Shown here piece after piece: positions 1-64,000 of a stretch of DNA of 64,000 nt; the first letter of the stretch is position 1; each line of letters starts with the position of its first letter. Made by a program: the position numbers and the translations under genes. Source of the stretch: an uncultured Dehalococcoidia bacterium (GTDB lineage Bacteria; Chloroflexota; Dehalococcoidia; Lucifugimonadales; GCA-2712585); the NCBI GenBank assembly GCA_958295715.1, contig OY282371.1:2175697-2239696 (forward strand), given 5' to 3'. Under the pieces are notes generated by a model. The model was not told where the DNA came from, did not search any database, and was given only the letters and a program-made list of their open reading frames with translations.

Positions 1-1
1 C

Positions 2-616
2 TTCTACAAGACCCGCGTCCCCTCGCGGGAGCTTCTGGAGATGGTGGGACTCACCGACAAGGCCAAAACCGTCCTCAAGAAGCTGTCGGGAGGGCAGAAG
101 CAGCGGTTCACCGTGGCGGCCAGCCTGGTCAACGACCCGGAACTGGTCATCCTCGACGAGCCCAGCACCGGCCTGGACCCCGCCGCGCGGCGGAGCCTGT
201 GGAACCTGATACGGCGTATCCACGGCCAGAATAAGACCCTCGTCCTCACAACCCACTACATGGAGGAGGCCCAGGCCCTCTGCGACCGGGTGGCCATAAT
301 GGACCGGGGCAAAATCCTGGCCCTAGACACCATACCGCGCCTAATTCAAGACCTAGACGCCTCCTACCGGGTCATCCTCACCACCTCTAAGCCCCTCGAC
401 CTGCCCCCCGACGGGCAAGGCCTCTGGGAGCCGGACGCTCAGGGCCGCGACGACCCCCGCTCCCTGCGGCTGAAGGTCAACGACCCCCCGGGAGTCCTCC
501 CCCGGCTAATCGACCTGGCCGCCCGCCAAGGCGCGGACATCCATGACCTCCAGGTGATACCCGCCACCCTGGAGGACGTTTTCTTGGAGCTTACGGGCCG
601 CGGGATTATGGACTAG
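2..616 (+). CDS. ABC transporter ATP-binding protein, C-terminal part (5' end outside window)
   Basis: Frame is open from nt 2. ABC signature LSGGQKQR and Walker B LVILDEPSTGLD are visible. An ABC-2 permease follows 4 nt downstream. Confidence 0.9.
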   Translation, partial: FYKTRVPSRELLEMVGLTDKAKTVLKKLSGGQKQRFTVAASLVNDPELVILDEPSTGLDPAARRSLWNLIRRIHGQNKTLVLTTHYMEEAQALCDRVAIMDRGKILALDTIPRLIQDLDASYRVILTTSKPLDLPPDGQGLWEPDAQGRDDPRSLRLKVNDPPGVLPRLIDLAARQGADIHDLQVIPATLEDVFLELTGRGIMD

Positions 617-619
617 CCC

Positions 620-1708
620 ATGGGACGACTGCTGCTGGCCAACCTCAGGATGACGGTGCGAGACCGCCAGACCCTGTTCTGGGCCCTGGTGTTCCCCCTC
701 ATATTCGTGGTGGTGTTCGGCCTCTTCGACGTGGGCGGAACCAACCCGGTGGACATCGCCATAGTGGACCTGGCCGACTCGCCCTTATCGCGGAACATCC
801 TAGAGCGTCTCGAAGAGGTCGAACTCCTGGACATTTCCGGGGAGCACGACACCGCGGAGGCGGCGAAACTGGCCGTTGAGGAGGGCGACCTGGAATACGC
901 CCTGATACTCCCTCAAGAGTTGGCCGACGTGGACCCCGCGGCGGGGCCAGGCCCTCCCGTGTTCCTAACGCTGTACTTCAACCAGGCCAACTTCCAGACC
1001 AACCAGCTAATCAGGGGCGTGGTGGGGGAGTTCGCCAACCGCGCAAACCTCAACTTGGCTCAAGCCCCCCAGCGAATCAGCGTCGCCCCGGAGCCGGTCC
1101 AGAGCATCGACGTGACCTACTTCGACGTCCTACTCCTCGGACTGGTGGGAATGGCCGTCATGTTCAACTCCATAGTGGTCATCGGGGTGAAGGTTAGCGG
1201 ATACCGGCAGAACCGCATCTTCCATCGCATACTGGCCACCCCGCTGCCGCTGAGAAACTACTTCGCCGCCGAGGTGGTCACCCACCTGGTCCTGGCCATG
1301 ATACAGGCGGGCATCATATTGGCGGTGGGCGTCTGGGTCTTTGGCGCGAAGTTGCCCGGCAACGCGCTGCCGGTTTTCGTCATAGTCGCCCTTTCGAGCA
1401 TAGTGTTCCTGAACATCGGCTTCGCCATCGGCGGCCGGGCGGGCAGCCCGGCGGCGGCCTCGGGCCTGGCCAACGTGGTGGCCATGCCCATGATGTTCTT
1501 CTCCGGCACCTTCTTCCCCACGGCCAACCTCCCCGCCTTCCTGCCGGAACTGGTGAAGGTGTTGCCCCTGACCCCAACCATCGACGCCCTCCGCGCCGTG
1601 GCCATTGACGGCGAGCCCCTCTGGAATACGTGGCCGCAGCTGGCCATGATATTGGGGTGGATTGGGGCCTCCGCCGCCGTGGCCGCCAAGATGTTCCGGT
1701 TCAACTAG
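620..1708 (+). CDS. ABC-2 type transporter permease
   Basis: 362 aa with an N-terminal TM helix, a long extracytoplasmic loop and a C-terminal cluster of hydrophobic helices. It is coupled to the preceding ATPase. Confidence 0.8.
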   Translation: MGRLLLANLRMTVRDRQTLFWALVFPLIFVVVFGLFDVGGTNPVDIAIVDLADSPLSRNILERLEEVELLDISGEHDTAEAAKLAVEEGDLEYALILPQELADVDPAAGPGPPVFLTLYFNQANFQTNQLIRGVVGEFANRANLNLAQAPQRISVAPEPVQSIDVTYFDVLLLGLVGMAVMFNSIVVIGVKVSGYRQNRIFHRILATPLPLRNYFAAEVVTHLVLAMIQAGIILAVGVWVFGAKLPGNALPVFVIVALSSIVFLNIGFAIGGRAGSPAAASGLANVVAMPMMFFSGTFFPTANLPAFLPELVKVLPLTPTIDALRAVAIDGEPLWNTWPQLAMILGWIGASAAVAAKMFRFN

Positions 1709-1781
1709 GCCGGCCCGCCCGCCGCCCGGCCTCTCCCATCACCCGCCTCTCACTCGTTCCCCCATCCCAAAACCGACGCTC

Positions 1782-2169
1782 CTCAAAACAAAGTGGGCGC
1801 ACGCGCCCTTCCCGCGCAGGCGGGAATCCATCTTTCCCTTCCTTCGCTGCGATGGCGCGGCGGCTCCCGCTTTCGCTCTCCGTCATTCCCGCCATCTCCA
1901 TTCCGTCATTCCCGCGAAGGCGGGAATCCAGGAAGACCCCATGGCAAAGCGGCCAATGTGTCGCTCTCACGCCCCCGGATGGACCCGTCGTCCCAAACTG
2001 AACCCTGTCAGAGTAGAATGACAGCGTTAGAGGGACTAGGGAAAGATGGATTCCCGCCTGCGCGGGAATGACGGAATGGGGGCGGCAATACATCCCCACA
2101 ACGCAGAACCAGCGCTACTCAAAACAAAGCGGGCGCGCCCTTCCCGCCTTCGCGGGAATGACGAAATGG
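1782..2169. repeat. Cluster of palindromic mosaic repeats (4 copies of TTCCCGC-N4-GCGGGAA core plus shared flanks)
   Basis: Palindrome copies at 1809-1826, 1908-1927, 2050-2069 and 2141-2159. Flank modules such as ctcaaaacaaagYgggcgc also occur in the 51.2-51.9 kb cluster. The cluster lies between convergent gene ends. Confidence 0.85.
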
Positions 2170-2240
2170 AAGTGGCGGGCATGCCGGGAAAGGGATAAGC
2201 GCGGGCCGAGGCCACGAGACGCGCCCGGCCAGCCCGCTCG

Positions 2241-2708
2241 CTACTTCTTGCGCCGGGAGGCCTTCTTCCCGCGCTCTTTGGCCTCCACCCGCATGGCCTT
2301 GAAGCTGTAGTAGTAGTCGGCGTCCAGTATCCGCTTCATAACGTCCACGCTGATGTTCATGGGGTGGGTGGGCAAGGCCCAGTCCTCCGTCACGGCGTAG
2401 TGAAGATCCGTAAGGGACATGGGCTTGTTGCCGGCCTGCAACAGCAACCTGAAGGCTATCTCCTTGAGCGGCATGGTGGGGCTGATGAAATCGTCCGACG
2501 CCGCGCAGCACTTAGACAACTCCCGCATCTGCTGCCTCACCGTGCCGGCCTTCCCCTCCTTCGCCACGCGCGCCGCGCACTTCTTGCAGCGACGGCTCAT
2601 CAGCAGCCCGCCCAGGTCCCTCCGCCGCTCCTCGGCCAAGGCGGGGTCTATCAAGTAGTAAAGGTCGTCAACGCCCTGTGTCTGAACGCCCGGCTTTTCC
2701 TGAATCAT
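2241..2708 (-). CDS. Hypothetical protein (Cys-containing, basic C-terminus)
   Basis: The ATG at 2708 is preceded by GGAGGGAG and lies 2 nt after the moeA stop. I recognise no family. The codon usage looks native. Confidence 0.5.
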   Translation of the reverse strand: MIQEKPGVQTQGVDDLYYLIDPALAEERRRDLGGLLMSRRCKKCAARVAKEGKAGTVRQQMRELSKCCAASDDFISPTMPLKEIAFRLLLQAGNKPMSLTDLHYAVTEDWALPTHPMNISVDVMKRILDADYYYSFKAMRVEAKERGKKASRRKK

Positions 2709-2710
2709 CT

Positions 2711-4009
2711 TCACACTCCCTCCTCTTGGTTCCAATCAAGCATCTTCACCCGCGCGACCTGGCCCTTGTCCATCCTGGGCACGTCTTCGGGACAGACGGC
2801 CAAGCCATTGGCCCGCGCCATAGACGTCAGGATGTTGGACCCCTGGGGGCCGGTGGGGTTGGCGTAGTAGACGCCCCCGCGCCGGGTCACGCGCACCCTG
2901 GCGAAGACCCGGCGCCCGTCGAAGTTGACGATAGGCCCCTCAAGCTCCGCCTCAATGGTGGGCTTGGCCAACCGGGTCCTGCCCAGCATCCTCAGGATGG
3001 CCGGGCGGGCGAACTCCTCAAAGGCCACCATGGCGCTCACCGGGTTCCCGGGCAGCCCCAGATGCGGCGTCTGCCTGCCCCCCTCACCCCTCAGCATACC
3101 CCAGGCGAGGGGCTTGGCGGGACGCATCCGCACCGACCAGAAGTCCACCCGGCCCCGCCGCGCCAGAACGTCCTTAACCATGTCGTAGTCGCCCTTGGAC
3201 ACCCCCGCCGAGGTGATGATGAGGTCGGCGCCCAGGGCCTGCCCCAGTTTGGCGTGCATCTCCTCCAGGGTGTCCCTGGCGATGCCGAGCATGAGGGGAA
3301 GGCCGCCGTACCGCCGGACCGAGGCCGCCAGACTGTAGCTGTTGCTGTCGTAAATCATGCCGGGCCGTATCGCCCGGCCGGGGGCCGTAAGCTCGCTGCC
3401 CGTGGCCAGGATAGCCACCGTGGGCCGCCGCGCCACCGGCGCCCTGTCGAGGCCCAGGGAGGCGAGAACCCCCACCTCCGCCGGCCGCAGGACAGTTCCC
3501 TTAGCCAGAACCTTATCGCCTCTCCTAACGTCCTCGCCGGCGGGCCTCACGTGAGCGCCGGGGGAAGGCTGCACGAGAACGCCCACCTCATCCATGCTCA
3601 GCCCTCGGGCCTTCCGCTCCACTTCGTCGGTATCCTCGAAGGGCGTCACCGAGTCGCAGCCCTCGGGCGTCGGGGCGCCGGTCATTATCCGGATGGCGGT
3701 TCCAGGCTCCACCCGGCGGGAGGGCAACTGGCCCGCGGCCACCGTTTCGATAACCCGCAGGACTACGGGACTCTCCGGCGACGCGCCCTCCAGGTCCTGA
3801 TGCCGCACCGCGTAGCCGTCCATGGCGGAGTTGGCCGCGGGCGGGATATCCAGTCCAGCGTATACGTCCTCGGCCAGGGTCTGGCCCAAGGCGTCAAGGG
3901 CCGGCTTCTCCTCGGCCTCCAAGGGTTTGAAGGCGGAGATTATCCGTTCGAAGGCCTCCTCCACGCTGAGCATGTCGGCGTGATGGTGGCCGTGCCTCCC
4001 ATGCTTCAT
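2711..4009 (-). CDS. moeA: Molybdopterin molybdotransferase MoeA
   Basis: 432 aa. N-terminal SVEEA...SAMDGYAVR and central GDYD motifs are typical of the MoeA/gephyrin E domain. The start overlaps the pheT stop (ATGA). Confidence 0.9.
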   Translation of the reverse strand: MKHGRHGHHHADMLSVEEAFERIISAFKPLEAEEKPALDALGQTLAEDVYAGLDIPPAANSAMDGYAVRHQDLEGASPESPVVLRVIETVAAGQLPSRRVEPGTAIRIMTGAPTPEGCDSVTPFEDTDEVERKARGLSMDEVGVLVQPSPGAHVRPAGEDVRRGDKVLAKGTVLRPAEVGVLASLGLDRAPVARRPTVAILATGSELTAPGRAIRPGMIYDSNSYSLAASVRRYGGLPLMLGIARDTLEEMHAKLGQALGADLIITSAGVSKGDYDMVKDVLARRGRVDFWSVRMRPAKPLAWGMLRGEGGRQTPHLGLPGNPVSAMVAFEEFARPAILRMLGRTRLAKPTIEAELEGPIVNFDGRRVFARVRVTRRGGVYYANPTGPQGSNILTSMARANGLAVCPEDVPRMDKGQVARVKMLDWNQEEGV

Positions 4010-6423
4010 CCTGCCGTCGTCTCCCCGCCCCGCAGGGAGGCCCCCGCCTCCCGCTCGAGGAGCCTGACCACCTTGGCCAGGTCCCGGTTCACCTCCTCCG
4101 ACGAGAGGGTGCGGTTGGCGGCCTGGAAATATATCCTGTAGGCCAGCGAGACCCTGCCCGGCGGGGCCTCCTTTCCCTCATAGGCGTCAAAAAGCACGGC
4201 CCGCTCCACCAACGGCCTGCCCTCTATGACCGCTTGGACCTTCGCCGCCGGGACGTCGCTATCCACCAGAATTGAGATGTCGCGGATAGAGCTGGGGTAG
4301 CGGGCCAGCGACTTCAAGGGCCGTTTGCCCTGGGGGAGGGCGGCCAGCAGCCTATCCAGGCGCATCTCGAAGAAGGCCACCGGCCCGCCGTCTATCTGAA
4401 ACCTCTCCTGCACGACGGGATGCACCTCGCCCACGACGCCCACCGCGGCTCCGTTGACGGTGATTGAGGCCGTCTTGCCGGGGTGGAAGAAGTCGTCGGC
4501 GCCGGGCTGAAAGGACGCCGCCGCGCCCATCTGCTCCAAGGCCGCCTCCACCACCCCCTTGGCGTCATAGAAGTCATAATGGCCGGCGTCGCCAAGCCAC
4601 CCCTCCTTGGCGCGGGGGCCGTAGAGGAGGCCGGCGGCCGTCTCCGGCTCCTCCGGCAGTCCCTTGGGACGCTTCAGGTAGACCCGGCCTATCTCGAAAA
4701 TGCCCACCGACTCAGTTTGACGGGCCAGGTTAGAGGCCAGGGTTTGCAGCAGGCTGGCCCGCAGGGTGGGCCGCATGTACTGGTACTCCCTGCTCATGGG
4801 GTTGGCCACCTTCAGCAGCCCCGCGCCGTCGCCGGCGGCCCCCGCCTCCCTGAGGGCGTCCAGGCTCACGGCCGAGTAGCTTATCACCTCCTGCAAGCCC
4901 GACCTCACCAGCAGGTCCCGCGCCTCCTCGCGAAAGTCCCTCATCTCCTGCCGTTCAAGGGCCGGCAAGGGGGTCGCCATCATTTGGGTTGGAATGGCGT
5001 CGTAGCCTATGATGCGCGCCGCCTCCTCCACCAGGTCGTCCTCGATAGTGACGTCGCTGCGCCAGTAGGGAGGAGTGACGCGCAGGTCGGAATCGCCCTC
5101 GCGCTGGCTCCGGAATCCCAGGGCGTCAAGGACCTCCTCCACCTGTTCCCGCGGGTATCCAACGCCCAAGACCTTCTTCATCCGCGCGCTGGTCAGAAGA
5201 ATGGCCTCCGGCTCCCGCCTGCCGGGGTAGACGTCCACGATGCCCTTGGCCACCGTGCCCCCGGCCACCTGGTGAATCAACTGGGTGGCGCGGCGGAGGG
5301 CCGGGGCCGTCAGCCCGGGGCGCAGACCCTTCTCGAAGCGCGCGGTGGCCTCGGTGCGGAGGCGGAAGGCCTGGGCCGTCTGCCGGTTGTTGGCCGGATT
5401 GAAGCTGGCCGACTCCAGGAGAACGTCGGTGGTTCCCTCGCTGATGCCGCTGTCCATCCCGCCAACAATCCCGCCCAAGGCCCGGGCGTCCCTGTCGTCG
5501 GCGATGACCAAGTGGGAGGAGTCCAAGGCCCTAACGACCCCGTCCAGGGTCTCCATGGTCTCGCCCGTGTAGGCCCGCCGCACTAGGATTCTGCCCTTGA
5601 GCAGCGTCTCGTAGTCAAAGGCGTGAAGGGGCTGGCCGTATTCCAGCATAACGTAGTTGGTGACGTCCACCACGTTGTTGATGGGCCGGACGCCGCACCT
5701 CTCCAGCCGCTCCCGCAGCCACCGCGGCGAGGGGCCGACGGCTATGCCCTTAATGAGGCTGGCCGTGTACCGGGGGCACAGGTCCGGATCCTGAATGGAC
5801 ACCGATATATGCGCGCTTATGGGCAGCCCCTCTTCCGGGTAGAGGGCCTCCGGCTCGCGCGCCCTGGCCCCCGTGAGGGCCGCCGCCTCGTAAGCCACCC
5901 CCAGAACCGACAGCCAGTCGGCCCGGTTGGGCGTCGGCTCCAGGTCCAAGGCCTGGTCGCCCATGTAGTCGTCCAAGGGCGTTCCCACCGGGGCGTCTTG
6001 GGGCAGAGTCAGGATGCCGTCGTGGTCCTCGCCGAGGCCCAACTCCTTCTCCGAGCAGATCATCCCCTCCGACACGACGCCGCGTATCTTGGCGGCCTTC
6101 AACCGGCTGGGCCTGCCCGTGCGCCCGTCGATGAGGGTGGCGCCAACCCGCGCGAAGGCTATCTTCTGCCCCGCGGCCACGTTGGGGGCGCCGCAGACCA
6201 CCTGCTGAACGCCGGCGCCGGTGGCCACGGCGCACAGGGTCAAACGCTGGGCGTTGGGGTGCGGCTCCACCCTTTCAACATGCCCCACAAAGCAGTTCTC
6301 CCACCCGCCGGTAGTGATAACCTCGCCAACCTCCAGGCCGGCCATGGTGAGCCGGTGAGCAAGCTCCTCCACCGGGACCTCTATGTCAACGAACTCTTTG
6401 AGCCAGGATATAGGAACTCTCAT
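4006..6423 (-). CDS. pheT: Phenylalanine--tRNA ligase beta subunit
   Basis: 805 aa. N-terminal MRVPISWLKEFVD followed by a tRNA-binding domain, B3/4 and B5 regions and a C-terminal anticodon-binding-like domain. Confidence 0.95.
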   Translation of the reverse strand: MRVPISWLKEFVDIEVPVEELAHRLTMAGLEVGEVITTGGWENCFVGHVERVEPHPNAQRLTLCAVATGAGVQQVVCGAPNVAAGQKIAFARVGATLIDGRTGRPSRLKAAKIRGVVSEGMICSEKELGLGEDHDGILTLPQDAPVGTPLDDYMGDQALDLEPTPNRADWLSVLGVAYEAAALTGARAREPEALYPEEGLPISAHISVSIQDPDLCPRYTASLIKGIAVGPSPRWLRERLERCGVRPINNVVDVTNYVMLEYGQPLHAFDYETLLKGRILVRRAYTGETMETLDGVVRALDSSHLVIADDRDARALGGIVGGMDSGISEGTTDVLLESASFNPANNRQTAQAFRLRTEATARFEKGLRPGLTAPALRRATQLIHQVAGGTVAKGIVDVYPGRREPEAILLTSARMKKVLGVGYPREQVEEVLDALGFRSQREGDSDLRVTPPYWRSDVTIEDDLVEEAARIIGYDAIPTQMMATPLPALERQEMRDFREEARDLLVRSGLQEVISYSAVSLDALREAGAAGDGAGLLKVANPMSREYQYMRPTLRASLLQTLASNLARQTESVGIFEIGRVYLKRPKGLPEEPETAAGLLYGPRAKEGWLGDAGHYDFYDAKGVVEAALEQMGAAASFQPGADDFFHPGKTASITVNGAAVGVVGEVHPVVQERFQIDGGPVAFFEMRLDRLLAALPQGKRPLKSLARYPSSIRDISILVDSDVPAAKVQAVIEGRPLVERAVLFDAYEGKEAPPGRVSLAYRIYFQAANRTLSSEEVNRDLAKVVRLLEREAGASLRGGETTAG

Positions 6424-6523
6424 AATTTAGTCCTTAACGTCTGCCGGCCTTGGAGTTTACAGGCAGGAATAGCCACGCTCAGCGCCCATAAGGCCCATAA
6501 GTATGGTCAACTTGAAGCCTCAC

Positions 6524-7579
6524 CTAGAACTGGCGTAGGAACCGCAGGTCGTTGGAGTAGAAGAGGCGAATGTCCTCAATGCCGTACTTCAGCATGGCTA
6601 TCCGCTCCGGCCCCATGCCGAAGGCGAAGCCCGTGTGCACGGCGGGGTCGTACCCCACCCCCTCTAGGACCTTGGGATGGACCATCCCGGCGCCCAGGAT
6701 CTCTATCCAGCCCGCCTCGCGGCAGATGCGGCACCCGGCCCCCTCGCAGGCGAAGCAGTCGATGGCCATCTCGACGCCCGGCTCCACAAAGGGGAAGTAG
6801 TCGCAGCGGAACCGCACCTTGCGCTCCGCGCCGAAGAGACGCCGCGCGAACTCGTACAGCGTCCCCTTCAGGTTAGCCAGGGTAATCCCCTCGTCCACGG
6901 CCAGACCCTCCACCTGGTAAAAGTGCCACTCGTGGGTGGCGTCGGTGGCCTCGTAGCGGTAGCACTTGCCCGGAACGATGACCCGCACCGGCGGCTTCAC
7001 CCGCTCCATGGTGCGGGCCTGCATGGGCGAGGTGTGGGTCCTCAGCAGCATGGACTGGCGGCCTTCATCGTCCTCCTGGTCTATCCAAAGGGTGTTCCAC
7101 ATGTCGCGGGCCGGGTGGTCCCTGGGGATGTTCAGCATCTCAAAGTTGTAGCGGTCCCACTCCACCTCCGGGCCTTCGACGACCTGAAAGCCCATGGACT
7201 CAAAGGCGTCGCATATCTCCCGGAGTATGCGGGTGAGGGGGTGGAACCTGCCCATGGCCACCGGGCGGCCCGGGCGCGTCACGTCTATACGCTCCTCCTG
7301 GGCCAGGCCGGCGATGCGGCTCTCCCGGACCCGGCGCCGCGCCTGGGCCAGCGACTCCTCCAGCAGGGCTTTGGCTTGGTTGGCCTGGGCGCCGACGACC
7401 CGGCGCTCCTCCTGCGCCAGGGTTCCCAAGCTCCGCAGGGCCGCGGTCAGGCGGCCGCGCCTGCCCAAGTACCGGACTCGCCACTCCTCCAGCCCCTCCT
7501 CGCCGGTCAGGCCCCGCAGTTCCTCCAAGGCCGCCTCCCGCGCCTGCTCTATGGTCCGGGCCAGATTCTGAGAGGTCAC
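6524..7579 (-). CDS. pheS: Phenylalanine--tRNA ligase alpha subunit
   Basis: Class II core motifs are present (HPLT, FRCDYFPFVEPG, GFAFGMGPERIAML). I chose the GTG at 7579 because the 51-aa upstream extension to 7732 is non-homologous and lies upstream of a consensus promoter. Confidence 0.9.
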   Translation of the reverse strand: MTSQNLARTIEQAREAALEELRGLTGEEGLEEWRVRYLGRRGRLTAALRSLGTLAQEERRVVGAQANQAKALLEESLAQARRRVRESRIAGLAQEERIDVTRPGRPVAMGRFHPLTRILREICDAFESMGFQVVEGPEVEWDRYNFEMLNIPRDHPARDMWNTLWIDQEDDEGRQSMLLRTHTSPMQARTMERVKPPVRVIVPGKCYRYEATDATHEWHFYQVEGLAVDEGITLANLKGTLYEFARRLFGAERKVRFRCDYFPFVEPGVEMAIDCFACEGAGCRICREAGWIEILGAGMVHPKVLEGVGYDPAVHTGFAFGMGPERIAMLKYGIEDIRLFYSNDLRFLRQF

Positions 7580-7623
7580 GCCCGGCGCTCCGGGGGCGGG
7601 AGGGTCACGAAATCCTTCGTCAT
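7576..7623 (-). CDS. Candidate 15-codon leader ORF (MTKDFVTLPPPERRA) overlapping the pheS start
   Basis: The ATG lies 7 nt after the predicted -10 box, so it would be leaderless. Its TGA overlaps the pheS GTG as GTGA. No conservation data are available. Confidence 0.25.
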   Translation of the reverse strand: MTKDFVTLPPPERRA

Positions 7624-7630
7624 GCGCCCC

Positions 7631-7659
7631 ATTATAGGTTTGGCCGTGACTAGGGTCAA
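7631..7659 (-). promoter_or_regulatory. Sigma70-type promoter for pheST (TTGACC-17-TATAAT)
   Basis: Read directly on the minus strand: ggtcaa at 7654-7659 and attata at 7631-7636, with a 17-nt spacer. Confidence 0.5.
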
Positions 7660-7725
7660 GAAACGGGGCGTGGGGCCACCTGGACGTCTTCCAAGCAAAA
7701 AGTCCGCGCCCGGCCCGCCCATCCG

Positions 7726-7754
7726 TTGACAAGCCATAACGCCTAACTTAAACT
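7726..7754 (+). promoter_or_regulatory. Sigma70-type promoter for rpsP (TTGACA-17-TAAACT)
   Basis: TTGACA at 7726-7731, 17-nt spacer, TAAACT at 7749-7754. An SD (AAGAAAGAGGA) precedes the ATG at 7799. Confidence 0.5.
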
Positions 7755-7798
7755 TTCTAACCATCACGCAACGAACTCCCCGTCAAGAAAGAGGACCC

Positions 7799-8056
7799 AT
7801 GCTAAGGATTCGACTTCGCCGGGTGGGCAAGAAAAAGCAGCCCTCCTACCGCATTGTGGTGGCCGACTCGCGGTCGCCCCAGAAAGGCGCCTTTGTGGAG
7901 CGCATCGGCCACTACGACCCGCTGGTGGACCCCCCCGCGGTCACTCTCGACAAGGAGCGCGCCCGCCATTGGATGGGAAAGGGGGCCCAGCCCTCCGACG
8001 CCGTGCGGCGCATCTTCAACTGGCAGAACCTCTTTGAAGAGGCCCCCGCCCAGTAA
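7799..8056 (+). CDS. rpsP: 30S ribosomal protein S16
   Basis: MLRIRLRRVGKKKQPSYRIVVADSRSP... is a canonical S16 N-terminus. Confidence 0.97.
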   Translation: MLRIRLRRVGKKKQPSYRIVVADSRSPQKGAFVERIGHYDPLVDPPAVTLDKERARHWMGKGAQPSDAVRRIFNWQNLFEEAPAQ

Positions 8057-8283
8057 TGCAGGAGCTAATCGAGTATATCGCCAAGAGCCTCGCCACCAAG
8101 CCGGAGGAGGTGAAGGTCACCGTGGAGATGGAGGAGGACCGCATGGTCCTCAAGCTGGAGGTGGCCGACGAGGACAAGGGCAAGATAATCGGGCGACAGG
8201 GCCGGGTGGCCCAGGCCATGCGCACCCTCCTACGCGTCGCGGCCATCAAGGACGGCTCCCGCGTGGTCCTCGAAATCGTCTGA
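8056..8283 (+). CDS. khpA: KH-domain RNA-binding protein (KhpA/YlqC family)
   Basis: 75 aa with GKIIGRQGR (KH GXXG loop). It follows rpsP with a TAATG overlap, which is the conserved context. Confidence 0.85.
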   Translation: MQELIEYIAKSLATKPEEVKVTVEMEEDRMVLKLEVADEDKGKIIGRQGRVAQAMRTLLRVAAIKDGSRVVLEIV

Positions 8284-8296
8284 CCTCCCCCCTCCT

Positions 8297-8326
8297 TTGA
8301 CCGTTCCTCTAAGCTGGCGCTACAAT
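8297..8326 (+). promoter_or_regulatory. Candidate promoter (TTGACC-18-TACAAT) upstream of the yebC-like gene
   Basis: Hexamers read directly from the sequence. Confidence 0.35.
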
Positions 8327-8377
8327 TGATTTTCATCTGTCCTGCATCGCCTCAACGGAGTGAAAGGGGGTGGGAAG

Positions 8378-9139
8378 GTGTCCGGTCACTCCAAATGGAA
8401 GACCATCAAGCACCAGAAGGGCGCCGCCGACGCTAAGCGGGGTCTGCTGTTCACCAAGCTGACCCGCGAGATTACCCTGGCCGCGCGCCATGACGCCGGG
8501 GCCGACCCCGACATGAACTACCAGTTGCGCCTGGCCATCGACCGCGCCAAGGCCAACAACATGCCCGTGGACACCATCGAGCGGGCCATCAAGCGCGGCT
8601 CCGGCGAGGGAGACGACCAGGAGCAGCTTGAGGAGATAACCTACGAGGGATACGGGCCGGGCGGCGTCGCCATACTCCTACAGGCCGTGACCTCCAACCG
8701 CAACCGCACCGCCTCCGACGTGCGGGCCACCTTCTCCAAGAGCGGCGCCAGCCTGGGCGAGGCGGGCTGCGTGGCCTGGAACTTCGACCTGAAGGGCCTC
8801 ATCACCCTCGAAATGGAGTCCCAGGCGGCGGAAGACCTGGCCCTCCTGGCCATTGACGCCGGGGCCGAGGACGTGCGGGTGGAGGACTCCTACGTGGAGG
8901 TGTTCACCCTTCCCGACAAGCTGGAAGAGGTCAGACGGGAATTGGAACGGGAGAGCGCGCCCATATCCACCGCCGAGGTGTCTATGGTGCCCAGGGCCAC
9001 CGTTTCCATAGGGTCCAGGGAAGCCGAACAGGTGCTGCGACTTCTGGACCTGTTGGAAGACCTGCCCGACTCCCAGAAGGTGTACACCAACGCGGACTTC
9101 CCCGAGGAGACCTTGGAAAAGTACCGCGGTGAGGAGTAG
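8378..9139 (+). CDS. YebC/PmpR family DNA-binding transcriptional regulator
   Basis: SGHSKWKTIKHQKGAADAKRG is the family N-terminus. The GTG at 8378 is preceded by GAAAGGGGGTGGGAAG. The ORF track starts 6 codons earlier. Confidence 0.9.
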   Translation: MSGHSKWKTIKHQKGAADAKRGLLFTKLTREITLAARHDAGADPDMNYQLRLAIDRAKANNMPVDTIERAIKRGSGEGDDQEQLEEITYEGYGPGGVAILLQAVTSNRNRTASDVRATFSKSGASLGEAGCVAWNFDLKGLITLEMESQAAEDLALLAIDAGAEDVRVEDSYVEVFTLPDKLEEVRRELERESAPISTAEVSMVPRATVSIGSREAEQVLRLLDLLEDLPDSQKVYTNADFPEETLEKYRGEE

Positions 9140-9147
9140 GTGGCCCC

Positions 9148-9651
9148 GTGAAGGTCCTGGGCATTGACCCCGGCACCCTTCACCTTGGCTACGGCCTCAT
9201 CGAGGAGGACGAGGACGGTCTGCGGGCCAGGGACTACGGGACCCTGCACTTCCGCTCGTCGCTGCCCGTGGAGGAGCGGCTTTACCAGATTCACTCCCAC
9301 CTGATGAACATGATAGGCATGTTCAAGCCCGACGAAATAGCCATAGAGGAGCCGTTCATGGGCCAGGGGGCCAGCCGTTTCGTCGGCCCGGCCTTCGCCG
9401 TGGGCCAGGCCCAGGCCGCCGTGCTGATAGCCGCGGTGTCCCAGGGCGCGCCCGTCTTTAGATATCCGCCGGCCCAGGTCAAGTCCTCCGTCGCCGACCA
9501 CGGCAACGCCTCCAAGGAGCAGGTCAGGACCATGGTGGCCCTCACCCTCGCCATGGACGCCGGCCCCCCCGACCACGACACGGCCGACGCCTTGGCCATC
9601 GCCCTGTGCCACCTGCGCCAACGGGAGCTCGCCAATCTTGTGGAGCGATGA
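9148..9651 (+). CDS. ruvC: Crossover junction endodeoxyribonuclease RuvC
   Basis: MKVLGIDPGTLHLGYG... and a C-terminal DTADALAIALCH motif. Confidence 0.92.
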   Translation: MKVLGIDPGTLHLGYGLIEEDEDGLRARDYGTLHFRSSLPVEERLYQIHSHLMNMIGMFKPDEIAIEEPFMGQGASRFVGPAFAVGQAQAAVLIAAVSQGAPVFRYPPAQVKSSVADHGNASKEQVRTMVALTLAMDAGPPDHDTADALAIALCHLRQRELANLVER

Positions 9652-9713
9652 TCCCCGCGCCGCCTCGACGGGTGGGAACAACGCCCCAGCCGCGCCGCCC
9701 GGAATAGCCGAGC

Positions 9714-10301
9714 ATGATAGCCTCCATTAGAGGACGCCTCCGGGCCAGGGGCGCCGACTGGGTGCATCTGGAGGTGGGGGGAGTAACCTTTCATATCGCA
9801 GTGCCGGCCTCACTGGCCCAGGAGTTGGGGGAGGAGGGCCGGGAGGCGACCCTCCACACCCGCCTGATAATCCGGGACGACGAGCCCCAGCTCTACGGCT
9901 TCCCCAGCCAGGAGGCCCTGCGGTTCTTCCACATGCTAACCGGGGTGTCGGGCATAGGCCCCCGCACCGCCCTAAACCTGCTCTCCGCGCGGCCGCCGGA
10001 GGCCCTGGCCGCCGCCATCCTGACCGGCGACCTGGAGACCTTCACCGGCGTTCCCAGCATCGGCAAGAAGAGCGCGGCCCGCATCGTTTTGGAGCTTAAG
10101 GGCAAGTTGGAGAAGGGCGACTTCCAGATATCCCCCGTGGCCTCCCCCTCCGACGCCGACGCCCTGTCGGCCCTAACAGCCCTGGGCTACACCACCGTCG
10201 AGGCGCGGCGCGCCGTCAACGCCGTGGCCGGCGAGTCTCCGGGGCTTGACCTAGAGGAGTTGGTGCGCCGCGCGCTGAACCGCCTGGCCCGCGGAGTCTA
10301 A
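9714..10301 (+). CDS. ruvA: Holliday junction branch migration complex subunit RuvA
   Basis: MIASIRGRL N-terminus, two HhH motifs (GVSGIGPRTA, GVPSIGKKSAARI) and a C-terminal domain III. Confidence 0.92.
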   Translation: MIASIRGRLRARGADWVHLEVGGVTFHIAVPASLAQELGEEGREATLHTRLIIRDDEPQLYGFPSQEALRFFHMLTGVSGIGPRTALNLLSARPPEALAAAILTGDLETFTGVPSIGKKSAARIVLELKGKLEKGDFQISPVASPSDADALSALTALGYTTVEARRAVNAVAGESPGLDLEELVRRALNRLARGV

Positions 10302-10443
10302 CCCCGCCCCATGCCGGCGCCGACACTCAGTCAAGGGCGGCCTGCCTCCCCTCACCCTCGCCGCCGCCCGGCACATGGACGAGTGGGACGGCAGTTGGAA
10401 GCCCCTTGACCCTTCAGCAGGTCCTAAACCGGCGCGTTACCGC

Positions 10444-11205
10444 TTACCCGGTTGTCGTCCGGCCTCCGGCCTCGCCGCTGCGCCTGAAGGCCATGAACCA
10501 CCAGACCAGACCCGCCACGCCCAGCAGCGCAGTCACCGCGATGGACACCATTACAACCGCAATCAGCCTGTACCTCGTGTCGGTCCCATCGGACACCTCT
10601 TGGGCGTATCGCACGTCTATCGTCGTCAGCAGGCTATCTATGGGCCGCATCACGTCCGCCTTCAGGCGGTTGTACTCCGCGTTGTTCAGCAGGTCAATGG
10701 CCCGGGGCAGGTCCGACGCCGCCACCGACCGCATCGCCTCCGCCTCCAGTTCCGCCAGGGCGTTCGAGTTGTCCTGCGCCTCTTGGAACAGGACCATCTC
10801 CGCGCCGGTGTAGCCCGCGTCCACGACCAGACTCCTCAACGAAGCGGCCGGCTCGCCGGGCCTTGGCGGCTGGCCGGTGTCCGCCACCAGGTCCCAATAG
10901 ACGCCCTCGTACCGGAACGGCCTCGGCGCGGTTCCGTTTCGGATGTTCAGAATCTCATCGAAATACGCCTTGTAGCGCTGGTCTCCCGTCGCGGCGTACT
11001 GCCTCGCCATGCGCGTCAGGTCGTCCGAAGACTGGCGCAACTCGTCGGCCAGCATGTAGGCGGCCTGCCCGTCCAACCGCGCGTTATGGATTCGCGCCTC
11101 ATTCTCCGTATACATCATAAACATGACAATGGAGATGACCGAAAGCCCGAATATCGCCGCGAAAAGCCCCATGAGGAAGTTTCGCGCCCTGCCCCTGTTA
11201 TTCAT
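10444..11205 (-). CDS. Membrane protein with a periplasmic CHASE3-like sensor domain and no output domain
   Basis: Start taken at MNNRGRARNFLMGLFAAIFGL (ATG 11205). Two TM helices flank a ~200-aa loop containing RQYAATGDQRYKAYFDEI, which resembles CHASE3. The protein ends 14 aa after TM2. Confidence 0.55.
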   Translation of the reverse strand: MNNRGRARNFLMGLFAAIFGLSVISIVMFMMYTENEARIHNARLDGQAAYMLADELRQSSDDLTRMARQYAATGDQRYKAYFDEILNIRNGTAPRPFRYEGVYWDLVADTGQPPRPGEPAASLRSLVVDAGYTGAEMVLFQEAQDNSNALAELEAEAMRSVAASDLPRAIDLLNNAEYNRLKADVMRPIDSLLTTIDVRYAQEVSDGTDTRYRLIAVVMVSIAVTALLGVAGLVWWFMAFRRSGEAGGRTTTG

Positions 11206-11441
11206 ACCCGATTGCTCCCTTCTTGTAAGAACGCCCGCGTCTGGGCGAACGGCTGGGAACATTGTATCACAGACCCGCCATCCCAAGGCGCCAGGGCTGG
11301 CCGGATGGGGAGCGAGGAAGTTAACTTGGCGTTTCGTCTGGGGTTTAATGCCTGTATCGTTGCAAGCGGTTCGTGAATAAGTGGAGTATTCCCAGTTTCG
11401 CCACCTATGAATCCAAGGAAATCGCAGCCTACCGCTATGAA

Positions 11442-11747
11442 TCAACGCCGCCTTCTATCGCCCTTCTGTTTCTTATACGCGTCACCTCGGTTATTGGCAT
11501 CGTAGAAATGAATCTCCGAATCATCGTCAAGAACCTCATATTTGATTCGATACGAACCTTCATCCCAGCGGTAACTACAATTCCAAACGCCCTTCAGGTG
11601 ATCGATATGAGGTCCGCGCCGAGGATTCAGTTTGACTTGATCTTCAATCTCCAACCACTTGCGGTTAAGCTCAGGATGGTTTCTCAAGAACTTTCTAACA
11701 GAACGATGAATCGCCACCTTGTAATATGGGATGAAGCCGTAGACCAC
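11442..11747 (-). CDS. RelE/StbE-family type II toxin (mRNA interferase)
   Basis: 101 aa with the pattern YKVAIHRSVRKFLR...LKG...YRWDEGSYRIKYEV.D....IHFYDANNRGDAY, typical of RelE/ParE-fold toxins. GTG start. AT-richer than flanking DNA. Confidence 0.7.
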   Translation of the reverse strand: MVYGFIPYYKVAIHRSVRKFLRNHPELNRKWLEIEDQVKLNPRRGPHIDHLKGVWNCSYRWDEGSYRIKYEVLDDDSEIHFYDANNRGDAYKKQKGDRRRR

Positions 11748-11757
11748 AGATAGCTAG

Positions 11758-12159
11758 TCACATTCTTTTGGGAGGTTTTTTGCGCCTGGCTGCGATTTCT
11801 TCGACATTCCCTCCGGCAGCCACAGTCTCTTCTGCTGTCGCTATCCAACTGTTGAGAAGCCTAGCATACTCCAACCGGCGTGTTTCACCCTTAACATGCT
11901 CAATGCCTCCGCTGAGAATCTCAGAAGACAACTCTCGGAGAGCAGAAACGAGTAAAACGGAGCAAAGCTCCTCCACTTCCTCGGAAGAGGGAAACTTGTT
12001 GACCTGATCCCGTAATTCGGCCTCATCGGCCTGAAAATCATAACCCCAGTCATCAAAGACATCCTGAGGATACTCATAAACATGCCCATGACTCCACATA
12101 GAAATATGGCGATGTCTACTCCGCTTATCCGAGTGGGATTCCAATTCAGTAATCATCAT
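11758..12159 (-). CDS. Hypothetical acidic protein in the antitoxin position upstream of RelE
   Basis: 133 aa, ending 10 nt before the relE-like start. No recognisable DNA-binding motif by eye. The antitoxin role is inferred from position only. Confidence 0.4.
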   Translation of the reverse strand: MMITELESHSDKRSRHRHISMWSHGHVYEYPQDVFDDWGYDFQADEAELRDQVNKFPSSEEVEELCSVLLVSALRELSSEILSGGIEHVKGETRRLEYARLLNSWIATAEETVAAGGNVEEIAARRKKPPKRM

Positions 12160-12161
12160 GG

Positions 12162-12860
12162 TTATGTTCCCTTTTCTTGAGTCTCTGCGTCTAGCACAAA
12201 ATCACCGATGATTCTAACGCCTCGCTGAACCGTATAGTCCATAAGCTGTTCGGATATTCTTGCTTCTGATAGGGAAAACCTTAGCGAGACTGCAAGCGAA
12301 CGGTCTGGACCCAGATCCATCGTAACCACAGTGGATCCTGCATCGCCTTCTTTCCTCAAACGAACTCCCGTTATTTCCGCAAATGGCGCATTAGGGCCCT
12401 GGATGGTCATCATAGGAAGACCAATGATTGGCCGCTTCACGTCAGGCGGGAACATCCAAACAATGTGAGAATGAAGCGGTCTGCTCAGAGCGCATTCTTT
12501 GAATTCCGACAGCATTGCTTGGATTTCAGAAAATTGCCGCTCTCCCTTTATACGAGTCGCTGACCTCAATGTGGCGCTTGATGGAAACGTATGAGATTCC
12601 AATGTAAATCTAGCTGAGTCAGGATTTTTCTTGCGGCGTGGTTCCACCTCCAAACTAATATGGTGCCTAACGCCATTAACTTCATACAGTCCAAGTTTAT
12701 CTATGGACCGGCGGGGCCAACCCTTTTGATATCCGCTAAGCACATCAGAAAGCCGTTCGCAACCTGCTTCAGCAAGCGAAATTTCGCCAGCAACCAAAGC
12801 TCCCCTGATGTTCAATTCTCGTAAATTCTTCATTTCCCGGCGCGTAAGGGGATATCTCAC
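12162..12860 (-). CDS. Hypothetical protein (first gene of the AT-rich three-gene cassette)
   Basis: 232 aa. Its stop lies 2 nt before the next start. GC is about 48-50% against about 65% in the flanks. No recognisable family. Confidence 0.45.
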   Translation of the reverse strand: MRYPLTRREMKNLRELNIRGALVAGEISLAEAGCERLSDVLSGYQKGWPRRSIDKLGLYEVNGVRHHISLEVEPRRKKNPDSARFTLESHTFPSSATLRSATRIKGERQFSEIQAMLSEFKECALSRPLHSHIVWMFPPDVKRPIIGLPMMTIQGPNAPFAEITGVRLRKEGDAGSTVVTMDLGPDRSLAVSLRFSLSEARISEQLMDYTVQRGVRIIGDFVLDAETQEKGT

Positions 12861-12968
12861 GCATTATACACAAATACTGAATTGCCTTCATTAGAAACTA
12901 GAGGCTTCAATTGCCAACTGGCCTCTCCTTGCGCTATTAGACGCGCGGGGTGGTATTATTGACGGGTT

Positions 12969-14975
12969 ATGGTAAGGACTCAGGAGCGCCGGTTCAGCAT
13001 CACCGCCGACTTCCAGCCCACCGGGGACCAGCCCCAGGCCGTGGGCAAGCTGGTGGAGGGGGCGGAGGGCGGGAACCGGCATCAGACCCTCATGGGCGTC
13101 ACGGGCAGCGGCAAGACCTTCACCATGGCCAACATCGTCCAGGAACTCCAGCGGCCGACCCTGGTCATCGCCCACAACAAGACCCTGGCCGCCCAGCTGG
13201 CCACGGAGTTCAGGGAGTTCTTCCCCCACAACGCCGTCGAGTACTTCGTATCCTACTACGACTACTACCAGCCCGAGGCCTACGTGCCCCAGACGGACAC
13301 CTACATCGAGAAGGACGCCGCCATCAACGAGGAGATAGACAAGCTGCGCCACTCGGCGACCCGCTCCCTGCTGACCCGCCGCGACGTGCTGATAGTGGCC
13401 TCCGTTTCCTGCATCTACGGCCTGGGAGACCCGGAGGAGTACTACTCCTTTGTGGCCCCGGTGAAGGTGGGCGAGACCCGCGCGCGCACCAGCCTGGCGC
13501 GGGACCTGGTGGCCATGCAGTACGAGCGCAACGACGTTAGCCTGGTCCGCGGCAGGTTCCGCATGAAGGGCGACACCCTGGAGATGCTGCCCGCCTACGA
13601 GGAGGTGGCCGTCCGCATCCAGTTCTGGGGCGACGAGATAGAGCGCATCGCCGAGATAGACCCCCTGACCGGCGAGGTCCTGGCCGAGCGGCGGGAGATG
13701 GAGATATACCCCGCCAAGCACTTCGTGACCTCCGAGGAGAAGCTCCGCCTGGCCGTTGAGGACATCCAGGCGGAGTTGGCCCAGTGGCTGGCCCACCTGA
13801 GGAGTCAGGGCAAGATACTGGAGGCGGCCCGCCTGGAGTCCCGCACCAAGTACGACCTGGAGATGATGGCCCAGGTGGGCTACTGCTCCGGCATCGAGAA
13901 CTACTCGCGGCACATAGGCCGGAGGGCCGAGGGCAGCACCCCCTGGACCCTGTTGGACTACTTCCCCCCCGACTACCTGATGTTCATCGACGAGTCCCAC
14001 ATGACCCTGCCCCAGCTCCGCGGGATGTACCACGGCGACATCTCCCGCAAGCAGACCCTGGTGGACTTCGGCTTCCGGCTGCCCTCGGCCCTAGACAATC
14101 GCCCCCTGAACTTTCGCGAGTTCGAAGGCCACGTGAACCAGGTCGTCTTCGTCTCCGCGACCCCGGGGCCCTACGAGATGGAAGTGAGCCAGCGGGTGGT
14201 GGAGCAGATAATCCGTCCCACCGGCCTCCTGGACCCCGTCATCGAAGTCAAGCCCACCCGCGGCCAGATCGACGACCTGCTTGAACAGATTCAGAAGCGC
14301 GTGGGAAGCGGGGAGCGGTGCCTCGTCACCACCCTAACCAAGCGCATGGCCGAGGAGTTGGCCGACTACCTCCAGGAGATGGGCGTCCGCGTCCACTACC
14401 TGCACTCGGAGATTCAGACCTTGGAGCGCAGCGAGATACTGCGGGACCTGCGCCTGGGCGTGTACGACGTGGTGGTGGGCATCAACCTGCTGCGGGAGGG
14501 TCTAGACCTGCCGGAGGTCAGCTTCGTGGCCATCCTTGACGCCGACAAGGAGGGCTACCTGCGCTCGGCTTCCTCCCTAATCCAAACGGTGGGCCGGGCC
14601 GCCCGCCACGTGGAGGGCCGCGTCATTATGTACGCCGACAACGTGACCAACTCCATGCGCACGGCCATTGACGAGACCAACCGCCGCCGCGCCATACAGG
14701 ACGCCCATAACCGGCGCCACGGCATCGCGCCCCAGGGCATTCAGAAGGCCGTGCGGGACATCACCGAACGCGTTAAGGCCGTGGCCGAGGAGCGCGCGCC
14801 CTACGCGACGGAGCGAAAGCTGATGTCGGAGGACGAACTCTTCCGCGTGGTGAAGGACCTGGAGTCCCAGATGAAGCTCTCGGCCAAGAACCTGGAGTTC
14901 GAGAAGGCGGCCATGTTCCGCGACGAGATATACGAGATTAGACGGCTTCTGGCCATGTCTAAGAAGAACGCTTAG
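12969..14975 (+). CDS. uvrB: Excinuclease ABC subunit B
   Basis: 668 aa with [10 protein letters not shown] Walker A, helicase motifs and a C-terminal UVR domain ([11 protein letters not shown]). Confidence 0.97.
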
Positions 14976-15051
14976 CATCCATTATGCGCGTCTCGCCCGT
15001 CTCGCCGCCTGTGAAGCCGGGAAAACCCCGCGATAGACGCGCGCGGCGGCT

Positions 15052-15080
15052 TTGACTAAATGGCCGCCAAGCGCTAGCAT
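15052..15080 (+). promoter_or_regulatory. Candidate promoter (TTGACT-17-TAGCAT) upstream of sufT-apbC
   Basis: Hexamers read directly. The downstream SD GGAGGTGG precedes the ATG at 15116. Confidence 0.4.
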
Positions 15081-15115
15081 CCTAAGTAGCAGCATAGAGT
15101 GTCCGGAGGTGGCAG

Positions 15116-15427
15116 ATGGCCGCGGAGACCTTGACCAAAGAGTCGGTTATCGAGGTAATGAAGCAGGTTTACGACCCGGAGATCCCCGTCAACGTGTGGG
15201 ACTTGGGGTTGGTGTACAACGTTTCGGTCAGCGAGGGTGACGTTCACGTGGTTATGACCCTCACCGCCCCGGGGTGCGGCATGGGGCCTATGATTGCTCA
15301 GCAGGCTGAGTGGGCCATCGCCGACCTGGAGGGCGTTGAGGACGTGGAGGTGGAGATGACCTTCGACCCGCCCTGGTCTCCCGACCTGATAACGGAAGAC
15401 GGCAAGAAGCTCTTGGGCATCGACTAG
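15116..15427 (+). CDS. sufT: Fe-S assembly protein, DUF59/SufT (MIP18) family
   Basis: 103 aa with VYDPEIPVNVWDLGLVY...TLTAPGCGMG, the DUF59 hallmark. Confidence 0.85.
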   Translation: MAAETLTKESVIEVMKQVYDPEIPVNVWDLGLVYNVSVSEGDVHVVMTLTAPGCGMGPMIAQQAEWAIADLEGVEDVEVEMTFDPPWSPDLITEDGKKLLGID

Positions 15428-15467
15428 CCATGCCGTCACGGTCTATAGGAAGGACGTCAAGCGGCCC

Positions 15468-16292
15468 ATGACCACTCCCCAGAGAGTCCCCACGCCTCAG
15501 GAGCAGGCCCGGCTGGAGTCCATCAGGAAAACGTGGCAGCAGCGCAGGGCCATCACCCAAAACCTGTCCAAAATCAGGACCAAGGTGGCCGTGTACAGCG
15601 GCAAGGGAGGCGTGGGCAAGACCACCATAGCCGTGAACCTGGCCGCCCTCCTGGCCAAGCAGGGGCGTTCCGTGGGGCTGCTGGACGTGGACATCGACTG
15701 CCCCAACGTCATCAACGTGTTGGGCATCACCGAGCCGCCCACCCGGGTGGATGGCAAGCTGGCGCCGTCGGAGAAGTTCGGCGTCAAGGTGGTCTCCATG
15801 GGGTTCTTCCAGCAGAAGGAGGACGAGGCCATCATCTGGCGCGGCCCCATGGTGCACAACGCCATCAACCAGTTCCTCCAACTCACCCAGTGGGGGGACT
15901 TGGACTACCTGGTGGTGGACCTGCCGCCGGGGACGTCGGACTCCCCTCTAACCGTGATGCAGACCCTCCCCTTGGATGGGTTCGTAATGGTCACCACGCC
16001 CCAAAAGCTGGCCCAACTGGACGCCAAGCGGTCAATCAACATGGTGAGGAAGCTGAACGTCAAGGTGCTGGGCATAGTGGAGAACTACACCGGCGATATC
16101 TTCGGGCGTGGAGCCGGGGAAGCCCTGGCCACTGAGTTGGGCGTCCCCTTCCTGGGGTCCATGGCCCTGCGGTCCGACTACCGGGACGAGACCAAGCCCA
16201 CCGTGCTCACCAGCCCCACCGTCAGGAAGGAGTACGAACGCGTGGTCAAGGGGCTGAAGGCCAGCCTGGCCGAGGCGACCAAGGCCAAGTAG
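15468..16292 (+). CDS. apbC: Mrp/NBP35 (ApbC) family Fe-S cluster carrier ATPase
   Basis: Deviant Walker A SGKGGVGKTT, DLPPGTSD and the typical length. Confidence 0.88.
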   Translation: MTTPQRVPTPQEQARLESIRKTWQQRRAITQNLSKIRTKVAVYSGKGGVGKTTIAVNLAALLAKQGRSVGLLDVDIDCPNVINVLGITEPPTRVDGKLAPSEKFGVKVVSMGFFQQKEDEAIIWRGPMVHNAINQFLQLTQWGDLDYLVVDLPPGTSDSPLTVMQTLPLDGFVMVTTPQKLAQLDAKRSINMVRKLNVKVLGIVENYTGDIFGRGAGEALATELGVPFLGSMALRSDYRDETKPTVLTSPTVRKEYERVVKGLKASLAEATKAK

Positions 16293-16309
16293 GGTTTGAA
16301 ACCCATCTA

Positions 16310-17308
16310 CTAGGCGGAGACCGCCGCGCCCGCGTTAAGCTCGCGCAGAATCTCCTGGGTCTTCGCGTCCAACTGCTCGCCCATGGCCGCGCGCTTCCCC
16401 ACTCTGCCCTCTGCAATTTTCAACGCCGTGACCGCGGGAATGGAAACAACCGAGGCGGCCCCGGCGGCCGTTAAAGCCGCCCCGATGGTCGTATAGACCG
16501 CCGACCTAGCCAGACGGACCCTTCCACGCTTAAATGACTCCTCAACGGTGGAGGTCCCCAACATCACCTTCGCGCCCTCAATGACGCCTATGCAAACCGC
16601 AGAACCGATGGGGATGGCGTCAAGGGCAAACTCCGATATCTGATTCCCGGCGCTGATTGCCACGCTTTCGCTGAGTTCAGCCAACTGTTCGCCAGTCATA
16701 TCTTCCAACTCCTCGTTGGAGATATCGGCGGAGAGCAAAGCGTCCATGCCGGATGCCTCGTCCTGAAGCTCCTGGGGAACCATGACCGGGATATTCGGGT
16801 ACTTTTCCAGGGCGCTCTTCGCATAGCCGAGGGAGTCGGTGGCCTTCAGTTGCACCTGCTCAACCACGTCCCCGGTAGACTTGTTGACAATCTCCAGGTC
16901 CCACCCCGGCTCCACCGGAGATCCCGCCAAGTCCGCCACTTCGCCCGGGCCAAGGGTGATGCCCCCCACGGTTTCACCGGCGTTCAGCTTATCCCTCACC
17001 AGGACCTCGAAGTACTTGCCCTTTGAGCCATTGGCCCAACCCTCCAACTGCTCCTCCGTAGCGCCTCGGAGAGAATCAATCTCCACGTTGGGATACTGAA
17101 GCCGGAAGGCCTCAAGGAACTGAGGGTCGGCCTCGGGCTCGAGGCCAAGGTTCACGACGTTATCAAGGGACACGTCGGCGGCAATGGCGGCCACTTCCAG
17201 GGTCTCCCTTTCGTGGCGGCGGCGATACCGACCCGCCAGTTGAGGCAGCGCGTCCCTGGCCTGGGGCGGGTATGAGTCGGATAGCTCTTTGAGCTTGTCG
17301 TAAGCCAT
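16310..17308 (-). CDS. Hypothetical protein with Mrr-cat-like PD-(D/E)xK nuclease motif and hydrophobic C-terminal region
   Basis: The ATG at 17308 overlaps the upstream stop (ATGA). FEVLVRDKL...GWDLEIV...VQLKAT resembles the restriction-endonuclease (Mrr_cat) core. Two hydrophobic Gly/Ala-rich segments lie near the C-terminus. Confidence 0.4.
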   Translation of the reverse strand: MAYDKLKELSDSYPPQARDALPQLAGRYRRRHERETLEVAAIAADVSLDNVVNLGLEPEADPQFLEAFRLQYPNVEIDSLRGATEEQLEGWANGSKGKYFEVLVRDKLNAGETVGGITLGPGEVADLAGSPVEPGWDLEIVNKSTGDVVEQVQLKATDSLGYAKSALEKYPNIPVMVPQELQDEASGMDALLSADISNEELEDMTGEQLAELSESVAISAGNQISEFALDAIPIGSAVCIGVIEGAKVMLGTSTVEESFKRGRVRLARSAVYTTIGAALTAAGAASVVSIPAVTALKIAEGRVGKRAAMGEQLDAKTQEILRELNAGAAVSA

Positions 17309-17904
17309 CAAAACCACCGCCAACGCCACCAAGGACGGTTCAACCGCTTCTCCAAGGAATCCATCTTATTCAACGTGGCTTGGAGGGCCAGTCGCATCTC
17401 CTTGTCGTCGTTCAACTGCTCTTCAACGGGAGCCATCCTCTTCGACAGGGCTTGGAGCTCCTGTCGCATCTCCATAGCGTCGTTCAGCCGTTCCTCCAAG
17501 GAAGTCGTCCTCTCCAACAGGGCTTGGAGCTCCTGCCGCATCCCCATAGCGTCGTTCAGCCGTTCCTCCAAGGAAGTCGTTCTCTCCAACAGGGCTTGGA
17601 GCTCCTGCCGCATCTCCATCGCGTCGTTCAGCCGTTCCTCCAAGAGAGCCAGCTTCTTCAACTGTTCCTCTTGGCTTTGGTGGACGCCGATAACCGTTGT
17701 AGTCACCGCGTCGGTGAACTCGTTAAACTGTTTCTGGAACTTGGCCCCGGTGACGGTGTCGTAAGTCCCGACGACGCTTTTCCCCCCGGAACCGAGGGCT
17801 CCCCGCAACCTCCCCATCACCCCACGCCTGCCTTCAGCTTCGGGAGCCTCATCCCCCTTGGGGGCCTCATCTACCAAGTCGTTTCCTTCCGGCCTGCTCT
17901 CCAT
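17308..17904 (-). CDS. Coiled-coil protein with 24-aa tandem repeats and a Trp/Arg-rich C-terminus
   Basis: The ATG at 17904 is preceded by AAGGAGGGGGAT. Repeats read LEERLNDAMEMRQELQALLERTTS. The protein ends ...RPWWRWRWF. Confidence 0.5.
   Translation of the reverse strand: MESRPEGNDLVDEAPKGDEAPEAEGRRGVMGRLRGALGSGGKSVVGTYDTVTGAKFQKQFNEFTDAVTTTVIGVHQSQEEQLKKLALLEERLNDAMEMRQELQALLERTTSLEERLNDAMGMRQELQALLERTTSLEERLNDAMEMRQELQALSKRMAPVEEQLNDDKEMRLALQATLNKMDSLEKRLNRPWWRWRWF
17447..17650 (-). repeat. Intragenic 72-nt tandem repeat (about 2.8 near-identical copies, with degenerate copies flanking)
   Basis: Unit starts at 17447, 17519 and 17591. The copies differ at only a few positions. Confidence 0.9.
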
Positions 17905-17966
17905 ATCCCCCTCCTTTATTTCCCACGAACGCCCGTCAACCGACTGCATACGAATTACCAGCCTTA

Positions 17967-19058
17967 CTACTTTACATAGGTGGTAATCCTTTCAATCTGC
18001 TGATTCCAACCTACCCTCAAAGACGCAGGGGTATCCTCAGATTCCAATAAACGGAGTAAAGTTTCGTTAAAGATGCCCCTACCCCGTCGGCCAATCATAG
18101 CCAAAAGCATCAGTAGCCATTCTTTTATAATTACGAAATTGACCTCGTGTCCCTGGGCAAAGTATTGGCGAGCTTGCCGTTTTGCGTCCGGACCAACAGC
18201 CTCCGGGCTCACAAAGAACAGATAATCCTCTATTCCATGGAGGGATATCTTGGTATTGAAGGTGGCGATTACTCGAGTCGCATCCACGGGGCGTTCGGTT
18301 ACCTCGGCAGTCATTAGGGTTTCCCCACGGCTTATAACCGTGATGTCGCCACCGGCGCCGGCGGCAGTATCCGATACGTTAATCCCCTGCCAAGACACCT
18401 CCCAATCCAATTCAAAATAACTCTTGATAGTGGTGAAGGCCGCCACCACCAGTAAAACGGGAAGCCTGCCTCCACTCGGCGTATCAAGCAGACCGGAAAT
18501 CAAGTCGTCGAACTGTTCCAAACTAATCCTATGAATCTTTGAAAGAGGAACATTCGCTTGTTCTCGCAGTTCCGCGAATTTGTATAGCACGTAGTTAAGA
18601 AACTTGAGAAGTTCGGAGTCTTCAGCAGTTTCTTCAATGTGCTTTATGGCCTCAAGCAGACTATCGTAGTCCTCCTGGTATCTAAGGCCCTCTCTAGTTG
18701 GCAAGTTAAATTCCACTGAGCGTCTGAATACGCTCAAGTAAGGGCCACGAGAGCAGGGAATTCGCTCATCGTAAAGAAACCGGTTGACAACCTTTTCATC
18801 CAGGCCTCGTCCGCTGAAGGCGTTGGGGCCTTGCCTGGCGTAAGGCTGCCGTATGTTTATTGTCTTGTCTTGAATTCTCGCGACAAGGCAACCCAAAAGG
18901 GCTTCCCTATATGCCTGCGTCGGGGAATTAAAAACAGCGTCGCACGCCAACTTAAGGGCCTCCGGCGTTTCAGGAGGCGTCTTATCTAGCATCCGTGTCT
19001 CTGCGGCAGGAAAGTTATCTTCTAGTAACTTCCTAGCCCCTTGATAATCAATCGGCAT
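17967..19058 (-). CDS. Putative type II restriction endonuclease (partner of the adjacent Dam-class methyltransferase)
   Basis: 363 aa, AT-rich (about 45%), starting 24 nt downstream of the methyltransferase on the same strand. No family recognised by eye. The call rests mainly on context. Confidence 0.45.
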   Translation of the reverse strand: MPIDYQGARKLLEDNFPAAETRMLDKTPPETPEALKLACDAVFNSPTQAYREALLGCLVARIQDKTINIRQPYARQGPNAFSGRGLDEKVVNRFLYDERIPCSRGPYLSVFRRSVEFNLPTREGLRYQEDYDSLLEAIKHIEETAEDSELLKFLNYVLYKFAELREQANVPLSKIHRISLEQFDDLISGLLDTPSGGRLPVLLVVAAFTTIKSYFELDWEVSWQGINVSDTAAGAGGDITVISRGETLMTAEVTERPVDATRVIATFNTKISLHGIEDYLFFVSPEAVGPDAKRQARQYFAQGHEVNFVIIKEWLLMLLAMIGRRGRGIFNETLLRLLESEDTPASLRVGWNQQIERITTYVK

Positions 19059-19082
19059 TAAATCTGAGCTTCACAGGACCTA

Positions 19083-19964
19083 TCAGAAGTTTGTCCATAG
19101 GGCCTCTTGGCGCAGGTCTTTTGAGGAGTGGCATTTCTTAGGCGGGGCGTCATGCCGCTTCCATCCCCTGTACAAGTCCGTCATCAACTCGCAGCGGTAA
19201 CCGGAGATGGCGACATTTCCGTCGCACTCACGAAGCACGGCCGCCAAACGCCGGTGCTCCTCCTCACTCATCTCAAATCCGTAGGCCCTGCTGTCCCTCC
19301 GGGCGCTGTGGGCGTAGGGAGGGTCGCAGTAAAACAGGGTGTCGGGACTGTCATACAGCTTGATAACCTCAATGGCGGGACGGTTCTCTATCTGAACCCT
19401 CAGAAGCCGGGCGGCTATCTCCGGCAGGGTCTCCAGGCTGCCCAGCCATCGCGAGACCACCCCGCTCATACCGGCGCGGCTGGTCTGCTTGCAGTTGGCC
19501 CACCGGCCCAGAGTGGCGGTCTGAGCCAGGCCCGTTCTGGCCTGCCGCGCCCGCACAAAAAACCGGCGCGCCCTCTCCATGTCCGACACGGGTTCTCCGC
19601 CGGAAGACAGGGCGATGTAGAACTCCTCCCGCGAAAAGGGCGTCAGGCCGATGCTCTCAATCAACTCATCCTTTGCGCTGCGGAGGACCCGGAAGAAGTT
19701 AGTCACCTCTCCGTCTATGTCATTGTAGGTTTCGATGGGAGACGGAGCCCGGTTGAGAAGCACGGCGGCCGAGCCGCCAAAGGGTTCGCAGTAGTGGCGG
19801 CCCTCCGGCAGCAGGGGGAGGAGCCAGTCCAAATGGCTGTACTTCCCGCCATACCACCCGAAGGCTATGGACTTGCGCGGGCGAGGCAGAACCTTGGCGG
19901 CCGGTTTGCCCCCTGAGCGCGCGGCGTCCTGCTCCAAGTAGATGGGTGACGGGGTTCTTGCCAT
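19083..19964 (-). CDS. DNA adenine methyltransferase (D12 class, Dam family)
   Basis: FGWYGGK, EPFGGSAAV (SAM-binding FxGxG) and YCDPPY (motif IV DPPY). Confidence 0.85.
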   Translation of the reverse strand: MARTPSPIYLEQDAARSGGKPAAKVLPRPRKSIAFGWYGGKYSHLDWLLPLLPEGRHYCEPFGGSAAVLLNRAPSPIETYNDIDGEVTNFFRVLRSAKDELIESIGLTPFSREEFYIALSSGGEPVSDMERARRFFVRARQARTGLAQTATLGRWANCKQTSRAGMSGVVSRWLGSLETLPEIAARLLRVQIENRPAIEVIKLYDSPDTLFYCDPPYAHSARRDSRAYGFEMSEEEHRRLAAVLRECDGNVAISGYRCELMTDLYRGWKRHDAPPKKCHSSKDLRQEALWTNF

Positions 19965-20118
19965 GGGCCATCAACTCCCCGGTTGGTCCATGCTGGGCTA
20001 GTACAAGCGTATCTTAGCGGTTGCGCCGCAAAAACGCCACAGATGAACTTGGGCTTAAGATGGGTTGGCAAAGGTCTTCGGCCATCCCCGGCCCACGGCA
20101 GAGCCCCGGCGCGCCGGC

Positions 20119-22290
20119 CTAGAAACCGCCCGAAAAACTCCCCGCGCGGCTTGGGCTTTTGAGCACTTGACGGGACTTGCCCGGCTCGCCGCCGGCCACT
20201 ATCCCCTCTTCTTCAAGGATATCAAGCAGTTGCATGGCCCTGGGATATCCAATCTCGAGGTGCCGCTGGAGCAGCGACGGGGACATCTGCTGGTACTTGC
20301 CGGCCATCTGCCGCGCCTTATCCAGCAACTTGTCCTCGTCGTCCTCTTCCTCGTCCTCCGCTTCAGCCTCCATGGACATTTGCGAAAGGGGCGGGCCCTT
20401 CTGGCTCTTCCAGAAGTCTATCAACGCCTCGAGCTCCGAGTCCGACAGATAAGCGCCCTGTATCCGCAGGGGAGCGGGCGACTGGGCGGAGAGGAAGAGC
20501 ATGTCACCCTTCCCCAAGAGCTTGTCGGCCCCGGCCCCGTCAAGTATCACCCTGGAGTCCACCTGCGACGCCACGGCGAAGGCGATGCGGCCCGGCACGT
20601 TGGCCTTCAGCAGCCCGGTTACGACCTTCACCGACGGCCTCTGGGTGCACAGTATCAGGTGTATGCCCGCGGCGCGGCCCAGCTGGGCCAGGCGCACCAG
20701 GGCCTGCTCCACCTCAAACCCGGATATCATCATCAGGTCGGCCAACTCGTCGATGATGAGCACGGCGTAGGGCATCGGCTCCTTGGCCTTGCGGTTATAT
20801 CCGTCAATGTTCCGCGCGCCAATCTCCTCCATCAGCTTGTAGCGGGCGAACATCTCCCGCAGCAGGGCCTCCAAGACCTCCGTCACCTCGTCGGTGTCCA
20901 CGATGACGGGGGCGAAGAGGTGGGGGATGCCGTTGAAGGGGGTCAACTCCACCCGCTTGGGGTCCACCATCAGCATTCTGAGGCGGTCCGGCGGGATGGA
21001 CATTAGGAAGGAAGCGACCACGGTGTTGATGCAAACGCTCTTGCCGCTTCCCGTGGACCCGGCGATTAGCAGATGGGGAAGGCTCACCAGATTGGTCACC
21101 AGGGGGTTGCCGCCGGTGTCCTGTCCCAGGGCCACGGGCAGACCGTTCTTCTTGACAATCTCCCGGAAGTCGGGGTTGGTGATGATGGAGCGCAGGAATA
21201 CGCTGCTGGGCTTGGGGTTGGGAACCTCCAGCCCCACAAAGCTCTCGCCGGGGACAGGCGACTCTATGCGCAGGTCCGAGGTCTTGAGGGCCAGGGCCAG
21301 GTCCGTTTCCCTGGCCAGTATGCTCTGGACCTTAACGCGGCCCATGTCCACGTGGGTCTTCTCATCCAGGGCCTTGGCGTCCCGGTTCCTCTTGATGCGG
21401 CCCGGGACCAGCCCGAACCTAATCACCCGCGGGCCGGTTCTAACGTCCGTCACCGACACCTCGACGCCGTGGTCGGAGAGGGTCTCCTCAATGCGCGACG
21501 ACATCTCGTCGAGAATTCCCTTGTCCAGAACCTCGGTTTCCCCCACGGTGAGGAGTTCCAGACCGGGCAGCACCCACTTGGACTCTGCTTGGGCCGTCTC
21601 AAGGGGCCTGTCATGGACGGCCGCCCCGTTGAAGGGTTCCATCACGTAGTCTTGGCCGACGGGAGCCATGTCCGTCGCGTCGAAGGCCTCCATCGAATGG
21701 CCGTTGGACGTGGCTGGAACGGCTTCACCCTCCGCGGCGGCCGGTTGAGGTCTGCGCGGGACCAACCGTGGCAGTTCCCGCGCCCGCGCCGCCAAGTACA
21801 GGTAGGCCGCCACCGCGCCCCGCGACGTCGCTTCGACGCCTGCCTGGCACTGGGCAACGCTCCACCGGGGGGCGACGATGAGGAGAATGGCCAGAAGGGC
21901 CGCGGCTACCTTGGCGATGCCCAGGGGCAGGGGATACCCGCCCAAAAGCCGGCCCCAGTATCCGGAGAGGCCGATTTCGTCAAGGGCGCCTTGGCTGGGC
22001 ACAAAGAGGGAGAGGAATCCGAGGGTGGCCACCACGCCAAGGGCGGCGGCCAGCCAGGCGCTGGGGTAGGCCGTCACCCACTTGCGCCCGAATTTCAGGG
22101 TCAGCAGGAAGGCGGCTATCCACAGACCGACGGGGGCGTATCCAAAGCCCAAGCTGGTCCAAACCACGCTGCGGGCGTCGTCCCAGAAGTAGAGGAGGCT
22201 GGCGGGAGTCAACACGAGAACCAAGGCGGCCAAGGCCACCTGGACTTTTCGGTATCGAAGCAGGCCGAAGGCTTTCAAAAGCCGTCCCAT
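20119..22290 (-). CDS. ftsK: DNA translocase FtsK/SpoIIIE
   Basis: 723 aa with N-terminal TM helices, Walker A GSTGSGKSV, Walker B LIIDELADL and a C-terminal gamma winged-helix (SPSLLQRHLEIGYPRAMQLLDILEE). Confidence 0.95.
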   Translation of the reverse strand: MGRLLKAFGLLRYRKVQVALAALVLVLTPASLLYFWDDARSVVWTSLGFGYAPVGLWIAAFLLTLKFGRKWVTAYPSAWLAAALGVVATLGFLSLFVPSQGALDEIGLSGYWGRLLGGYPLPLGIAKVAAALLAILLIVAPRWSVAQCQAGVEATSRGAVAAYLYLAARARELPRLVPRRPQPAAAEGEAVPATSNGHSMEAFDATDMAPVGQDYVMEPFNGAAVHDRPLETAQAESKWVLPGLELLTVGETEVLDKGILDEMSSRIEETLSDHGVEVSVTDVRTGPRVIRFGLVPGRIKRNRDAKALDEKTHVDMGRVKVQSILARETDLALALKTSDLRIESPVPGESFVGLEVPNPKPSSVFLRSIITNPDFREIVKKNGLPVALGQDTGGNPLVTNLVSLPHLLIAGSTGSGKSVCINTVVASFLMSIPPDRLRMLMVDPKRVELTPFNGIPHLFAPVIVDTDEVTEVLEALLREMFARYKLMEEIGARNIDGYNRKAKEPMPYAVLIIDELADLMMISGFEVEQALVRLAQLGRAAGIHLILCTQRPSVKVVTGLLKANVPGRIAFAVASQVDSRVILDGAGADKLLGKGDMLFLSAQSPAPLRIQGAYLSDSELEALIDFWKSQKGPPLSQMSMEAEAEDEEEDDEDKLLDKARQMAGKYQQMSPSLLQRHLEIGYPRAMQLLDILEEEGIVAGGEPGKSRQVLKSPSRAGSFSGGF

Positions 22291-22324
22291 GGCAGAGTTC
22301 CCGGACTACAGGATGTCGGATATC

Positions 22325-23995
22325 TCAGACCTTCAGGGTCAGAGGTACAATCATAGGCCTTCGACCCGTGTCCTTGTAAAGGAGCTCGCCTGCCAGTTTC
22401 TTCACTTTTTCACTTACGCGGCCCCAGTCGGGAGAGGCGCCTGCGTCACTGTCGAGGGCGTCGTACACGCGCCCGGCCACCTTCTCAAAGAGTTCACCGT
22501 CCCGCCCGTCCTCCATGAAGCCGCAGGACACCACCTTGGTATCCATCAACGGGGCGCCGTTCAGCCGGTCGAGACCCACCACGACCACCACCACGCCATC
22601 CTGAGACATGGCCTTCCGGTCTCGCAGGACGCCGCTGTCGGAGTCCAGGGTGTGGCCGCCCTCAACGTACACGCTCCTGGCCGGCAGCCTGTCCACCACG
22701 CTGCCTGACTCGGAATTCAGCTCCAGCGCGTCGCCGTCCTCCAAAACAAACACCCGCTCCTTTTTGACGCCCACCTCACGGGCCAGCGCCGCGTGGGCGG
22801 CCAGCCCCCTGTACTCGCCATGAACGGGCACGAAGAACCGCGGCTTGGTGAGGCGCAGCATCAGCTTCAAGTCCTCCCGGGCGCCGTGGCCGTGGACGTG
22901 CACGGTGGCTATCTTGTCGTAGAGCACCCGCGCTCCCTGGCGCGTCAGGTTGTTGATGGTCCTGTTGACCACCTTCTCGTTGCCCGGGATGGCCGAGGCG
23001 GAGATTATCACCGTGTCGCCGGGCTGGGCGTCAATCTGACGGTGGGAGCCGTTGGCTATGCGAACCAGGGCCGAGGTCGGCTCTCCCTGGCTGCCCGTGG
23101 TGATGAGAACCACCTGGTTTTGGGGCAGCCTCAGGGCCTTTCGGAGGGGAATCAGGAGGCCGGGAGGGGCCGTTAGGTAGCCCATATCCCTGGCCATGGC
23201 GACGTTATCCACCATGCGGCGTCCCACGATGGCCACCTTCCGGTTGTGCCGCGCCGCCGCGTCGATGACCTGCTGGATGCGGGCGATTAGCGACGCGAAG
23301 GTGGCCACCAGCGCCCGGCCCGGGGCCTCGGCGATGGCCCGGTCCAAGGCATCTCCAACCACCTGCTCCGAGGGCGTATAACCCTCCATTTCGGCGTAGG
23401 TGGAGTCGGACAGCAGCAGCAGCGTTCCCTCCTCGCCGAAGCGGGCCAAGCGGGCGAAGTCCATCATGCCGCCGTCCACGGGCGTGTGGTCGACCTTGAA
23501 GTCGCCGGTGTGTATCACCCGCCCCGCGGGGGTGTTTATGGCCAGCCCCATGGCGTCGGGGATGCTGTGACACACCCGGAAGGCCTCCGCTTCAAACCGC
23601 CCCAGGGACACCGGCTCGCCGGGTTCAAGGACGCGAAGGTCGGCCATCTGGTGAATCCCGTGGTCCCTCAGCTTCACCGATATGAGGCCGTGGGCCAGCC
23701 GGGGGGCGTACACGGGCGCGTTGAGCCGGGGCAGAACGTAGGGAAGGGCGCCGGTGTGGTCCTCGTGGCCGTGGGTAATCAGTATGGCCCGCACCTTGTG
23801 GGCGCGTTCTATGAGATAGGATACGTCGGGAATGCCCAGGTCCACCCCCGGGGCGTCTTCGCCGGGGAACATGACGCCGCAGTCGACGACGACGATGTCG
23901 TCGCCCCACTCCAGGACCATCATGTTCTTGCCAATCTCCCCCAGGCCGCCCAGGGGGATAACCCTCAGAGGGACGTGGGACGCGTTATTCGTCAT
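22325..23995 (-). CDS. rnj: Ribonuclease J
   Basis: 556 aa with a metallo-beta-lactamase HGHEDHTG motif, a beta-CASP region and a C-terminal domain. The N-terminus LRVIPLGGLGEIGKNM is typical of RNase J. Confidence 0.92.
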   Translation of the reverse strand: MTNNASHVPLRVIPLGGLGEIGKNMMVLEWGDDIVVVDCGVMFPGEDAPGVDLGIPDVSYLIERAHKVRAILITHGHEDHTGALPYVLPRLNAPVYAPRLAHGLISVKLRDHGIHQMADLRVLEPGEPVSLGRFEAEAFRVCHSIPDAMGLAINTPAGRVIHTGDFKVDHTPVDGGMMDFARLARFGEEGTLLLLSDSTYAEMEGYTPSEQVVGDALDRAIAEAPGRALVATFASLIARIQQVIDAAARHNRKVAIVGRRMVDNVAMARDMGYLTAPPGLLIPLRKALRLPQNQVVLITTGSQGEPTSALVRIANGSHRQIDAQPGDTVIISASAIPGNEKVVNRTINNLTRQGARVLYDKIATVHVHGHGAREDLKLMLRLTKPRFFVPVHGEYRGLAAHAALAREVGVKKERVFVLEDGDALELNSESGSVVDRLPARSVYVEGGHTLDSDSGVLRDRKAMSQDGVVVVVVGLDRLNGAPLMDTKVVSCGFMEDGRDGELFEKVAGRVYDALDSDAGASPDWGRVSEKVKKLAGELLYKDTGRRPMIVPLTLKV

Positions 23996-24010
23996 GGGCT
24001 GTCATAGGCG

Positions 24011-24625
24011 TCATGGGCCTCCACTTGAAAACATATTTAGCTGCTCGCCCGGAGGGTCATCGGCGGGCGGTTGGCGGACGGCCTGCTTCGCCAGGGTGGA
24101 TATGGCCTTGAAGTCATCCTCAATCACCTTTCTCAGGTTCTGATTGTGGAGGGCCGCCGCCGGGTGGTACATGGGGTATATCAGCCTTCCCTCAACGCTT
24201 CTGGCCTTGCCCCTAACCTTGCCGATGGTCTGGTTGGGAATGAATCTGGCCATCGAAAACCTGCCTAGGGTGGCCACCGCCTTGGGGTTTACCAGTTCAA
24301 TCTGCCGGTCCAGGTGCTTGCGACAGGCGGCTATCTCGCCCGGCAGGGGGTCCCGGTTGTTGGGCGGGCGGCACTTCACCACGTTGGTGATGTACACCTG
24401 CTTCCGGTCGAGACCCGCCGACGCGATGAGCTGGTCAAGGAACCGGCCGGCCGGCCCCACGAAGGGCCTGCCCTGCTTGTCCTCGTGGAAACCGGGGCCT
24501 TCGCCTATCATCATGATTTCGGCGTCAGCGGGGCCCTCGCCGGGCACCGCGTGAGTCCTGTTCTTGCTGAGAGAACAGTCGACGCAAACGCTTATCCGCC
24601 GGGCTACCTCTTCCAGACTGCTCAT
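24011..24625 (-). CDS. udg: Uracil-DNA glycosylase, family 4
   Basis: C.xC Fe-S cysteines, GEGPG and FVGPAG motifs. Confidence 0.88.
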   Translation of the reverse strand: MSSLEEVARRISVCVDCSLSKNRTHAVPGEGPADAEIMMIGEGPGFHEDKQGRPFVGPAGRFLDQLIASAGLDRKQVYITNVVKCRPPNNRDPLPGEIAACRKHLDRQIELVNPKAVATLGRFSMARFIPNQTIGKVRGKARSVEGRLIYPMYHPAAALHNQNLRKVIEDDFKAISTLAKQAVRQPPADDPPGEQLNMFSSGGP

Positions 24626-24680
24626 AAACCGTGACCTCGCGGAGGGTTTTGCCAGGCCAGTTTATCAGAGAAAGTCTTTT

Positions 24681-24959
24681 CTAAACATCCTCGACGTCCT
24701 CACCGTCCTCAACGCCGCTTCCCTTGAGGTAGTCAATGGCGTCCTGAACCGTGAGGATCTTCTCCGCCTCCTCATCGGATATCTCAACCTTCCGGTCGTC
24801 GGTGGAGAACTCCTCCTCGAAGGCCATTATCAGTTCCACCAGGTCCAGGGAGTCGGCGTTGAGGGTTTCGACGAAGGAGGCTTCGGGAGTGACCTTGTCC
24901 TCATCCGCGCCGAGCTTGTCAACTACAATGTCTTTTACTCTTTCCATGACTGTTGCCAT
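24681..24959 (-). CDS. acpP: Acyl carrier protein
   Basis: [19 protein letters not shown] contains the DSL phosphopantetheine attachment site. There is an acidic C-terminal extension. Confidence 0.93.
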
Positions 24960-24972
24960 GTTATCACCTATC

Positions 24973-25419
24973 TTATCGCCTGCTTGCCTCTGTGGTGGGA
25001 TCGCCCATATTCATAAGGGAGCCAAGAACGCCGTTCACGAACCGCGGCGAACTCTCGCTGCCAAAGGTCTTGGCCAACTCCACAGCCTCATTTATCACAA
25101 CCTTGGGCGGCGTTGAGGCGGCGTGGCCAATCTCGTAGATGGCTATCCGCAATATGTTGCGGTCAACCGTCGGGATCTGCTCCACCGGCCAGGCGGGAGC
25201 CAGATCCCTAATCATGCTGTCGATGCCTTTAAGTTCCGTCGCGACCCCGCGCGCCAAACCACGGGCGAAGGCCTTGGCCCCCGCGTTCATGGACGCGCCC
25301 GCCAAAAGCCTCTCCATCGTCTCCTCCGGCGAGTGGTCCGAGGCGTCGCCCTCATACAGGGCCTGCAACGCCAGGCTTCTGGCCTTTCTCCGGAGAAGAG
25401 GAGCCTTTTGAGGAGCCAT
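24973..25419 (-). CDS. nusB: Transcription antitermination factor NusB
   Basis: The start at [23 protein letters not shown] is the typical NusB N-terminus. The 61-aa upstream extension in the ORF track overlaps fabD and is Arg/Gly-rich. Confidence 0.88.
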
Positions 25420-25445
25420 GGGGGCGCGTCTTCGCGTGCGGGATT

Positions 25446-26402
25446 TTAGAGGGCCGGATTTTGTCCAGCCACCCTTCGGGCTGAGACCGTATCTCCAACG
25501 TTGGCCGTCTTCGCGCTGCGGTCTATCCGCTTCACCAGACCCGTCAGCACCCGGCCCGGCCCGAACTCTACGAAGGTGGAGACGCCCATGTGTATCATGC
25601 ACTCAACGGACTGCTTCCACTGAACGCAGTGACAGACCTGCTCCTCCAACTCCTCTCTTATCTCCTGACCGGTGGTCAACTGCTGACCCGAAAGGTTGGC
25701 TACGATGGGCGCCTTCGGTTCCTTGAAGGAGGTCTCCTCCAAGACCTTGCACAACTCATCGCGGGCGGGAGACATCAGCTGGGAGTGGAAGGCGCCGGCC
25801 ACGGCCAGGGGAACGGCCTTCCGCGCGCCGCGGGCCAGGGCCATGTCAACGGCCTTGGACATGGCGCAACGGTCACCGCTTATCACTATCTGGTCGTGGG
25901 TGTTCACGTTGGCAATCTCAACGCCGGTCTCCCGGCACACCTCTTCCAACGTCGCGTCGTCCAACCCGATGATGGCGGCCATGCCTCCTGAGCGGCCCTC
26001 CGCCGCCTTCTGCATGAGGTTGCCCCGCTGCTGAACCAAGCGAATGCCGTCAACCAGGTCCAGAACTCCGGCCGCCACGAGGGACGTGTACTCCCCCAGG
26101 CTGTGCCCGGCGAAGGCCACAGGCTCCACCGGCTCGCATGGGGCGCACTCCTCCAAGGCCGCCAACGAGGCCAAAGAAGCGGCCATGATGGCGGGTTGGG
26201 AGTTCACCGTCTTTTGCAATTCGCCGCAGGGACCCTCGAACATCAACTTACTAAGAGGAAAGGACAATGACTCGTCCACAGTGTCAAAAACTTCTCTCGC
26301 CCGCTTTGAGGTCTTGTAGAGTTCCGACCCCATCCCAACGAATTGGGAACCTTGCCCAGGGAAAATGTAGGCAATTCCAGGACTGTTTTGTGTTTTCGTG
26401 AT
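25446..26402 (-). CDS. fabD: Malonyl CoA-acyl carrier protein transacylase (start codon non-canonical or unresolved)
   Basis: GHSLGEY active site. The conserved N-terminal [16 protein letters not shown] lies upstream of the first ATG (26333). The frame is open back to a TAA at 26409-26411 and contains only ATC, ACG or ATT as possible starts. The 5' end is therefore approximate. Confidence 0.85.
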
Positions 26403-26463
26403 TCCCCCTTAAACGAACTTAATCTAGTATTTCGAACAAAAATGGGAAACCTAAAACTACGGT

Positions 26464-26664
26464 CTAAGTGTCTTCTGCTTCACCTCCTGGCGTAAAGATT
26501 CGACGGCCCTTATAAAACCCGCACTTGAGACATGCCCGGTGGGGCAGCTTGGCCGAACGGCACTGCGGGCAGATGGATGGGTGGGTGGTCTTCAGACGGT
26601 AGGCAATTGCCCTTCTACGTCCGCTCCTTGCCCTGCTGATTTTTTTGGTTGGAAGCGCGCCCAT
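26464..26664 (-). CDS. rpmF: 50S ribosomal protein L32
   Basis: MGALPTKKISRARSGRRRA... with CPQC...CLKC zinc-ribbon cysteines. Start taken at ATG 26664. Confidence 0.93.
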   Translation of the reverse strand: MGALPTKKISRARSGRRRAIAYRLKTTHPSICPQCRSAKLPHRACLKCGFYKGRRIFTPGGEAEDT

Positions 26665-26672
26665 AGGTGACT

Positions 26673-27170
26673 CTAACCCCCGCGCCGGGAACCCAGGGCA
26701 GCCAGTTTGGCCCAACGAGGCTCCACCGGCCGCTCCTGACACTGGCACGGGCTGAGATTTTTGTCGCCGCCGCAGAGGGCGCAGATGCCTTTGCAGTCGG
26801 ACTGGCACACGGCTTTGACCGGGCGGTTGAGGATTAGATACTGGCGCAGGGTCTCTCGGAGGTCCAACGCCCCGTCGCGGTCTATGACAAGCTCCCCGTT
26901 CTCCGCCTCCGCCGGGCCGGAGGGCCGGGCCCTCTCGTCAATGCAGACGTGAACGGGTAGCCGGAAGACGCTCAGACAGCGACCGCAGGACTCGTCAACC
27001 TCCACGTCTAGGCCCGCCTTGGCCCAGACGCCTCTGTTAAACCGGGTCAACCGGACGTGTCCAACGACCCGTTCCCGCACGCCTGCCTCTATCAATACCT
27101 CTTCATTCACCTGGAGGTCCCACTGGAAACCCACAGGCTCCTTCAAAAGCTGTGCTACGTTGTATCGCAT
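26673..27170 (-). CDS. yceD: YceD/DUF177 family protein
   Basis: 165 aa with a C-terminal Cys cluster (C.SDCKGICALCG). It lies immediately upstream of rpmF, the conserved context. Confidence 0.8.
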   Translation of the reverse strand: MRYNVAQLLKEPVGFQWDLQVNEEVLIEAGVRERVVGHVRLTRFNRGVWAKAGLDVEVDESCGRCLSVFRLPVHVCIDERARPSGPAEAENGELVIDRDGALDLRETLRQYLILNRPVKAVCQSDCKGICALCGGDKNLSPCQCQERPVEPRWAKLAALGSRRGG

Positions 27171-27202
27171 AAGGCTAAGTCTTCAAAGCAAAGCGACGGG
27201 AA

Positions 27203-27232
27203 ATTATAATTACGGGGCGCGTCTAATGTCAA
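27203..27232 (-). promoter_or_regulatory. Sigma70-type promoter for yceD-rpmF (TTGACA-18-TATAAT)
   Basis: tgtcaa at 27227-27232 and attata at 27203-27208 on the plus strand, which read as consensus hexamers on the minus strand. Confidence 0.5.
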
Positions 27233-27294
27233 GGGGAGGGGATAGACCTTAGGACGGGTCTATGGCGATGGTGAAGAAAAAGCGGCTGTGTGGG

Positions 27295-27711
27295 CTATGA
27301 AAACGGCCTTTCCTCAACGGTGTCTTTAATGAATTTTACAATGTCTTTGGTGGAGGAGCCAGGGCCGAAGATGCCGTTTAGCCCCATTTCCCCCAGGGGT
27401 TCGTGGTCCTCCACCGGTATGATGCCGCCGGCCAGAAGCAGGACGTCCTCCATGCCGTTTTCCCTGAGCCCGGCCAAAATCTCAGGGAAAAGCTCCATGT
27501 GCGCCCCCGAGAGTATGCTAAGCCCTATCACGTCCACGTCCTCCTGGACCGCCGCTTCCACTATCATCTGAGGGGTTTGGCGTATGCCGGTGTAAATCAC
27601 CTCCATGCCCGCGTCGCGCAGGGACCGGGCGATGACCTTGGCCCCGCGGTCGTGCCCGTCCAAGCCCGGCTTGGCCACCAACACCCTTATCTTTCGCCGC
27701 CGTTCCAACAT
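27295..27711 (-). CDS. Methylmalonyl-CoA mutase, cobalamin-binding subunit
   Basis: 138 aa. [15 protein letters not shown] contains the DxHxxG B12-binding motif. Confidence 0.9.
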
Positions 27712-27720
27712 AGATACTAT

Positions 27721-27797
27721 CCTATTACTGGCCTATTACTGGCCTATTACTGGCCTATTACTGGCCTATTACCGGCCTATTACCGGCCTGTTGCCGG
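27721..27797. repeat. 11-bp tandem repeat x7 (CCTATTACTGG x4, CCTATTACCGG x2, CCTGTTGCCGG x1)
   Basis: Counted directly. It fills the space from the epimerase stop (27798) to 9 nt before the next start (27711). Confidence 0.95.
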
Positions 27798-28211
27798 CTA
27801 TACGCTCTGCACCAGTTCCATAAGCGTTCCGTGGGTCGACTTGGGGTGGATGAAGGCTATCAGCCCGGAGAGGCCCTCCCTTGGCGCCGCGTCTATGACC
27901 CGGAGGCCGGCGGCCTTGACGGCTTCCAGGCTCCGCGACACGTCGGCCACGTTGAAGGCCAGGTGGTGCAGCCCCTCCCCCCGCCGCTCCAAGAACCGGC
28001 CCACCGGGGTTCCGGGGGCCAGGGGCTCCAGCAGTTCCAACCGGGTCTGTCCAACCTCCAGCAAAGCGGCCCTCACTCCCTGGTCCGGCAGGTCCTTAGC
28101 CTCCACCCTGGGGATGCCGAAGACCCCTTCAAAGAAATCCAAGGCCGCGTCAACGCTTTTCACGGCCACCCCCACGTGGTCTACGTAGTCAACGGCGCAA
28201 ATCCGGCTCAC
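27798..28211 (-). CDS. mce: Methylmalonyl-CoA epimerase (VOC/glyoxalase fold)
   Basis: 137 aa with VDHVGVAV...LHHLAF...HPKSTHG..MEL, typical of Mce. Confidence 0.85.
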   Translation of the reverse strand: MSRICAVDYVDHVGVAVKSVDAALDFFEGVFGIPRVEAKDLPDQGVRAALLEVGQTRLELLEPLAPGTPVGRFLERRGEGLHHLAFNVADVSRSLEAVKAAGLRVIDAAPREGLSGLIAFIHPKSTHGTLMELVQSV

Positions 28212-28227
28212 CGGCAGGCTCCCTCCT

Positions 28228-29382
28228 CTAGGACTTGAACTGCTCTAACAGTTGCCGGGCGATGACCATCTTCTGCACCTCAGAGGTGCCCTCATAGATG
28301 CTGGTGACCCTGGCATCCCGGAAGTACCGCTCCACGTCGGACTCCTTGAAGTAGCCGTAGCCGCCGTGGATTTGCACGGCCTTGGAGCACACCCTGAAGC
28401 AGGCCTCTGACGCGTAGAGCTTGGCCATAGACGCCTCGGTCAGAAAGGGCCTGCCCCGGTCCTTGAGGGTGGCGGCGTGGAGGGTCATGGTCTGGGACGC
28501 GTAGATGTCGGTGGCCATGTCGGCCAGCATGAACTGGATGGCTTGGCGGCTCGCGATGGCCTTCCCGAAGGAGTGGCGTTGATGCGAGTACCGCGCCGCG
28601 GCTTCGAAGGCCGCCTGCGCTATTCCCACGCACTGGGCGGCTATGATGACGCGGCTGGCGTCCAGCACCCCCATGGCGTAGCGAAACCCCATGCCCTCCT
28701 CGCCCAGGCGGTTGGCGGCGGGAACCACGGCGTCCTGGAAGGTCATCTCCACGGTGTTGGAGCCGCGCATACCCATCTTCCCGCGCTGCTTGCGAGTCTC
28801 AAACCCCGGGGCGCCCCGTTCCACCACAAAGGCGCTGACGCCCCGGTGCCCCAGGCCCTTGTCCTGGGTGGCGAAGACCACGGTGGCGTCGGCGACGTCG
28901 CCGTTGGTGATGAACGTCTTGCCGCCGTTGAGCCTGTACTCCCCATTTTTGAGGATGGCGGTGGTGTCCATGGCCGCGGCGTCGGACCCGGAGCTAGGCT
29001 CCGTGAGGGCCCACGCCAGGACCGCCTTCCCCTCAACGGCGTCGGGGATGTAGCGGAGCTTCTGCTCCTCGCTACCATACCGGTAGATAGTCTCCATGCC
29101 CAGGGAGCGGTGGGCCAGCAGGTTCACGGCGGAGGCGGCGTCGCCGCGGGATATCTCCTGTACGGCGACGACCATCTGGCGGTGGGAGCCTCCGTCGCCG
29201 CCATAGGCCGGGTCAACGCCTATGCCCGCCAGGCCCAAGGCCGTCATGCCCCGCCAGACCTCCCAAGAGAACTCCTCCTTCTCGTCCATCTCCTTGGCGC
29301 GGGGCTTGAGCTCCCTCTCGGCGAACTCCCTCACCGCGGCCTGAAGCATCATCTCCTCTTCCGTAAGCAGCAGGTCAATCAT
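28228..29382 (-). CDS. Acyl-CoA dehydrogenase
   Basis: 384 aa with the ACAD signature regions (ALTEPSSGSDAA, FITNG, IYEGTSEVQ). Confidence 0.9.
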   Translation of the reverse strand: MIDLLLTEEEMMLQAAVREFAERELKPRAKEMDEKEEFSWEVWRGMTALGLAGIGVDPAYGGDGGSHRQMVVAVQEISRGDAASAVNLLAHRSLGMETIYRYGSEEQKLRYIPDAVEGKAVLAWALTEPSSGSDAAAMDTTAILKNGEYRLNGGKTFITNGDVADATVVFATQDKGLGHRGVSAFVVERGAPGFETRKQRGKMGMRGSNTVEMTFQDAVVPAANRLGEEGMGFRYAMGVLDASRVIIAAQCVGIAQAAFEAAARYSHQRHSFGKAIASRQAIQFMLADMATDIYASQTMTLHAATLKDRGRPFLTEASMAKLYASEACFRVCSKAVQIHGGYGYFKESDVERYFRDARVTSIYEGTSEVQKMVIARQLLEQFKS

Positions 29383-29424
29383 ATGCAGATCCCTTTAGAG
29401 TTTTGCGTTGGAAGCGCCTCCCGG

Positions 29425-31086
29425 CTAGACCGACGCCGTCTCCCGGTGCTCCCCAAAGACGCCCCGGAACACGTCGCATATCTCGCCGAGGGTGCAGTAG
29501 CTCTCCACACACTCAAGAATGGCCTCCACCGTATTATCGCCGGAACGGGCCACGTCTGCCAGCCTTGAAAGGGCAGACCCGGCCGCCGCTCCGTCGCGCT
29601 CCGCCCGCACCCGCCTGAGACGGGCCATCTGGCGCAGGGACGCTTCCCGGTCCACCCCCGTCCGGCCGCGGGGCGGCGGCTCCCCCGTCACGTACCGGTT
29701 CACGCCCACGATAGCCCGCCGGCCCTCCTCCACCTCCATCTGATGCCGGAAGGCGGCTTGATGTATCTCCCCCATCTGATACCCCTGCTCCAAGGCGGCC
29801 ACCGCGCCGCCCAGGGCGTCTATCCTGTCGATATGCTCTAGGGCGGCCTCCTCGAGTCGCCGGGTCAGGTCCTCCACGTAGTAGGAGCCGCCCAGCGGGT
29901 CAGCCACGTCTGCGACGCCCGTCTCGTGGGCCAATATCTGCTGGGCGCGCAGGGAGAGTTGGACCGACTCCTCCGACGGCAGGGAGAGGGCCTCGTCACG
30001 GGAGTTGACGTGGAGCGACTGCGCGCCGCCCAGAACGGCCGAGAGGGCCTGGACCGTGGTCCTGACCACGTTGTTGTCGGGCTGCTGGGCCGTTAACGTC
30101 ACCCCGGCGGTCTGGGTATGGAAGCGCAACTTCATGGAGCGGGGGCTTCGGGCGTGGAACCGTTCCTTCATTATCCTGGCCCATAGCCTGCGGGCCGCCC
30201 GGAACTTGGCCGCCTCCTCAAAGAGGTCGTTGTGGGCGGCGAAGAAGAAGGATACGCGCCCGGAAAAGGCGTCAACGTCCAGGCCGGCGTTCACCGCCGC
30301 ACCAACATACTCGATGGCGTTGGCGAAGGTGAAGGCCAACTCCTGGGCCGCCGTGGCCCCCGCCTCCCGCATGTGGTAACCGCTGACACTGATGGTGTTC
30401 CACTTGGGAAGGTGGGCTGAGCAGTGCTTGAACACGTCCACCACCAGGCGCATGGACGGCTGGGGCGGGTAGATGTAGGTTCCGCGGGCGATATACTCCT
30501 TCAGTATGTCGTTCTGGAGGGTGCCGCTTAGTTCCGATAGCGCCACGCCGCGCTTCCGCGCCACGGCCACGTACAGGCAGAGGAGAACCGACGCCGTGGC
30601 GTTTATGGTCATGGAGGCGCTGACCCTGTCCAGAGGAATTCCCTCCAAAAGCTCCTCCATGTCGTCAAGGTGGCATATGGGCGCGCCCACCTTGCCAACC
30701 TCACCCTGGGCGATGGGGTTGTCGGAGTCGTACCCCAACTGGGTGGGCAGGTCGAAGGCCACCGACAAGCCCGTTTGCCCCTGGGCCAGCAGATACCTGT
30801 ACCGCCGGTTGGACTCCTTGGCCGTGGAGTAGCCGGAGTACTGGCGCATGGTCCACAGCCGGCCCCGGTACATGTTCGGCTGCACCCCCCGGGTGTAGGG
30901 GGCCTCCCCCGGGTCGCCCAGGTCCCGGCGGTAGTCGAACCCCGCCTCCTCAAGGTCTGAGGGGGCGTAAACCGCGTCCTGCTCCAGCCCCGACTCGGTG
31001 GCGAAGGCGGGAAGACGCTCCGGCCTGCGTTCAAGGGCCGGCCGCAGGGTTTCCTCCCGCCACTCTCTTTTGCTTCGGCTGGGCAT
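29425..31086 (-). CDS. Methylmalonyl-CoA mutase, catalytic (large) subunit
   Basis: PYTRGVQPNMYRGRLWTMRQYSGY and the rest of the MCM TIM-barrel domain. The ATG at 31086 is preceded by GGGAGG at 10 nt. The ORF track starts 19 codons earlier. Confidence 0.9.
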   Translation of the reverse strand: MPSRSKREWREETLRPALERRPERLPAFATESGLEQDAVYAPSDLEEAGFDYRRDLGDPGEAPYTRGVQPNMYRGRLWTMRQYSGYSTAKESNRRYRYLLAQGQTGLSVAFDLPTQLGYDSDNPIAQGEVGKVGAPICHLDDMEELLEGIPLDRVSASMTINATASVLLCLYVAVARKRGVALSELSGTLQNDILKEYIARGTYIYPPQPSMRLVVDVFKHCSAHLPKWNTISVSGYHMREAGATAAQELAFTFANAIEYVGAAVNAGLDVDAFSGRVSFFFAAHNDLFEEAAKFRAARRLWARIMKERFHARSPRSMKLRFHTQTAGVTLTAQQPDNNVVRTTVQALSAVLGGAQSLHVNSRDEALSLPSEESVQLSLRAQQILAHETGVADVADPLGGSYYVEDLTRRLEEAALEHIDRIDALGGAVAALEQGYQMGEIHQAAFRHQMEVEEGRRAIVGVNRYVTGEPPPRGRTGVDREASLRQMARLRRVRAERDGAAAGSALSRLADVARSGDNTVEAILECVESYCTLGEICDVFRGVFGEHRETASV

Positions 31087-31236
31087 AGGGGCCTGACCTC
31101 CCGAGGATGCGTCTATTGTAATGCCCCACGGACACTCACTCAAGCGTGGCGCGACGCCGCAACCCTACGCGGTACGCAGAGTTGGACACCTAGCTGTCAG
31201 GCTGGGGAGCGGCGGCGGTGTCCTGAGGCTTGGATA

Positions 31237-32076
31237 CTACCGTTTCTTCCAGCCGCGATTCATGGTATTCCGATAGAACCCGGGTTGCACAAATTCAACT
31301 ATGCCGATATCTCGAAGTCTCTGAAGCTGCTGCCGCAGCTTGGCGGCTACGTGTTGATTTCTAGGATACCTTCGGGCCGCTTTAGGCCCGCACGTCTTGA
31401 GCAAATCCCCAATCCTAAACCCATCCTCCGGCATGTCTAGAACTCCCTCAAGGACAAGGGCTTGCCAACCCTTAAATCCCTTTAGAAACATCTCCTTGTC
31501 CTGTATAGAGTACGCCGCCGCAATCTCCATTGACGTGTCTGGCGCCTCGCTGCGGTTTGGCTTAGGAAGAGACGCCTTGATGGCTTCCAACGGAATGTTT
31601 AGGGCTTCTAACTCCTCGCGCTTCATCATGCGGGGTGGTTCCCCTGCCCCGAACCCGCTCAAAAGGGACTTGGCTAACCGCTTCACCACCCGCTTATCGC
31701 CAACGCTGAGGCCACATTCGATGTTGCGCCACATCCCGGAGGCGGTGGCGTTGGCGGACGTGACCAAAGCGGAAGTATCGTCGAAAATGTACATCTTGGC
31801 GTGAAGAGCGCTTAAGCTGAGAATTGCTACACCCTCCCTAGCCAAGGAGCACAGGGTGTCTAAATTGGATGACCCAACGGCAAAGTCTCGCAGGTCCGTC
31901 CGAGTGACTAATGTCCTAGAAACTGACGGGGAGACCATGCCGGTCAACCTGATAATGCCGTTGTTCACGTAGGGACTGCCAACAAGCATACGCGACTCGC
32001 AGGATTGAGCTTGTTTGGCCAACCAGTCGAAGGTGGGCGTGGAAACGATTCCGAAGTTAGTCATTCGGGCCTTCAT
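31237..32076 (-). CDS. PLD-family (HxK) nuclease with winged-helix-like C-terminal domain
   Basis: LHAKMYIFDDTSALVTSANAT is a single HxK-x4-D-x6-(G/T)SxN motif. The C-terminal ...AAKLRQQLQRLRDIGIVEFVQPGFYR resembles wHTH tails of restriction-type enzymes. GC is about 48%. The start could be 32076 or 32064. Confidence 0.6.
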   Translation of the reverse strand: MKARMTNFGIVSTPTFDWLAKQAQSCESRMLVGSPYVNNGIIRLTGMVSPSVSRTLVTRTDLRDFAVGSSNLDTLCSLAREGVAILSLSALHAKMYIFDDTSALVTSANATASGMWRNIECGLSVGDKRVVKRLAKSLLSGFGAGEPPRMMKREELEALNIPLEAIKASLPKPNRSEAPDTSMEIAAAYSIQDKEMFLKGFKGWQALVLEGVLDMPEDGFRIGDLLKTCGPKAARRYPRNQHVAAKLRQQLQRLRDIGIVEFVQPGFYRNTMNRGWKKR

Positions 32077-32128
32077 TCTGATGTTAGCCGCGGGTGGTGT
32101 CAACCCAACTTGGCGGCGGCCGTCCTCA

Positions 32129-32158
32129 TTGACTCGCCTCGGCCTTCACGCCTAGAAT
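32129..32158 (+). promoter_or_regulatory. Candidate promoter (TTGACT-18-TAGAAT) ending 7 nt before the ruvB ATG
   Basis: Hexamers read directly. There is no SD between the -10 box and the ATG at 32166. Confidence 0.4.
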
Positions 32159-32165
32159 ACGGCCA

Positions 32166-33197
32166 ATGGCGGAGCGGCTGGTTTCGGGCAAGGCTAGGCA
32201 AGAGGACGAGGGGCTGGACACCTCCCTCCGGCCTCGCCTGCTGAACGACTTCGTCGGCCAGGAGCGGGTGAAGGAGAACTTGGTCATAGCCATCCGCGCC
32301 GCCGCCATGCGCGAAGAGCCTCTCGACCACGTCCTCCTCTACGGGCCGCCGGGCCTGGGCAAGACCACCTTGGGGCACATCATCGCCCAGGAGATGGACG
32401 TTAACATCCGGGTCACCTCCGGCCCGGCCATTGAGCGCGCCGGGGACATGGCCGCCGTGCTCACCAGCCTGAAAAAAGGCGACGTCCTGTTCATTGACGA
32501 GATCCACCGCCTCAGCCGGGTGGTGGAGGAGGTCCTCTATCCCGCCATGGAGGACTTCTTCCTCTCATGGATGATGGGGAAGGGCCTGGGCGCACGGAGC
32601 ATGAACCTGCGGGTCAACCCCTTCGCCCTGGTGGGGGCCACCACCCGGTACGCCATGATAAGCCCGCCCCTGCGGGACAGGTTCGGCTCCATATACCGGC
32701 TGGACTTCTACGACAACGAGGCCATGAGCTCCATAGTGCGCCGCTCGGCGTCCATCTTCGACGTGGACATAGACGACCATGGCGTTAGGGAGATAGCCAC
32801 CCGCTCCCGCGGCACCCCCAGGGTGGCCAACCGGCTGCTGCGGCGGGCCAGGGACTACGCCCAGGTGATGGCCGACGGCCGCATTACCAAGGAGGTGTGC
32901 CTGGACGCCCTCAACAAGCTGGAGGTGGACAGCCTCGGCCTGGACGAGGTGGACCACCGGCTGCTGCGGGGCATCGTGGAGAAGTTCTCCGGCGGCCCGG
33001 TGGGGCTGGACACCCTGGCGGCGTCGATTAGCGAGGAGTCGGACACCATTATGGACATCTACGAGCCGTATCTGCTGCAACTCGGCTTCCTAGAGCGGAC
33101 GCCCCGGGGCCGCACCGCCACCCCCCGCGCCTACGCTCACCTGGGCATCGACTACGCCTCCAAGGATGGCCCGCCGCCGCAGAATAAGCTGTTCTAG
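32166..33197 (+). CDS. ruvB: Holliday junction branch migration DNA helicase RuvB
   Basis: [19 protein letters not shown], Walker [10 protein letters not shown] and Walker B LFIDEIHR. Confidence 0.97.
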
Positions 33198-33310
33198 CCC
33201 TAGACACATCGCCGGCTTGGCCACGGGTCCAACCCCAAGAGCGGCGGTAGTTCAATGGCCGGGGTCCTTCCAACCACAAAGCATAGCCGGGGTTGCGCCG
33301 TCAACCTGCG

Positions 33311-33339
33311 TTGCCTGCAAACATCCCAGGGTCTACAAT
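33311..33339 (+). promoter_or_regulatory. Candidate promoter (TTGCCT-17-TACAAT) ending 6 nt before the cofG ATG
   Basis: Hexamers read directly. There is no SD before the ATG at 33346. Confidence 0.35.
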
Positions 33340-33345
33340 AGCCCC

Positions 33346-34638
33346 ATGCCTCAGATGACCGCATCGCCCCCCACGTCCGAAAAGACGCCCGCCCCGCGCC
33401 CCGGCTCCGACCCCTTGGAGGGCCTGAGCGAAGGGTTGAAGCCCGCGGTGGAGCGCGTCCTGGAGGGCTGGGGTCTATCCGATGATGAAGCCCTGGCGCT
33501 GGCCCGCTCCGCACCTGAAGACCTGAACGGTCTCTGCGCCGCGGCGTCCATCCTGCGCGACCGCGGCAAGGGCCGCGTGGTCACCTTCTCCCCAAAGGTG
33601 TTCATCCCCCTAACGCGCCTGTGCCGCGACTTCTGCGGCTACTGCGCCTTCCGCCAAAGTCCCTCCGAGGCCGACCGGCTGTACATGACGCCGGAGGAGG
33701 CGTTGGAGGTGGCCGCAGCCGGCCAGCGGATGGGCTGCGCCGAGGCCCTGTTCACCCTGGGCGAGCGCCCGGAGCAGCGTTATCCCCAGGCGCGGCGGTG
33801 GCTGGCGGGCCGGGGCTTCTCAACCACCCTGGAGTACCTCAAGAGCGTCTCAGCCCTGACCCTGAAGGAGACCGCGCTGCTGCCCCACGGCAACCCCGGC
33901 GTCATGAGCAGGCGGGAGATGGCCTCGCTTAAGGAGGTTAACGTCTCTATGGGTATGATGTTGGAGATACTGAGCCAGCGCCTTTGCCAAGGAGACGGCC
34001 CCCACAGCCGGGCGCCCAGCAAGTGGCCCAAGGCGCGCTTGAAGGCCCTTGACATGGCGGGACATCTGAAAATCCCCTTCACCACGGGCATACTGATAGG
34101 CATTGGGGAGACGCGGCGGGAGCGCGTCGAGACCCTGCTGGCCATTCGCGAGTCCCACCGGCGCCACGGCCACGTGCAGGAGGTGATAGTCCAGAACTTC
34201 CGCGCCAAGCCCAACACCCCAATGGCCGGACACGCCGACGCCGGAACTCAGGACCTCCTGTGGAACATCGCCGCGGCCCGCATGATTTTGGGGCCAAAGG
34301 CCAACATCCAGGCGCCTCCAAACCTCAGCCCCACGGACTACCCCGCGTTTCTGCTGGCGGGAATCAACGACTGGGGCGGCGTGTCCCCCCTGACCATCGA
34401 CTACGTGAACCCGGAGGCGCCCTGGCCCCAACTCTCCGAACTCCGGCGACGCACCCGCGAAAAGGGCTTCACCCTGCGGCCGCGTCTGCCCATATACCCG
34501 GAGTTTTTCATGGAAACCGCCGATTACGTCCCGGCGGCTCTCCGAGAGCGTCTGGACGCCGCGGCGGACCAGGACGGCTACGTGAAAGGGGGGATGGAAC
34601 GCTATGTCCCAGCGACAGAGCGACCCGCGCGAGCATAA
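33346..34638 (+). CDS. cofG: 7,8-didemethyl-8-hydroxy-5-deazariboflavin (FO) synthase subunit CofG
   Basis: Radical-SAM CRDFCGYCAF motif within a CofG-like sequence. The ORF-track N-terminal extension overlaps ruvB. Confidence 0.85.
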   Translation: MPQMTASPPTSEKTPAPRPGSDPLEGLSEGLKPAVERVLEGWGLSDDEALALARSAPEDLNGLCAAASILRDRGKGRVVTFSPKVFIPLTRLCRDFCGYCAFRQSPSEADRLYMTPEEALEVAAAGQRMGCAEALFTLGERPEQRYPQARRWLAGRGFSTTLEYLKSVSALTLKETALLPHGNPGVMSRREMASLKEVNVSMGMMLEILSQRLCQGDGPHSRAPSKWPKARLKALDMAGHLKIPFTTGILIGIGETRRERVETLLAIRESHRRHGHVQEVIVQNFRAKPNTPMAGHADAGTQDLLWNIAAARMILGPKANIQAPPNLSPTDYPAFLLAGINDWGGVSPLTIDYVNPEAPWPQLSELRRRTREKGFTLRPRLPIYPEFFMETADYVPAALRERLDAAADQDGYVKGGMERYVPATERPARA

Positions 34639-35932
34639 CCGAGCCGGCGCCTTGGAGCGACTGGCCGGCGGCATCGACCCCGTCGTCGCCGGGGCATTGT
34701 CCGACGCCCTTGAGGGCCGGGACATAACCGTTGAGCAGGGCCTGGCCTTGTTCAACGCCTCCGGCATGGAGGTCAACGCCACGGTCATGGCGGCTGACGA
34801 ACTGCGCCGCCGGGCCTCGGGCGACCTGGTGACCTACGTTGTGAACCGCAACATCAACTTCACCAACGTGTGCGTCAAACAGTGCGGGTTCTGCGCCTTC
34901 AGCCGGGACCACCGCCAGGAGGAGGGCTACTTCCTGCCCCTGAAGGAGGTCCTGCGCCGGGCCAAGGAGGCCTGGGACCTGGGCGCGACGGAGGTATGCG
35001 TCCAGGCCGGCCTGCCGCCCCAGATGGAGGGCGACCTCTACGTCCGGCTCTGCGAGGCCATCAAGTCCCATTTGCCCAACGTGCATATCCACGGCTTCTC
35101 GCCGGAGGAGGTGTTGTACGGGGCCATCCGCTCCAAGGGCACGGTGAGGGACTACCTCAAGGCCCTCAAGGATGCCGGGGTGGGCAGTCTTCCCGGCACC
35201 TCCGCCGAGATACTGGACCAGGAACTGCGGGACCGCATCTCCCCCGGCCGCATCCCCGTCGACCGGTGGGTTGAGGTGATAACCACCGCCCACGACCTGG
35301 GCATCCCCACCACGTCGACCATTATGTACGGCCACGTGGAGACCAACGAGCACAAGGCGCGGCATATCGCCCTCATCCGCGACATCCAGAAGTCCACCGG
35401 CGGCATTACCGAGTTCGTGCCCCTGAGCTTTGTTCACGCCGAGGCCCCCATGCATTTCCAAAAGAACGTCGAGGGCGTCCGCGGCGGGGCCACCGGCGTT
35501 GAGGTCTTGAAGATGCACGCCGTCGCGCGCATTATGTTGAACAACTGGATTCCAAACCTACAGGTCTCCTGGGTCAAGGAGGGAATCCGACTCTCGCAGC
35601 TGCTCCTGAACGCGGGGGTCAACGACATGGGCGGCAGCCTCATCAACGAGAGCATCTCCACGGCGGCTGGGGCGCAGCACGGCCAGCTGGTGCGCCCTTC
35701 GGAGTTCCGCCAGACCATCCGCGACGCCGGGCGAACGCCTGCCGAGCGGTTCACCAACTACAGGATTAAGCAGGTCTTCGACGAGGGCGACGAGCCGCTG
35801 GACCCCCTGGACCTGGTTGACGGCAATTTGGAGGAACGGTTCGGCTCCTACCATCGCCTGGTCAAGATGGAGGGGTTCCGCTTCAAACACCCCAAGCATC
35901 GGGACAGGGCCAAGTCCCAGTCCGCCACCTGA
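34604..35932 (+). CDS. cofH: FO synthase subunit CofH
   Basis: Radical-SAM CVKQCGFCAF motif and a NRNINFTN context typical of CofH/MqnC-like enzymes. Adjacent to cofG. Confidence 0.82.
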   Translation: MSQRQSDPREHNRAGALERLAGGIDPVVAGALSDALEGRDITVEQGLALFNASGMEVNATVMAADELRRRASGDLVTYVVNRNINFTNVCVKQCGFCAFSRDHRQEEGYFLPLKEVLRRAKEAWDLGATEVCVQAGLPPQMEGDLYVRLCEAIKSHLPNVHIHGFSPEEVLYGAIRSKGTVRDYLKALKDAGVGSLPGTSAEILDQELRDRISPGRIPVDRWVEVITTAHDLGIPTTSTIMYGHVETNEHKARHIALIRDIQKSTGGITEFVPLSFVHAEAPMHFQKNVEGVRGGATGVEVLKMHAVARIMLNNWIPNLQVSWVKEGIRLSQLLLNAGVNDMGGSLINESISTAAGAQHGQLVRPSEFRQTIRDAGRTPAERFTNYRIKQVFDEGDEPLDPLDLVDGNLEERFGSYHRLVKMEGFRFKHPKHRDRAKSQSAT

Positions 35933-35938
35933 ACGCCC

Positions 35939-36892
35939 GTGGGCGCCGCGTCGGGAAAGGTCCTGGCCCTGGCCGGGGGTGTGGGCGGCGCCAAGCTGGC
36001 CTTGGGGCTGGCCAACGTCCTTCCACCCGAACAGTTGGTTATCGTTGTCAACACGGGGGACGACGAGGAGTTTCACGGCCTGCGCGTCTCCCCCGACCTG
36101 GATACGGTGATGTACACACTGGCGGGGCTGGCCAACCCCGAGGCCGGTTGGGGGCTGGCCGGGGAGAGTTTTGAGGCCCTGAAGATGCTCTCCCGGTACG
36201 GCGCGCCCACCTGGTTCAATCTCGGCGACAGGGACTTGGCCACCCACATTCGCCGCACCGAGTTGCTGCGCCAAGGCCGCTCCCTCTCCGAGGCGACGAG
36301 GGAGTTGTGCCGGGGTCTGGGCGTTCAACACGCAGTGGCGCCCATGACCGACGACAAGGTACGGACCATGGTGGACACCGTTGAAGGTCTCCTGCCCTTC
36401 CAGGAGTATTTCGTTCGCCGTCGCTGCGAGCCGCAGGCGCGGGGGGCGCGGTTCCACGGCGCCGACGCGTCGAAGCCATCGCCCGCCTTCGACGAGGCCC
36501 TGGGGTCTGCCCGCGCGCTGGCGTTCTGTCCTTCCAACCCCTTCCTCAGCATCGACCCCATCCTGGCCGTGGGAGGCGTGCGGGAGCGAATCCGCGCCTT
36601 CACGGGGCCGCGGCTGGTCGTAAGCCCCATCGTGGGCGGGGAGGCCCTGCGCGGCCCGGCGGCCAAGATGATGCGGGAGATGGGGCGCCCCGTGTCCTGT
36701 GTCAGCGTTGCCGAGGGGTACGCCGGCCTCTGCGACCTATTCGTCATCGACCAAGCCGACGCCGCCCACGTCGACGAAATCAAGGCCCTGGGCATGGCCC
36801 CCCACGTCACCAACACGGTTATGAACGCAGACCGGGATAAGACGGCCTTGGCGAGGTTCGTCTGCCGGCTGTTGGAGGGCGGCGGCCAGTGA
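35939..36892 (+). CDS. cofD: 2-phospho-L-lactate transferase CofD
   Basis: LAGGVGGAKL...VNTGDD...DLDTVMYTLAG is the CofD/FbiA N-terminal signature. Confidence 0.88.
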   Translation: MGAASGKVLALAGGVGGAKLALGLANVLPPEQLVIVVNTGDDEEFHGLRVSPDLDTVMYTLAGLANPEAGWGLAGESFEALKMLSRYGAPTWFNLGDRDLATHIRRTELLRQGRSLSEATRELCRGLGVQHAVAPMTDDKVRTMVDTVEGLLPFQEYFVRRRCEPQARGARFHGADASKPSPAFDEALGSARALAFCPSNPFLSIDPILAVGGVRERIRAFTGPRLVVSPIVGGEALRGPAAKMMREMGRPVSCVSVAEGYAGLCDLFVIDQADAAHVDEIKALGMAPHVTNTVMNADRDKTALARFVCRLLEGGGQ

Positions 36893-36899
36893 CCCCGCA

Positions 36900-37508
36900 A
36901 TGAACGTGGTCGCCATCATACCCGTGAAGCCCCTCTGCCGGGCCAAGTCCCGCCTGGCGCCCTTCTTGGAACCGCCGGAGCGGGAGCGGCTGGCGGTCAA
37001 CATGCTGCGACGCGTTATCCGAGCCGCCCGCGAAGGGGTGGATGAGGTCTGGGTCCTGGGAACCGACGCCGTCGAAGCGGCCTCAAGCGAAGGCGCGGGC
37101 TTCCGCCGCGAGACGGGGGCCAACGTCAACGAGAGCCTCGACGCCGTTTTCCGGGAGGCGTGGACAGCGGGCAAGTCTCCCTTATTCCTTCCCGGAGACC
37201 TGCCCTTTATCCAGCCCTCAGACCTCCGCGGGTTAACCGCCAAGGCCGGCGACGGGAGGCCGGCGGTCCTGGCCCCGGCGCGCCGGGGCGGCGGCACCAA
37301 CGCCATCCTCATCCCCCAACCCTCAGACTTCCGGTTAAGCCTGGGGCCGGACAGCTTTCAACGGCACCTGGCCCAAGCCAAAGCCCTGGGGCTGGACCCC
37401 GTCGTTCGTTCAAGCCCCGGACTCGCCAACGATCTGGACACCTGGGAGGACGTCCAGGAGTACGAGGGCATGGAGCCGGGCCTTCTGGAGCGTCTCACCC
37501 GTGAATAG
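36900..37508 (+). CDS. cofC: Phospholactate/PEP guanylyltransferase CofC/FbiD
   Basis: VAIIPVKPL..AKSRL and GTDA...GDLP motifs. Position after cofD. Confidence 0.8.
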   Translation: MNVVAIIPVKPLCRAKSRLAPFLEPPERERLAVNMLRRVIRAAREGVDEVWVLGTDAVEAASSEGAGFRRETGANVNESLDAVFREAWTAGKSPLFLPGDLPFIQPSDLRGLTAKAGDGRPAVLAPARRGGGTNAILIPQPSDFRLSLGPDSFQRHLAQAKALGLDPVVRSSPGLANDLDTWEDVQEYEGMEPGLLERLTRE

Positions 37509-38487
37509 CCCTAAGACAGCCGCCGGGGTCAAGCTAGGCGTTCTCCTTCCCACCCGCGGAATCATCATGTCCCAAGAGTCCCCCACCGACGCCGGCCTCA
37601 TCTTCGAGATGGCGCGCGTGGCTGAGGAGGCCGGCGTGGACTCCCTCTGGGTGGGTGACAGCCTGACGGCCAAGCCGCGGCTTGAGCCCCTCACCACCCT
37701 GGCCGCCGTGGCCGCCCGCACTGAACGGGTGCGATTGGGAACCGCCGTCCTGCTGGCGGCCCTGCGGCATCCGGCCCTGCTAGCCCAGACGCTGGCGTCC
37801 CTGGACGTGATTTCGGGCGGTCGAGCGGTCCTGGCCGTCGGCGCCGGCGGTGCCTTCAACGAGGCGCAGAAGCAGGAGTGGCGGATAGCCGGCGTCAAGC
37901 CCTCCCAACGCGGCGGCCGGCTGGAAGAGGTCATGGATATAGTCAAGGCTCTGGGAACGGGACGCGCCGTATCGTATGAAGGCCGTCACTTCCGGATGGA
38001 GAACGCGTCCATGCGGCCCACGCCCGCGCAAAAGGATGGCGTACCGGTCCTCTTCGCCTGTCACCTGCGGGCGGGGCGGGAGGCCCAGTTCCGCCGGGCC
38101 GCGCAGCTGGGCGACGGCTACATATCCATATCCGAGCCGCCCCGGGAGTTCGCCGAGGTGGGGGAACGGGTCAGCGCATACGCCGTCGAATATGGCCGCG
38201 ACCACCGCGCCATGGAGCGGGTCTTCTACATGACGGTTAACCTGAACGCGGACCCATCCGCGGCCCAGGCCGAGGCCGACCGGTACATCCGAACGTACTA
38301 CGGCGTCAACATATGGCGGGACCTGTGGGGTCCCTGGGGACGTCCCGACGCCCTGGTTGAGTCCATACGCCAATACGCCAACGCCGGGGCGACCACCGTC
38401 ATCGTCCGGTTCGCCTCCTTCAACCCCATGGGCCAACTGGAAACCTTCCTGGAGGAGGTGGCGCCTCGCATAGGGCGGCCCGCCTGA
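37501..38487 (+). CDS. LLM-class (luciferase-like) F420-dependent oxidoreductase
   Basis: KLGVLLPTRG..., DSLWVGDS and GTAVLL..RHPALLAQ are typical of LLM family proteins. It overlaps cofC by 8 nt. Confidence 0.75.
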   Translation: MNSPKTAAGVKLGVLLPTRGIIMSQESPTDAGLIFEMARVAEEAGVDSLWVGDSLTAKPRLEPLTTLAAVAARTERVRLGTAVLLAALRHPALLAQTLASLDVISGGRAVLAVGAGGAFNEAQKQEWRIAGVKPSQRGGRLEEVMDIVKALGTGRAVSYEGRHFRMENASMRPTPAQKDGVPVLFACHLRAGREAQFRRAAQLGDGYISISEPPREFAEVGERVSAYAVEYGRDHRAMERVFYMTVNLNADPSAAQAEADRYIRTYYGVNIWRDLWGPWGRPDALVESIRQYANAGATTVIVRFASFNPMGQLETFLEEVAPRIGRPA

Positions 38488-38488
38488 A

Positions 38489-39043
38489 ATGGCCCCCAGG
38501 ATAGCCCTTCTGCTGTTGGTGGGGTGGCTGCTGCTGACCTCCTCGGCGTGGACGCCGGAACCGCCCGGCGGCGCGGCCCCGCCGGGATGCGAGGCCGTGT
38601 TCGGGGCCACCTCGCGGGGTGGAGCCGCGCCGCCCTCCCCCCGAGGGTTTGGCTGCTCAGCCGCCCAAGACCGTGGAGGCGCGGCCAGGATAGCGCGGGT
38701 CATTGACGGGGACACCGTTGAACTGGCCGACGGCGCCCGCGTGCGGTACATAGGCGTCGACACGCCGGAGCGGGGCGAACCCCTTTTCACCGAGGCCACC
38801 CGTTTGAACCGCCGCCTCGTGGAGGGCCGGGAGGCGCGCTTGGCGCGGGACACGTCGGAAACGGACCGGTTCGGCCGTCTGCTCCGGTACGTGTACGTGG
38901 ATGATATACTGGTGAACGCGGAACTGGTCCGGGAGGGTCTGGCCAAGGCCGTGGAGTACCCGCCCGACGTTAGGTTCCACCAGTGTTTCGCCGCCTTGGA
39001 ACGGGAGGCCGTGGACGGGCGGCGGGGCATCTGGGCGCCCTAG
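38489..39043 (+). CDS. Secreted thermonuclease (staphylococcal nuclease homologue)
   Basis: N-terminal hydrophobic signal. VIDGDTVEL...VRYIGVDTPE...FGRLLRYV...NAELVREGLA is the SNase core. Confidence 0.85.
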   Translation: MAPRIALLLLVGWLLLTSSAWTPEPPGGAAPPGCEAVFGATSRGGAAPPSPRGFGCSAAQDRGGAARIARVIDGDTVELADGARVRYIGVDTPERGEPLFTEATRLNRRLVEGREARLARDTSETDRFGRLLRYVYVDDILVNAELVREGLAKAVEYPPDVRFHQCFAALEREAVDGRRGIWAP

Positions 39044-39067
39044 AAGCCATAAGAGGAGAAGACACCC

Positions 39068-39841
39068 TTGTATTCAATAGACCTATCGGGCAAGAAGGCA
39101 ATGGTTTTCGGCGTGGCCAACGAGCGCAGCATCGCCTGGGCCATCTGCCGGATTCTGGGCGAGGCGGGGGCGAAACTGGCCGTCGCGTACCAGAACGAGC
39201 GGCTGAAGAGCCGGGCCGAGCGGCTGACCCAGGACATGGACAACGTCCTTCTGCTCCAGTGCGACGTTTCCAGCGATAGCCAGGTCGAAGAGGCCTTCCG
39301 GAAGACCGCCGAGGAGTTCGGCTCGCTGGACTACTTGGTCCACAGCATCGCCTTCGCCCAACGGGAGGACCTGGGCGGCGACTTTTCGGAGGTGGGCCGC
39401 GAGGGGTTCCGGGTGGCCCTGGAAATCAGCGCCTACTCGCTAATCCCCCTCGTCCGCCACGCCTCCGCCCTGATGACGGGGGGCGGCAGCGTGATAACCA
39501 TGACCTTCCAGGCATCGGAGCGGGTGTTCCCGGGCTACAATATCATGGGAACGGCCAAGGCCGCCTTGGAGAACGAGGTGCGGCAGCTTGCCGCCGAGTA
39601 CGGCGGCCGGAACATCCGCGTCAACGCCATCTCCGCCGGGCCTCTCGAAACCCTGGCCGCGCGGGGGATTCACGGCTTCCCCGACATGGTGAAGATACAC
39701 GCGCAACGGGCGCCCATGGGTCGGAACATCACCCACCGGGAGGTGGCCGGCGCCGCCCTCTACCTTTGCAGCGACCTATCCAGCGGGGTCACGGGGGCCG
39801 TGATACCCGTTGACGCCGGATACCACGTCATGGCGGTGTGA
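39068..39841 (+). CDS. fabI: Enoyl-[acyl-carrier-protein] reductase (NADH) FabI
   Basis: GKKAMVFGVANERSIAWAI, Y..MG.AKAALE catalytic region and SAGP. The TTG start is preceded by GAGGAG. Confidence 0.9.
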   Translation: MYSIDLSGKKAMVFGVANERSIAWAICRILGEAGAKLAVAYQNERLKSRAERLTQDMDNVLLLQCDVSSDSQVEEAFRKTAEEFGSLDYLVHSIAFAQREDLGGDFSEVGREGFRVALEISAYSLIPLVRHASALMTGGGSVITMTFQASERVFPGYNIMGTAKAALENEVRQLAAEYGGRNIRVNAISAGPLETLAARGIHGFPDMVKIHAQRAPMGRNITHREVAGAALYLCSDLSSGVTGAVIPVDAGYHVMAV

Positions 39842-40185
39842 GCCGCCGCCCCCTCAGGGCCGCCTACTCAGAGATAGAGGCGCCGGTGTGAGCCGCCGCA
39901 CGCTCAGGGCCGCCTACTCAGAGATAGAAGCGCTGGTGTGAGCCGCCGCCCGCTCGGGGCCGGCTACTTAGAGATAGAGGCGCCGGTGTGAGCCGCCGCA
40001 CGCTCAGGGCCGCCTACTCAGAGATAGAAGCGCCGGTGTGAGCCGCCTCCCGCTCAGGGCCGCCTACTCAGAGATCGAAGCGTCGGTGTGAGCCGCCACC
40101 CCCTCAGGGCCGCCTACTCAGAGATAGAGGCTCCGGTGTGAGCCGCCGCCCGCTCAGGGCCGGCTACTCAGAGATAGAAGCGCCG
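39836..40185. repeat. 50-bp tandem repeat x7 spanning both convergent gene 3' ends
   Basis: Unit starts at 39836, 39886, 39936, 39986, 40036, 40086 and 40136. The first unit carries the fabI stop. The last carries the final codons and stop of the ABC exporter gene. Confidence 0.95.
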
Positions 40186-41993
40186 TCTGCGGAGGGCGCG
40201 GCCCCGTTGCCCCCAAAGCTCATGCGGTAAAGCTGGGAGTAGACCCCGCCCTTGCTCAGGAGTTGGCGGTGGTTCCCCTCCTCAACTATCCTGCCCGCGT
40301 CCATGACTATAACCCGGTTGGCGTTGCGCACCGTGGAGAGGCGGTGGGCGATGACCAAGGCGGTGCGGCCCTTGAGGGCCTTGCCCAAGGCCTCCTGAAT
40401 AATCATCTCCGTCTGGCTGTCCACGGAGGCCGTAGCCTCGTCCAGGATAATAATCCTGGGGTCGAAGACTAGGGCCCGGGCCAGGGCTATAAGCTGTCGC
40501 TGCCCGGCGCTGAGATTCCCGCCCCACTCCTCCACCTCCGCGTCGTAACCCCCGTCCATGCGGGAGATGAAGCCGTGGGCGCCCACTATCTGGGCGGCCC
40601 TCACCACCTGCTCGTCGGTGACGCCGGAGTGGTTAAACCTAATGTTGTCCTTCACCGTGCCGGAAAAGAGAAACGGCTCCTGCACCACCGTGCCTATCTG
40701 GTTCACCAGCGAGGCCCGGTTCACGTCCCTAACGTCATGGCCGTCAACGGTTATGCTGCCCTCGGTGACGTCGTAGAGGCGAAGTATCAGGGAGGAGAGG
40801 GTGGTCTTGCCCGCGCCCGTCGCTCCCACCACCGCCACCGTTTCGCCGGGCTTCATCCTCAGGTCGATGCCTTGCAGCACCTCGACGTCGGGGGTGTAGC
40901 GGAACCGGACGCCCTTAAAGACCACCTCGCCCACCACCTGGGGCATGGTCTTGGCGCCGGGCTTCTCCACTATCTCAGGCTTCTCGTCAATCAACTCGAA
41001 GATGTGGGAAGCCGAGGTCATGGCCCGCTGCATCTGGGTATACTGCATCGTCAGGTTCCGGATGGGCTCGAAGAACCGCTGTATGTACAGGGCGAAGGCC
41101 ACCACCACGCCCACCTCCAGGGCGCCGTTCAGGGTCATAAGGCCGCCAAAGATGACCACCAGGGCCATGGCCGTCCCGCCCAGTATCTCCACGGAGGGCA
41201 TGAGCGACGCCGCGAACCTCTGGGAGCTGAGGTTGGCCTCCATGTGGTCCTTGTTCAGGCCCTGGAAGGTCTTATGGTTCGTGCCCTCCCGGTTCAAACT
41301 CTGTATTACCCGCATCCCGGAGATGTTCTCCTGGAGATTCCCATTGACTATGGCCAGCGCCCGCCGCACCCGCATGAAGCGGGGCCACGAGTACCGTTGC
41401 CACACCACGCCGATGAGCAGGAGGGGCGGCACCACCGTCAGGACGACGAGGGCCAGGGTCCAGTCGATGAAGAACATGGCCCCGACGATGGCCGACAGGG
41501 TGAGGATGTCCCCCAAGGTGATGGCCATCTGGGAGAGGAACTCCTGTATCTGGAACACGTCGTTTTGCAGCCGGGACATTATGCGGCCCATCTGCGACCT
41601 GTCGTAGAAGGACATGGACAGGTCCTGCAAGTGGTTGAACATGTCGTCCCTAACGTCCAAGAGGAGGTTTTGGGACACCCGCGACATGGACACCTGGTGG
41701 ATGTAGTGGGTGACGTAGTTGAGAACCGCGTTGACAAAGAAGATGATGACGATAAACGTTAGCCTGGAGAGGCTTTGGCCGGGGGGCACCACGCTATCCA
41801 CCGCCAGCAGCACGATTATGGGGGTGGCCACCACGGTGGCGGTGTACATGACCATGGTCACCAGGCCCAAGACCACCAGGCCCTTGTAGGGCCCCGTGTA
41901 GTGGAGCAGGCGGAACAGTATCTTAAAGTCCTTTAGCCCGCCGCGGCGCGCGTCAAAGGCGTCGGCCTGGGTTATGCCCTTCCAACCGTACAA
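40164..41993 (-). CDS. ABC exporter, fused permease/ATPase (heterodimer subunit)
   Basis: 609 aa with 6 TM helices, Walker A GATGAGKTT, LSAGQRQ and ILDEATA. Confidence 0.92.
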   Translation of the reverse strand: MYGWKGITQADAFDARRGGLKDFKILFRLLHYTGPYKGLVVLGLVTMVMYTATVVATPIIVLLAVDSVVPPGQSLSRLTFIVIIFFVNAVLNYVTHYIHQVSMSRVSQNLLLDVRDDMFNHLQDLSMSFYDRSQMGRIMSRLQNDVFQIQEFLSQMAITLGDILTLSAIVGAMFFIDWTLALVVLTVVPPLLLIGVVWQRYSWPRFMRVRRALAIVNGNLQENISGMRVIQSLNREGTNHKTFQGLNKDHMEANLSSQRFAASLMPSVEILGGTAMALVVIFGGLMTLNGALEVGVVVAFALYIQRFFEPIRNLTMQYTQMQRAMTSASHIFELIDEKPEIVEKPGAKTMPQVVGEVVFKGVRFRYTPDVEVLQGIDLRMKPGETVAVVGATGAGKTTLSSLILRLYDVTEGSITVDGHDVRDVNRASLVNQIGTVVQEPFLFSGTVKDNIRFNHSGVTDEQVVRAAQIVGAHGFISRMDGGYDAEVEEWGGNLSAGQRQLIALARALVFDPRIIILDEATASVDSQTEMIIQEALGKALKGRTALVIAHRLSTVRNANRVIVMDAGRIVEEGNHRQLLSKGGVYSQLYRMSFGGNGAAPSADGASISE

Positions 41994-42013
41994 CTAGCTA
42001 AAGCTCCCTCTCA

Positions 42014-43786
42014 TCAACGCTTCGTCTCCGCGCCGCCGATGGCGGCCTCCAAGATCACCTCTTCGCCGGGCAGCAGCTGCAACTCGTAAATCTGCTTGTA
42101 GAACCCGTCCCTGGCTATCAACTCCCTGTGGTTGCCCTGAGCCACAATGGCTCCGTCCTTCAACACCAGAATGAGGTCGGCCCCCTTCACGCTGCTCACC
42201 CTGTGGGCGATTATGAAGGTGGTCCGGTTCTCCATGACCTGGTTGAGGGCCTTGCGGATGAGGGACTCCGTCTCCACGTCAACGCTGGAGGTGGAGTCGT
42301 CCAAAATCAGGACCGGCGGGTTCACCAGCAGGGTCCTGGCGATGGCCAGCCTCTGCCTCTGTCCCCCCGAAAGGGTGACGCCCCGCTCGCCGACAGCGGT
42401 CTCGTAACCCTCCGGCAGGCTCATTATGAAGTCGTGCAGTTGGGCCGCCTTGGCCGCCTCCTCAATCTGCTCCGCCGTGACCCCGTTGACCCCGTAGCCG
42501 ATGTTCTGCCTGATAGTCGTCTGAAACAGGAACACGTCTTGGAACACTATGCCCACGTTGTGCCGCAGGGAATCCAGCGTCACGTCTCCAACCTCAACGC
42601 CGTCTATGGCCACCGAGCCGGAGGTCGCGTCGTAGAAGCGCGGGATTAGGTTGCAAATAGTCGTCTTCCCGCTGCCGGCGGCCCCCAGTATGGCCACCTT
42701 GTCCCCGGGGTTGGCCGTGAAGGTGACGCCCTTTAGGGCGGGAACCAAGGCGTTGTAGGAGAAGGACACGTCGTTGAAGCTAACGGCCCCCTTGGCGCGC
42801 TCCAAGGCCCTGGCCCCCTGCCGGTCCTCCACCGGAGACTCGGAGTCGATGACCTGGAAGATGCGCTCCCCCGACGAAATGGCCCGGGAGAAGGTGTTGA
42901 CCGCCATGCCCAGCATCCGGACGGGCATGACCAGCAGGCCGAGGAAGAGCAGGAAGGTGGACAGTTCACCGGGGGTGAGGCTGCCGCCGATTATCCACCG
43001 GCCCCCGAAGAGCAGCACCAGCCCCGTGGCGCCGATGTACATGAAGGTGAGGAAGGCCGTGTTGGACACCCGCAGCCGGTTGGCCGCGAAGGTCTCCTCC
43101 GAGACCTGGAAGGAGTGGCGGTGAAACAGCTTCTTCTGGTGCCCCTCGGCCCCCAGGGCCTTCACCACCCGCATACCCGTCAGGTTCTCCTGCAACACGG
43201 TGGTCAGTTCCCCCATCTTTCGCTGCACCGAGGTCCATATGACACGCAGCTTCCGTCCCACCCTGATGGTGGTGTAGATGGTGATGGGGACCCCGGCGAG
43301 GCTTATGAGGCCCAACTGCCAGTGGACCATTATGAGGAGGGGAATCACCCCGCCGATGAGCAGGACCAGTTGGATGGAGCGGACCAGGCCGAAGTTGATG
43401 AACATCCGCGTGCTTTCCACGTCGTAGGTGACGATGGACATCAGGTCGCCCGTCTTGCGCTGGTCGTGAAAGGCGAAGCTCAGGCCCTGCAACCGGCGCA
43501 GCAGTTCGTTCTTGAGGGCGTAGGTCACCCTGGAGGAGACGTTCTCCGCGAAGTAGGTCTGCCCATAGCTGAAGAGGCCCCGGGCCACGCTCAGGATGAG
43601 GATGAGGCTGCCCAGCCATAGCAGGGTTCCCCTGTCGCCGCCTTCAAGAACCTGGTCAACGGCGTTGCCAATGAACCACGGTACCGATAAGGCTAGAGCG
43701 TTGGCTCCGAGTATGGATATCCAGGCTAGGACCAGATACCGTTTATAGCCGAGTCCGTAGCGCGCGAGGCGCAGCAGTATGTGCAT
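42014..43786 (-). CDS. ABC exporter, fused permease/ATPase (heterodimer subunit)
   Basis: 590 aa with Walker A GAAGSGKTT, LSGGQRQR and ILDDSTS. Tandem with the preceding exporter gene. Confidence 0.92.
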   Translation of the reverse strand: MHILLRLARYGLGYKRYLVLAWISILGANALALSVPWFIGNAVDQVLEGGDRGTLLWLGSLILILSVARGLFSYGQTYFAENVSSRVTYALKNELLRRLQGLSFAFHDQRKTGDLMSIVTYDVESTRMFINFGLVRSIQLVLLIGGVIPLLIMVHWQLGLISLAGVPITIYTTIRVGRKLRVIWTSVQRKMGELTTVLQENLTGMRVVKALGAEGHQKKLFHRHSFQVSEETFAANRLRVSNTAFLTFMYIGATGLVLLFGGRWIIGGSLTPGELSTFLLFLGLLVMPVRMLGMAVNTFSRAISSGERIFQVIDSESPVEDRQGARALERAKGAVSFNDVSFSYNALVPALKGVTFTANPGDKVAILGAAGSGKTTICNLIPRFYDATSGSVAIDGVEVGDVTLDSLRHNVGIVFQDVFLFQTTIRQNIGYGVNGVTAEQIEEAAKAAQLHDFIMSLPEGYETAVGERGVTLSGGQRQRLAIARTLLVNPPVLILDDSTSSVDVETESLIRKALNQVMENRTTFIIAHRVSSVKGADLILVLKDGAIVAQGNHRELIARDGFYKQIYELQLLPGEEVILEAAIGGAETKR

Positions 43787-43835
43787 TCGCTACATTATAG
43801 CCAATTTGGGGGCGGTCTTCCAACTCCCCCGGCGG

Positions 43836-43887
43836 CCTTTGGCGTCATTGCCCGCCCTTAAGCTCCCGCGAGGGCTGACGCCAAAGG
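43836..43887. repeat. Perfect 12-bp inverted repeat (CCTTTGGCGTCA / TGACGCCAAAGG) with a 28-nt structured spacer
   Basis: Read directly. It lies in the divergent intergenic region between the ABC exporter and rimI. Confidence 0.8.
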
Positions 43888-43995
43888 ACTGTAAGCGCGG
43901 CGTCTTCATCCTCCCCAACCCTTATCAACGCCTTTCCCAACGTGATAGAATTATAGTGGCAGGACATCCTGAGATTTAATGGAAACGGACCGACG

Positions 43996-44670
43996 ATGAC
44001 CTTTGCCCTTCGCAGCCTCTGTGAGGCGGACATTCCCGAGGTGGGCCGCATTGAACGCGAGGCCTTCCCCACCCTCTGGCCCCGCGCGCCCATTAAGAAC
44101 GACATGAAGAACAAGCGCATCATCTATCTGGTGGCCACCCTCCTACATCCGGAGGAGGCCCCCGGCCATGAGGAGGAGCCGCCGCCCGACCCGTTGGCCG
44201 AGTACCCCATGCCGCTGCGCCTCATTCGCAACGTCACCGACCGGCTGTGGCCCAACTCCGGCCCGGCCGCCCCCACCAACGACACCCCCTTGGGCTACGT
44301 GTGCGTCTGGTTCCTCACCGAAGAGGCCCACATAACGGCCATCGCCGTCAAGGAGTCGTGGCGGGGTCAGGGCCTGGGGGAGGTCCTTCTTGGCGGGGCC
44401 ATCGAGACCGCCATGCGCCGCAAGAGCCGGGTGGTCACTCTAGAGGTGCGGGTGTCCAACCACGGGGCCATCGCCCTGTACGAAAAGTACGGGTTCAAGC
44501 GGGTGGGAGTCCGCAAGCGCTACTACTCCGACAACCGGGAAGACGCCAACATAATGACCACCGAACCCATCCTCAGCCTGTCCTACCAACGGAAGTTTCT
44601 GGAACTGCGCGACGCCTACTTCAAGCGCCGCGGGGCCGTGGAGACCTCCCTGGGACTGGCCGGAGCCTGA
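43996..44670 (+). CDS. rimI: Ribosomal-protein-alanine N-acetyltransferase (GNAT, RimI-like, with an insertion)
   Basis: IAV...RGQGLGEVLL..., TLEVRVSN..AI.LYEKYGF..VG.R..YY. An insertion of about 60 aa follows the N-terminal segment. Confidence 0.75.
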   Translation: MTFALRSLCEADIPEVGRIEREAFPTLWPRAPIKNDMKNKRIIYLVATLLHPEEAPGHEEEPPPDPLAEYPMPLRLIRNVTDRLWPNSGPAAPTNDTPLGYVCVWFLTEEAHITAIAVKESWRGQGLGEVLLGGAIETAMRRKSRVVTLEVRVSNHGAIALYEKYGFKRVGVRKRYYSDNREDANIMTTEPILSLSYQRKFLELRDAYFKRRGAVETSLGLAGA

Positions 44671-44703
44671 GGGCCGGCCTCGCGGCGCCGCGGCCCGTTC
44701 GCC

Positions 44704-44732
44704 TTGACCCTCCTATACGCTGTTGATAGAAT
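44704..44732 (+). promoter_or_regulatory. Sigma70-type promoter (TTGACC-17-TAGAAT) upstream of coaE
   Basis: Hexamers read directly. This excludes the ORF-track TTG start at 44723. Confidence 0.45.
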
Positions 44733-44761
44733 GTCGTGAGCTTCTTTCGGCCACGAAGCGG

Positions 44762-45376
44762 ATGCGGGTAATCGGCCTCACCGGAGGAATCGGAACGGGA
44801 AAGAGCGAAGTTTCGCGTATATTGCGGGAGTTGGGGGCCGTGGTCATAAACGCCGACGCCCTGGGCCATGAGACCTACAAACCGGGCGGCGAGACTTGGC
44901 GGCGCGTCGTGGACGCCTTCGGCGTGGAGGTGGTCGGCCCCGGCGGGGAGATCGACCGCAGGCGGCTGGGCGGGGTGGTATTCGCCGACCCCGCCGCGCG
45001 GGCGAAGCTGAACGCCATCACTTGGCCCGAAATTACCCGCCTTGCCCGTCGGGAAATCGAGGGTCTGCGCCGCCAAGAAGCTGGTACAATAGTCCTTGAG
45101 GCCGCCCTCCTGATTGAAGCGGGTTGGGACTCCCTGGTGGACGAGGTGTGGATAACGCGCTCTCCACGGGAGAAGGTCGTAGACCGCCTGAAGGACCGGG
45201 ACGGCCTGCCGGAGGAGGAGATAAGCCGCCGGATTAGCTCCCAACTCTCCTTTGAGGAGCGGCTCGCCGGCGGGGGGGTCGTCGTAGAAAACGCCGCCGG
45301 GCTGGAGGAGTTGGACGCCACGGTGAGAAATTTGTGGGAAACGCTCAAAAAGGACGCGCCAAACGAGAATGGCTAA
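44762..45376 (+). CDS. coaE: Dephospho-CoA kinase
   Basis: [16 protein letters not shown]-loop N-terminus and the typical length. Confidence 0.9.
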
Positions 45377-46259
45377 AATCACCGGAGAGTTGTACAACCA
45401 GTTCACCATTGAGGAGTACTACGTTGAGGATAAGCCCTTCTATCTGCCCGTAAACGACGAGGTGGAGCTATTCGAGGCCGCCTACGCCGCCAGGGTGCCG
45501 ATACTGTTGAAGGGCCCCACCGGCACGGGGAAGACCCGGTTCGTGGAGTACATGGCCTGGAAGCTGGGCCGCCCCATCGCCGCGGCCAAGCGCAGCCCCG
45601 CCAAGGCCGCCTCCAACGGCCGGCTCATCCCCCTCATAACCATCGCCTGCCACGAAGACCTCACCGCCAGCGACCTGGTGGGCCGGTATCTGCTGGACGC
45701 CGAGGGCACCCGCTGGATTGACGGCCCCCTCACCCGGGCGGTCAAGTCGGGGGCCATCTGCTACCTCGACGAGATAGTGGAGGCCCGCAAAGACACCACC
45801 GTTCTAATCCACCCCCTGGCCGACCATCGCCGGGTGCTGCCCGTCGAGAAGCAGGGGCTGGTGCTGGAGGCGAAGAAGGGGTTCCAACTGGTCATCTCCT
45901 ACAACCCCGGCTACCAGAGCGCCCTCAAGGACCTGAAGGAGAGCACCCGCCAACGGTTCATAGCCATTGAGTTCACCCCCCCTCCCCCGGAGGTGGAGGC
46001 CAAGATAGTGGAGGCCGAGTCGGGATGCGCGCCCCAGCAGTCCCTGGCCCTGGCCAAGCTGGGCGAAAAAATTAGGAACCTGCAAGAGCACGGCCTGAGG
46101 GAGGGGGCCAGCACCCGGGTGCTTATCTACGCCGGCAAGCTCATGGCCAACGGCATCGCCCCCCGCCGGGCCTGCCACGTGGCCGTGGTCTGGGGAATCA
46201 CCGACGACCACGAGGTGCAGAGGAGCATCGAAGAAGTGGTCTCCTCCATATTCGAGTAG
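45369..46259 (+). CDS. AAA+ ATPase, CbbQ/NirQ/NorQ/GvpN (MoxR-class) family
   Basis: Walker A GPTGTGKT, Walker B CYLDEI and the typical length of about 290 aa. It overlaps coaE by 8 nt. Confidence 0.85.
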
Positions 46260-46267
46260 CGGCTCCC

Positions 46268-46864
46268 GTGGCAGACGCCCTACTAACTCACCTGGCAAAC
46301 GTCCTTTCAAGCCGCCGCGCAAGGTCCCTGGACGCGCCCGGCGTGAATCCCGCCGCCGTGCTGCTGCTTATCTACCCCAAGAACGGCTCCTACTACATCC
46401 ACATGCAAAAGCGCGCCCGTCACCTGGACCAGCACGCCGGCGAGGCCTGTTTCCCCGGCGGCTCCCCGGAGGCCGACGACAGGGACCTGCTGGACACCGC
46501 CCTCCGCGAGGCCCACGAGGAGGAGGCCATACGCCCGGGGGACGTGACCGTTCTGGGCCGGCTTAACGACACGCCCACCCGCACGGGGTACTCGATAAAG
46601 GTATTCGTTGGAACCATCCCCCACCCCTACGACTTCAAGCCCAACCCCAGGGAGGTCGAGGAGGTGGTGGAAGTGCCCCTGAAGGCCCTCCAGAACCCCG
46701 CCAACTGGCGGGAGGAGGCCCGGTGGCGGCAGGACGGGGTCAGCGCGTCCTACGCCTACGCCTTCGGCCCCCACATCATCTACGGCGCCACGGCCAACAT
46801 CATTCGGGAGTTCTTGGAGGTGATTGAGGTGATAGATGGCGTCAACGGGAACCGGGGGGCCTGA
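46268..46864 (+). CDS. Nudix hydrolase, CoA pyrophosphatase type
   Basis: Nudix box ...REAHEEEAI preceded by a ...HAGEACFPGG NuCoA-like motif. Confidence 0.75.
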   Translation: MADALLTHLANVLSSRRARSLDAPGVNPAAVLLLIYPKNGSYYIHMQKRARHLDQHAGEACFPGGSPEADDRDLLDTALREAHEEEAIRPGDVTVLGRLNDTPTRTGYSIKVFVGTIPHPYDFKPNPREVEEVVEVPLKALQNPANWREEARWRQDGVSASYAYAFGPHIIYGATANIIREFLEVIEVIDGVNGNRGA

Positions 46865-49800
46865 CTTGGAGCGGAACATCGCGCCGGAACTCCGAGAGCA
46901 GCTTGAAGGCCTTCCCGCCTCCTTTCAGAAGGAGTTCGACGCCGCCGCCACCACCCTGAGCTTCATCTTCAACGAGGAGGAGTTGGACGCCTGGGCCAAG
47001 GAGGCCCTGTCCATATCCACCCACACGGCCAGGTCCTGGGAGGCCGGGGTCGAATATCTCAAGGTAAGCGGCGCGGTGGCCAAGCGCCTGTCCTTCGCAT
47101 CCTTCACCCAGTGGGCCAGGTGCGGGGCCTATCTGTCCAACGACTCGCCCACCCTGGCCGTCGCCTACTTCAGGGCCAGCCCCGACATCGTGGCCAACCT
47201 GCGGCCCCAGCACATAGCGCGCTGGGCCAGCCTGGGCCGCTCCATGTACAAAGGCACCTGGAAATCCAGCGGCCTGGCCTCCAAGTTCTTCGAGGTCAGC
47301 CCTTCCCTGGCCCGCAACCTCTCCTTTTGGGACGTGGAGGTGTTCGCCGGACTCATCGAGGGCCTCTCCGCCAAGTCCTACGACCTGGCCACCGAATGCC
47401 TGGTCCTGGGCAGCGACGCCCTATCCGGCATGTCGCGGGAGCGGGAACCCTTCCTATCCCTATGCCGCGCCCTAACGGACACCGGATGGCGCGAGGTGAA
47501 GGCCTGTTTTCAGGTTGTGGGAAAGGCCCTGCCCCTGGTGGAGGAGAGCCAGAAGAGCCGCTTCCTGCGCTTGGCGGAGCGCCTGGCCCGCGAGGGGTCG
47601 CGGGAGACCTCGGCATTCCTGGTAAGCGGCTCAACGGCCCTGGGCAAGATAAAGCCCCAGGACCAGCAGCGCATCCTGGACCTGTGCGACTCCCTGCTCA
47701 CCGTATCGCCGCCGGCGGTCCACGCCTTCCTCCACAGCCTGGACTCGGTCCTCTCACGGATAACCATGGCCCAGCTGGACACCTGGTTCGAACGGGGCGC
47801 CCGCCTCATACGGGAGAACCCGGAGGGCGGGCTAGCCTACTTCCGGGTGGAGTCCGCCACCTCCGAAGAGGTCATCGAGGGCCTCTCCTCCAGCCTGGAG
47901 TTGGAGCGGGTCAAGGGCGTTCTCATGCTCTACTGCCGCGCCCTGTCGGGGGCCGACGTAGAGGTCACCGAAAGCGATAAGCTGGTGCACAAGGGCATCG
48001 GGTGGGTCTCGGAGGGTCACGCCACCACCGAGGGCACCAAGGTATATCTTCCCCTCATCATAGACCGCTACCCCACCAAGGGCGACAACTTCGGCTGGTA
48101 CAAGGTGGTGTCCACCCACCAGGTGGCCCACATAGAGTTTGGCAGCTTCCTATTCGCCTTCGAAAAGCCCTCCAACCTCTTTCAAGACGCCAGGTTGGAT
48201 AGGGAGAAGGCCCTGCTCTCCACCGTTACGGAAGACCTTGAGATGAAGGCCCTCCAGCGGGGCGCCGAGAAGAACTGGGTCACCGACATGAGCCGCTACT
48301 TCTCCCTCTTCACCGATAGGAAGCTGGCCCTAGACGTGTTCACCCTCATGGAGGACGGGCGGTTGGACTTCAGGGTGAAGGGCGAATACCCCGGCATCAA
48401 GGGCTTCTACGGCCGCGTTCAGGAAGGGGCGTTAGAAGGCCGGCCATCCATCCGGGAACTGCCCCTGCGCCAAGCCCTAGTGGAGTTGCTGACGCGCTTC
48501 AGCATGGACCAGCGCCGGGGCCTTCCCACCCCCAAGCGGTACGCCAAGGCGGCCCGCGCCCTGGCCAAGATTCAGAACCGCCTCCGCAGCCCCGAGGCCA
48601 CGGTGGAAGACACCGCCGAGGCCACCCTCCGGGCCTACGACGTCCTATCCCGCGTCCCCAACGAGCGCGAGCCTGAGGAGGAGTGGGAAAATCAGGACTT
48701 CGACGCCGAGGAGGAGTTCTCCGAGGAGGAGTTGGCGGAGCTAATCAAGGAGATGGGGCCCGTTCCACAGGAGGGTTCCATGGAGCAGGAACCCTACGAG
48801 TCCCCGGAGGAGATCGACTACCGCGGCGACTTCAAGCCGGAACTGGTGCAGACCCTGAACCGGATGCGCTCCGGGCAAACGGGGGAGAGCGAGGAGGGAA
48901 CGGGGGGCCTCACCCAGGAGATGTTGGAGGAGATGCTGCGGCAGAGCGCCGAGTTGGGAACGGAGCAGGAGGGCGAGGGCATGGAGACCTTCGCCCAAAA
49001 CCTGATGAAGGAGGCCGGCGTGACTTCGCCCATGGCAAGCCCCGGCCAGGGCTACGGCCCCATGGTTCACGTGGACGAGCAGGGCGGCTCCCTGGAGGCC
49101 CGGGAGCCGAAGACCTACGTCTACGACGAGTGGGACTTCCGCGCCGTGGACTACAAGCCCAAGTGGTGCATCGTCCGGGAGAAGACCGTTGACGAGGGCG
49201 ACCTCCGGTTCTTCGGAGACACCATGCGCAACTACGCCCCCCTCATCAACGACGTGCGCCGCCAGTTCGAGTTGGTGATACCCGAGAGCTTCCGGAAGGT
49301 GCGCCGCCAGCCCGACGGCGACGAGTTCGACCTGGACGCCTCCGTTGAGGCCATGATAGACCGCCGCTCCGGCATCACCCCGTCGGAAAAGGTCTACTGG
49401 TTCCGCAACAAGCAGGAGCGGGACGTGGCCGTGGTCTTCCTGCTGGACATGAGCGCGTCCACCGCCGAGGCCATCGACGAAGGACGCCCCACCCCGGGCG
49501 ACCAGGACGCCCCGGATGACCCGGTGGAGTACATGATGTGGCTAAGGGCGCGCAGAGAGGGCCTTGTGCAGCGGCGCTACAAGCGCATCATCGACTTGGA
49601 AAAGGAGGGCGTGGCCCTTCTCCTCCAAGCACTAGAGTCCATCGGCGACGTCTACGGCGTGTACGGCTTCTCCGGCTACGGCAGGGAGAACGTGGAGTTC
49701 TACGTGATAAAGGACGTGGATGAGCGGTTTTCCGACGCCGTTAAGAAGCGCATCGACAAGATAAGCCCCCTCCACGCCACCCGCATGGGGCCGGCCATAC

Positions 49801-50108
49801 GCCACGCCACCGCCAAGCTGGAGCGGCAGGAGGCCAAGACCAAGATATTGTTCCTCATCAGCGACGGCAGGCCCCAGGACCGGGGCTACAGCCGCGAGGG
49901 GGTTGAGAAGGAATACGCCGTGCACGACACCCACATGGCCTTGGTGGAGGCCCGCCGGCTGAACATCTCCCCCTTCTGCCTCACCGTGGACAAGTCGGGC
50001 CACGACTATCTGAAGGCCATGTGCGGCGACGTGGGCTATGAGGTGCTGGAGGACATCTGGACCCTGCCCCAGCGCCTCCCGCAGTTGTACCGCAAGCTGA
50101 CCATATAG
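46836..50108 (+). CDS. Large CbbO/NorD-like protein with C-terminal von Willebrand factor A domain
   Basis: 1090 aa. The C-terminal VWA domain has a MIDAS motif LLDMSAST and ISDGRPQD. The central region resembles NorD/CbbO (YFRVES..., HQVAHIEFGSF). An acidic low-complexity insert sits around residues 620-720. It overlaps the Nudix gene by 29 nt. Confidence 0.8.
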   Translation: MASTGTGGPDLERNIAPELREQLEGLPASFQKEFDAAATTLSFIFNEEELDAWAKEALSISTHTARSWEAGVEYLKVSGAVAKRLSFASFTQWARCGAYLSNDSPTLAVAYFRASPDIVANLRPQHIARWASLGRSMYKGTWKSSGLASKFFEVSPSLARNLSFWDVEVFAGLIEGLSAKSYDLATECLVLGSDALSGMSREREPFLSLCRALTDTGWREVKACFQVVGKALPLVEESQKSRFLRLAERLAREGSRETSAFLVSGSTALGKIKPQDQQRILDLCDSLLTVSPPAVHAFLHSLDSVLSRITMAQLDTWFERGARLIRENPEGGLAYFRVESATSEEVIEGLSSSLELERVKGVLMLYCRALSGADVEVTESDKLVHKGIGWVSEGHATTEGTKVYLPLIIDRYPTKGDNFGWYKVVSTHQVAHIEFGSFLFAFEKPSNLFQDARLDREKALLSTVTEDLEMKALQRGAEKNWVTDMSRYFSLFTDRKLALDVFTLMEDGRLDFRVKGEYPGIKGFYGRVQEGALEGRPSIRELPLRQALVELLTRFSMDQRRGLPTPKRYAKAARALAKIQNRLRSPEATVEDTAEATLRAYDVLSRVPNEREPEEEWENQDFDAEEEFSEEELAELIKEMGPVPQEGSMEQEPYESPEEIDYRGDFKPELVQTLNRMRSGQTGESEEGTGGLTQEMLEEMLRQSAELGTEQEGEGMETFAQNLMKEAGVTSPMASPGQGYGPMVHVDEQGGSLEAREPKTYVYDEWDFRAVDYKPKWCIVREKTVDEGDLRFFGDTMRNYAPLINDVRRQFELVIPESFRKVRRQPDGDEFDLDASVEAMIDRRSGITPSEKVYWFRNKQERDVAVVFLLDMSASTAEAIDEGRPTPGDQDAPDDPVEYMMWLRARREGLVQRRYKRIIDLEKEGVALLLQALESIGDVYGVYGFSGYGRENVEFYVIKDVDERFSDAVKKRIDKISPLHATRMGPAIRHATAKLERQEAKTKILFLISDGRPQDRGYSREGVEKEYAVHDTHMALVEARRLNISPFCLTVDKSGHDYLKAMCGDVGYEVLEDIWTLPQRLPQLYRKLTI

Positions 50109-50194
50109 CCGGGGCGCCCTCCCGCCGCGCGTCTCCGATTCCGTTACGCAAATCGTTGACTACGCCCATTTAGCGCCGGGATACGCCTGAAAAC

Positions 50195-50223
50195 TTGACG
50201 CAAGCCGTCCATCTAGCTATAAT
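50195..50223 (+). promoter_or_regulatory. Consensus sigma70 promoter (TTGACG-17-TATAAT)
   Basis: Read directly. It is followed by a leader of about 65 nt with a GCGCCGT...ACGGCGC hairpin before the CDS at 50290. Confidence 0.55.
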
Positions 50224-50289
50224 ACCCCGCGCTGAAACACCCGATGCGCCGTCCAAAACGGATAAGGAACGGCGCGTCCCCAATGGCAG

Positions 50290-51021
50290 GTGATTATGTC
50301 CATTATAACCGTTGACGGGTACAGAGGAAGCGGAAGCACGGAGATTGGCACGAGAGTGGCCGAGGCCCTCAACGCCAACTACATAGACAGGCTCTTGCTG
50401 CGGAAGGCGGCGGAACGGGTCCAGGCCCCCATGCGGGAGTTCGTCGGCAGGATGGGCCGCGACCATCATCCCCCCAAGGGAATCAAGCACAAGATTCAGA
50501 GGTTTCTGGAACGCTGGGTCGACCTCTACTCAAAGAACTCCATCTACGTGAACCCGTGGGAGGGCTTCGCCTTCTTGGGCCACAACGGGGAGCTTGACGA
50601 GGAGTTGGCCAAGGCCGCGAAAATACCGTCGCGATTCGTCGACGACCACCGCTTCATAACGGCCATCGGCGCCGCCCTCCACGAGATGGCGGAGTCCGAC
50701 AACCTGGTCATCGTGGGCCGGGGCGGATGTTCCCTGCTAAAGAAGCTGCCCAACGCCCTGCACATCGGCTTGGCGGCGCCCTACGGGACCCGGGTCATCC
50801 GCAACATGCGCAAGCACCGCTTCACCGCCTTGGAGGCCGCCAAGTTCACACGAGACACCGACTCGGCGCGGCGCAAGTTCTACCGCAAGTTCTTCGCCAC
50901 GACCCCGGACAACCCCTCGCTATACACCCTGTCCCTCGACACCACGTCCCTGCACCCCGACCTGGCCAAGGACCTAATCGTGTCCAGGGCCTCCGTCCTG
51001 GCCGACAACAGACAGAACTAG
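50290..51021 (+). CDS. Cytidylate kinase-like family protein (P-loop NTPase-like)
   Basis: 243 aa. The N-terminal ITVDGYRGSGSTEIG is a glycine-rich loop similar to the cytidylate kinase-like family. The start may be the ATG at 50296. Confidence 0.55.
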   Translation: MIMSIITVDGYRGSGSTEIGTRVAEALNANYIDRLLLRKAAERVQAPMREFVGRMGRDHHPPKGIKHKIQRFLERWVDLYSKNSIYVNPWEGFAFLGHNGELDEELAKAAKIPSRFVDDHRFITAIGAALHEMAESDNLVIVGRGGCSLLKKLPNALHIGLAAPYGTRVIRNMRKHRFTALEAAKFTRDTDSARRKFYRKFFATTPDNPSLYTLSLDTTSLHPDLAKDLIVSRASVLADNRQN

Positions 51022-51184
51022 CCCCTCCGCCAGGATGGCCGGAACCGCCGCGGCATTACCCCGCGCAGAGTGTTCGCTTGACCATTATGAGCGGCGACGT
51101 CCGATGCCGCGCGCATAGGGGCTAAGCCGCCACGCTTCTTGGGTTCCTTTGCGGAACCGCGTTGCCACGTTGCCACACACCTGT

Positions 51185-51940
51185 CCGTCATTCCCGCGCA
51201 GGCGGGAAGGGCGCGTGCGCCCACTTTGTTTTGAAGAGTGTTGGCTCTGAGTGGGGGGCTTCGGCTTCCCGCCCCCATTCCGTCATTCCCGCGCAGGCGG
51301 GAAGGGCGCGTGCGCCCACCTAGTTTTGAAGAGCGTTGGCTCTGAGTGGGGGGCTTCGGCTTCCCGCCCCCATTCCGTCATTCCCGCGCAGGCGGGAATC
51401 CAGGAACCCCACATCCCCAAGTCACCGCCGCAAACCCCGACGTCAATCCGTGGGGGCGGCCCTAGCCGGCGCCCTCTCTCCCTTCCACCGCAAGACCACC
51501 CACCCCTTATCGTGAACCGCGCCCTCTTATCCGTCATTCCCGTGAAAACGGGAATCCAGGAACCCTACATCACAGAACCGGCGCCTCAAGCCCCGGCGCC
51601 AACCCGTAGGGGAGTCCCTAGTCGGCGCTGCCCGCTCTTGGCGCGTTGTTGCGCGGTTGCCCCGTAGCAACCGAGGTAAGAAAGATGGATTCCCGCCTGC
51701 GCGGGAATGACGGAATGGGGGCGGGAAGCCAGGGTTAGTCGGGCGTTATGCCCCCACTCTTGGCGCGTTGTTGCGCGGTTCCCCTGTCACAACGGCGGTA
51801 AGAAAGATGGATTCCCGCCTGCGCGGGAATGACGGAATGGAGGCGGGAAGCCGAAGCCCCCCACTCAGAGCCAACGCTCTTCAAAACAAAGTGGGCGTAC
51901 GCGCCCTTCCCGCCTGCGCGGGAATGACGGAATGGGGGCG
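51185..51940. repeat. Large cluster of palindromic mosaic repeats (7 palindrome copies; 95-nt and 122-nt tandem units; inverted arms)
   Basis: A 95-nt unit starts at 51185, 51280 and 51375. Its reverse complement occupies 51836-51930. A 122-nt unit repeats at about 51637 and 51759. Confidence 0.9.
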
Positions 51941-51965
51941 GAGGGGGCAGGGAGCGGGGGGAGGG

Positions 51966-53195
51966 CTACAGGTCCTTCAGCAGTCTGCACAGCTCCACCA
52001 ACACGGTGGTGACGGAGCGGTACTTGACCACGGCGCGCCGCGGCGGCAGGCGCAGGGCCACGTTCTTCACCCGCGACTCCAGGCTTATGGCCGCAAAGAC
52101 GGTCCCGACGGCCTTGCCCTCCTGCTCCGCCGGCCCCGCGACACCGGTTATCCCCACGCCGATGTCGGCGTTCAGGCCTCGCCGGGCGGCCTCGGCCATG
52201 GCCACGGCGGTCTCCGGGCTTATGGCGCCGTGGGCCTCTATCACCTCCGGCGGCGCGCCGTTGGCGATCTTGGCCTCGCTGCTGTAGGCGACTATGCCGC
52301 CGCGGAAGTAGCCGGAGCTTCCCGGCTCGTCGGTAATGTTGCTGGCCAGCAGTCCGCCGGTGCACGACTCCATGGTGGCCAGGGTCAGCCCCTTCTCAGT
52401 CAGGGCCTGGGCCAAGGCCCGTTCCGGGGTGTCGTCGTCGTAGCCCCACACGTGGGGGCCCATAATGGCGACAATGCCCTCCTCCACGGGGCGCATCAAC
52501 TCCCGCGCCTCCTCCTCCGTCGCGCCCCGGCCGATTATCCGGAGGTGAATGCCGTCGTGCTTGGCGTATATGCCCAGGTAGGGGTTGTCGGACTCGCAGT
52601 ACCGGGCGACCCGCTCGGCGACGTCCGCTTCCCCCAAGTCGGTGGTCTTGATATTGCGGGTGATAATCACCTGGCCCGTCACCCGGCCCTTCAGCTTGGG
52701 CGACACCTGATGCGTCCAGATATTGGTCATCTCCCCCGGCGGGCCGGGCATGGCGATAACCAGCTTGCCGCCCTTCTCCACCCACCACCCGGGGGCGGTG
52801 CCCTGGTTGTTGGGGATGACGTCGGCTGAGGGAATAAGGGTGGCCTGCTTCTTGTTTCGTGGCGGCATGGGGGCGCCGCGATACCGGAACCACGCCTCTA
52901 GGTCCTCCAGCAAGGCCGGGTCAACAGTCATCTCCTCGCCCAGGGCCAAGGAGATGGCCTCTCTGGTGAGGTCGTCCTGGGTGGGGCCGAGACCGCCAGT
53001 GGAGAAGACCACGTCCGCGCGGCCCAGGGCCTGGGTGAAGGCCGCGGCCAAGGCGTTCAGGTCGTCGCCGACCTGGGACATCCGCTGGATGGTCACGCCC
53101 AGGGCCGGGGCCTTGGACGCTATGTAAACGGAGTTGGTGTCCGTTAGCTCCCCCATGAGGAGTTCGGTGCCTATGGACAGAATCTCGCCCTTCAC
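51966..53195 (-). CDS. cinA: CinA family protein (molybdopterin-binding domain plus nicotinamide-nucleotide amidohydrolase PncC domain)
   Basis: EILSIGTELLMGELTDTNS N-terminus and a C-terminal CinA domain (ESCTGG). The GTG at 53195 is preceded by GGGAGG at 8 nt. Confidence 0.88.
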   Translation of the reverse strand: MKGEILSIGTELLMGELTDTNSVYIASKAPALGVTIQRMSQVGDDLNALAAAFTQALGRADVVFSTGGLGPTQDDLTREAISLALGEEMTVDPALLEDLEAWFRYRGAPMPPRNKKQATLIPSADVIPNNQGTAPGWWVEKGGKLVIAMPGPPGEMTNIWTHQVSPKLKGRVTGQVIITRNIKTTDLGEADVAERVARYCESDNPYLGIYAKHDGIHLRIIGRGATEEEARELMRPVEEGIVAIMGPHVWGYDDDTPERALAQALTEKGLTLATMESCTGGLLASNITDEPGSSGYFRGGIVAYSSEAKIANGAPPEVIEAHGAISPETAVAMAEAARRGLNADIGVGITGVAGPAEQEGKAVGTVFAAISLESRVKNVALRLPPRRAVVKYRSVTTVLVELCRLLKDL

Positions 53196-53282
53196 CCGTT
53201 CAGCCTCCCTAGAGATTCTTGTGGAATTCCCCGTGAGGGACAACGCCCCGCGCGGTGGGCCTTTGCCGACGCCTCCAAGGGG

Positions 53283-53834
53283 CTAGCCGCCCTCAGCGGG
53301 GTAGGGAGGCTCGGTGAGGAGCCTGGTAATCACGTCGACCCAGGAGGAGTGGACGATGTACAGCAGTTCCGAGCCCGTCACGTTGGTGTAGTAGCCGTCT
53401 TCGGTGGGCGTCAAGTCCCCGATGTTAACCTCTATGCGCTGGCCGATGTTGGTGGTCAGGTTGATGCGGCTGCGGGGCGGGTCGATGCCGTAGGACGCCC
53501 GGCTGCCCAGGTCCTCCTCGCTCTCCGACAGGTTGGTGGACACCGCCGGCCCGCCGAGCAGGGACGGGATGCCGCCCCACCTATCCACGTCCACCGGCGT
53601 GTTCTCGCCCCCCTCCGGGTCCTGAATGAACCACACATCCTCCCCGTGAATAAAGGTTATCGAGTCGTCGCCCCGGCTTATGGTCACGTCGGCAATCTCG
53701 GAGCTGCTTATCCTGTAGAGGCGGTCGGACCGCTTGGGGGCGTCTTCCTCAGACCTCAGGACCTGGGTCACCGCCACCAGACCTCCCACCAGCACAAGCA
53801 GCACTATCAGCACAATGGTAACTCTTACGCTCAT
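53283..53834 (-). CDS. DUF4340-like protein (auxiliary component of the GldG-type ABC system)
   Basis: 183 aa with an N-terminal TM anchor. Its position after a GldG-like gene is the usual context. The family assignment is from memory of that context. Confidence 0.5.
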   Translation of the reverse strand: MSVRVTIVLIVLLVLVGGLVAVTQVLRSEEDAPKRSDRLYRISSSEIADVTISRGDDSITFIHGEDVWFIQDPEGGENTPVDVDRWGGIPSLLGGPAVSTNLSESEEDLGSRASYGIDPPRSRINLTTNIGQRIEVNIGDLTPTEDGYYTNVTGSELLYIVHSSWVDVITRLLTEPPYPAEGG

Positions 53835-53849
53835 AGACGGGCCTGCTCC

Positions 53850-55610
53850 TTAGCGCCGCCTCCACCAGACGAAGACCCCCGCCGCGCCCATGAGGACGGG
53901 GAGGAGGAACCAGCTGGTGTAGCGGATAACGTCGAACTCGTTGGGTGTGGCCAGCAACTCCCGGCGCGGGACCAGCTTGGGCCTGATGTTGATTAGGGCC
54001 ACGTCGCCGGCCAGGTGGTTCACCGAGTTCAGGAACAGGTCTCCGTTGCTGGCGCTGTTGAAATGCTCGTTGGTGGCGAAGTCCGAGTCCCCGATGACAA
54101 TCAGAGAGGAGCGTTCCAGGCCTTCAGCCTCAAGGGGCGGCTCCTCGTCAACAGGCCCGTAGGCGTCCACGAGGGCCGCGGCGAAGAAGGGGCCGGCCGT
54201 GTCCACGTCTTCGTCCGGCTCGGTCCTGCCGGGGTCTTCAATTAGCCAACTGCTGCCGGAGGTCACCGCCAGGCCGACGGGTGAAATGAGCGGGTAGTCC
54301 TGCCCCCCAACCTGAAAGGTGGGCGGCTGGTCGAAGGCCGGGGTCAGGGAGGTGACGCCCGGGAAAAAGGTCCTGCCAAGAACCCGCGTCAACTCGTAGC
54401 CGGGGTTGTGCTGGCTGATGAAGGGCGTCCTCTCCTCACCGATAAAGGCCTCTTGATCCACGATGCTGCCCTTGCCCAGGGTCATCCCCCACGTGGCGAG
54501 GAACTCCCTGAAGCTGTCGGGGGTCTCCGGGTCTAGGAGGAGGAGCATCCTGCCGCCGTCCTTCAGGTAAGCGGTAAGGGCCTCCGCCTCGTCGGGGAGC
54601 AGGTTCTTTTGAGGTCCCGCGATTACGATAAGGGTGGGGGACACCTCGTTGGGGTTGGGGTCGGCCTCCCCCGCCTGGGCCTCTCCGCTCTCCCTGGGCA
54701 CGATTCGCTGGCTTTGCAGGTCTAGGGAATGCACCTGGTAGTTCTCGGCCAGCAGGGCCTCGGCGGCCAGGTAGTAGCCGCTATCCTCGGCTTGGGAGCT
54801 GGGGTTCCGCTCTCCATGCCCCACCAGGAAGTATGCGCCCTTCTCCTCGGCGCCGGTCACCACCAGCAGGGGCGTGACGAACTCCCGCTCCAGGGCGGGA
54901 TGGGAAATATACTGGTCGGGCTGGCCTTCCACCGGGTTGCCGGGGATGAAGCCCGCGCCGACGACCACGTCGGAGATGCCCGACTCCTGGCCGACGAAGG
55001 CCACCTGCCCGTGCTGGTTGACGCCGTAGTCCCTGGCCAGGGCCGGTTCCACGTCAAGGTTCACCACCCGGTAGGAGAACCGGTCTGAGCGGACGTCGAG
55101 CTCATGGAGCATGTTGTCCACCGTCTCCAACGACGCCTGCTGGGTCAAGTCGTTGGCGTCAAAGAAGGCCAGGGCCTCCACCCCCTGATTAAGGTTCTCA
55201 AGGATTTCTACGGTTCGGGGGGCCAGAGAGAACTGCCTGGTGCTGGTGACGTCCCACCGGCCCGGGTTGTCGAAGGCCACAAAGTTCAGGATGGCCGCTA
55301 TGCCTATGAAGGCGGTAATCATAAGGGCGGTGTTGGCCCCGTAGCGGCCGCGGCGGCCCGTAACCGACTCGGCCACCGCCCGGCGGGAGGAGATCAGGGC
55401 CATTATCAGAAGGACCAGCCCCAGGCCCAACAGGATGTACCCGAACAGCCGCCCGTTGGAGAAGGTTACGAGGAGCACAAGGCCAACGGCCAGGCTGAGG
55501 AGGCCGAGCAGTCCGGCGGCGGCGCTCAGGGTTCCCAGGTCGCGGCCTATGCCCCTAACGGCGTCCAGCATGGTGCCGGTCATCTCCTGGTCTTCCGGCC
55601 GGCGGCTCAA
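53850..55610 (-). CDS. GldG-like ABC transport system auxiliary protein
   Basis: 586 aa with N- and C-terminal TM segments flanking a large extracytoplasmic domain. It follows ABC-2 permease and ATPase genes. Confidence 0.6.
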   Translation of the reverse strand: MSRRPEDQEMTGTMLDAVRGIGRDLGTLSAAAGLLGLLSLAVGLVLLVTFSNGRLFGYILLGLGLVLLIMALISSRRAVAESVTGRRGRYGANTALMITAFIGIAAILNFVAFDNPGRWDVTSTRQFSLAPRTVEILENLNQGVEALAFFDANDLTQQASLETVDNMLHELDVRSDRFSYRVVNLDVEPALARDYGVNQHGQVAFVGQESGISDVVVGAGFIPGNPVEGQPDQYISHPALEREFVTPLLVVTGAEEKGAYFLVGHGERNPSSQAEDSGYYLAAEALLAENYQVHSLDLQSQRIVPRESGEAQAGEADPNPNEVSPTLIVIAGPQKNLLPDEAEALTAYLKDGGRMLLLLDPETPDSFREFLATWGMTLGKGSIVDQEAFIGEERTPFISQHNPGYELTRVLGRTFFPGVTSLTPAFDQPPTFQVGGQDYPLISPVGLAVTSGSSWLIEDPGRTEPDEDVDTAGPFFAAALVDAYGPVDEEPPLEAEGLERSSLIVIGDSDFATNEHFNSASNGDLFLNSVNHLAGDVALINIRPKLVPRRELLATPNEFDVIRYTSWFLLPVLMGAAGVFVWWRRR

Positions 55611-55611
55611 C

Positions 55612-56343
55612 TCATCTCCATCGTCTGGTCTCCAGGGACCTGACGGTTAGGAATAGGAACACCGCCATCAGGCTGAGGTAGTAGACCACGTTGCTGGTGT
55701 CCACGACGCCGCGGACGAAGTCGTCGAAATGGGTGGTCATGCCCAACTGCCCCACGATGGTGGAGGCAACCCCCGTCACCTGGTCGGCTCCAACCTCAAG
55801 GAAGGTCAAAAGCACAAGCAGGCCCAAAGAGGTCACCGCCGCCACTATCTGGTTGCTGGTGAGGGAGGAGGCCAGCAGTCCCACGGACATGGCGGCCCCG
55901 CCGTATAGGATTATTCCCAGATACCCGCTCAGCAGAGGCCCCATTTCCGGGTTGCCCCGCCACTCCAGCATCAACACGTACCACAGGGTCATGGCCAGGG
56001 CCGCGAGGAAGAAGGTCATGCTGGCGATGAACTTGCCCAGCACCACCTCCCAATCCCTAACCGGCGAGGTCAGCAGCAGCTCGATGGTGCCTATCTTCTG
56101 CTCCTCGGCCAGCAGCCGCATGGTCAGGACGGGGGCGAGCCACGGGAGTATAAATATGGATATCTGGCGCATAAGCCCACGAAGGCTGGCCTCGGGGAAA
56201 TTGGCCCCGGTCAGGATGGAGTCAACGCTGCGGACGAAGAAGTAGCCGGTGAGGGCGACGAACATGAGGGCGACTACGTAGGCGACGGGGCTGGTGAAGT
56301 ACCCCTTTATCTCCTTCCAAGCGATGGTCGCCGTGTTTCTCAT
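55612..56343 (-). CDS. ABC-2 family transporter permease (GldF-like)
   Basis: 243 aa, polytopic and hydrophobic. It overlaps the ATPase gene by 4 nt. Confidence 0.8.
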   Translation of the reverse strand: MRNTATIAWKEIKGYFTSPVAYVVALMFVALTGYFFVRSVDSILTGANFPEASLRGLMRQISIFILPWLAPVLTMRLLAEEQKIGTIELLLTSPVRDWEVVLGKFIASMTFFLAALAMTLWYVLMLEWRGNPEMGPLLSGYLGIILYGGAAMSVGLLASSLTSNQIVAAVTSLGLLVLLTFLEVGADQVTGVASTIVGQLGMTTHFDDFVRGVVDTSNVVYYLSLMAVFLFLTVRSLETRRWR

Positions 56344-57296
56344 ACGTTTATCTCTTCATCGGTGGTGAGCTTCAGGAAAATCTCCTCCAAGCTCATGCTG
56401 ACCAGTTGCAGATTGAGCAGGGACCAGCCGTTGCTTATCACCGTTCTGGACACCGTTGGCCGCAGGTCGAGGCCCCGCCGCGCCTGTATCTTGTAGACGT
56501 TGCGGTCGGAGTCGCCGTTGGTGGAGCAGGTGACCTCAATAACGCCCCTTATCTTCTGCAAGGCCTCAAGGGCCTCCGTCCGTGGCCCCTGGATCTCGAC
56601 CTCCAGACGCTCAACGCCCTGGAGCTTGTTCCCCAACTCCTTGGGCGTGTCCTCCGCCACGATGAGGCCCTCGTTGATTATCAGCACGCGGTTGCACAGC
56701 ATACTGACCTCGGGCAGGATGTGGGTGCTCAGTATGACGGTGTGGCTTCCCGAAAGGTCTTTTATAAGCTGTCTCGTCTCCACAACCTGAATGGGGTCGA
56801 TGCCGATGGTCGGCTCGTCCAGCACCAGCACGTCGGGCTCGTGGAGCACCGCCTGGGCAATGCCCACCCGCTGCCTGAACCCCTTGGAGAGCTTGCCGAT
56901 GTGGGTCCTGCGATAGTCCCCCAGACGGCACGCGTCTATGACCTCTCCGATACGCGTCTTGATGCGGTTCGGTTTCATTCCCCGTATGGCCCCCATGAAG
57001 GCGAGGTAGCCCTCTACGGTCATGTCGAGGTACAAGGGCACCGTCTCCGGGAGATAACCTATGTGGGAACGGGCCTGCCGCGACTTGTCCACCAGGTCGT
57101 AGCCGGCCACCGCCGCCGTCCCGTAGGTGGGGGGCAGGAAGCCGGTGATGATTCGCATAGTCGTGGTTTTGCCGGCCCCGTTGGGGCCGAGAAACCCGAC
57201 AATCTCGCCCCGCTTCACCTCAAAGCTCACGTCCTCAATGGCGAGAAAGTTCCCGTAGTACTTGGTGAGGTTCTTGACCTCCACCATGCCGGCCAT
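56340..57296 (-). CDS. ABC transporter ATP-binding protein (GldA-like)
   Basis: Walker A GPNGAGKTT, LSKGFRQR signature and Walker B LVLDEPT. Confidence 0.92.
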   Translation of the reverse strand: MAGMVEVKNLTKYYGNFLAIEDVSFEVKRGEIVGFLGPNGAGKTTTMRIITGFLPPTYGTAAVAGYDLVDKSRQARSHIGYLPETVPLYLDMTVEGYLAFMGAIRGMKPNRIKTRIGEVIDACRLGDYRRTHIGKLSKGFRQRVGIAQAVLHEPDVLVLDEPTIGIDPIQVVETRQLIKDLSGSHTVILSTHILPEVSMLCNRVLIINEGLIVAEDTPKELGNKLQGVERLEVEIQGPRTEALEALQKIRGVIEVTCSTNGDSDRNVYKIQARRGLDLRPTVSRTVISNGWSLLNLQLVSMSLEEIFLKLTTDEEINV

Positions 57297-57327
57297 GGCT
57301 TGCTACCCCGCTTTCACAAGAATGCCC

Positions 57328-57357
57328 GGCAGACGACACAAGGATTTGTTGTCTGCC
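57328..57357. repeat. Imperfect 11-bp inverted repeat (GGCAGACGACA-N8-TGTTGTCTGCC)
   Basis: Read directly. It has one mismatch and lies in the divergent region between the ABC ATPase gene and the speD-like gene. Confidence 0.7.
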
Positions 57358-57448
57358 ATAGGCACAGATGATATTCTATACTACCCGATTATGCCAAACA
57401 CGCAAAAGCGGGCTGCATTTACCACAGTTTTTTCAACGGTGATTCCAA

Positions 57449-57862
57449 TTGCATCTGCTTATCGACGGATACGGCGGCGACGTTCAGAAGATGTGGGACC
57501 AGGCGTTCCTCCACAAATTTCTAGACGAGTACCCCCCGCAACTGGGCATGACCAAGATAACCGAGCCGAGGATACTAAAATACGCCGCCCCTCAGCAAGG
57601 GGACTCCGGCCTTACCGGGTTCGTGGTGATAGCCGAGAGCCACATCAGCGTTCACACCTTCCCGGAGCGAAACTACGTTAACATCGACATCTTCTCGTGC
57701 AAGTCCTTTGACGCGGGGAAGGCCCTCCGCGACGTGGAGGGCTTCTTTGGTCTGCGCCGCGTCAAGTCGTGGGTGGTGGAACGGGGGTTGGACCACTACG
57801 ACCCCCAAATGCTGATGCCGGGGCTGGCCGTGGGATCCATCTCCGAACGCCCAGGCTCTTAG
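57449..57862 (+). CDS. Pyruvoyl-dependent decarboxylase of the AdoMetDC (SpeD/SpeH class 1b) family
   Basis: 137 aa. VIAESHISVHTFPE contains the E-S self-cleavage site motif. TTG start with a GGTGA SD. Confidence 0.8.
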   Translation: MHLLIDGYGGDVQKMWDQAFLHKFLDEYPPQLGMTKITEPRILKYAAPQQGDSGLTGFVVIAESHISVHTFPERNYVNIDIFSCKSFDAGKALRDVEGFFGLRRVKSWVVERGLDHYDPQMLMPGLAVGSISERPGS

Positions 57863-57871
57863 GAAGGCCCC

Positions 57872-58816
57872 GTGTCCACCGGCAGCGCCGCCCCCTGGAT
57901 TCCCACCAACTTTCTCGCCTTGCCGCCGGAGCAGAGCGACTTGGCAAGCTCGCGGGTGGTCCTAATCCCCATTCCCTACGACAGTTCCACGTCCTACCGC
58001 GCCGGCGCCCGCGAGGGACCCATGGCCATCCTCCGGGCCTCCTATAACCTGGAGGACTACGACCACGAGTTGGACTACGACGTATCTCAGGTGGGCATCC
58101 ACACCACGCCCCTGCTGGAACCCCACATGGGCGGGCCGCGGCTCATGGTGGAGCGGATACGGGAGACGGTTCTCGCCCTCGCCGGCGACCACCGGGACGA
58201 ACATAGAATAATCGGCGTCCTGGGCGGCGAACACACCGTGAGCATCGGGGCCGTTCAGGCCCTGGCCTCCCGGCATCGGGACATGTCCGTGCTCTACCTG
58301 GACGCCCACGGCGACCTGCGAAACGAGTACATGAGCACGCCCTGGGGCCACGCGTCGGTGGCCCGCCGCCTCCTGGAGACATGCCCCGTGGTCCAGGTGG
58401 GCGTCCGGAGCCTTTGCGAGGAGGAGGCCGGCTTCATCCGGCGCGGCGGCGCGGCCACCTTCCTTTGGGACCCCGAAGAACCCCGCCTGCCGGACTTGGA
58501 TGAACTGCTCTCCCGGCTCACCCCGGAGGTCTACGTCAGCATCGACTTAGACGCCCTGGACCCGTCTATCATGGCCGCGGTGGGAACCCCTGAGCCCGGC
58601 GGCATGAGTTGGGGCCAGATGACCGGGCTGCTGCGAAGGGTGGCGGCCCATCGTCGCATCGTCGGGTTCGACGTCACGGAGCTAAGCCCTGAGGACGGGC
58701 CGCCCTCATGCTCCTACCTGGCCGCCAAGCTGGTGTACAAGCTCATCGCCTTCTCCACCCTAGAACGGAGCAAGGCGGGCCTGGCGGCGGCCGCCGCCGG
58801 CGCGCGTCGCGGGTAG
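57872..58816 (+). CDS. speB: Agmatinase (ureohydrolase family)
   Basis: GGEHTVS, LDAHGDL and SIDLDALDP Mn-binding motifs of the arginase/agmatinase family. Confidence 0.85.
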   Translation: MSTGSAAPWIPTNFLALPPEQSDLASSRVVLIPIPYDSSTSYRAGAREGPMAILRASYNLEDYDHELDYDVSQVGIHTTPLLEPHMGGPRLMVERIRETVLALAGDHRDEHRIIGVLGGEHTVSIGAVQALASRHRDMSVLYLDAHGDLRNEYMSTPWGHASVARRLLETCPVVQVGVRSLCEEEAGFIRRGGAATFLWDPEEPRLPDLDELLSRLTPEVYVSIDLDALDPSIMAAVGTPEPGGMSWGQMTGLLRRVAAHRRIVGFDVTELSPEDGPPSCSYLAAKLVYKLIAFSTLERSKAGLAAAAAGARRG

Positions 58817-58829
58817 GCGGGAGGTAGTG

Positions 58830-59957
58830 ATGGGCGGCAGCATACGGCTGGGCAGGATTCTCGGCATCCCCCTGTGGGTGAGCTACAGCTGGTTCATAAT
58901 CCTAGCCATCGTCACCTTCCTGCTGGCCAACCAGTTCGCCCAGCGCAACCCCGGCTGGTCCACCGCCGAGCAGTGGCTTATTGGAAGCGTAACCAGCCTG
59001 CTATTCTTCGTCTCGGTCCTCGTCCACGAGCTTTCCCACAGCGTGCTCGCCATCAACCGGGGAATCCCCGTGAAGGGAATCACCCTGTTCATATTCGGGG
59101 GCATCTCCCAGATATCCCGCGAGGCCCACCGGCCACTGGTCGAGTTCATCATCGCCGGGGTGGGGCCTTTCTCCAGCTTCATTCTGGGATTCGCCTTCTA
59201 CGGCATATATCGCGGGGTGAATTCGAGCAGCGACCACCTGGGGGAGATAGCCCTCACCCTGGCCTTCATCAACTTCTCCCTGGGACTCTTCAACATGCTG
59301 CCCGGCTTCCCCCTAGACGGCGGGCGCGTCCTGCGGTCCCTCATTTGGGGGGCCACCGGCAACTACTGGCGCGCCACCCTCCTGGCGACCCGCTCCGGCC
59401 AGGGGCTGGCCATACTGATGATAGCCGGCGGGCTGGCGGCCACGGTATTCCTCCAGTGGTTTCAGGGCCTGTGGATGGCCGCCATCGGGTGGTTTCTGAT
59501 AATGGCCGCAAGCTCAAGCCTCAAGCAGTTCAAGCTGCGCCGGGCCTTGGAGGGATACCGCGTCCGCCACCTGATGACCACCCAGTGGGTCAAGGTCCCG
59601 CCGGACATTTCCCTTGAGACCCTGGCCAACGAATACGTCCTCCCAAGCCGGCAGGACTTCTACTTCGCAACCCAGGCAGACCGGTGCCTTGGGATGATAA
59701 CCTTCAAGGCCATGGCCAAGACGCCGCGTCAGGAGTGGCCCAACGTCACCGTGGCGGAGGCGATGAATCCCATAGCCGGCATCCCCTCCATATCGCCGAA
59801 CGCCGAGGCCGTCCACGCCCTCGAACTCATAGAGGAACGCGGCTTTCCCGTGGCCCTGGCGATGGATGGCGACAGGATGTTGGGCTACGTGACCCAGCGC
59901 GGCGCGCTGACCTCCATAAGCGTCCTCAGAAGAGAGGCCCGCGACCCCCTGGGCTGA
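58830..59957 (+). CDS. Site-2 protease family (M50) metalloprotease with C-terminal CBS pair
   Basis: HELSHS zinc motif, a polytopic N-terminus and two CBS-like modules at the C-terminus. The ATG at 58830 lies 5 nt after GGGAGG. Confidence 0.85.
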   Translation: MGGSIRLGRILGIPLWVSYSWFIILAIVTFLLANQFAQRNPGWSTAEQWLIGSVTSLLFFVSVLVHELSHSVLAINRGIPVKGITLFIFGGISQISREAHRPLVEFIIAGVGPFSSFILGFAFYGIYRGVNSSSDHLGEIALTLAFINFSLGLFNMLPGFPLDGGRVLRSLIWGATGNYWRATLLATRSGQGLAILMIAGGLAATVFLQWFQGLWMAAIGWFLIMAASSSLKQFKLRRALEGYRVRHLMTTQWVKVPPDISLETLANEYVLPSRQDFYFATQADRCLGMITFKAMAKTPRQEWPNVTVAEAMNPIAGIPSISPNAEAVHALELIEERGFPVALAMDGDRMLGYVTQRGALTSISVLRREARDPLG

Positions 59958-59999
59958 GGGCCAACCCCAAGCGGCCTTGTGCTACAATATGTCTTCAGC

Positions 60000-61226
60000 A
60001 TGTCTTCAACGCCTATGCCAACGGACGCCATGACAGCAGACAACCGCTTGATATACATGGACCACTCGGGAACCACTCCCCTGGATCCCAGGGCCTTGGA
60101 CGCCATGCTCCCCCATCTCTCCCACCAGTTCGGCAACCCCTCCAGCATTCACAGCGTCGGGCAGGACGCCAAGCGGGCCTTGGACGAGTCGCGAGAGACC
60201 ATAGCAGGAATACTGAACTGCCGCCCCAGCGAGGTGGTGTTCACCGGCGGCGGCACCGAGTCGGACAACGCCGCCCTCAGGGGCGTGGCCGATGCCCTGA
60301 GGCAGACGGGCAACCACGTGATAATCTCCGCCATAGAGCATCACGCCGTCCTGCACACCTGCGAATACCTGGAGAGCGCGGGCTTCGACGTGACCTACCT
60401 ACCCGTAGACCGTCACGGCCTGATAGACCCGGAGCAGGCCCTGCGGGCCATCACCAACGACACCATCATGGTATCCATCATGTTGGCCAACAACGAGATT
60501 GGGACGATTCAGCCCGTGGCCGACATCGCCCGGTTGGTGAAAGAGCGCGCCGCGTCCCTGGAACGCGCCATCGTGACCCACACCGACGCCGTGCAGGCCC
60601 CGGGGTTCCTGGACCTGGACGTGAAGCTCCTGGGCGTCGACATGCTGAGCCTCTCGGCCCACAAGTTCCACGGGCCCAAGGGCGTCGGCATCCTGTACAT
60701 CAAACGCGGGACTCCCTGGCTGCCCCAGCAGTTGGGCGGGAGCCAGGAGCGGGAGCGACGCTCCGGAACGGAGAACGTGGCCGGCATTTGCGGCATGGCC
60801 AAGGCCCTTGAGATAGCCGACTCTGAACGGGCGGCGGTGAGCGCCCACTGCGCCGGGCTTCGAGACAGGATAATCCGGGGTATCCAGGACGCCATCCCCC
60901 GCGCTCACCTCAACGGCCATCCCACCCGGCGGCTCCCCAACAACGTCAACTTCTCCTTTGAGCAGGTGGAGGGCGAACCCATCCTCCTGGGGCTGGACAT
61001 GGCCGGCATATGCGCCTCCAGCGGCAGCGCCTGCTCGTCGGGGTCCCTGGAGCCGTCCCACGTCCTGCTGGCCCTGGGACAGTCGGCGGACCTGGCCCAC
61101 GGCAGCCTGCGCCTCACCCTCGGCAGGGGCAACACCGGCGCGGAAGTGGACTATCTGCTGGCCACCTTGGGAAAACTGGTGAATCGACTGCGCCAGATGC
61201 CCTCCCTCAGCGCCACCGGTTTGTGA
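60000..61226 (+). CDS. Cysteine desulfurase (NifS/IscS class)
   Basis: [22 protein letters not shown] (PLP lysine) and SSGSACSS (catalytic Cys loop). The start is uncertain among 59979, 60000, 60015 and 60030. Confidence 0.9.
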
Positions 61227-61234
61227 TACCTTAG

Positions 61235-61813
61235 ATGCGTATGAAGTCTCTATCGTCAAAATTGACGCGAACCACGGCGCCCGCGGGCCTAGTGGCCCTC
61301 CTCATACTAACCGCCCTCATAGCCGCCGCCTGCCTGAGCGACGCCCCCACCGCCTTGGGCCGCACCTATCAAGGCCCCATACTCCAGTGCACCCTGGGCG
61401 ACCTGGTCGTGGTGCCGCAGGTTGTCTACACGGAGGAGCCCGACGCGGAGGGCGCGGAAAATGACTACGTTATCCTGCCCTCGTCCCTCGAAAACGAACT
61501 GGTGGCCATCTTCGTGCGGGTCGACAACCACGCCGCCACCGTGGCCCTGCTGAACAACGACGCCCAGCCCGCCGAGTTGCGGATGGATAGCGGCCGGTAC
61601 TACGCCCTGAACACCGCCGAGGTCAAGGAGCCGGCCACCGGGTTCTACTCCGACGCCGACAAGGAGAGCTTCATACCCTTCATCCGAGGGGCCCAGGAGC
61701 TGCCGAAGGACTTCGGGCTGGACGGCTGGATAATTTTCGACGTTCCCAAGGGTTCCCGGGCCGAGTCCTTCAAGTGGGAGGCCGGCGGGGACATAATCAT
61801 CATCGACCTGTAG
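61235..61813 (+). CDS. Putative lipoprotein, DUF4352-like beta-sandwich
   Basis: Signal peptide with a lipobox-like LIAAAC. The overall pattern resembles DUF4352, but the family call is tentative. Confidence 0.45.
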   Translation: MRMKSLSSKLTRTTAPAGLVALLILTALIAAACLSDAPTALGRTYQGPILQCTLGDLVVVPQVVYTEEPDAEGAENDYVILPSSLENELVAIFVRVDNHAATVALLNNDAQPAELRMDSGRYYALNTAEVKEPATGFYSDADKESFIPFIRGAQELPKDFGLDGWIIFDVPKGSRAESFKWEAGGDIIIIDL

Positions 61814-61871
61814 GGGGCCGGGGCTGTTCCCCGACAGACGCCAGCGCGACGCGGCGCCGTATAATCAAATC

Positions 61872-62501
61872 ATGGCCGCCCCAGCGCCACCCCCTCCCCA
61901 AGAACCCGCCCCCTCCGACCGACGCCAACCGGTCCTTTGGCGGCGGCTGTTTCACCTCACCGCCGGAAGCGCCGCGCCGGTCCTTGGCGTATTCGCGTCC
62001 CAGGAGACGATGGTCGTACTGCTGTCGGCCCTGGCGGGAACGGCAATAGTTCTGGAAGCGGCGCGGTTCCGTCATCCCCCCCTAAACGCGGCCCTCACCC
62101 GGCTGCTGAGGCCCCTGCTGAAGAGGGGCGAGAACCGGAAGGTGACCGGGGCCACCTACATGATTATCGCCGGCCTGGGCTGCTTTCTTCTCTTCGACAA
62201 GGGCGTGGCGGTGGCCGCCCTGCTGTTTCTCTCGGTGGGAGACCCGGTGGCGGCCCTGGTGGGAAGCGCGGCGCCGGGCCGCCGGCTGTGGGGCAAGTCG
62301 CCATGGGGAACCCTGGCCATGTTTTGCGCCGGCGCCTCCATAGCCCTGGTCCTCCGGCAAGCCGGAGTGGCGGGACCTCTCGGCCCGCTTATTGTGGGAG
62401 CTTTGGCGGCGGCAATCGTGGAGGCCCTACCCCTGCCGGTGGACGACAACGCCACCGTTCCGCTTATAAGCGGCGGGGCCATGACCTTGATGAGCCTTTA
62501 G
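61872..62501 (+). CDS. Polyprenol/dolichol kinase-like (CTP-dependent) integral membrane protein
   Basis: 209 aa, polytopic. G.TYMIIA...SVGDPVAALVG resembles the phytol/dolichol kinase and CDS family region. Confidence 0.5.
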   Translation: MAAPAPPPPQEPAPSDRRQPVLWRRLFHLTAGSAAPVLGVFASQETMVVLLSALAGTAIVLEAARFRHPPLNAALTRLLRPLLKRGENRKVTGATYMIIAGLGCFLLFDKGVAVAALLFLSVGDPVAALVGSAAPGRRLWGKSPWGTLAMFCAGASIALVLRQAGVAGPLGPLIVGALAAAIVEALPLPVDDNATVPLISGGAMTLMSL

Positions 62502-62543
62502 CAACGAGACGCGGCAGGGCCGCCAAGCCCCGCCGTCCCTAGA

Positions 62544-62633
62544 CTACCACCCGGGGCGCCGCTTGCCGCACTTGCCGCAGAACACGTCGCGCAGGGGGCC
62601 GTTCTCTGCGCCGCAGAAGTCACAAGTCCACAC
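62544..62633 (-). CDS. Candidate 29-aa zinc-ribbon peptide (MWTCDFCGAENGPLRDVFCGKCGKRRPGW)
   Basis: The GTG lies 8 nt after AAGGAGG. Two CxxC pairs are present. It is below the ORF-track size cut-off. Confidence 0.4.
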   Translation of the reverse strand: MWTCDFCGAENGPLRDVFCGKCGKRRPGW

Positions 62634-62716
62634 AGAACTCACCTCCTTTCAAACATTCGCCCGGTGTCCGGACTATTGAGTCGTGGGGACGCCCGCCTTG
62701 GATAACCGGCGGCGTC

Positions 62717-64000
62717 CTACTCCTCAGGATCATAAAGCTCCTCCTGGGCCAGGCCTCGCAATAGCTTCAAATAGTCGTTCTTGGTCATGGCGGCCCGATG
62801 GTTGGCGATGACCCGGCCCGCTCCCTCGGCGCCGTCGACCAGCAGGTCAATAACCGTGTTCGCCATGGCCTTGGCCGCCGTGACCACCGCCAAGCCGTAG
62901 TCCTCAACGACGTAGTTGTTTCCGTGGCCCAGTCCAACGGCGCCGCCCACGTAGGGATGAATGGCGGGCATAATCTGACTCACGTCGCCCATGTCCGTGG
63001 AGCCTGTGCCGTGGTCCCTGCGCCCCATGCCCTCCTCGCCGACGAGGGACACGGCGTTGGCCCTGTACACGTCGTTCATGGCGGCGTCCTGGTTGAGGGG
63101 CAGGTAGCCGGGGATGGTGGTTATGCTAACCTGAGCGCCAACGGCCATGGCGCCGGCCCTCAAGGCCCGGTCGACCTTGCGGTTGGCATCGAGAATGGCC
63201 TCCACGTTGGCGCCCCTGACAAAGGTCTCCATGCGAACGTCGGCGGGCACGGCGCTGACCGCCTCGCCGCCCTTGGTTATGATGGGATGCACGCGCACGG
63301 TGTCCACGTCCTGAAAGGTCTCGCGGTTGGCGTGGATGGCCATGAGGGCAAGGGAGGCCGCGTTGAGGGCGTTGACGCCCAGATGCGGCGCGCCGCCAGC
63401 GTGAGCCGCCCGCCCCAAGAACCGTATTCGCTTGGCCACCATGCCGTTGTTGGAGCCGCTTATGGCCAAACTCTTCTCATCCGCCACGCTGGTGGTGTGA
63501 GTCATCAGGGCCACGTCCACGTCGTCGAACTCCCCCAAGCGTATCAGTTCGGACTTGCCGCCGAGGAACTCCAACCTTCCCGCGCGACGCAACTCGTCGC
63601 GGCGTTCGATTTCGATGTACTCCTCGGCGGGCACGGCGAATAGGACGACGCGGCCGCTCAGCCGGGCCAGGGTTTCCGGGGCCATCAGGCCGTAGGCCAC
63701 GCCCATGAGCATACCTATCTGGGCGTGGTGGCCGCAGGCGTGGGCCGCCGCCGTCTGCGGGTCTGCGTGGGGATGGTCCGACACTATGAGGGAGTCCAAC
63801 TCACCAAGAACCGCCACCGAAGGCCCCGGCGCCGCTCCGCGGATCTCCCCTTTGACCCCGGTGAGGGCTAGGCCGCTCCGCGCCGGGATGCCGGCCTGGG
63901 CGAAGAGGTCTTCAACCAGCTTTGCGGTCTTCACCTCACGGAACCCGGCCTCGGGGTTCTCCAATATGGTCTTGGAAACCCTGACAATCTCCTCGGCCCG
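62717..64000 (-). CDS. M20 family amidohydrolase (AbgB/aminobenzoyl-glutamate utilisation-like), 5' end outside window
   Basis: ENPEAGFRE..., HACGHH metal-binding motif and the family length. The frame remains open to the window edge upstream of the TTG at 63964. Confidence 0.8.
   Translation of the reverse strand, partial: RAEEIVRVSKTILENPEAGFREVKTAKLVEDLFAQAGIPARSGLALTGVKGEIRGAAPGPSVAVLGELDSLIVSDHPHADPQTAAAHACGHHAQIGMLMGVAYGLMAPETLARLSGRVVLFAVPAEEYIEIERRDELRRAGRLEFLGGKSELIRLGEFDDVDVALMTHTTSVADEKSLAISGSNNGMVAKRIRFLGRAAHAGGAPHLGVNALNAASLALMAIHANRETFQDVDTVRVHPIITKGGEAVSAVPADVRMETFVRGANVEAILDANRKVDRALRAGAMAVGAQVSITTIPGYLPLNQDAAMNDVYRANAVSLVGEEGMGRRDHGTGSTDMGDVSQIMPAIHPYVGGAVGLGHGNNYVVEDYGLAVVTAAKAMANTVIDLLVDGAEGAGRVIANHRAAMTKNDYLKLLRGLAQEELYDPEE

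Follow-up and report, generated by a model that had tools for sequence, protein, structure and literature searches.

A SAR202-type Dehalococcoidia ftsK-apbC site carries a Type II restriction-modification system and an independent gene pair with a possible role in defence

Do four adjacent genes on one strand, the first two of which resemble a restriction-modification (R-M) pair, make up a single functional system, or are they separate cassettes that happen to share a site? This question is raised by a 64,000-nucleotide stretch of DNA (the window) from the genome of a SAR202-type Dehalococcoidia bacterium, in which four minus-strand open reading frames (ORFs) lie between apbC and ftsK:

15468-16292, plus strand: apbC, flank of the four-gene stretch
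16310-17332, minus strand: ORF of gene B, 332 aa from the ATG at 17308 (16310..17308)
17308-17949, minus strand: ORF of gene A, 198 aa from the ATG at 17904 (17308..17904)
17967-19058, minus strand: ORF of the restriction endonuclease (REase) gene, 363 aa
19083-19964, minus strand: ORF of the methyltransferase (MTase) gene, 293 aa
20119-22290, minus strand: ftsK, the other flank

The layout described in the original prediction was confirmed. Read from the MTase gene, gaps of 24 nt and 62 nt are followed by a 1-nt overlap between A and B, although the junction is TGATG, with the stop TGA and the start ATG sharing an A, rather than the ATGA that had been reported. We found no convincing terminator between the four genes. 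GC content is 49.5% in the REase gene (not the roughly 45% first given), 62.7% in the MTase gene, 58.8% in A and 61.6% in B, compared with 63.8% for the window; the REase gene is the only one clearly below the flanks, and the lower GC attributed to A-B is not seen. The interpretation placed on this layout held only in part, as the following analysis shows.

The first two genes are an ordinary Type II R-M system

The first gene encodes a D12-class (Dam family) N6-adenine DNA methyltransferase, matching Pfam PF02086 (D12 class, E = 5.5e-25) and PADLOC MTase_II (E = 2.2e-56) as well as the PDB sequences of Dam and DpnII M1 (~1e-8). Of the two motifs previously read from the protein, DPPY is present (CDPPYAHS), while FxGxG is only approximate, motif I being PFGGSA. 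Two relatives, L003 and L072, have a syntenic MTase that shares 80-84% identity with it.

Judged by its sequence, the 363-aa product of the second gene belongs to the SacI family of Type II restriction endonucleases, in keeping with the cognate-type endonuclease originally proposed. Precomputed assignments place PF09566 (RE_SacI_N) on the window REase and on 120 of the 120 homologues listed, and relatives at 57-60% identity carry the NCBI name 'restriction endonuclease, SacI family'; despite the precomputed assignment, PF09566 was absent from the hmmscan output for the window REase. The REase gene also directly follows a D12 MTase gene in two other genomes (L072 and L073), and the M-R pair of L073 stands alone in an unrelated context. 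Together, genes 1 and 2 are an ordinary Type II R-M system, resembling other D12 plus SacI-family systems in family, M-then-R order, size and tight spacing. They differ from such systems in that GAGCTC is not specifically avoided (9 sites observed vs 12.4 expected under a Markov model) and in that one relative has a near-identical MTase without the endonuclease. The low GC content of the REase gene (49.5%) suggests that, of the two genes, it is the newer or the more foreign.

A and B form a widespread, co-conserved gene pair

The remaining genes, A and B, are an uncharacterised, widespread pair. A scan of 78 sources with an HMM of the A motif placed a matching ORF immediately upstream of B, in the same orientation, in 76; almost all of these hits had E values between 3e-6 and 3e-17. 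The motif was missing in L037, at a contig edge, and in L050, which has a transposase-like ORF upstream. The A stop often abuts or overlaps the B start across loci, and the two genes, originally described as translationally coupled, are a genuine co-conserved pair with overlapping stop and start. Members were seen in Dehalococcoidia, Nitrospira, Latescibacterota, Calditrichota, Bacillota and Bacteroidota, with 47-60% identity between B proteins of different phyla, and most of those found belong to SAR202 genomes. No homologues of the pair were found in the phage collection, and the plasmid collection gave one match in all, at the domain level. The B family has no Pfam or NCBIfam model; it includes 329 close homologues, 637 clusters (50% identity, E <= 1e-3) and, using a profile built from distant members, 1323 proteins at E <= 1e-10.

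Protein A, whose ATG at 17904 is preceded by AAGGAGG, likewise belongs to no Pfam, NCBIfam or PADLOC family, returning generic coiled-coil noise only. Alignments divide it into a conserved N-terminal motif of ~30 aa, a coiled coil whose length varies, and a membrane anchor at the C terminus:

17671..17766, minus strand: residues 47-78 (TYDTVTGAKFQKQFNEFTDAVTTTVIGVHQSQ), the sole strongly conserved part of A
17338..17644, unstranded: in-frame tandem repeat of 72 bp x 4.3 copies, in 24-aa units
17311..17337, minus strand: residues 190-198, the Trp/Arg-rich tail RPWWRWRWF, where most relatives have a transmembrane (TM) helix

Within the motif, G53 and G73 are invariant and T52, F63, T64, D65 and H75 are conserved; we infer that it serves in binding B or in signalling. 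The tandem repeat (TRF score 383, 85% matches, no indels) agrees with the 24-aa units originally described and enlarges the coiled coil, a spacer that ranges from ~15 to 175 residues among A relatives. The syntenic relatives L007, L012, L027 and L051 have a tail of the same type as the window protein (PWWQFWHWRWI). Most other relatives end in a hydrophobic helix of ~20 residues (TM), bPH_3 domains are added in L028 and L043, and some A proteins of SAR202 lack a clear anchor. These comparisons show A to be a tail-anchored protein whose TM helix has given way to a Trp/Arg-rich interfacial tail in the clade of the window.

Protein B combines a probable nuclease-type core with hydrophobic hairpins

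The AF2 model of B (pLDDT 87.8) consists of a helical N-terminal domain, an αβββαβ core and two marginally hydrophobic helical hairpins:

16724..17056, minus strand: residues 85-195, the core (α-β-β-β-α-β), with E101, D137, Q153 and K155
17006-17008, minus strand: E101, invariant in 67 sequences
16898-16900, minus strand: D137, invariant in 67 sequences
16850-16852, minus strand: Q153, at least 90% conserved in 67 sequences
16844-16846, minus strand: K155, at least 90% conserved in 67 sequences
16313..16717, minus strand: residues 198-332, four long helices with two Gly/Ala-rich hydrophobic hairpin-like segments

In the core domain model (pLDDT 95.7) strands and helices follow the expected order, and the motifs previously noted (FEVLVRDKL, GWDLEIV and VQLKAT) are all found in the sequence. 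By eye, the order and spacing of FEVLV...GWDLEI...VQLK in B are like those of FEVIV...GGID...VQAK in Mrr (Mrr_cat, EcoKMrr), and B shares the αβββαβ topology of Mrr, with a Gln where the PD-(D/E)xK motif usually has an acidic residue. Going by the model and the conserved residues, the core is probably a PD-(D/E)xK-type fold with an Mrr-like D...QxK arrangement. Unlike Mrr, B is without an Mrr_N DNA-binding domain and has membrane-type C-terminal helices instead.

The predicted Mrr_cat resemblance was borne out to the extent that B has the strand-and-helix order and the conserved residues expected of a PD-(D/E)xK core; a nuclease fold for B is plausible, but no test gave it statistical significance (Pfam, Foldseek, hhalign). 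In a Pfam scan of 67 members, at most 2 of 67 shared any family at E <= 1, and none of the 67 matched a nuclease family among the 25 families listed. Searches of PDB sequences gave nothing relevant, and hhalign against E. coli Mrr gave a probability of 0.7%. Foldseek E values were at least 0.08 at best, below significance; nucleases and restriction enzymes dominate these non-significant top ranks in PDB and BFVD (BstEII, DdmD, Ecl18kI, 3ijm, CinB, BbvCI, plus phage nucleases).

The two Gly/Ala-rich hydrophobic stretches expected in B are indeed there, at residues ~227-250 and 271-297, with conserved P233, E244, R265 and R302. Their Kyte-Doolittle 19-residue maxima of 1.65 (residues 232-250) and 1.75 (residues 275-293) are marginal for TM helices, and conserved charged residues lie within them; in longer relatives (e.g. 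P0188, P0233) the segments are more hydrophobic.

The two modules separate at a variable site

Syntenic relatives, in which UvrB is 88-90% and ApbC 85% identical, carry different gene sets at this site. The order is ftsK-M-R-apbC in L072, a close relative without A-B; ftsK-M-A-B-NYN-apbC in L003, where R is missing; and ftsK-A-B-apbC in L012, L027 and L051. As the same flanks can enclose M-R alone, M-A-B, or A-B alone, the R-M genes and A-B are two independent modules, and the four genes cannot be taken as the one functional locus originally envisaged. Elsewhere A-B also occurs without an adjacent MTase, and within SAR202 it occupies many unrelated contexts. The ftsK-apbC interval is a variable site where independent cassettes accumulated. 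In the syntenic comparison, B (46-55% identity) and A (25-31%) have diverged far more than ApbC and UvrB (85-88%).

Genomic context and similarity to a predicted defence system

The original prediction held that A-B matched no named system, but 66 of 67 B members match the PADLOC candidate PDC-M72B (best E 3.7e-24), the window protein doing so at 5.9e-12 over residues 139-229; A gave only coiled-coil noise against PDC-M72A or other PADLOC components. PDC systems are predicted from their location inside BREX, DISARM or Type I R-M systems, and PDC-M72, like A-B, is a two-gene cassette (Payne et al., bioRxiv 10.1101/2024.01.29.577857). In contrast to PDC-M72, A-B is not so embedded here, and the PDC-M72B profiles, at 168-193 positions vs 332 aa for the window B, extend over no more of B than the latter half of the core and the helix that follows.

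Outside SAR202, A-B often lies beside restriction, CRISPR or Shedu genes. In Brevibacillus and Maribacter it adjoins a DUF2357+PDDEXK_7 protein and a STAND-like ATPase, with two C5 methylases also nearby in Maribacter; in a Calditrichota genome it adjoins a CARF protein (Cas_APE2256), with cas1-cas2 ~6 kb off. Neighbours also match Shedu SduA, mad2, HEC-01B and SIR2, PIN and HEPN/RES toxin genes lie near the pair in L004, and some loci have integrase or transposase genes among the neighbours. Across 125 neighbour ORFs, apparently only a small minority match defence models. Of the defence island that had been proposed, the variable hotspot stands, but the nearest neighbours of A-B in SAR202 are mostly metabolic rather than defence genes. 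We infer a defence role for the pair.

Alternative readings of the locus

A reading that we consider unlikely, while giving it real weight, is that A-B has no part in defence and works at the membrane, in the processing of DNA or in the envelope. Its role might be, for example, to take up or process DNA, to tie the chromosome to the membrane or to respond to stress, and the pair would be enriched in the lineage, with occasional horizontal spread. The pair is very common in SAR202/Dehalococcoidia amid metabolic neighbours, is kept at ftsK-apbC in several related genomes as a lineage-specific housekeeping gene would be, and has no phage-borne and essentially no plasmid copies in the collections searched. 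Set against this are its patchiness over six phyla with 47-60% cross-phylum identity, its absence from the L072 site and its many SAR202 contexts, its recurrence, in genomes other than those of SAR202, beside restriction, CRISPR, Shedu or toxin genes, and the divergence of A and B beyond ApbC and UvrB.

Less probable again is that A-B acts by abortive infection, with a nuclease-like core, possibly inactive, that would sense foreign DNA or a protein of the phage, hydrophobic hairpins that would insert into the membrane, depolarising and damaging it, and A as membrane receptor or regulator. The conserved hairpins of B, flanked by amphipathic helices and more hydrophobic in longer relatives, fit such a scheme, as do the membrane anchoring of A and the one A-B pair that adjoins a CARF protein within a CRISPR locus, a setting in which membrane effectors are frequent. 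However, conservation of the E/D/QxK residues is complete or almost so in 67 diverse members, which argues for catalysis and not for a sensor that has degenerated. The hydrophobic stretches, at ~12 residues per arm, are short and carry conserved E244, R265 and R302, and neither SLATT nor another known pore family was found by Pfam in the 67 B members.

We regard as very improbable a toxin-antitoxin-like addiction cassette belonging to mobile elements, with no dedicated anti-phage role, in which the nuclease B would be toxic and A would neutralise it by sequestering it at the membrane. A small upstream partner joined to a larger enzyme by a start/stop overlap has this appearance, and integrase, transposase or toxin-antitoxin genes occur near some loci (the latter in L004), but the pair is essentially absent from plasmid and phage collections, many copies sit in stable chromosomal contexts, and A, a structural coiled-coil membrane protein, is unlike a typical labile antitoxin. 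Least credible is a composite of all four genes in which A-B would, for example, assist the R-M system or back it up as an effector. The shared strand, the close spacing, the lack of a convincing terminator between the genes and the MTase beside A-B in L003 would favour this reading, but it is largely refuted by the distribution of the modules at this site and elsewhere, and disfavoured by a GC content of R sharply unlike that of the other genes.

A-B as a candidate membrane-tethered anti-phage system

The explanation we prefer, with confidence and doubt in about equal measure, is that two independent cassettes share the site: an ordinary Type II R-M system, and A-B as a membrane-tethered, nuclease-based system against foreign DNA. 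The A motif would bind B, holding or regulating it at the inner membrane, with the hairpins of B contributing peripheral membrane contact. The B nuclease would then cut incoming phage or plasmid DNA near the entry site, while tethering would keep it away from the chromosome.

Two known systems bear on this proposal. SNIPE (PD-λ-1), a nuclease bound to the membrane, cleaves phage DNA as it is injected, and its homologues swap membrane-targeting devices, either TM or PH domains (bioRxiv 10.1101/2025.11.03.685801). An inner-membrane nuclease held by a TM segment is the logic proposed for A-B, and the A family similarly varies its anchor between a TM helix, a Trp-rich tail and added bPH_3 domains. 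SNIPE is, however, a single polypeptide with an N-terminal TM segment, DUF4041 and a GIY-YIG nuclease, whereas A-B divides a coiled coil, an anchor at the C terminus and a PD-(D/E)xK-like core between two proteins, and the two systems are unrelated in sequence. In Zorya type I, the ZorAB membrane complex carries a long coiled-coil tail and ZorC/ZorD are the effectors (bioRxiv 10.1101/2023.12.18.572097). A-B would be alike in its membrane component, its long cytoplasmic coiled coil (whose length matters in Zorya) and its nuclease effector near the entry site. It differs in that A is anchored by one segment only and lacks a motor of the MotA/ExbB type, such matches to ZorA as were seen, few in number, are coiled-coil noise, equivalents of ZorB, ZorC and ZorD are absent, and B is not a helicase-type nuclease. 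SNIPE and Zorya provide precedents for nucleases acting at the membrane, and A-B may reasonably be regarded as a candidate new anti-phage system.

Two independent cassettes at one variable site

Four genes (open reading frames, ORFs) lie on the same strand between apbC and ftsK, as had been described for this region; the layout, with intergenic gaps of 24 and 62 nt, holds, and the description needs small corrections.

Genes of the apbC-ftsK interval in the window
15468-16292, plus strand: apbC, ParA/Mrp-type
16310-17308, minus strand: protein B, 332 aa
17308-17904, minus strand: protein A, coiled coil, 198 aa
17967-19058, minus strand: second gene of the run, restriction endonuclease (REase), 363 aa
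19083-19964, minus strand: first gene of the run, methyltransferase (MTase), 293 aa
20119-22290, minus strand: ftsK

The start of A is the ATG at 17904, which follows an AAGGAGG sequence, though the ORF as such extends to 17949; a 72-bp unit is repeated 4.3 times, in frame, within this gene (17338-17644, TRF). The genes for A and B do overlap by 1 nt, but the junction is TGATG, in which the TGA stop of A and the ATG start of B have one base in common, rather than the ATGA first reported. The second gene is indeed low in GC, at a measured 49.5% instead of about 45%; the MTase gene stands at 62.7%. The A-B pair, however, does not lie in DNA of lower GC as had been supposed, with values of 58.8% for A and 61.6% for B against 63.8% for the window.

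Syntenic relatives, in which the flanking UvrB and ApbC proteins are 88-90% and 85% identical to those of the window, carry different subsets of these genes at the same position.

Gene content of the ftsK-apbC interval in the window and in syntenic loci from other genomes
Window: MTase, REase, A, B
L003 (= L007): MTase, A, B and an NYN-domain gene
L072: MTase and REase only
L012, L027, L051: A and B only

The original prediction treated the four genes as one locus, but MTase-REase only, MTase-A-B and A-B only all occur in relatives, and the genes fall into two cassettes, MTase-REase and A-B, that are independent of each other and show presence/absence polymorphism at one variable site. The possibility that all four form a single composite system is essentially excluded by this distribution. 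With its four cassette combinations among close relatives, the site amounts to a natural experiment. Identity across the syntenic genomes is 80-84% for the MTase, 68% for the REase, 46-55% for B and 25-31% for A. The window's B is nearer (60%) to copies in the non-syntenic loci L005 and L006 than to the syntenic ones, which suggests that the A-B cassette is exchanged between genomes or is diverging quickly.

The L003 interval holds two further genes: the NYN-domain (RNase-like) gene, of 459 aa, which has been inserted in the stretch from B to apbC (L003:9015-10394, minus strand), and an unannotated 133-aa gene between ftsK and the MTase (L003:5755-6156, minus strand). Both are further cargo of the ftsK-apbC hotspot. 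Between ruvA (9714-10301) and uvrB (12969-14975) the window has another island of low GC (about 48% versus 64%), at 11440-12860 on the minus strand. Its three small genes encode 232, 133 and 101 aa, and the 101-aa product matches the archaeal RelE homologue PHS013 (PDB 1wmi, E = 1.8e-4). The same spot is occupied by HicB in L072 and by an HTH_3 protein with a faint YdaS_toxin match in L003. The island resembles a further variable hotspot whose cargo is of toxin-antitoxin type.

A Type II restriction-modification pair

Judged from their sequences, the MTase and REase genes make up an ordinary Type II restriction-modification (R-M) pair, and thus already-known biology, in agreement with the identity proposed earlier. 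The MTase matches the D12 family PF02086 (89 bits, cut-off 22; 5.5e-25; Pfam) and the PADLOC model MTase_II (2.2e-56), and its PDB relatives include Dam and M1.DpnII. Its score against the NCBIfam model TIGR00571 'dam' (71 bits) falls under the cut-off of 114.85, which makes it a relative within the Dam family and not a Dam equivalog. One of the two motifs reported for it, the catalytic DPPY, is present in the translation (CDPPYAHS); the other, FxGxG, is not exact, since AdoMet-binding motif I reads PFGGSA, with Ala in place of the last Gly.

The 363-aa REase has more than 1,000 homologues. Precomputed annotation assigns PF09566 (RE_SacI_N, PF09566.18) to the protein itself (P0268) and to all of the at least 120 homologues listed, and relatives at 57-60% identity are named 'restriction endonuclease, SacI family' by NCBI. 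Unlike this annotation, a direct hmmscan of the REase against Pfam-A did not return PF09566 even at E <= 1. A D12 MTase lies immediately upstream of a SacI-family REase in the window, in the syntenic relative L072 and, amid unrelated housekeeping genes, in L073; PF09566 is found in both of the latter loci.

The hexamer GAGCTC occurs 9 times in the window, against 23.5 expected from dinucleotide shuffles but 12.4 by a maximal-order Markov model, where it ranks 33rd of 64 palindromes. We rejected its avoidance as a sign of SacI specificity, because the depletion vanishes under the Markov model. Three of the nine sites fall inside the 72-bp repeats of the A gene (17455-17460, 17527-17532 and 17599-17604), adjoining the SacI-family endonuclease gene. 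Other palindromes are far rarer than the maximal-order Markov model predicts: AAGCTT, whose AGCT core is shared with the SacI site (0 versus 19 expected), CTGCAG (0 versus 8.6), GCATGC (1 versus 10.5), CCTAGG (1 versus 7.8) and GATC (32 versus 189). GATC is likewise depleted 1.6- to 3.5-fold in six Dehalococcoidia loci that share the flanks or the R-M pair, with or without the REase. The genome has probably been under pressure from several R-M systems; no single recognition site for the MTase-REase pair emerges from the avoidance counts, though AAGCTT and GATC are the first candidates.

Proteins A and B form a large, linked and patchily distributed family pair

Protein B has 329 close full-length homologues and falls into 637 clusters at 50% identity in an exhaustive search (E <= 1e-3), and with a profile built from distant members 1,323 proteins are retrieved at E <= 1e-10. 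Its homologues are all named 'hypothetical protein' and carry no Pfam domains. Scanning one genome per species yielded 67 loci, mostly from SAR202/Dehalococcoidia metagenome-assembled genomes, with others from Nitrospira, Latescibacterota, Peptococcaceae, Paenibacillus, Brevibacillus, Alicyclobacillus, Compostibacillus and Maribacter; the distant-member profile added Calditrichota, Metabacillus, Oceanobacillus and Bacillus. The distribution of the pair is patchy and crosses phyla, and the 47-60% identity of B between phyla indicates horizontal spread. No match to B was found in a phage collection, and a plasmid collection gave one domain-level match only, a 509-aa hypothetical protein without a Pfam domain on plasmid pBS5-3-1 of Yoonia sp. 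BS5-3 (L078:7996-9525). Its C-terminal region is 34% identical to B residues 86-212, so the core domain of B occurs in other architectures too. Genes for GIY-YIG and CoiA-family nucleases lie near the Yoonia gene.

A small same-strand ORF is always present upstream of B and frequently abuts or overlaps its start. An HMM of the conserved A motif matches this ORF in 76 of 78 scanned sources, and the 198-aa and 332-aa proteins are strictly linked; the motif is missing only in L037, where B lies at a contig edge, and in L050, where the ORF upstream is transposase-like. The motif spans about 30 residues, TG-x-(I/V/F)-x6-E(F/Y)(S/T)(D/E)-x7-G(V/L/M)H. A is a coiled-coil protein, as predicted from sequence; the coil varies in length (about 15 to 175 residues across relatives) and is followed by a C-terminal anchor, a hydrophobic helix of about 20 residues. 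This helix is replaced by PWWRWRWF-type tails in the window's clade, and certain SAR202 versions have no obvious anchor. In some SAR202 genomes one or two bPH_3 domains (27-30 bits, cut-off 23) are found at the N-terminus of A, ahead of the motif, coiled coil and TM helix (L028:6805-7998, L043:6748-7998); A proteins of this type were also recognised by eye in L029, L048 and L015. Searches of A against Pfam, NCBIfam and PHROGs gave nothing except coiled-coil noise.

Several variants of the two genes were noted. In one SAR202 genome the regular A gene is directly preceded by a second ORF that matches the A-motif HMM (L024:6406-7104, E = 1.1e-9) and may be a duplicated partner. Among B homologues, P0141 (484 aa) contains the N-domain and core in tandem duplicate, the first copy without its QxK motif; P0188, P0205, P0233, P0209, P0194, P0192 and P0170 (445-515 aa) have C-terminal extensions of 150-200 aa; and P0218, P0230, P0251 and P0217 have an additional N-terminal domain. 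The hydrophobic hairpins of such variants and longer relatives are more TM-like than those of the window's B. An apparent A-B fusion, P0094 (518 aa, on a single 9.4-kb metagenomic contig), has unrelated residues in place of A's TM segment. We rejected it as a Rosetta-stone fusion, since the junction runs through that segment and probably reflects a frameshift or assembly error.

Protein B has a probable nuclease fold

An AlphaFold2 model of B, built on an alignment of 67 sequences, has a pLDDT of 87.8 over its full length and 95.7 for the core alone. In this model residues 1-84 are helical and are followed by an α-β-β-β-α-β core (residues 85-195; helices 85-109 and 160-169, strands 123-127, 138-142, 148-154 and 175-177). 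Residue E101 sits on α1, D137 where β2 begins and Q153-x-K155 where β3 ends, a placement that in the model is the canonical restriction-endonuclease-like arrangement (α1 Glu, β2 Asp, β3 (D/E/Q)xK). All of the 67 diverse sequences keep E101 and D137, and at least 90% keep Q153 and K155; the nuclease-like motifs quoted in the original prediction fall on this conserved core.

The more specific claim of an Mrr-like PD-(D/E)xK core fared less evenly. Topology and conserved residues speak for it, and by eye the E. coli Mrr motifs FEVIV...GGID...VQAK resemble FEVLV...GWDLEI...VQLK of B. On the other side, hhalign of the core against E. coli Mrr (EcoKMrr) gave a probability of 0.7% and aligned only the FEVxV helix. 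A Pfam search of the 67 members found no family common to more than two of them at E <= 1 and no nuclease families among the matches listed; NCBIfam returned no PD-(D/E)xK family, PHROGs nothing useful, and PDB sequence and profile searches nothing relevant. Foldseek comparisons of full-length B and its core with the PDB, and of the core with BFVD, gave nothing at E <= 0.001 (best E 0.08). Their top ranks were nevertheless restriction enzymes and nucleases (E 0.08-2, probability up to about 0.35): BstEII, DdmD, Ecl18kI, the REase-like protein 3ijm, CinB and BbvCI from the PDB, and several phage nucleases from BFVD, likewise at E > 0.001. On balance, a nuclease fold is probable for B.

In the C-terminal region (residues 198-332), four long helices include two hairpin-like stretches that are hydrophobic and rich in Gly/Ala. 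The hydropathy maxima of these stretches (1.65 and 1.75) lie at the threshold for a TM helix, and P233, E244, R265 and R302 are conserved within the region.

Database and neighbourhood links to defence

The original prediction could match the pair to no named defence system, but 66 and 64 of the 67 B members match the PADLOC models PDLC04784 and PDLC04785, respectively (best E 3.7e-24). Both represent component B of the phage defence candidate PDC-M72, and the window's own B matches them at 5.9e-12 and 9.1e-8. This partial match, to one component, is the only database match of the pair: no PDC-M72A match at E <= 0.01 was found for the window's A or, within the 25 families most often matched, for 21 diverse A proteins, whose PADLOC matches were at the level of the coiled coil only (DruC, JetC, LmuB, and ZorA in 2 of the 21). 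The PDC-M72B models are about half the length of B. With component A unmatched and the B models this short, the window pair is at best a distant architectural variant. PADLOC found no ZorB, ZorC, ZorD or SNIPE (PD-Lambda-1) match in A and B. The PDC systems number 145; they are untested candidates whose prediction is based on embedding in loci of BREX, DISARM or Type I R-M, and PDC-M72 appears in the supplement of that study as a two-family cassette (FAM_01979>>FAM_01904, count 31) without annotation (bioRxiv 10.1101/2024.01.29.577857). A literature search found no mention of PDC-M72 in any paper text. A and B are an undescribed family pair, with B a distant relative of a database candidate that is itself untested.

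The pair adjoins known defence genes in the window, L003, L074, L075 and L080, and partly in L004.

Neighbours of the A-B pair outside SAR202
Brevibacillus composti: a STAND-like ATPase and a DUF2357+PDDEXK_7 protein immediately precede the pair
Maribacter orientalis: beside a STAND-like ATPase and DUF2357+PDDEXK_7 pair; an integrase fragment and two C5 methylases are also present
Calditrichota genome: a CARF protein (Cas_APE2256) immediately precedes the pair, and cas1-cas2 lie about 6 kb away
Metabacillus: two dynamin-like GTPases come after the pair
Paenibacillus lutrae: uninformative

Brevibacillus (L074:5264-9247) and Maribacter (L080:11342-15711) belong to different phyla and have the same kind of neighbour pair in differing orientation; its ATPase is large, with weak STAND/AAA matches, and its DUF2357+PDDEXK_7 protein is presumably McrC-like. 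A survey of 125 neighbouring ORFs from 44 dereplicated loci gave PADLOC matches that include Shedu SduA, mad2 (2), HEC-01B (2), PDC-M26A and methylases, to which Pfam adds SIR2 (2), DUF4276 (2) and integrases (2). The neighbours in SAR202 are mainly metabolic (Rieske, CoA-transferase, amidohydrolase, SDR). Overall, the neighbourhoods outside SAR202 are suggestive of an association of the pair with defence, whereas in SAR202 the association is weak.

A candidate membrane-confined nuclease and its alternatives

The mechanism that we favour is a membrane-confined nuclease: the N-terminal motif of A would tether and regulate B at the inner membrane, B would be an active nuclease that cuts foreign DNA while it is entering the cell, and the chromosome would be spared through the membrane confinement of B. 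A bolder reading, possible but well short of probable, takes the A-B pair as an uncharacterised anti-phage system that is found widely, its B homologues numbering more than 1,300 in at least six phyla. In it A would serve as a tail-anchored coiled-coil 'stalk' that positions and gates B at the inner membrane, and B, an Mrr-like nuclease, would destroy the entering DNA. Stalk length would be a tunable, fast-evolving spacer, adjusted here by expansion of the 72-bp tandem repeat, and self would be told from non-self by location and not by methylation.

Such a combination of membrane anchor and nuclease-like effector resembles, by analogy, known defence logic. SNIPE, a membrane nuclease made of a single chain, cleaves λ DNA as it is injected, and its homologues swap TM and PH membrane-targeting devices (bioRxiv 10.1101/2025.11.03.685801), as does the A family. 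In Zorya the length of the cytoplasmic coiled-coil tail is essential and the nuclease acts near the site of entry (bioRxiv 10.1101/2023.12.18.572097). Neither the DUF4041 and GIY-YIG domains of SNIPE nor the family-specific proteins of Zorya are found in A-B, and our literature search turned up no tail-anchored anti-phage nucleases.

A function outside defence, as a lineage-enriched membrane or DNA function, is rather unlikely; the mainly metabolic neighbours in SAR202 are in keeping with it, and the defence genes beside the pair in other phyla with an anti-phage role. Abortive infection, in which the hairpins of B would damage the membrane, is unlikely: hydropathy places these stretches just at the TM threshold, and the conserved residues of the core point to a nuclease. 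That the pair is an addiction cassette, despite the constant linkage of its two genes, is very improbable.

We agree with the original prediction that the pair is the most interesting item in the window: it is a good candidate, of predicted function and predicted fold, and it represents a large cross-phylum family without a Pfam, NCBIfam or literature description. If A-B protects against phages as a membrane-confined nuclease, it would be a two-protein addition, beside SNIPE and Zorya, to the membrane-acting nucleases, whose recognition as a class is recent, and a tractable model of how spatial confinement may replace epigenetic self-marking. It would also give an annotation to a common unknown gene pair of SAR202, a lineage of the deep ocean that is abundant and uncultured and about whose immune repertoire little is known.
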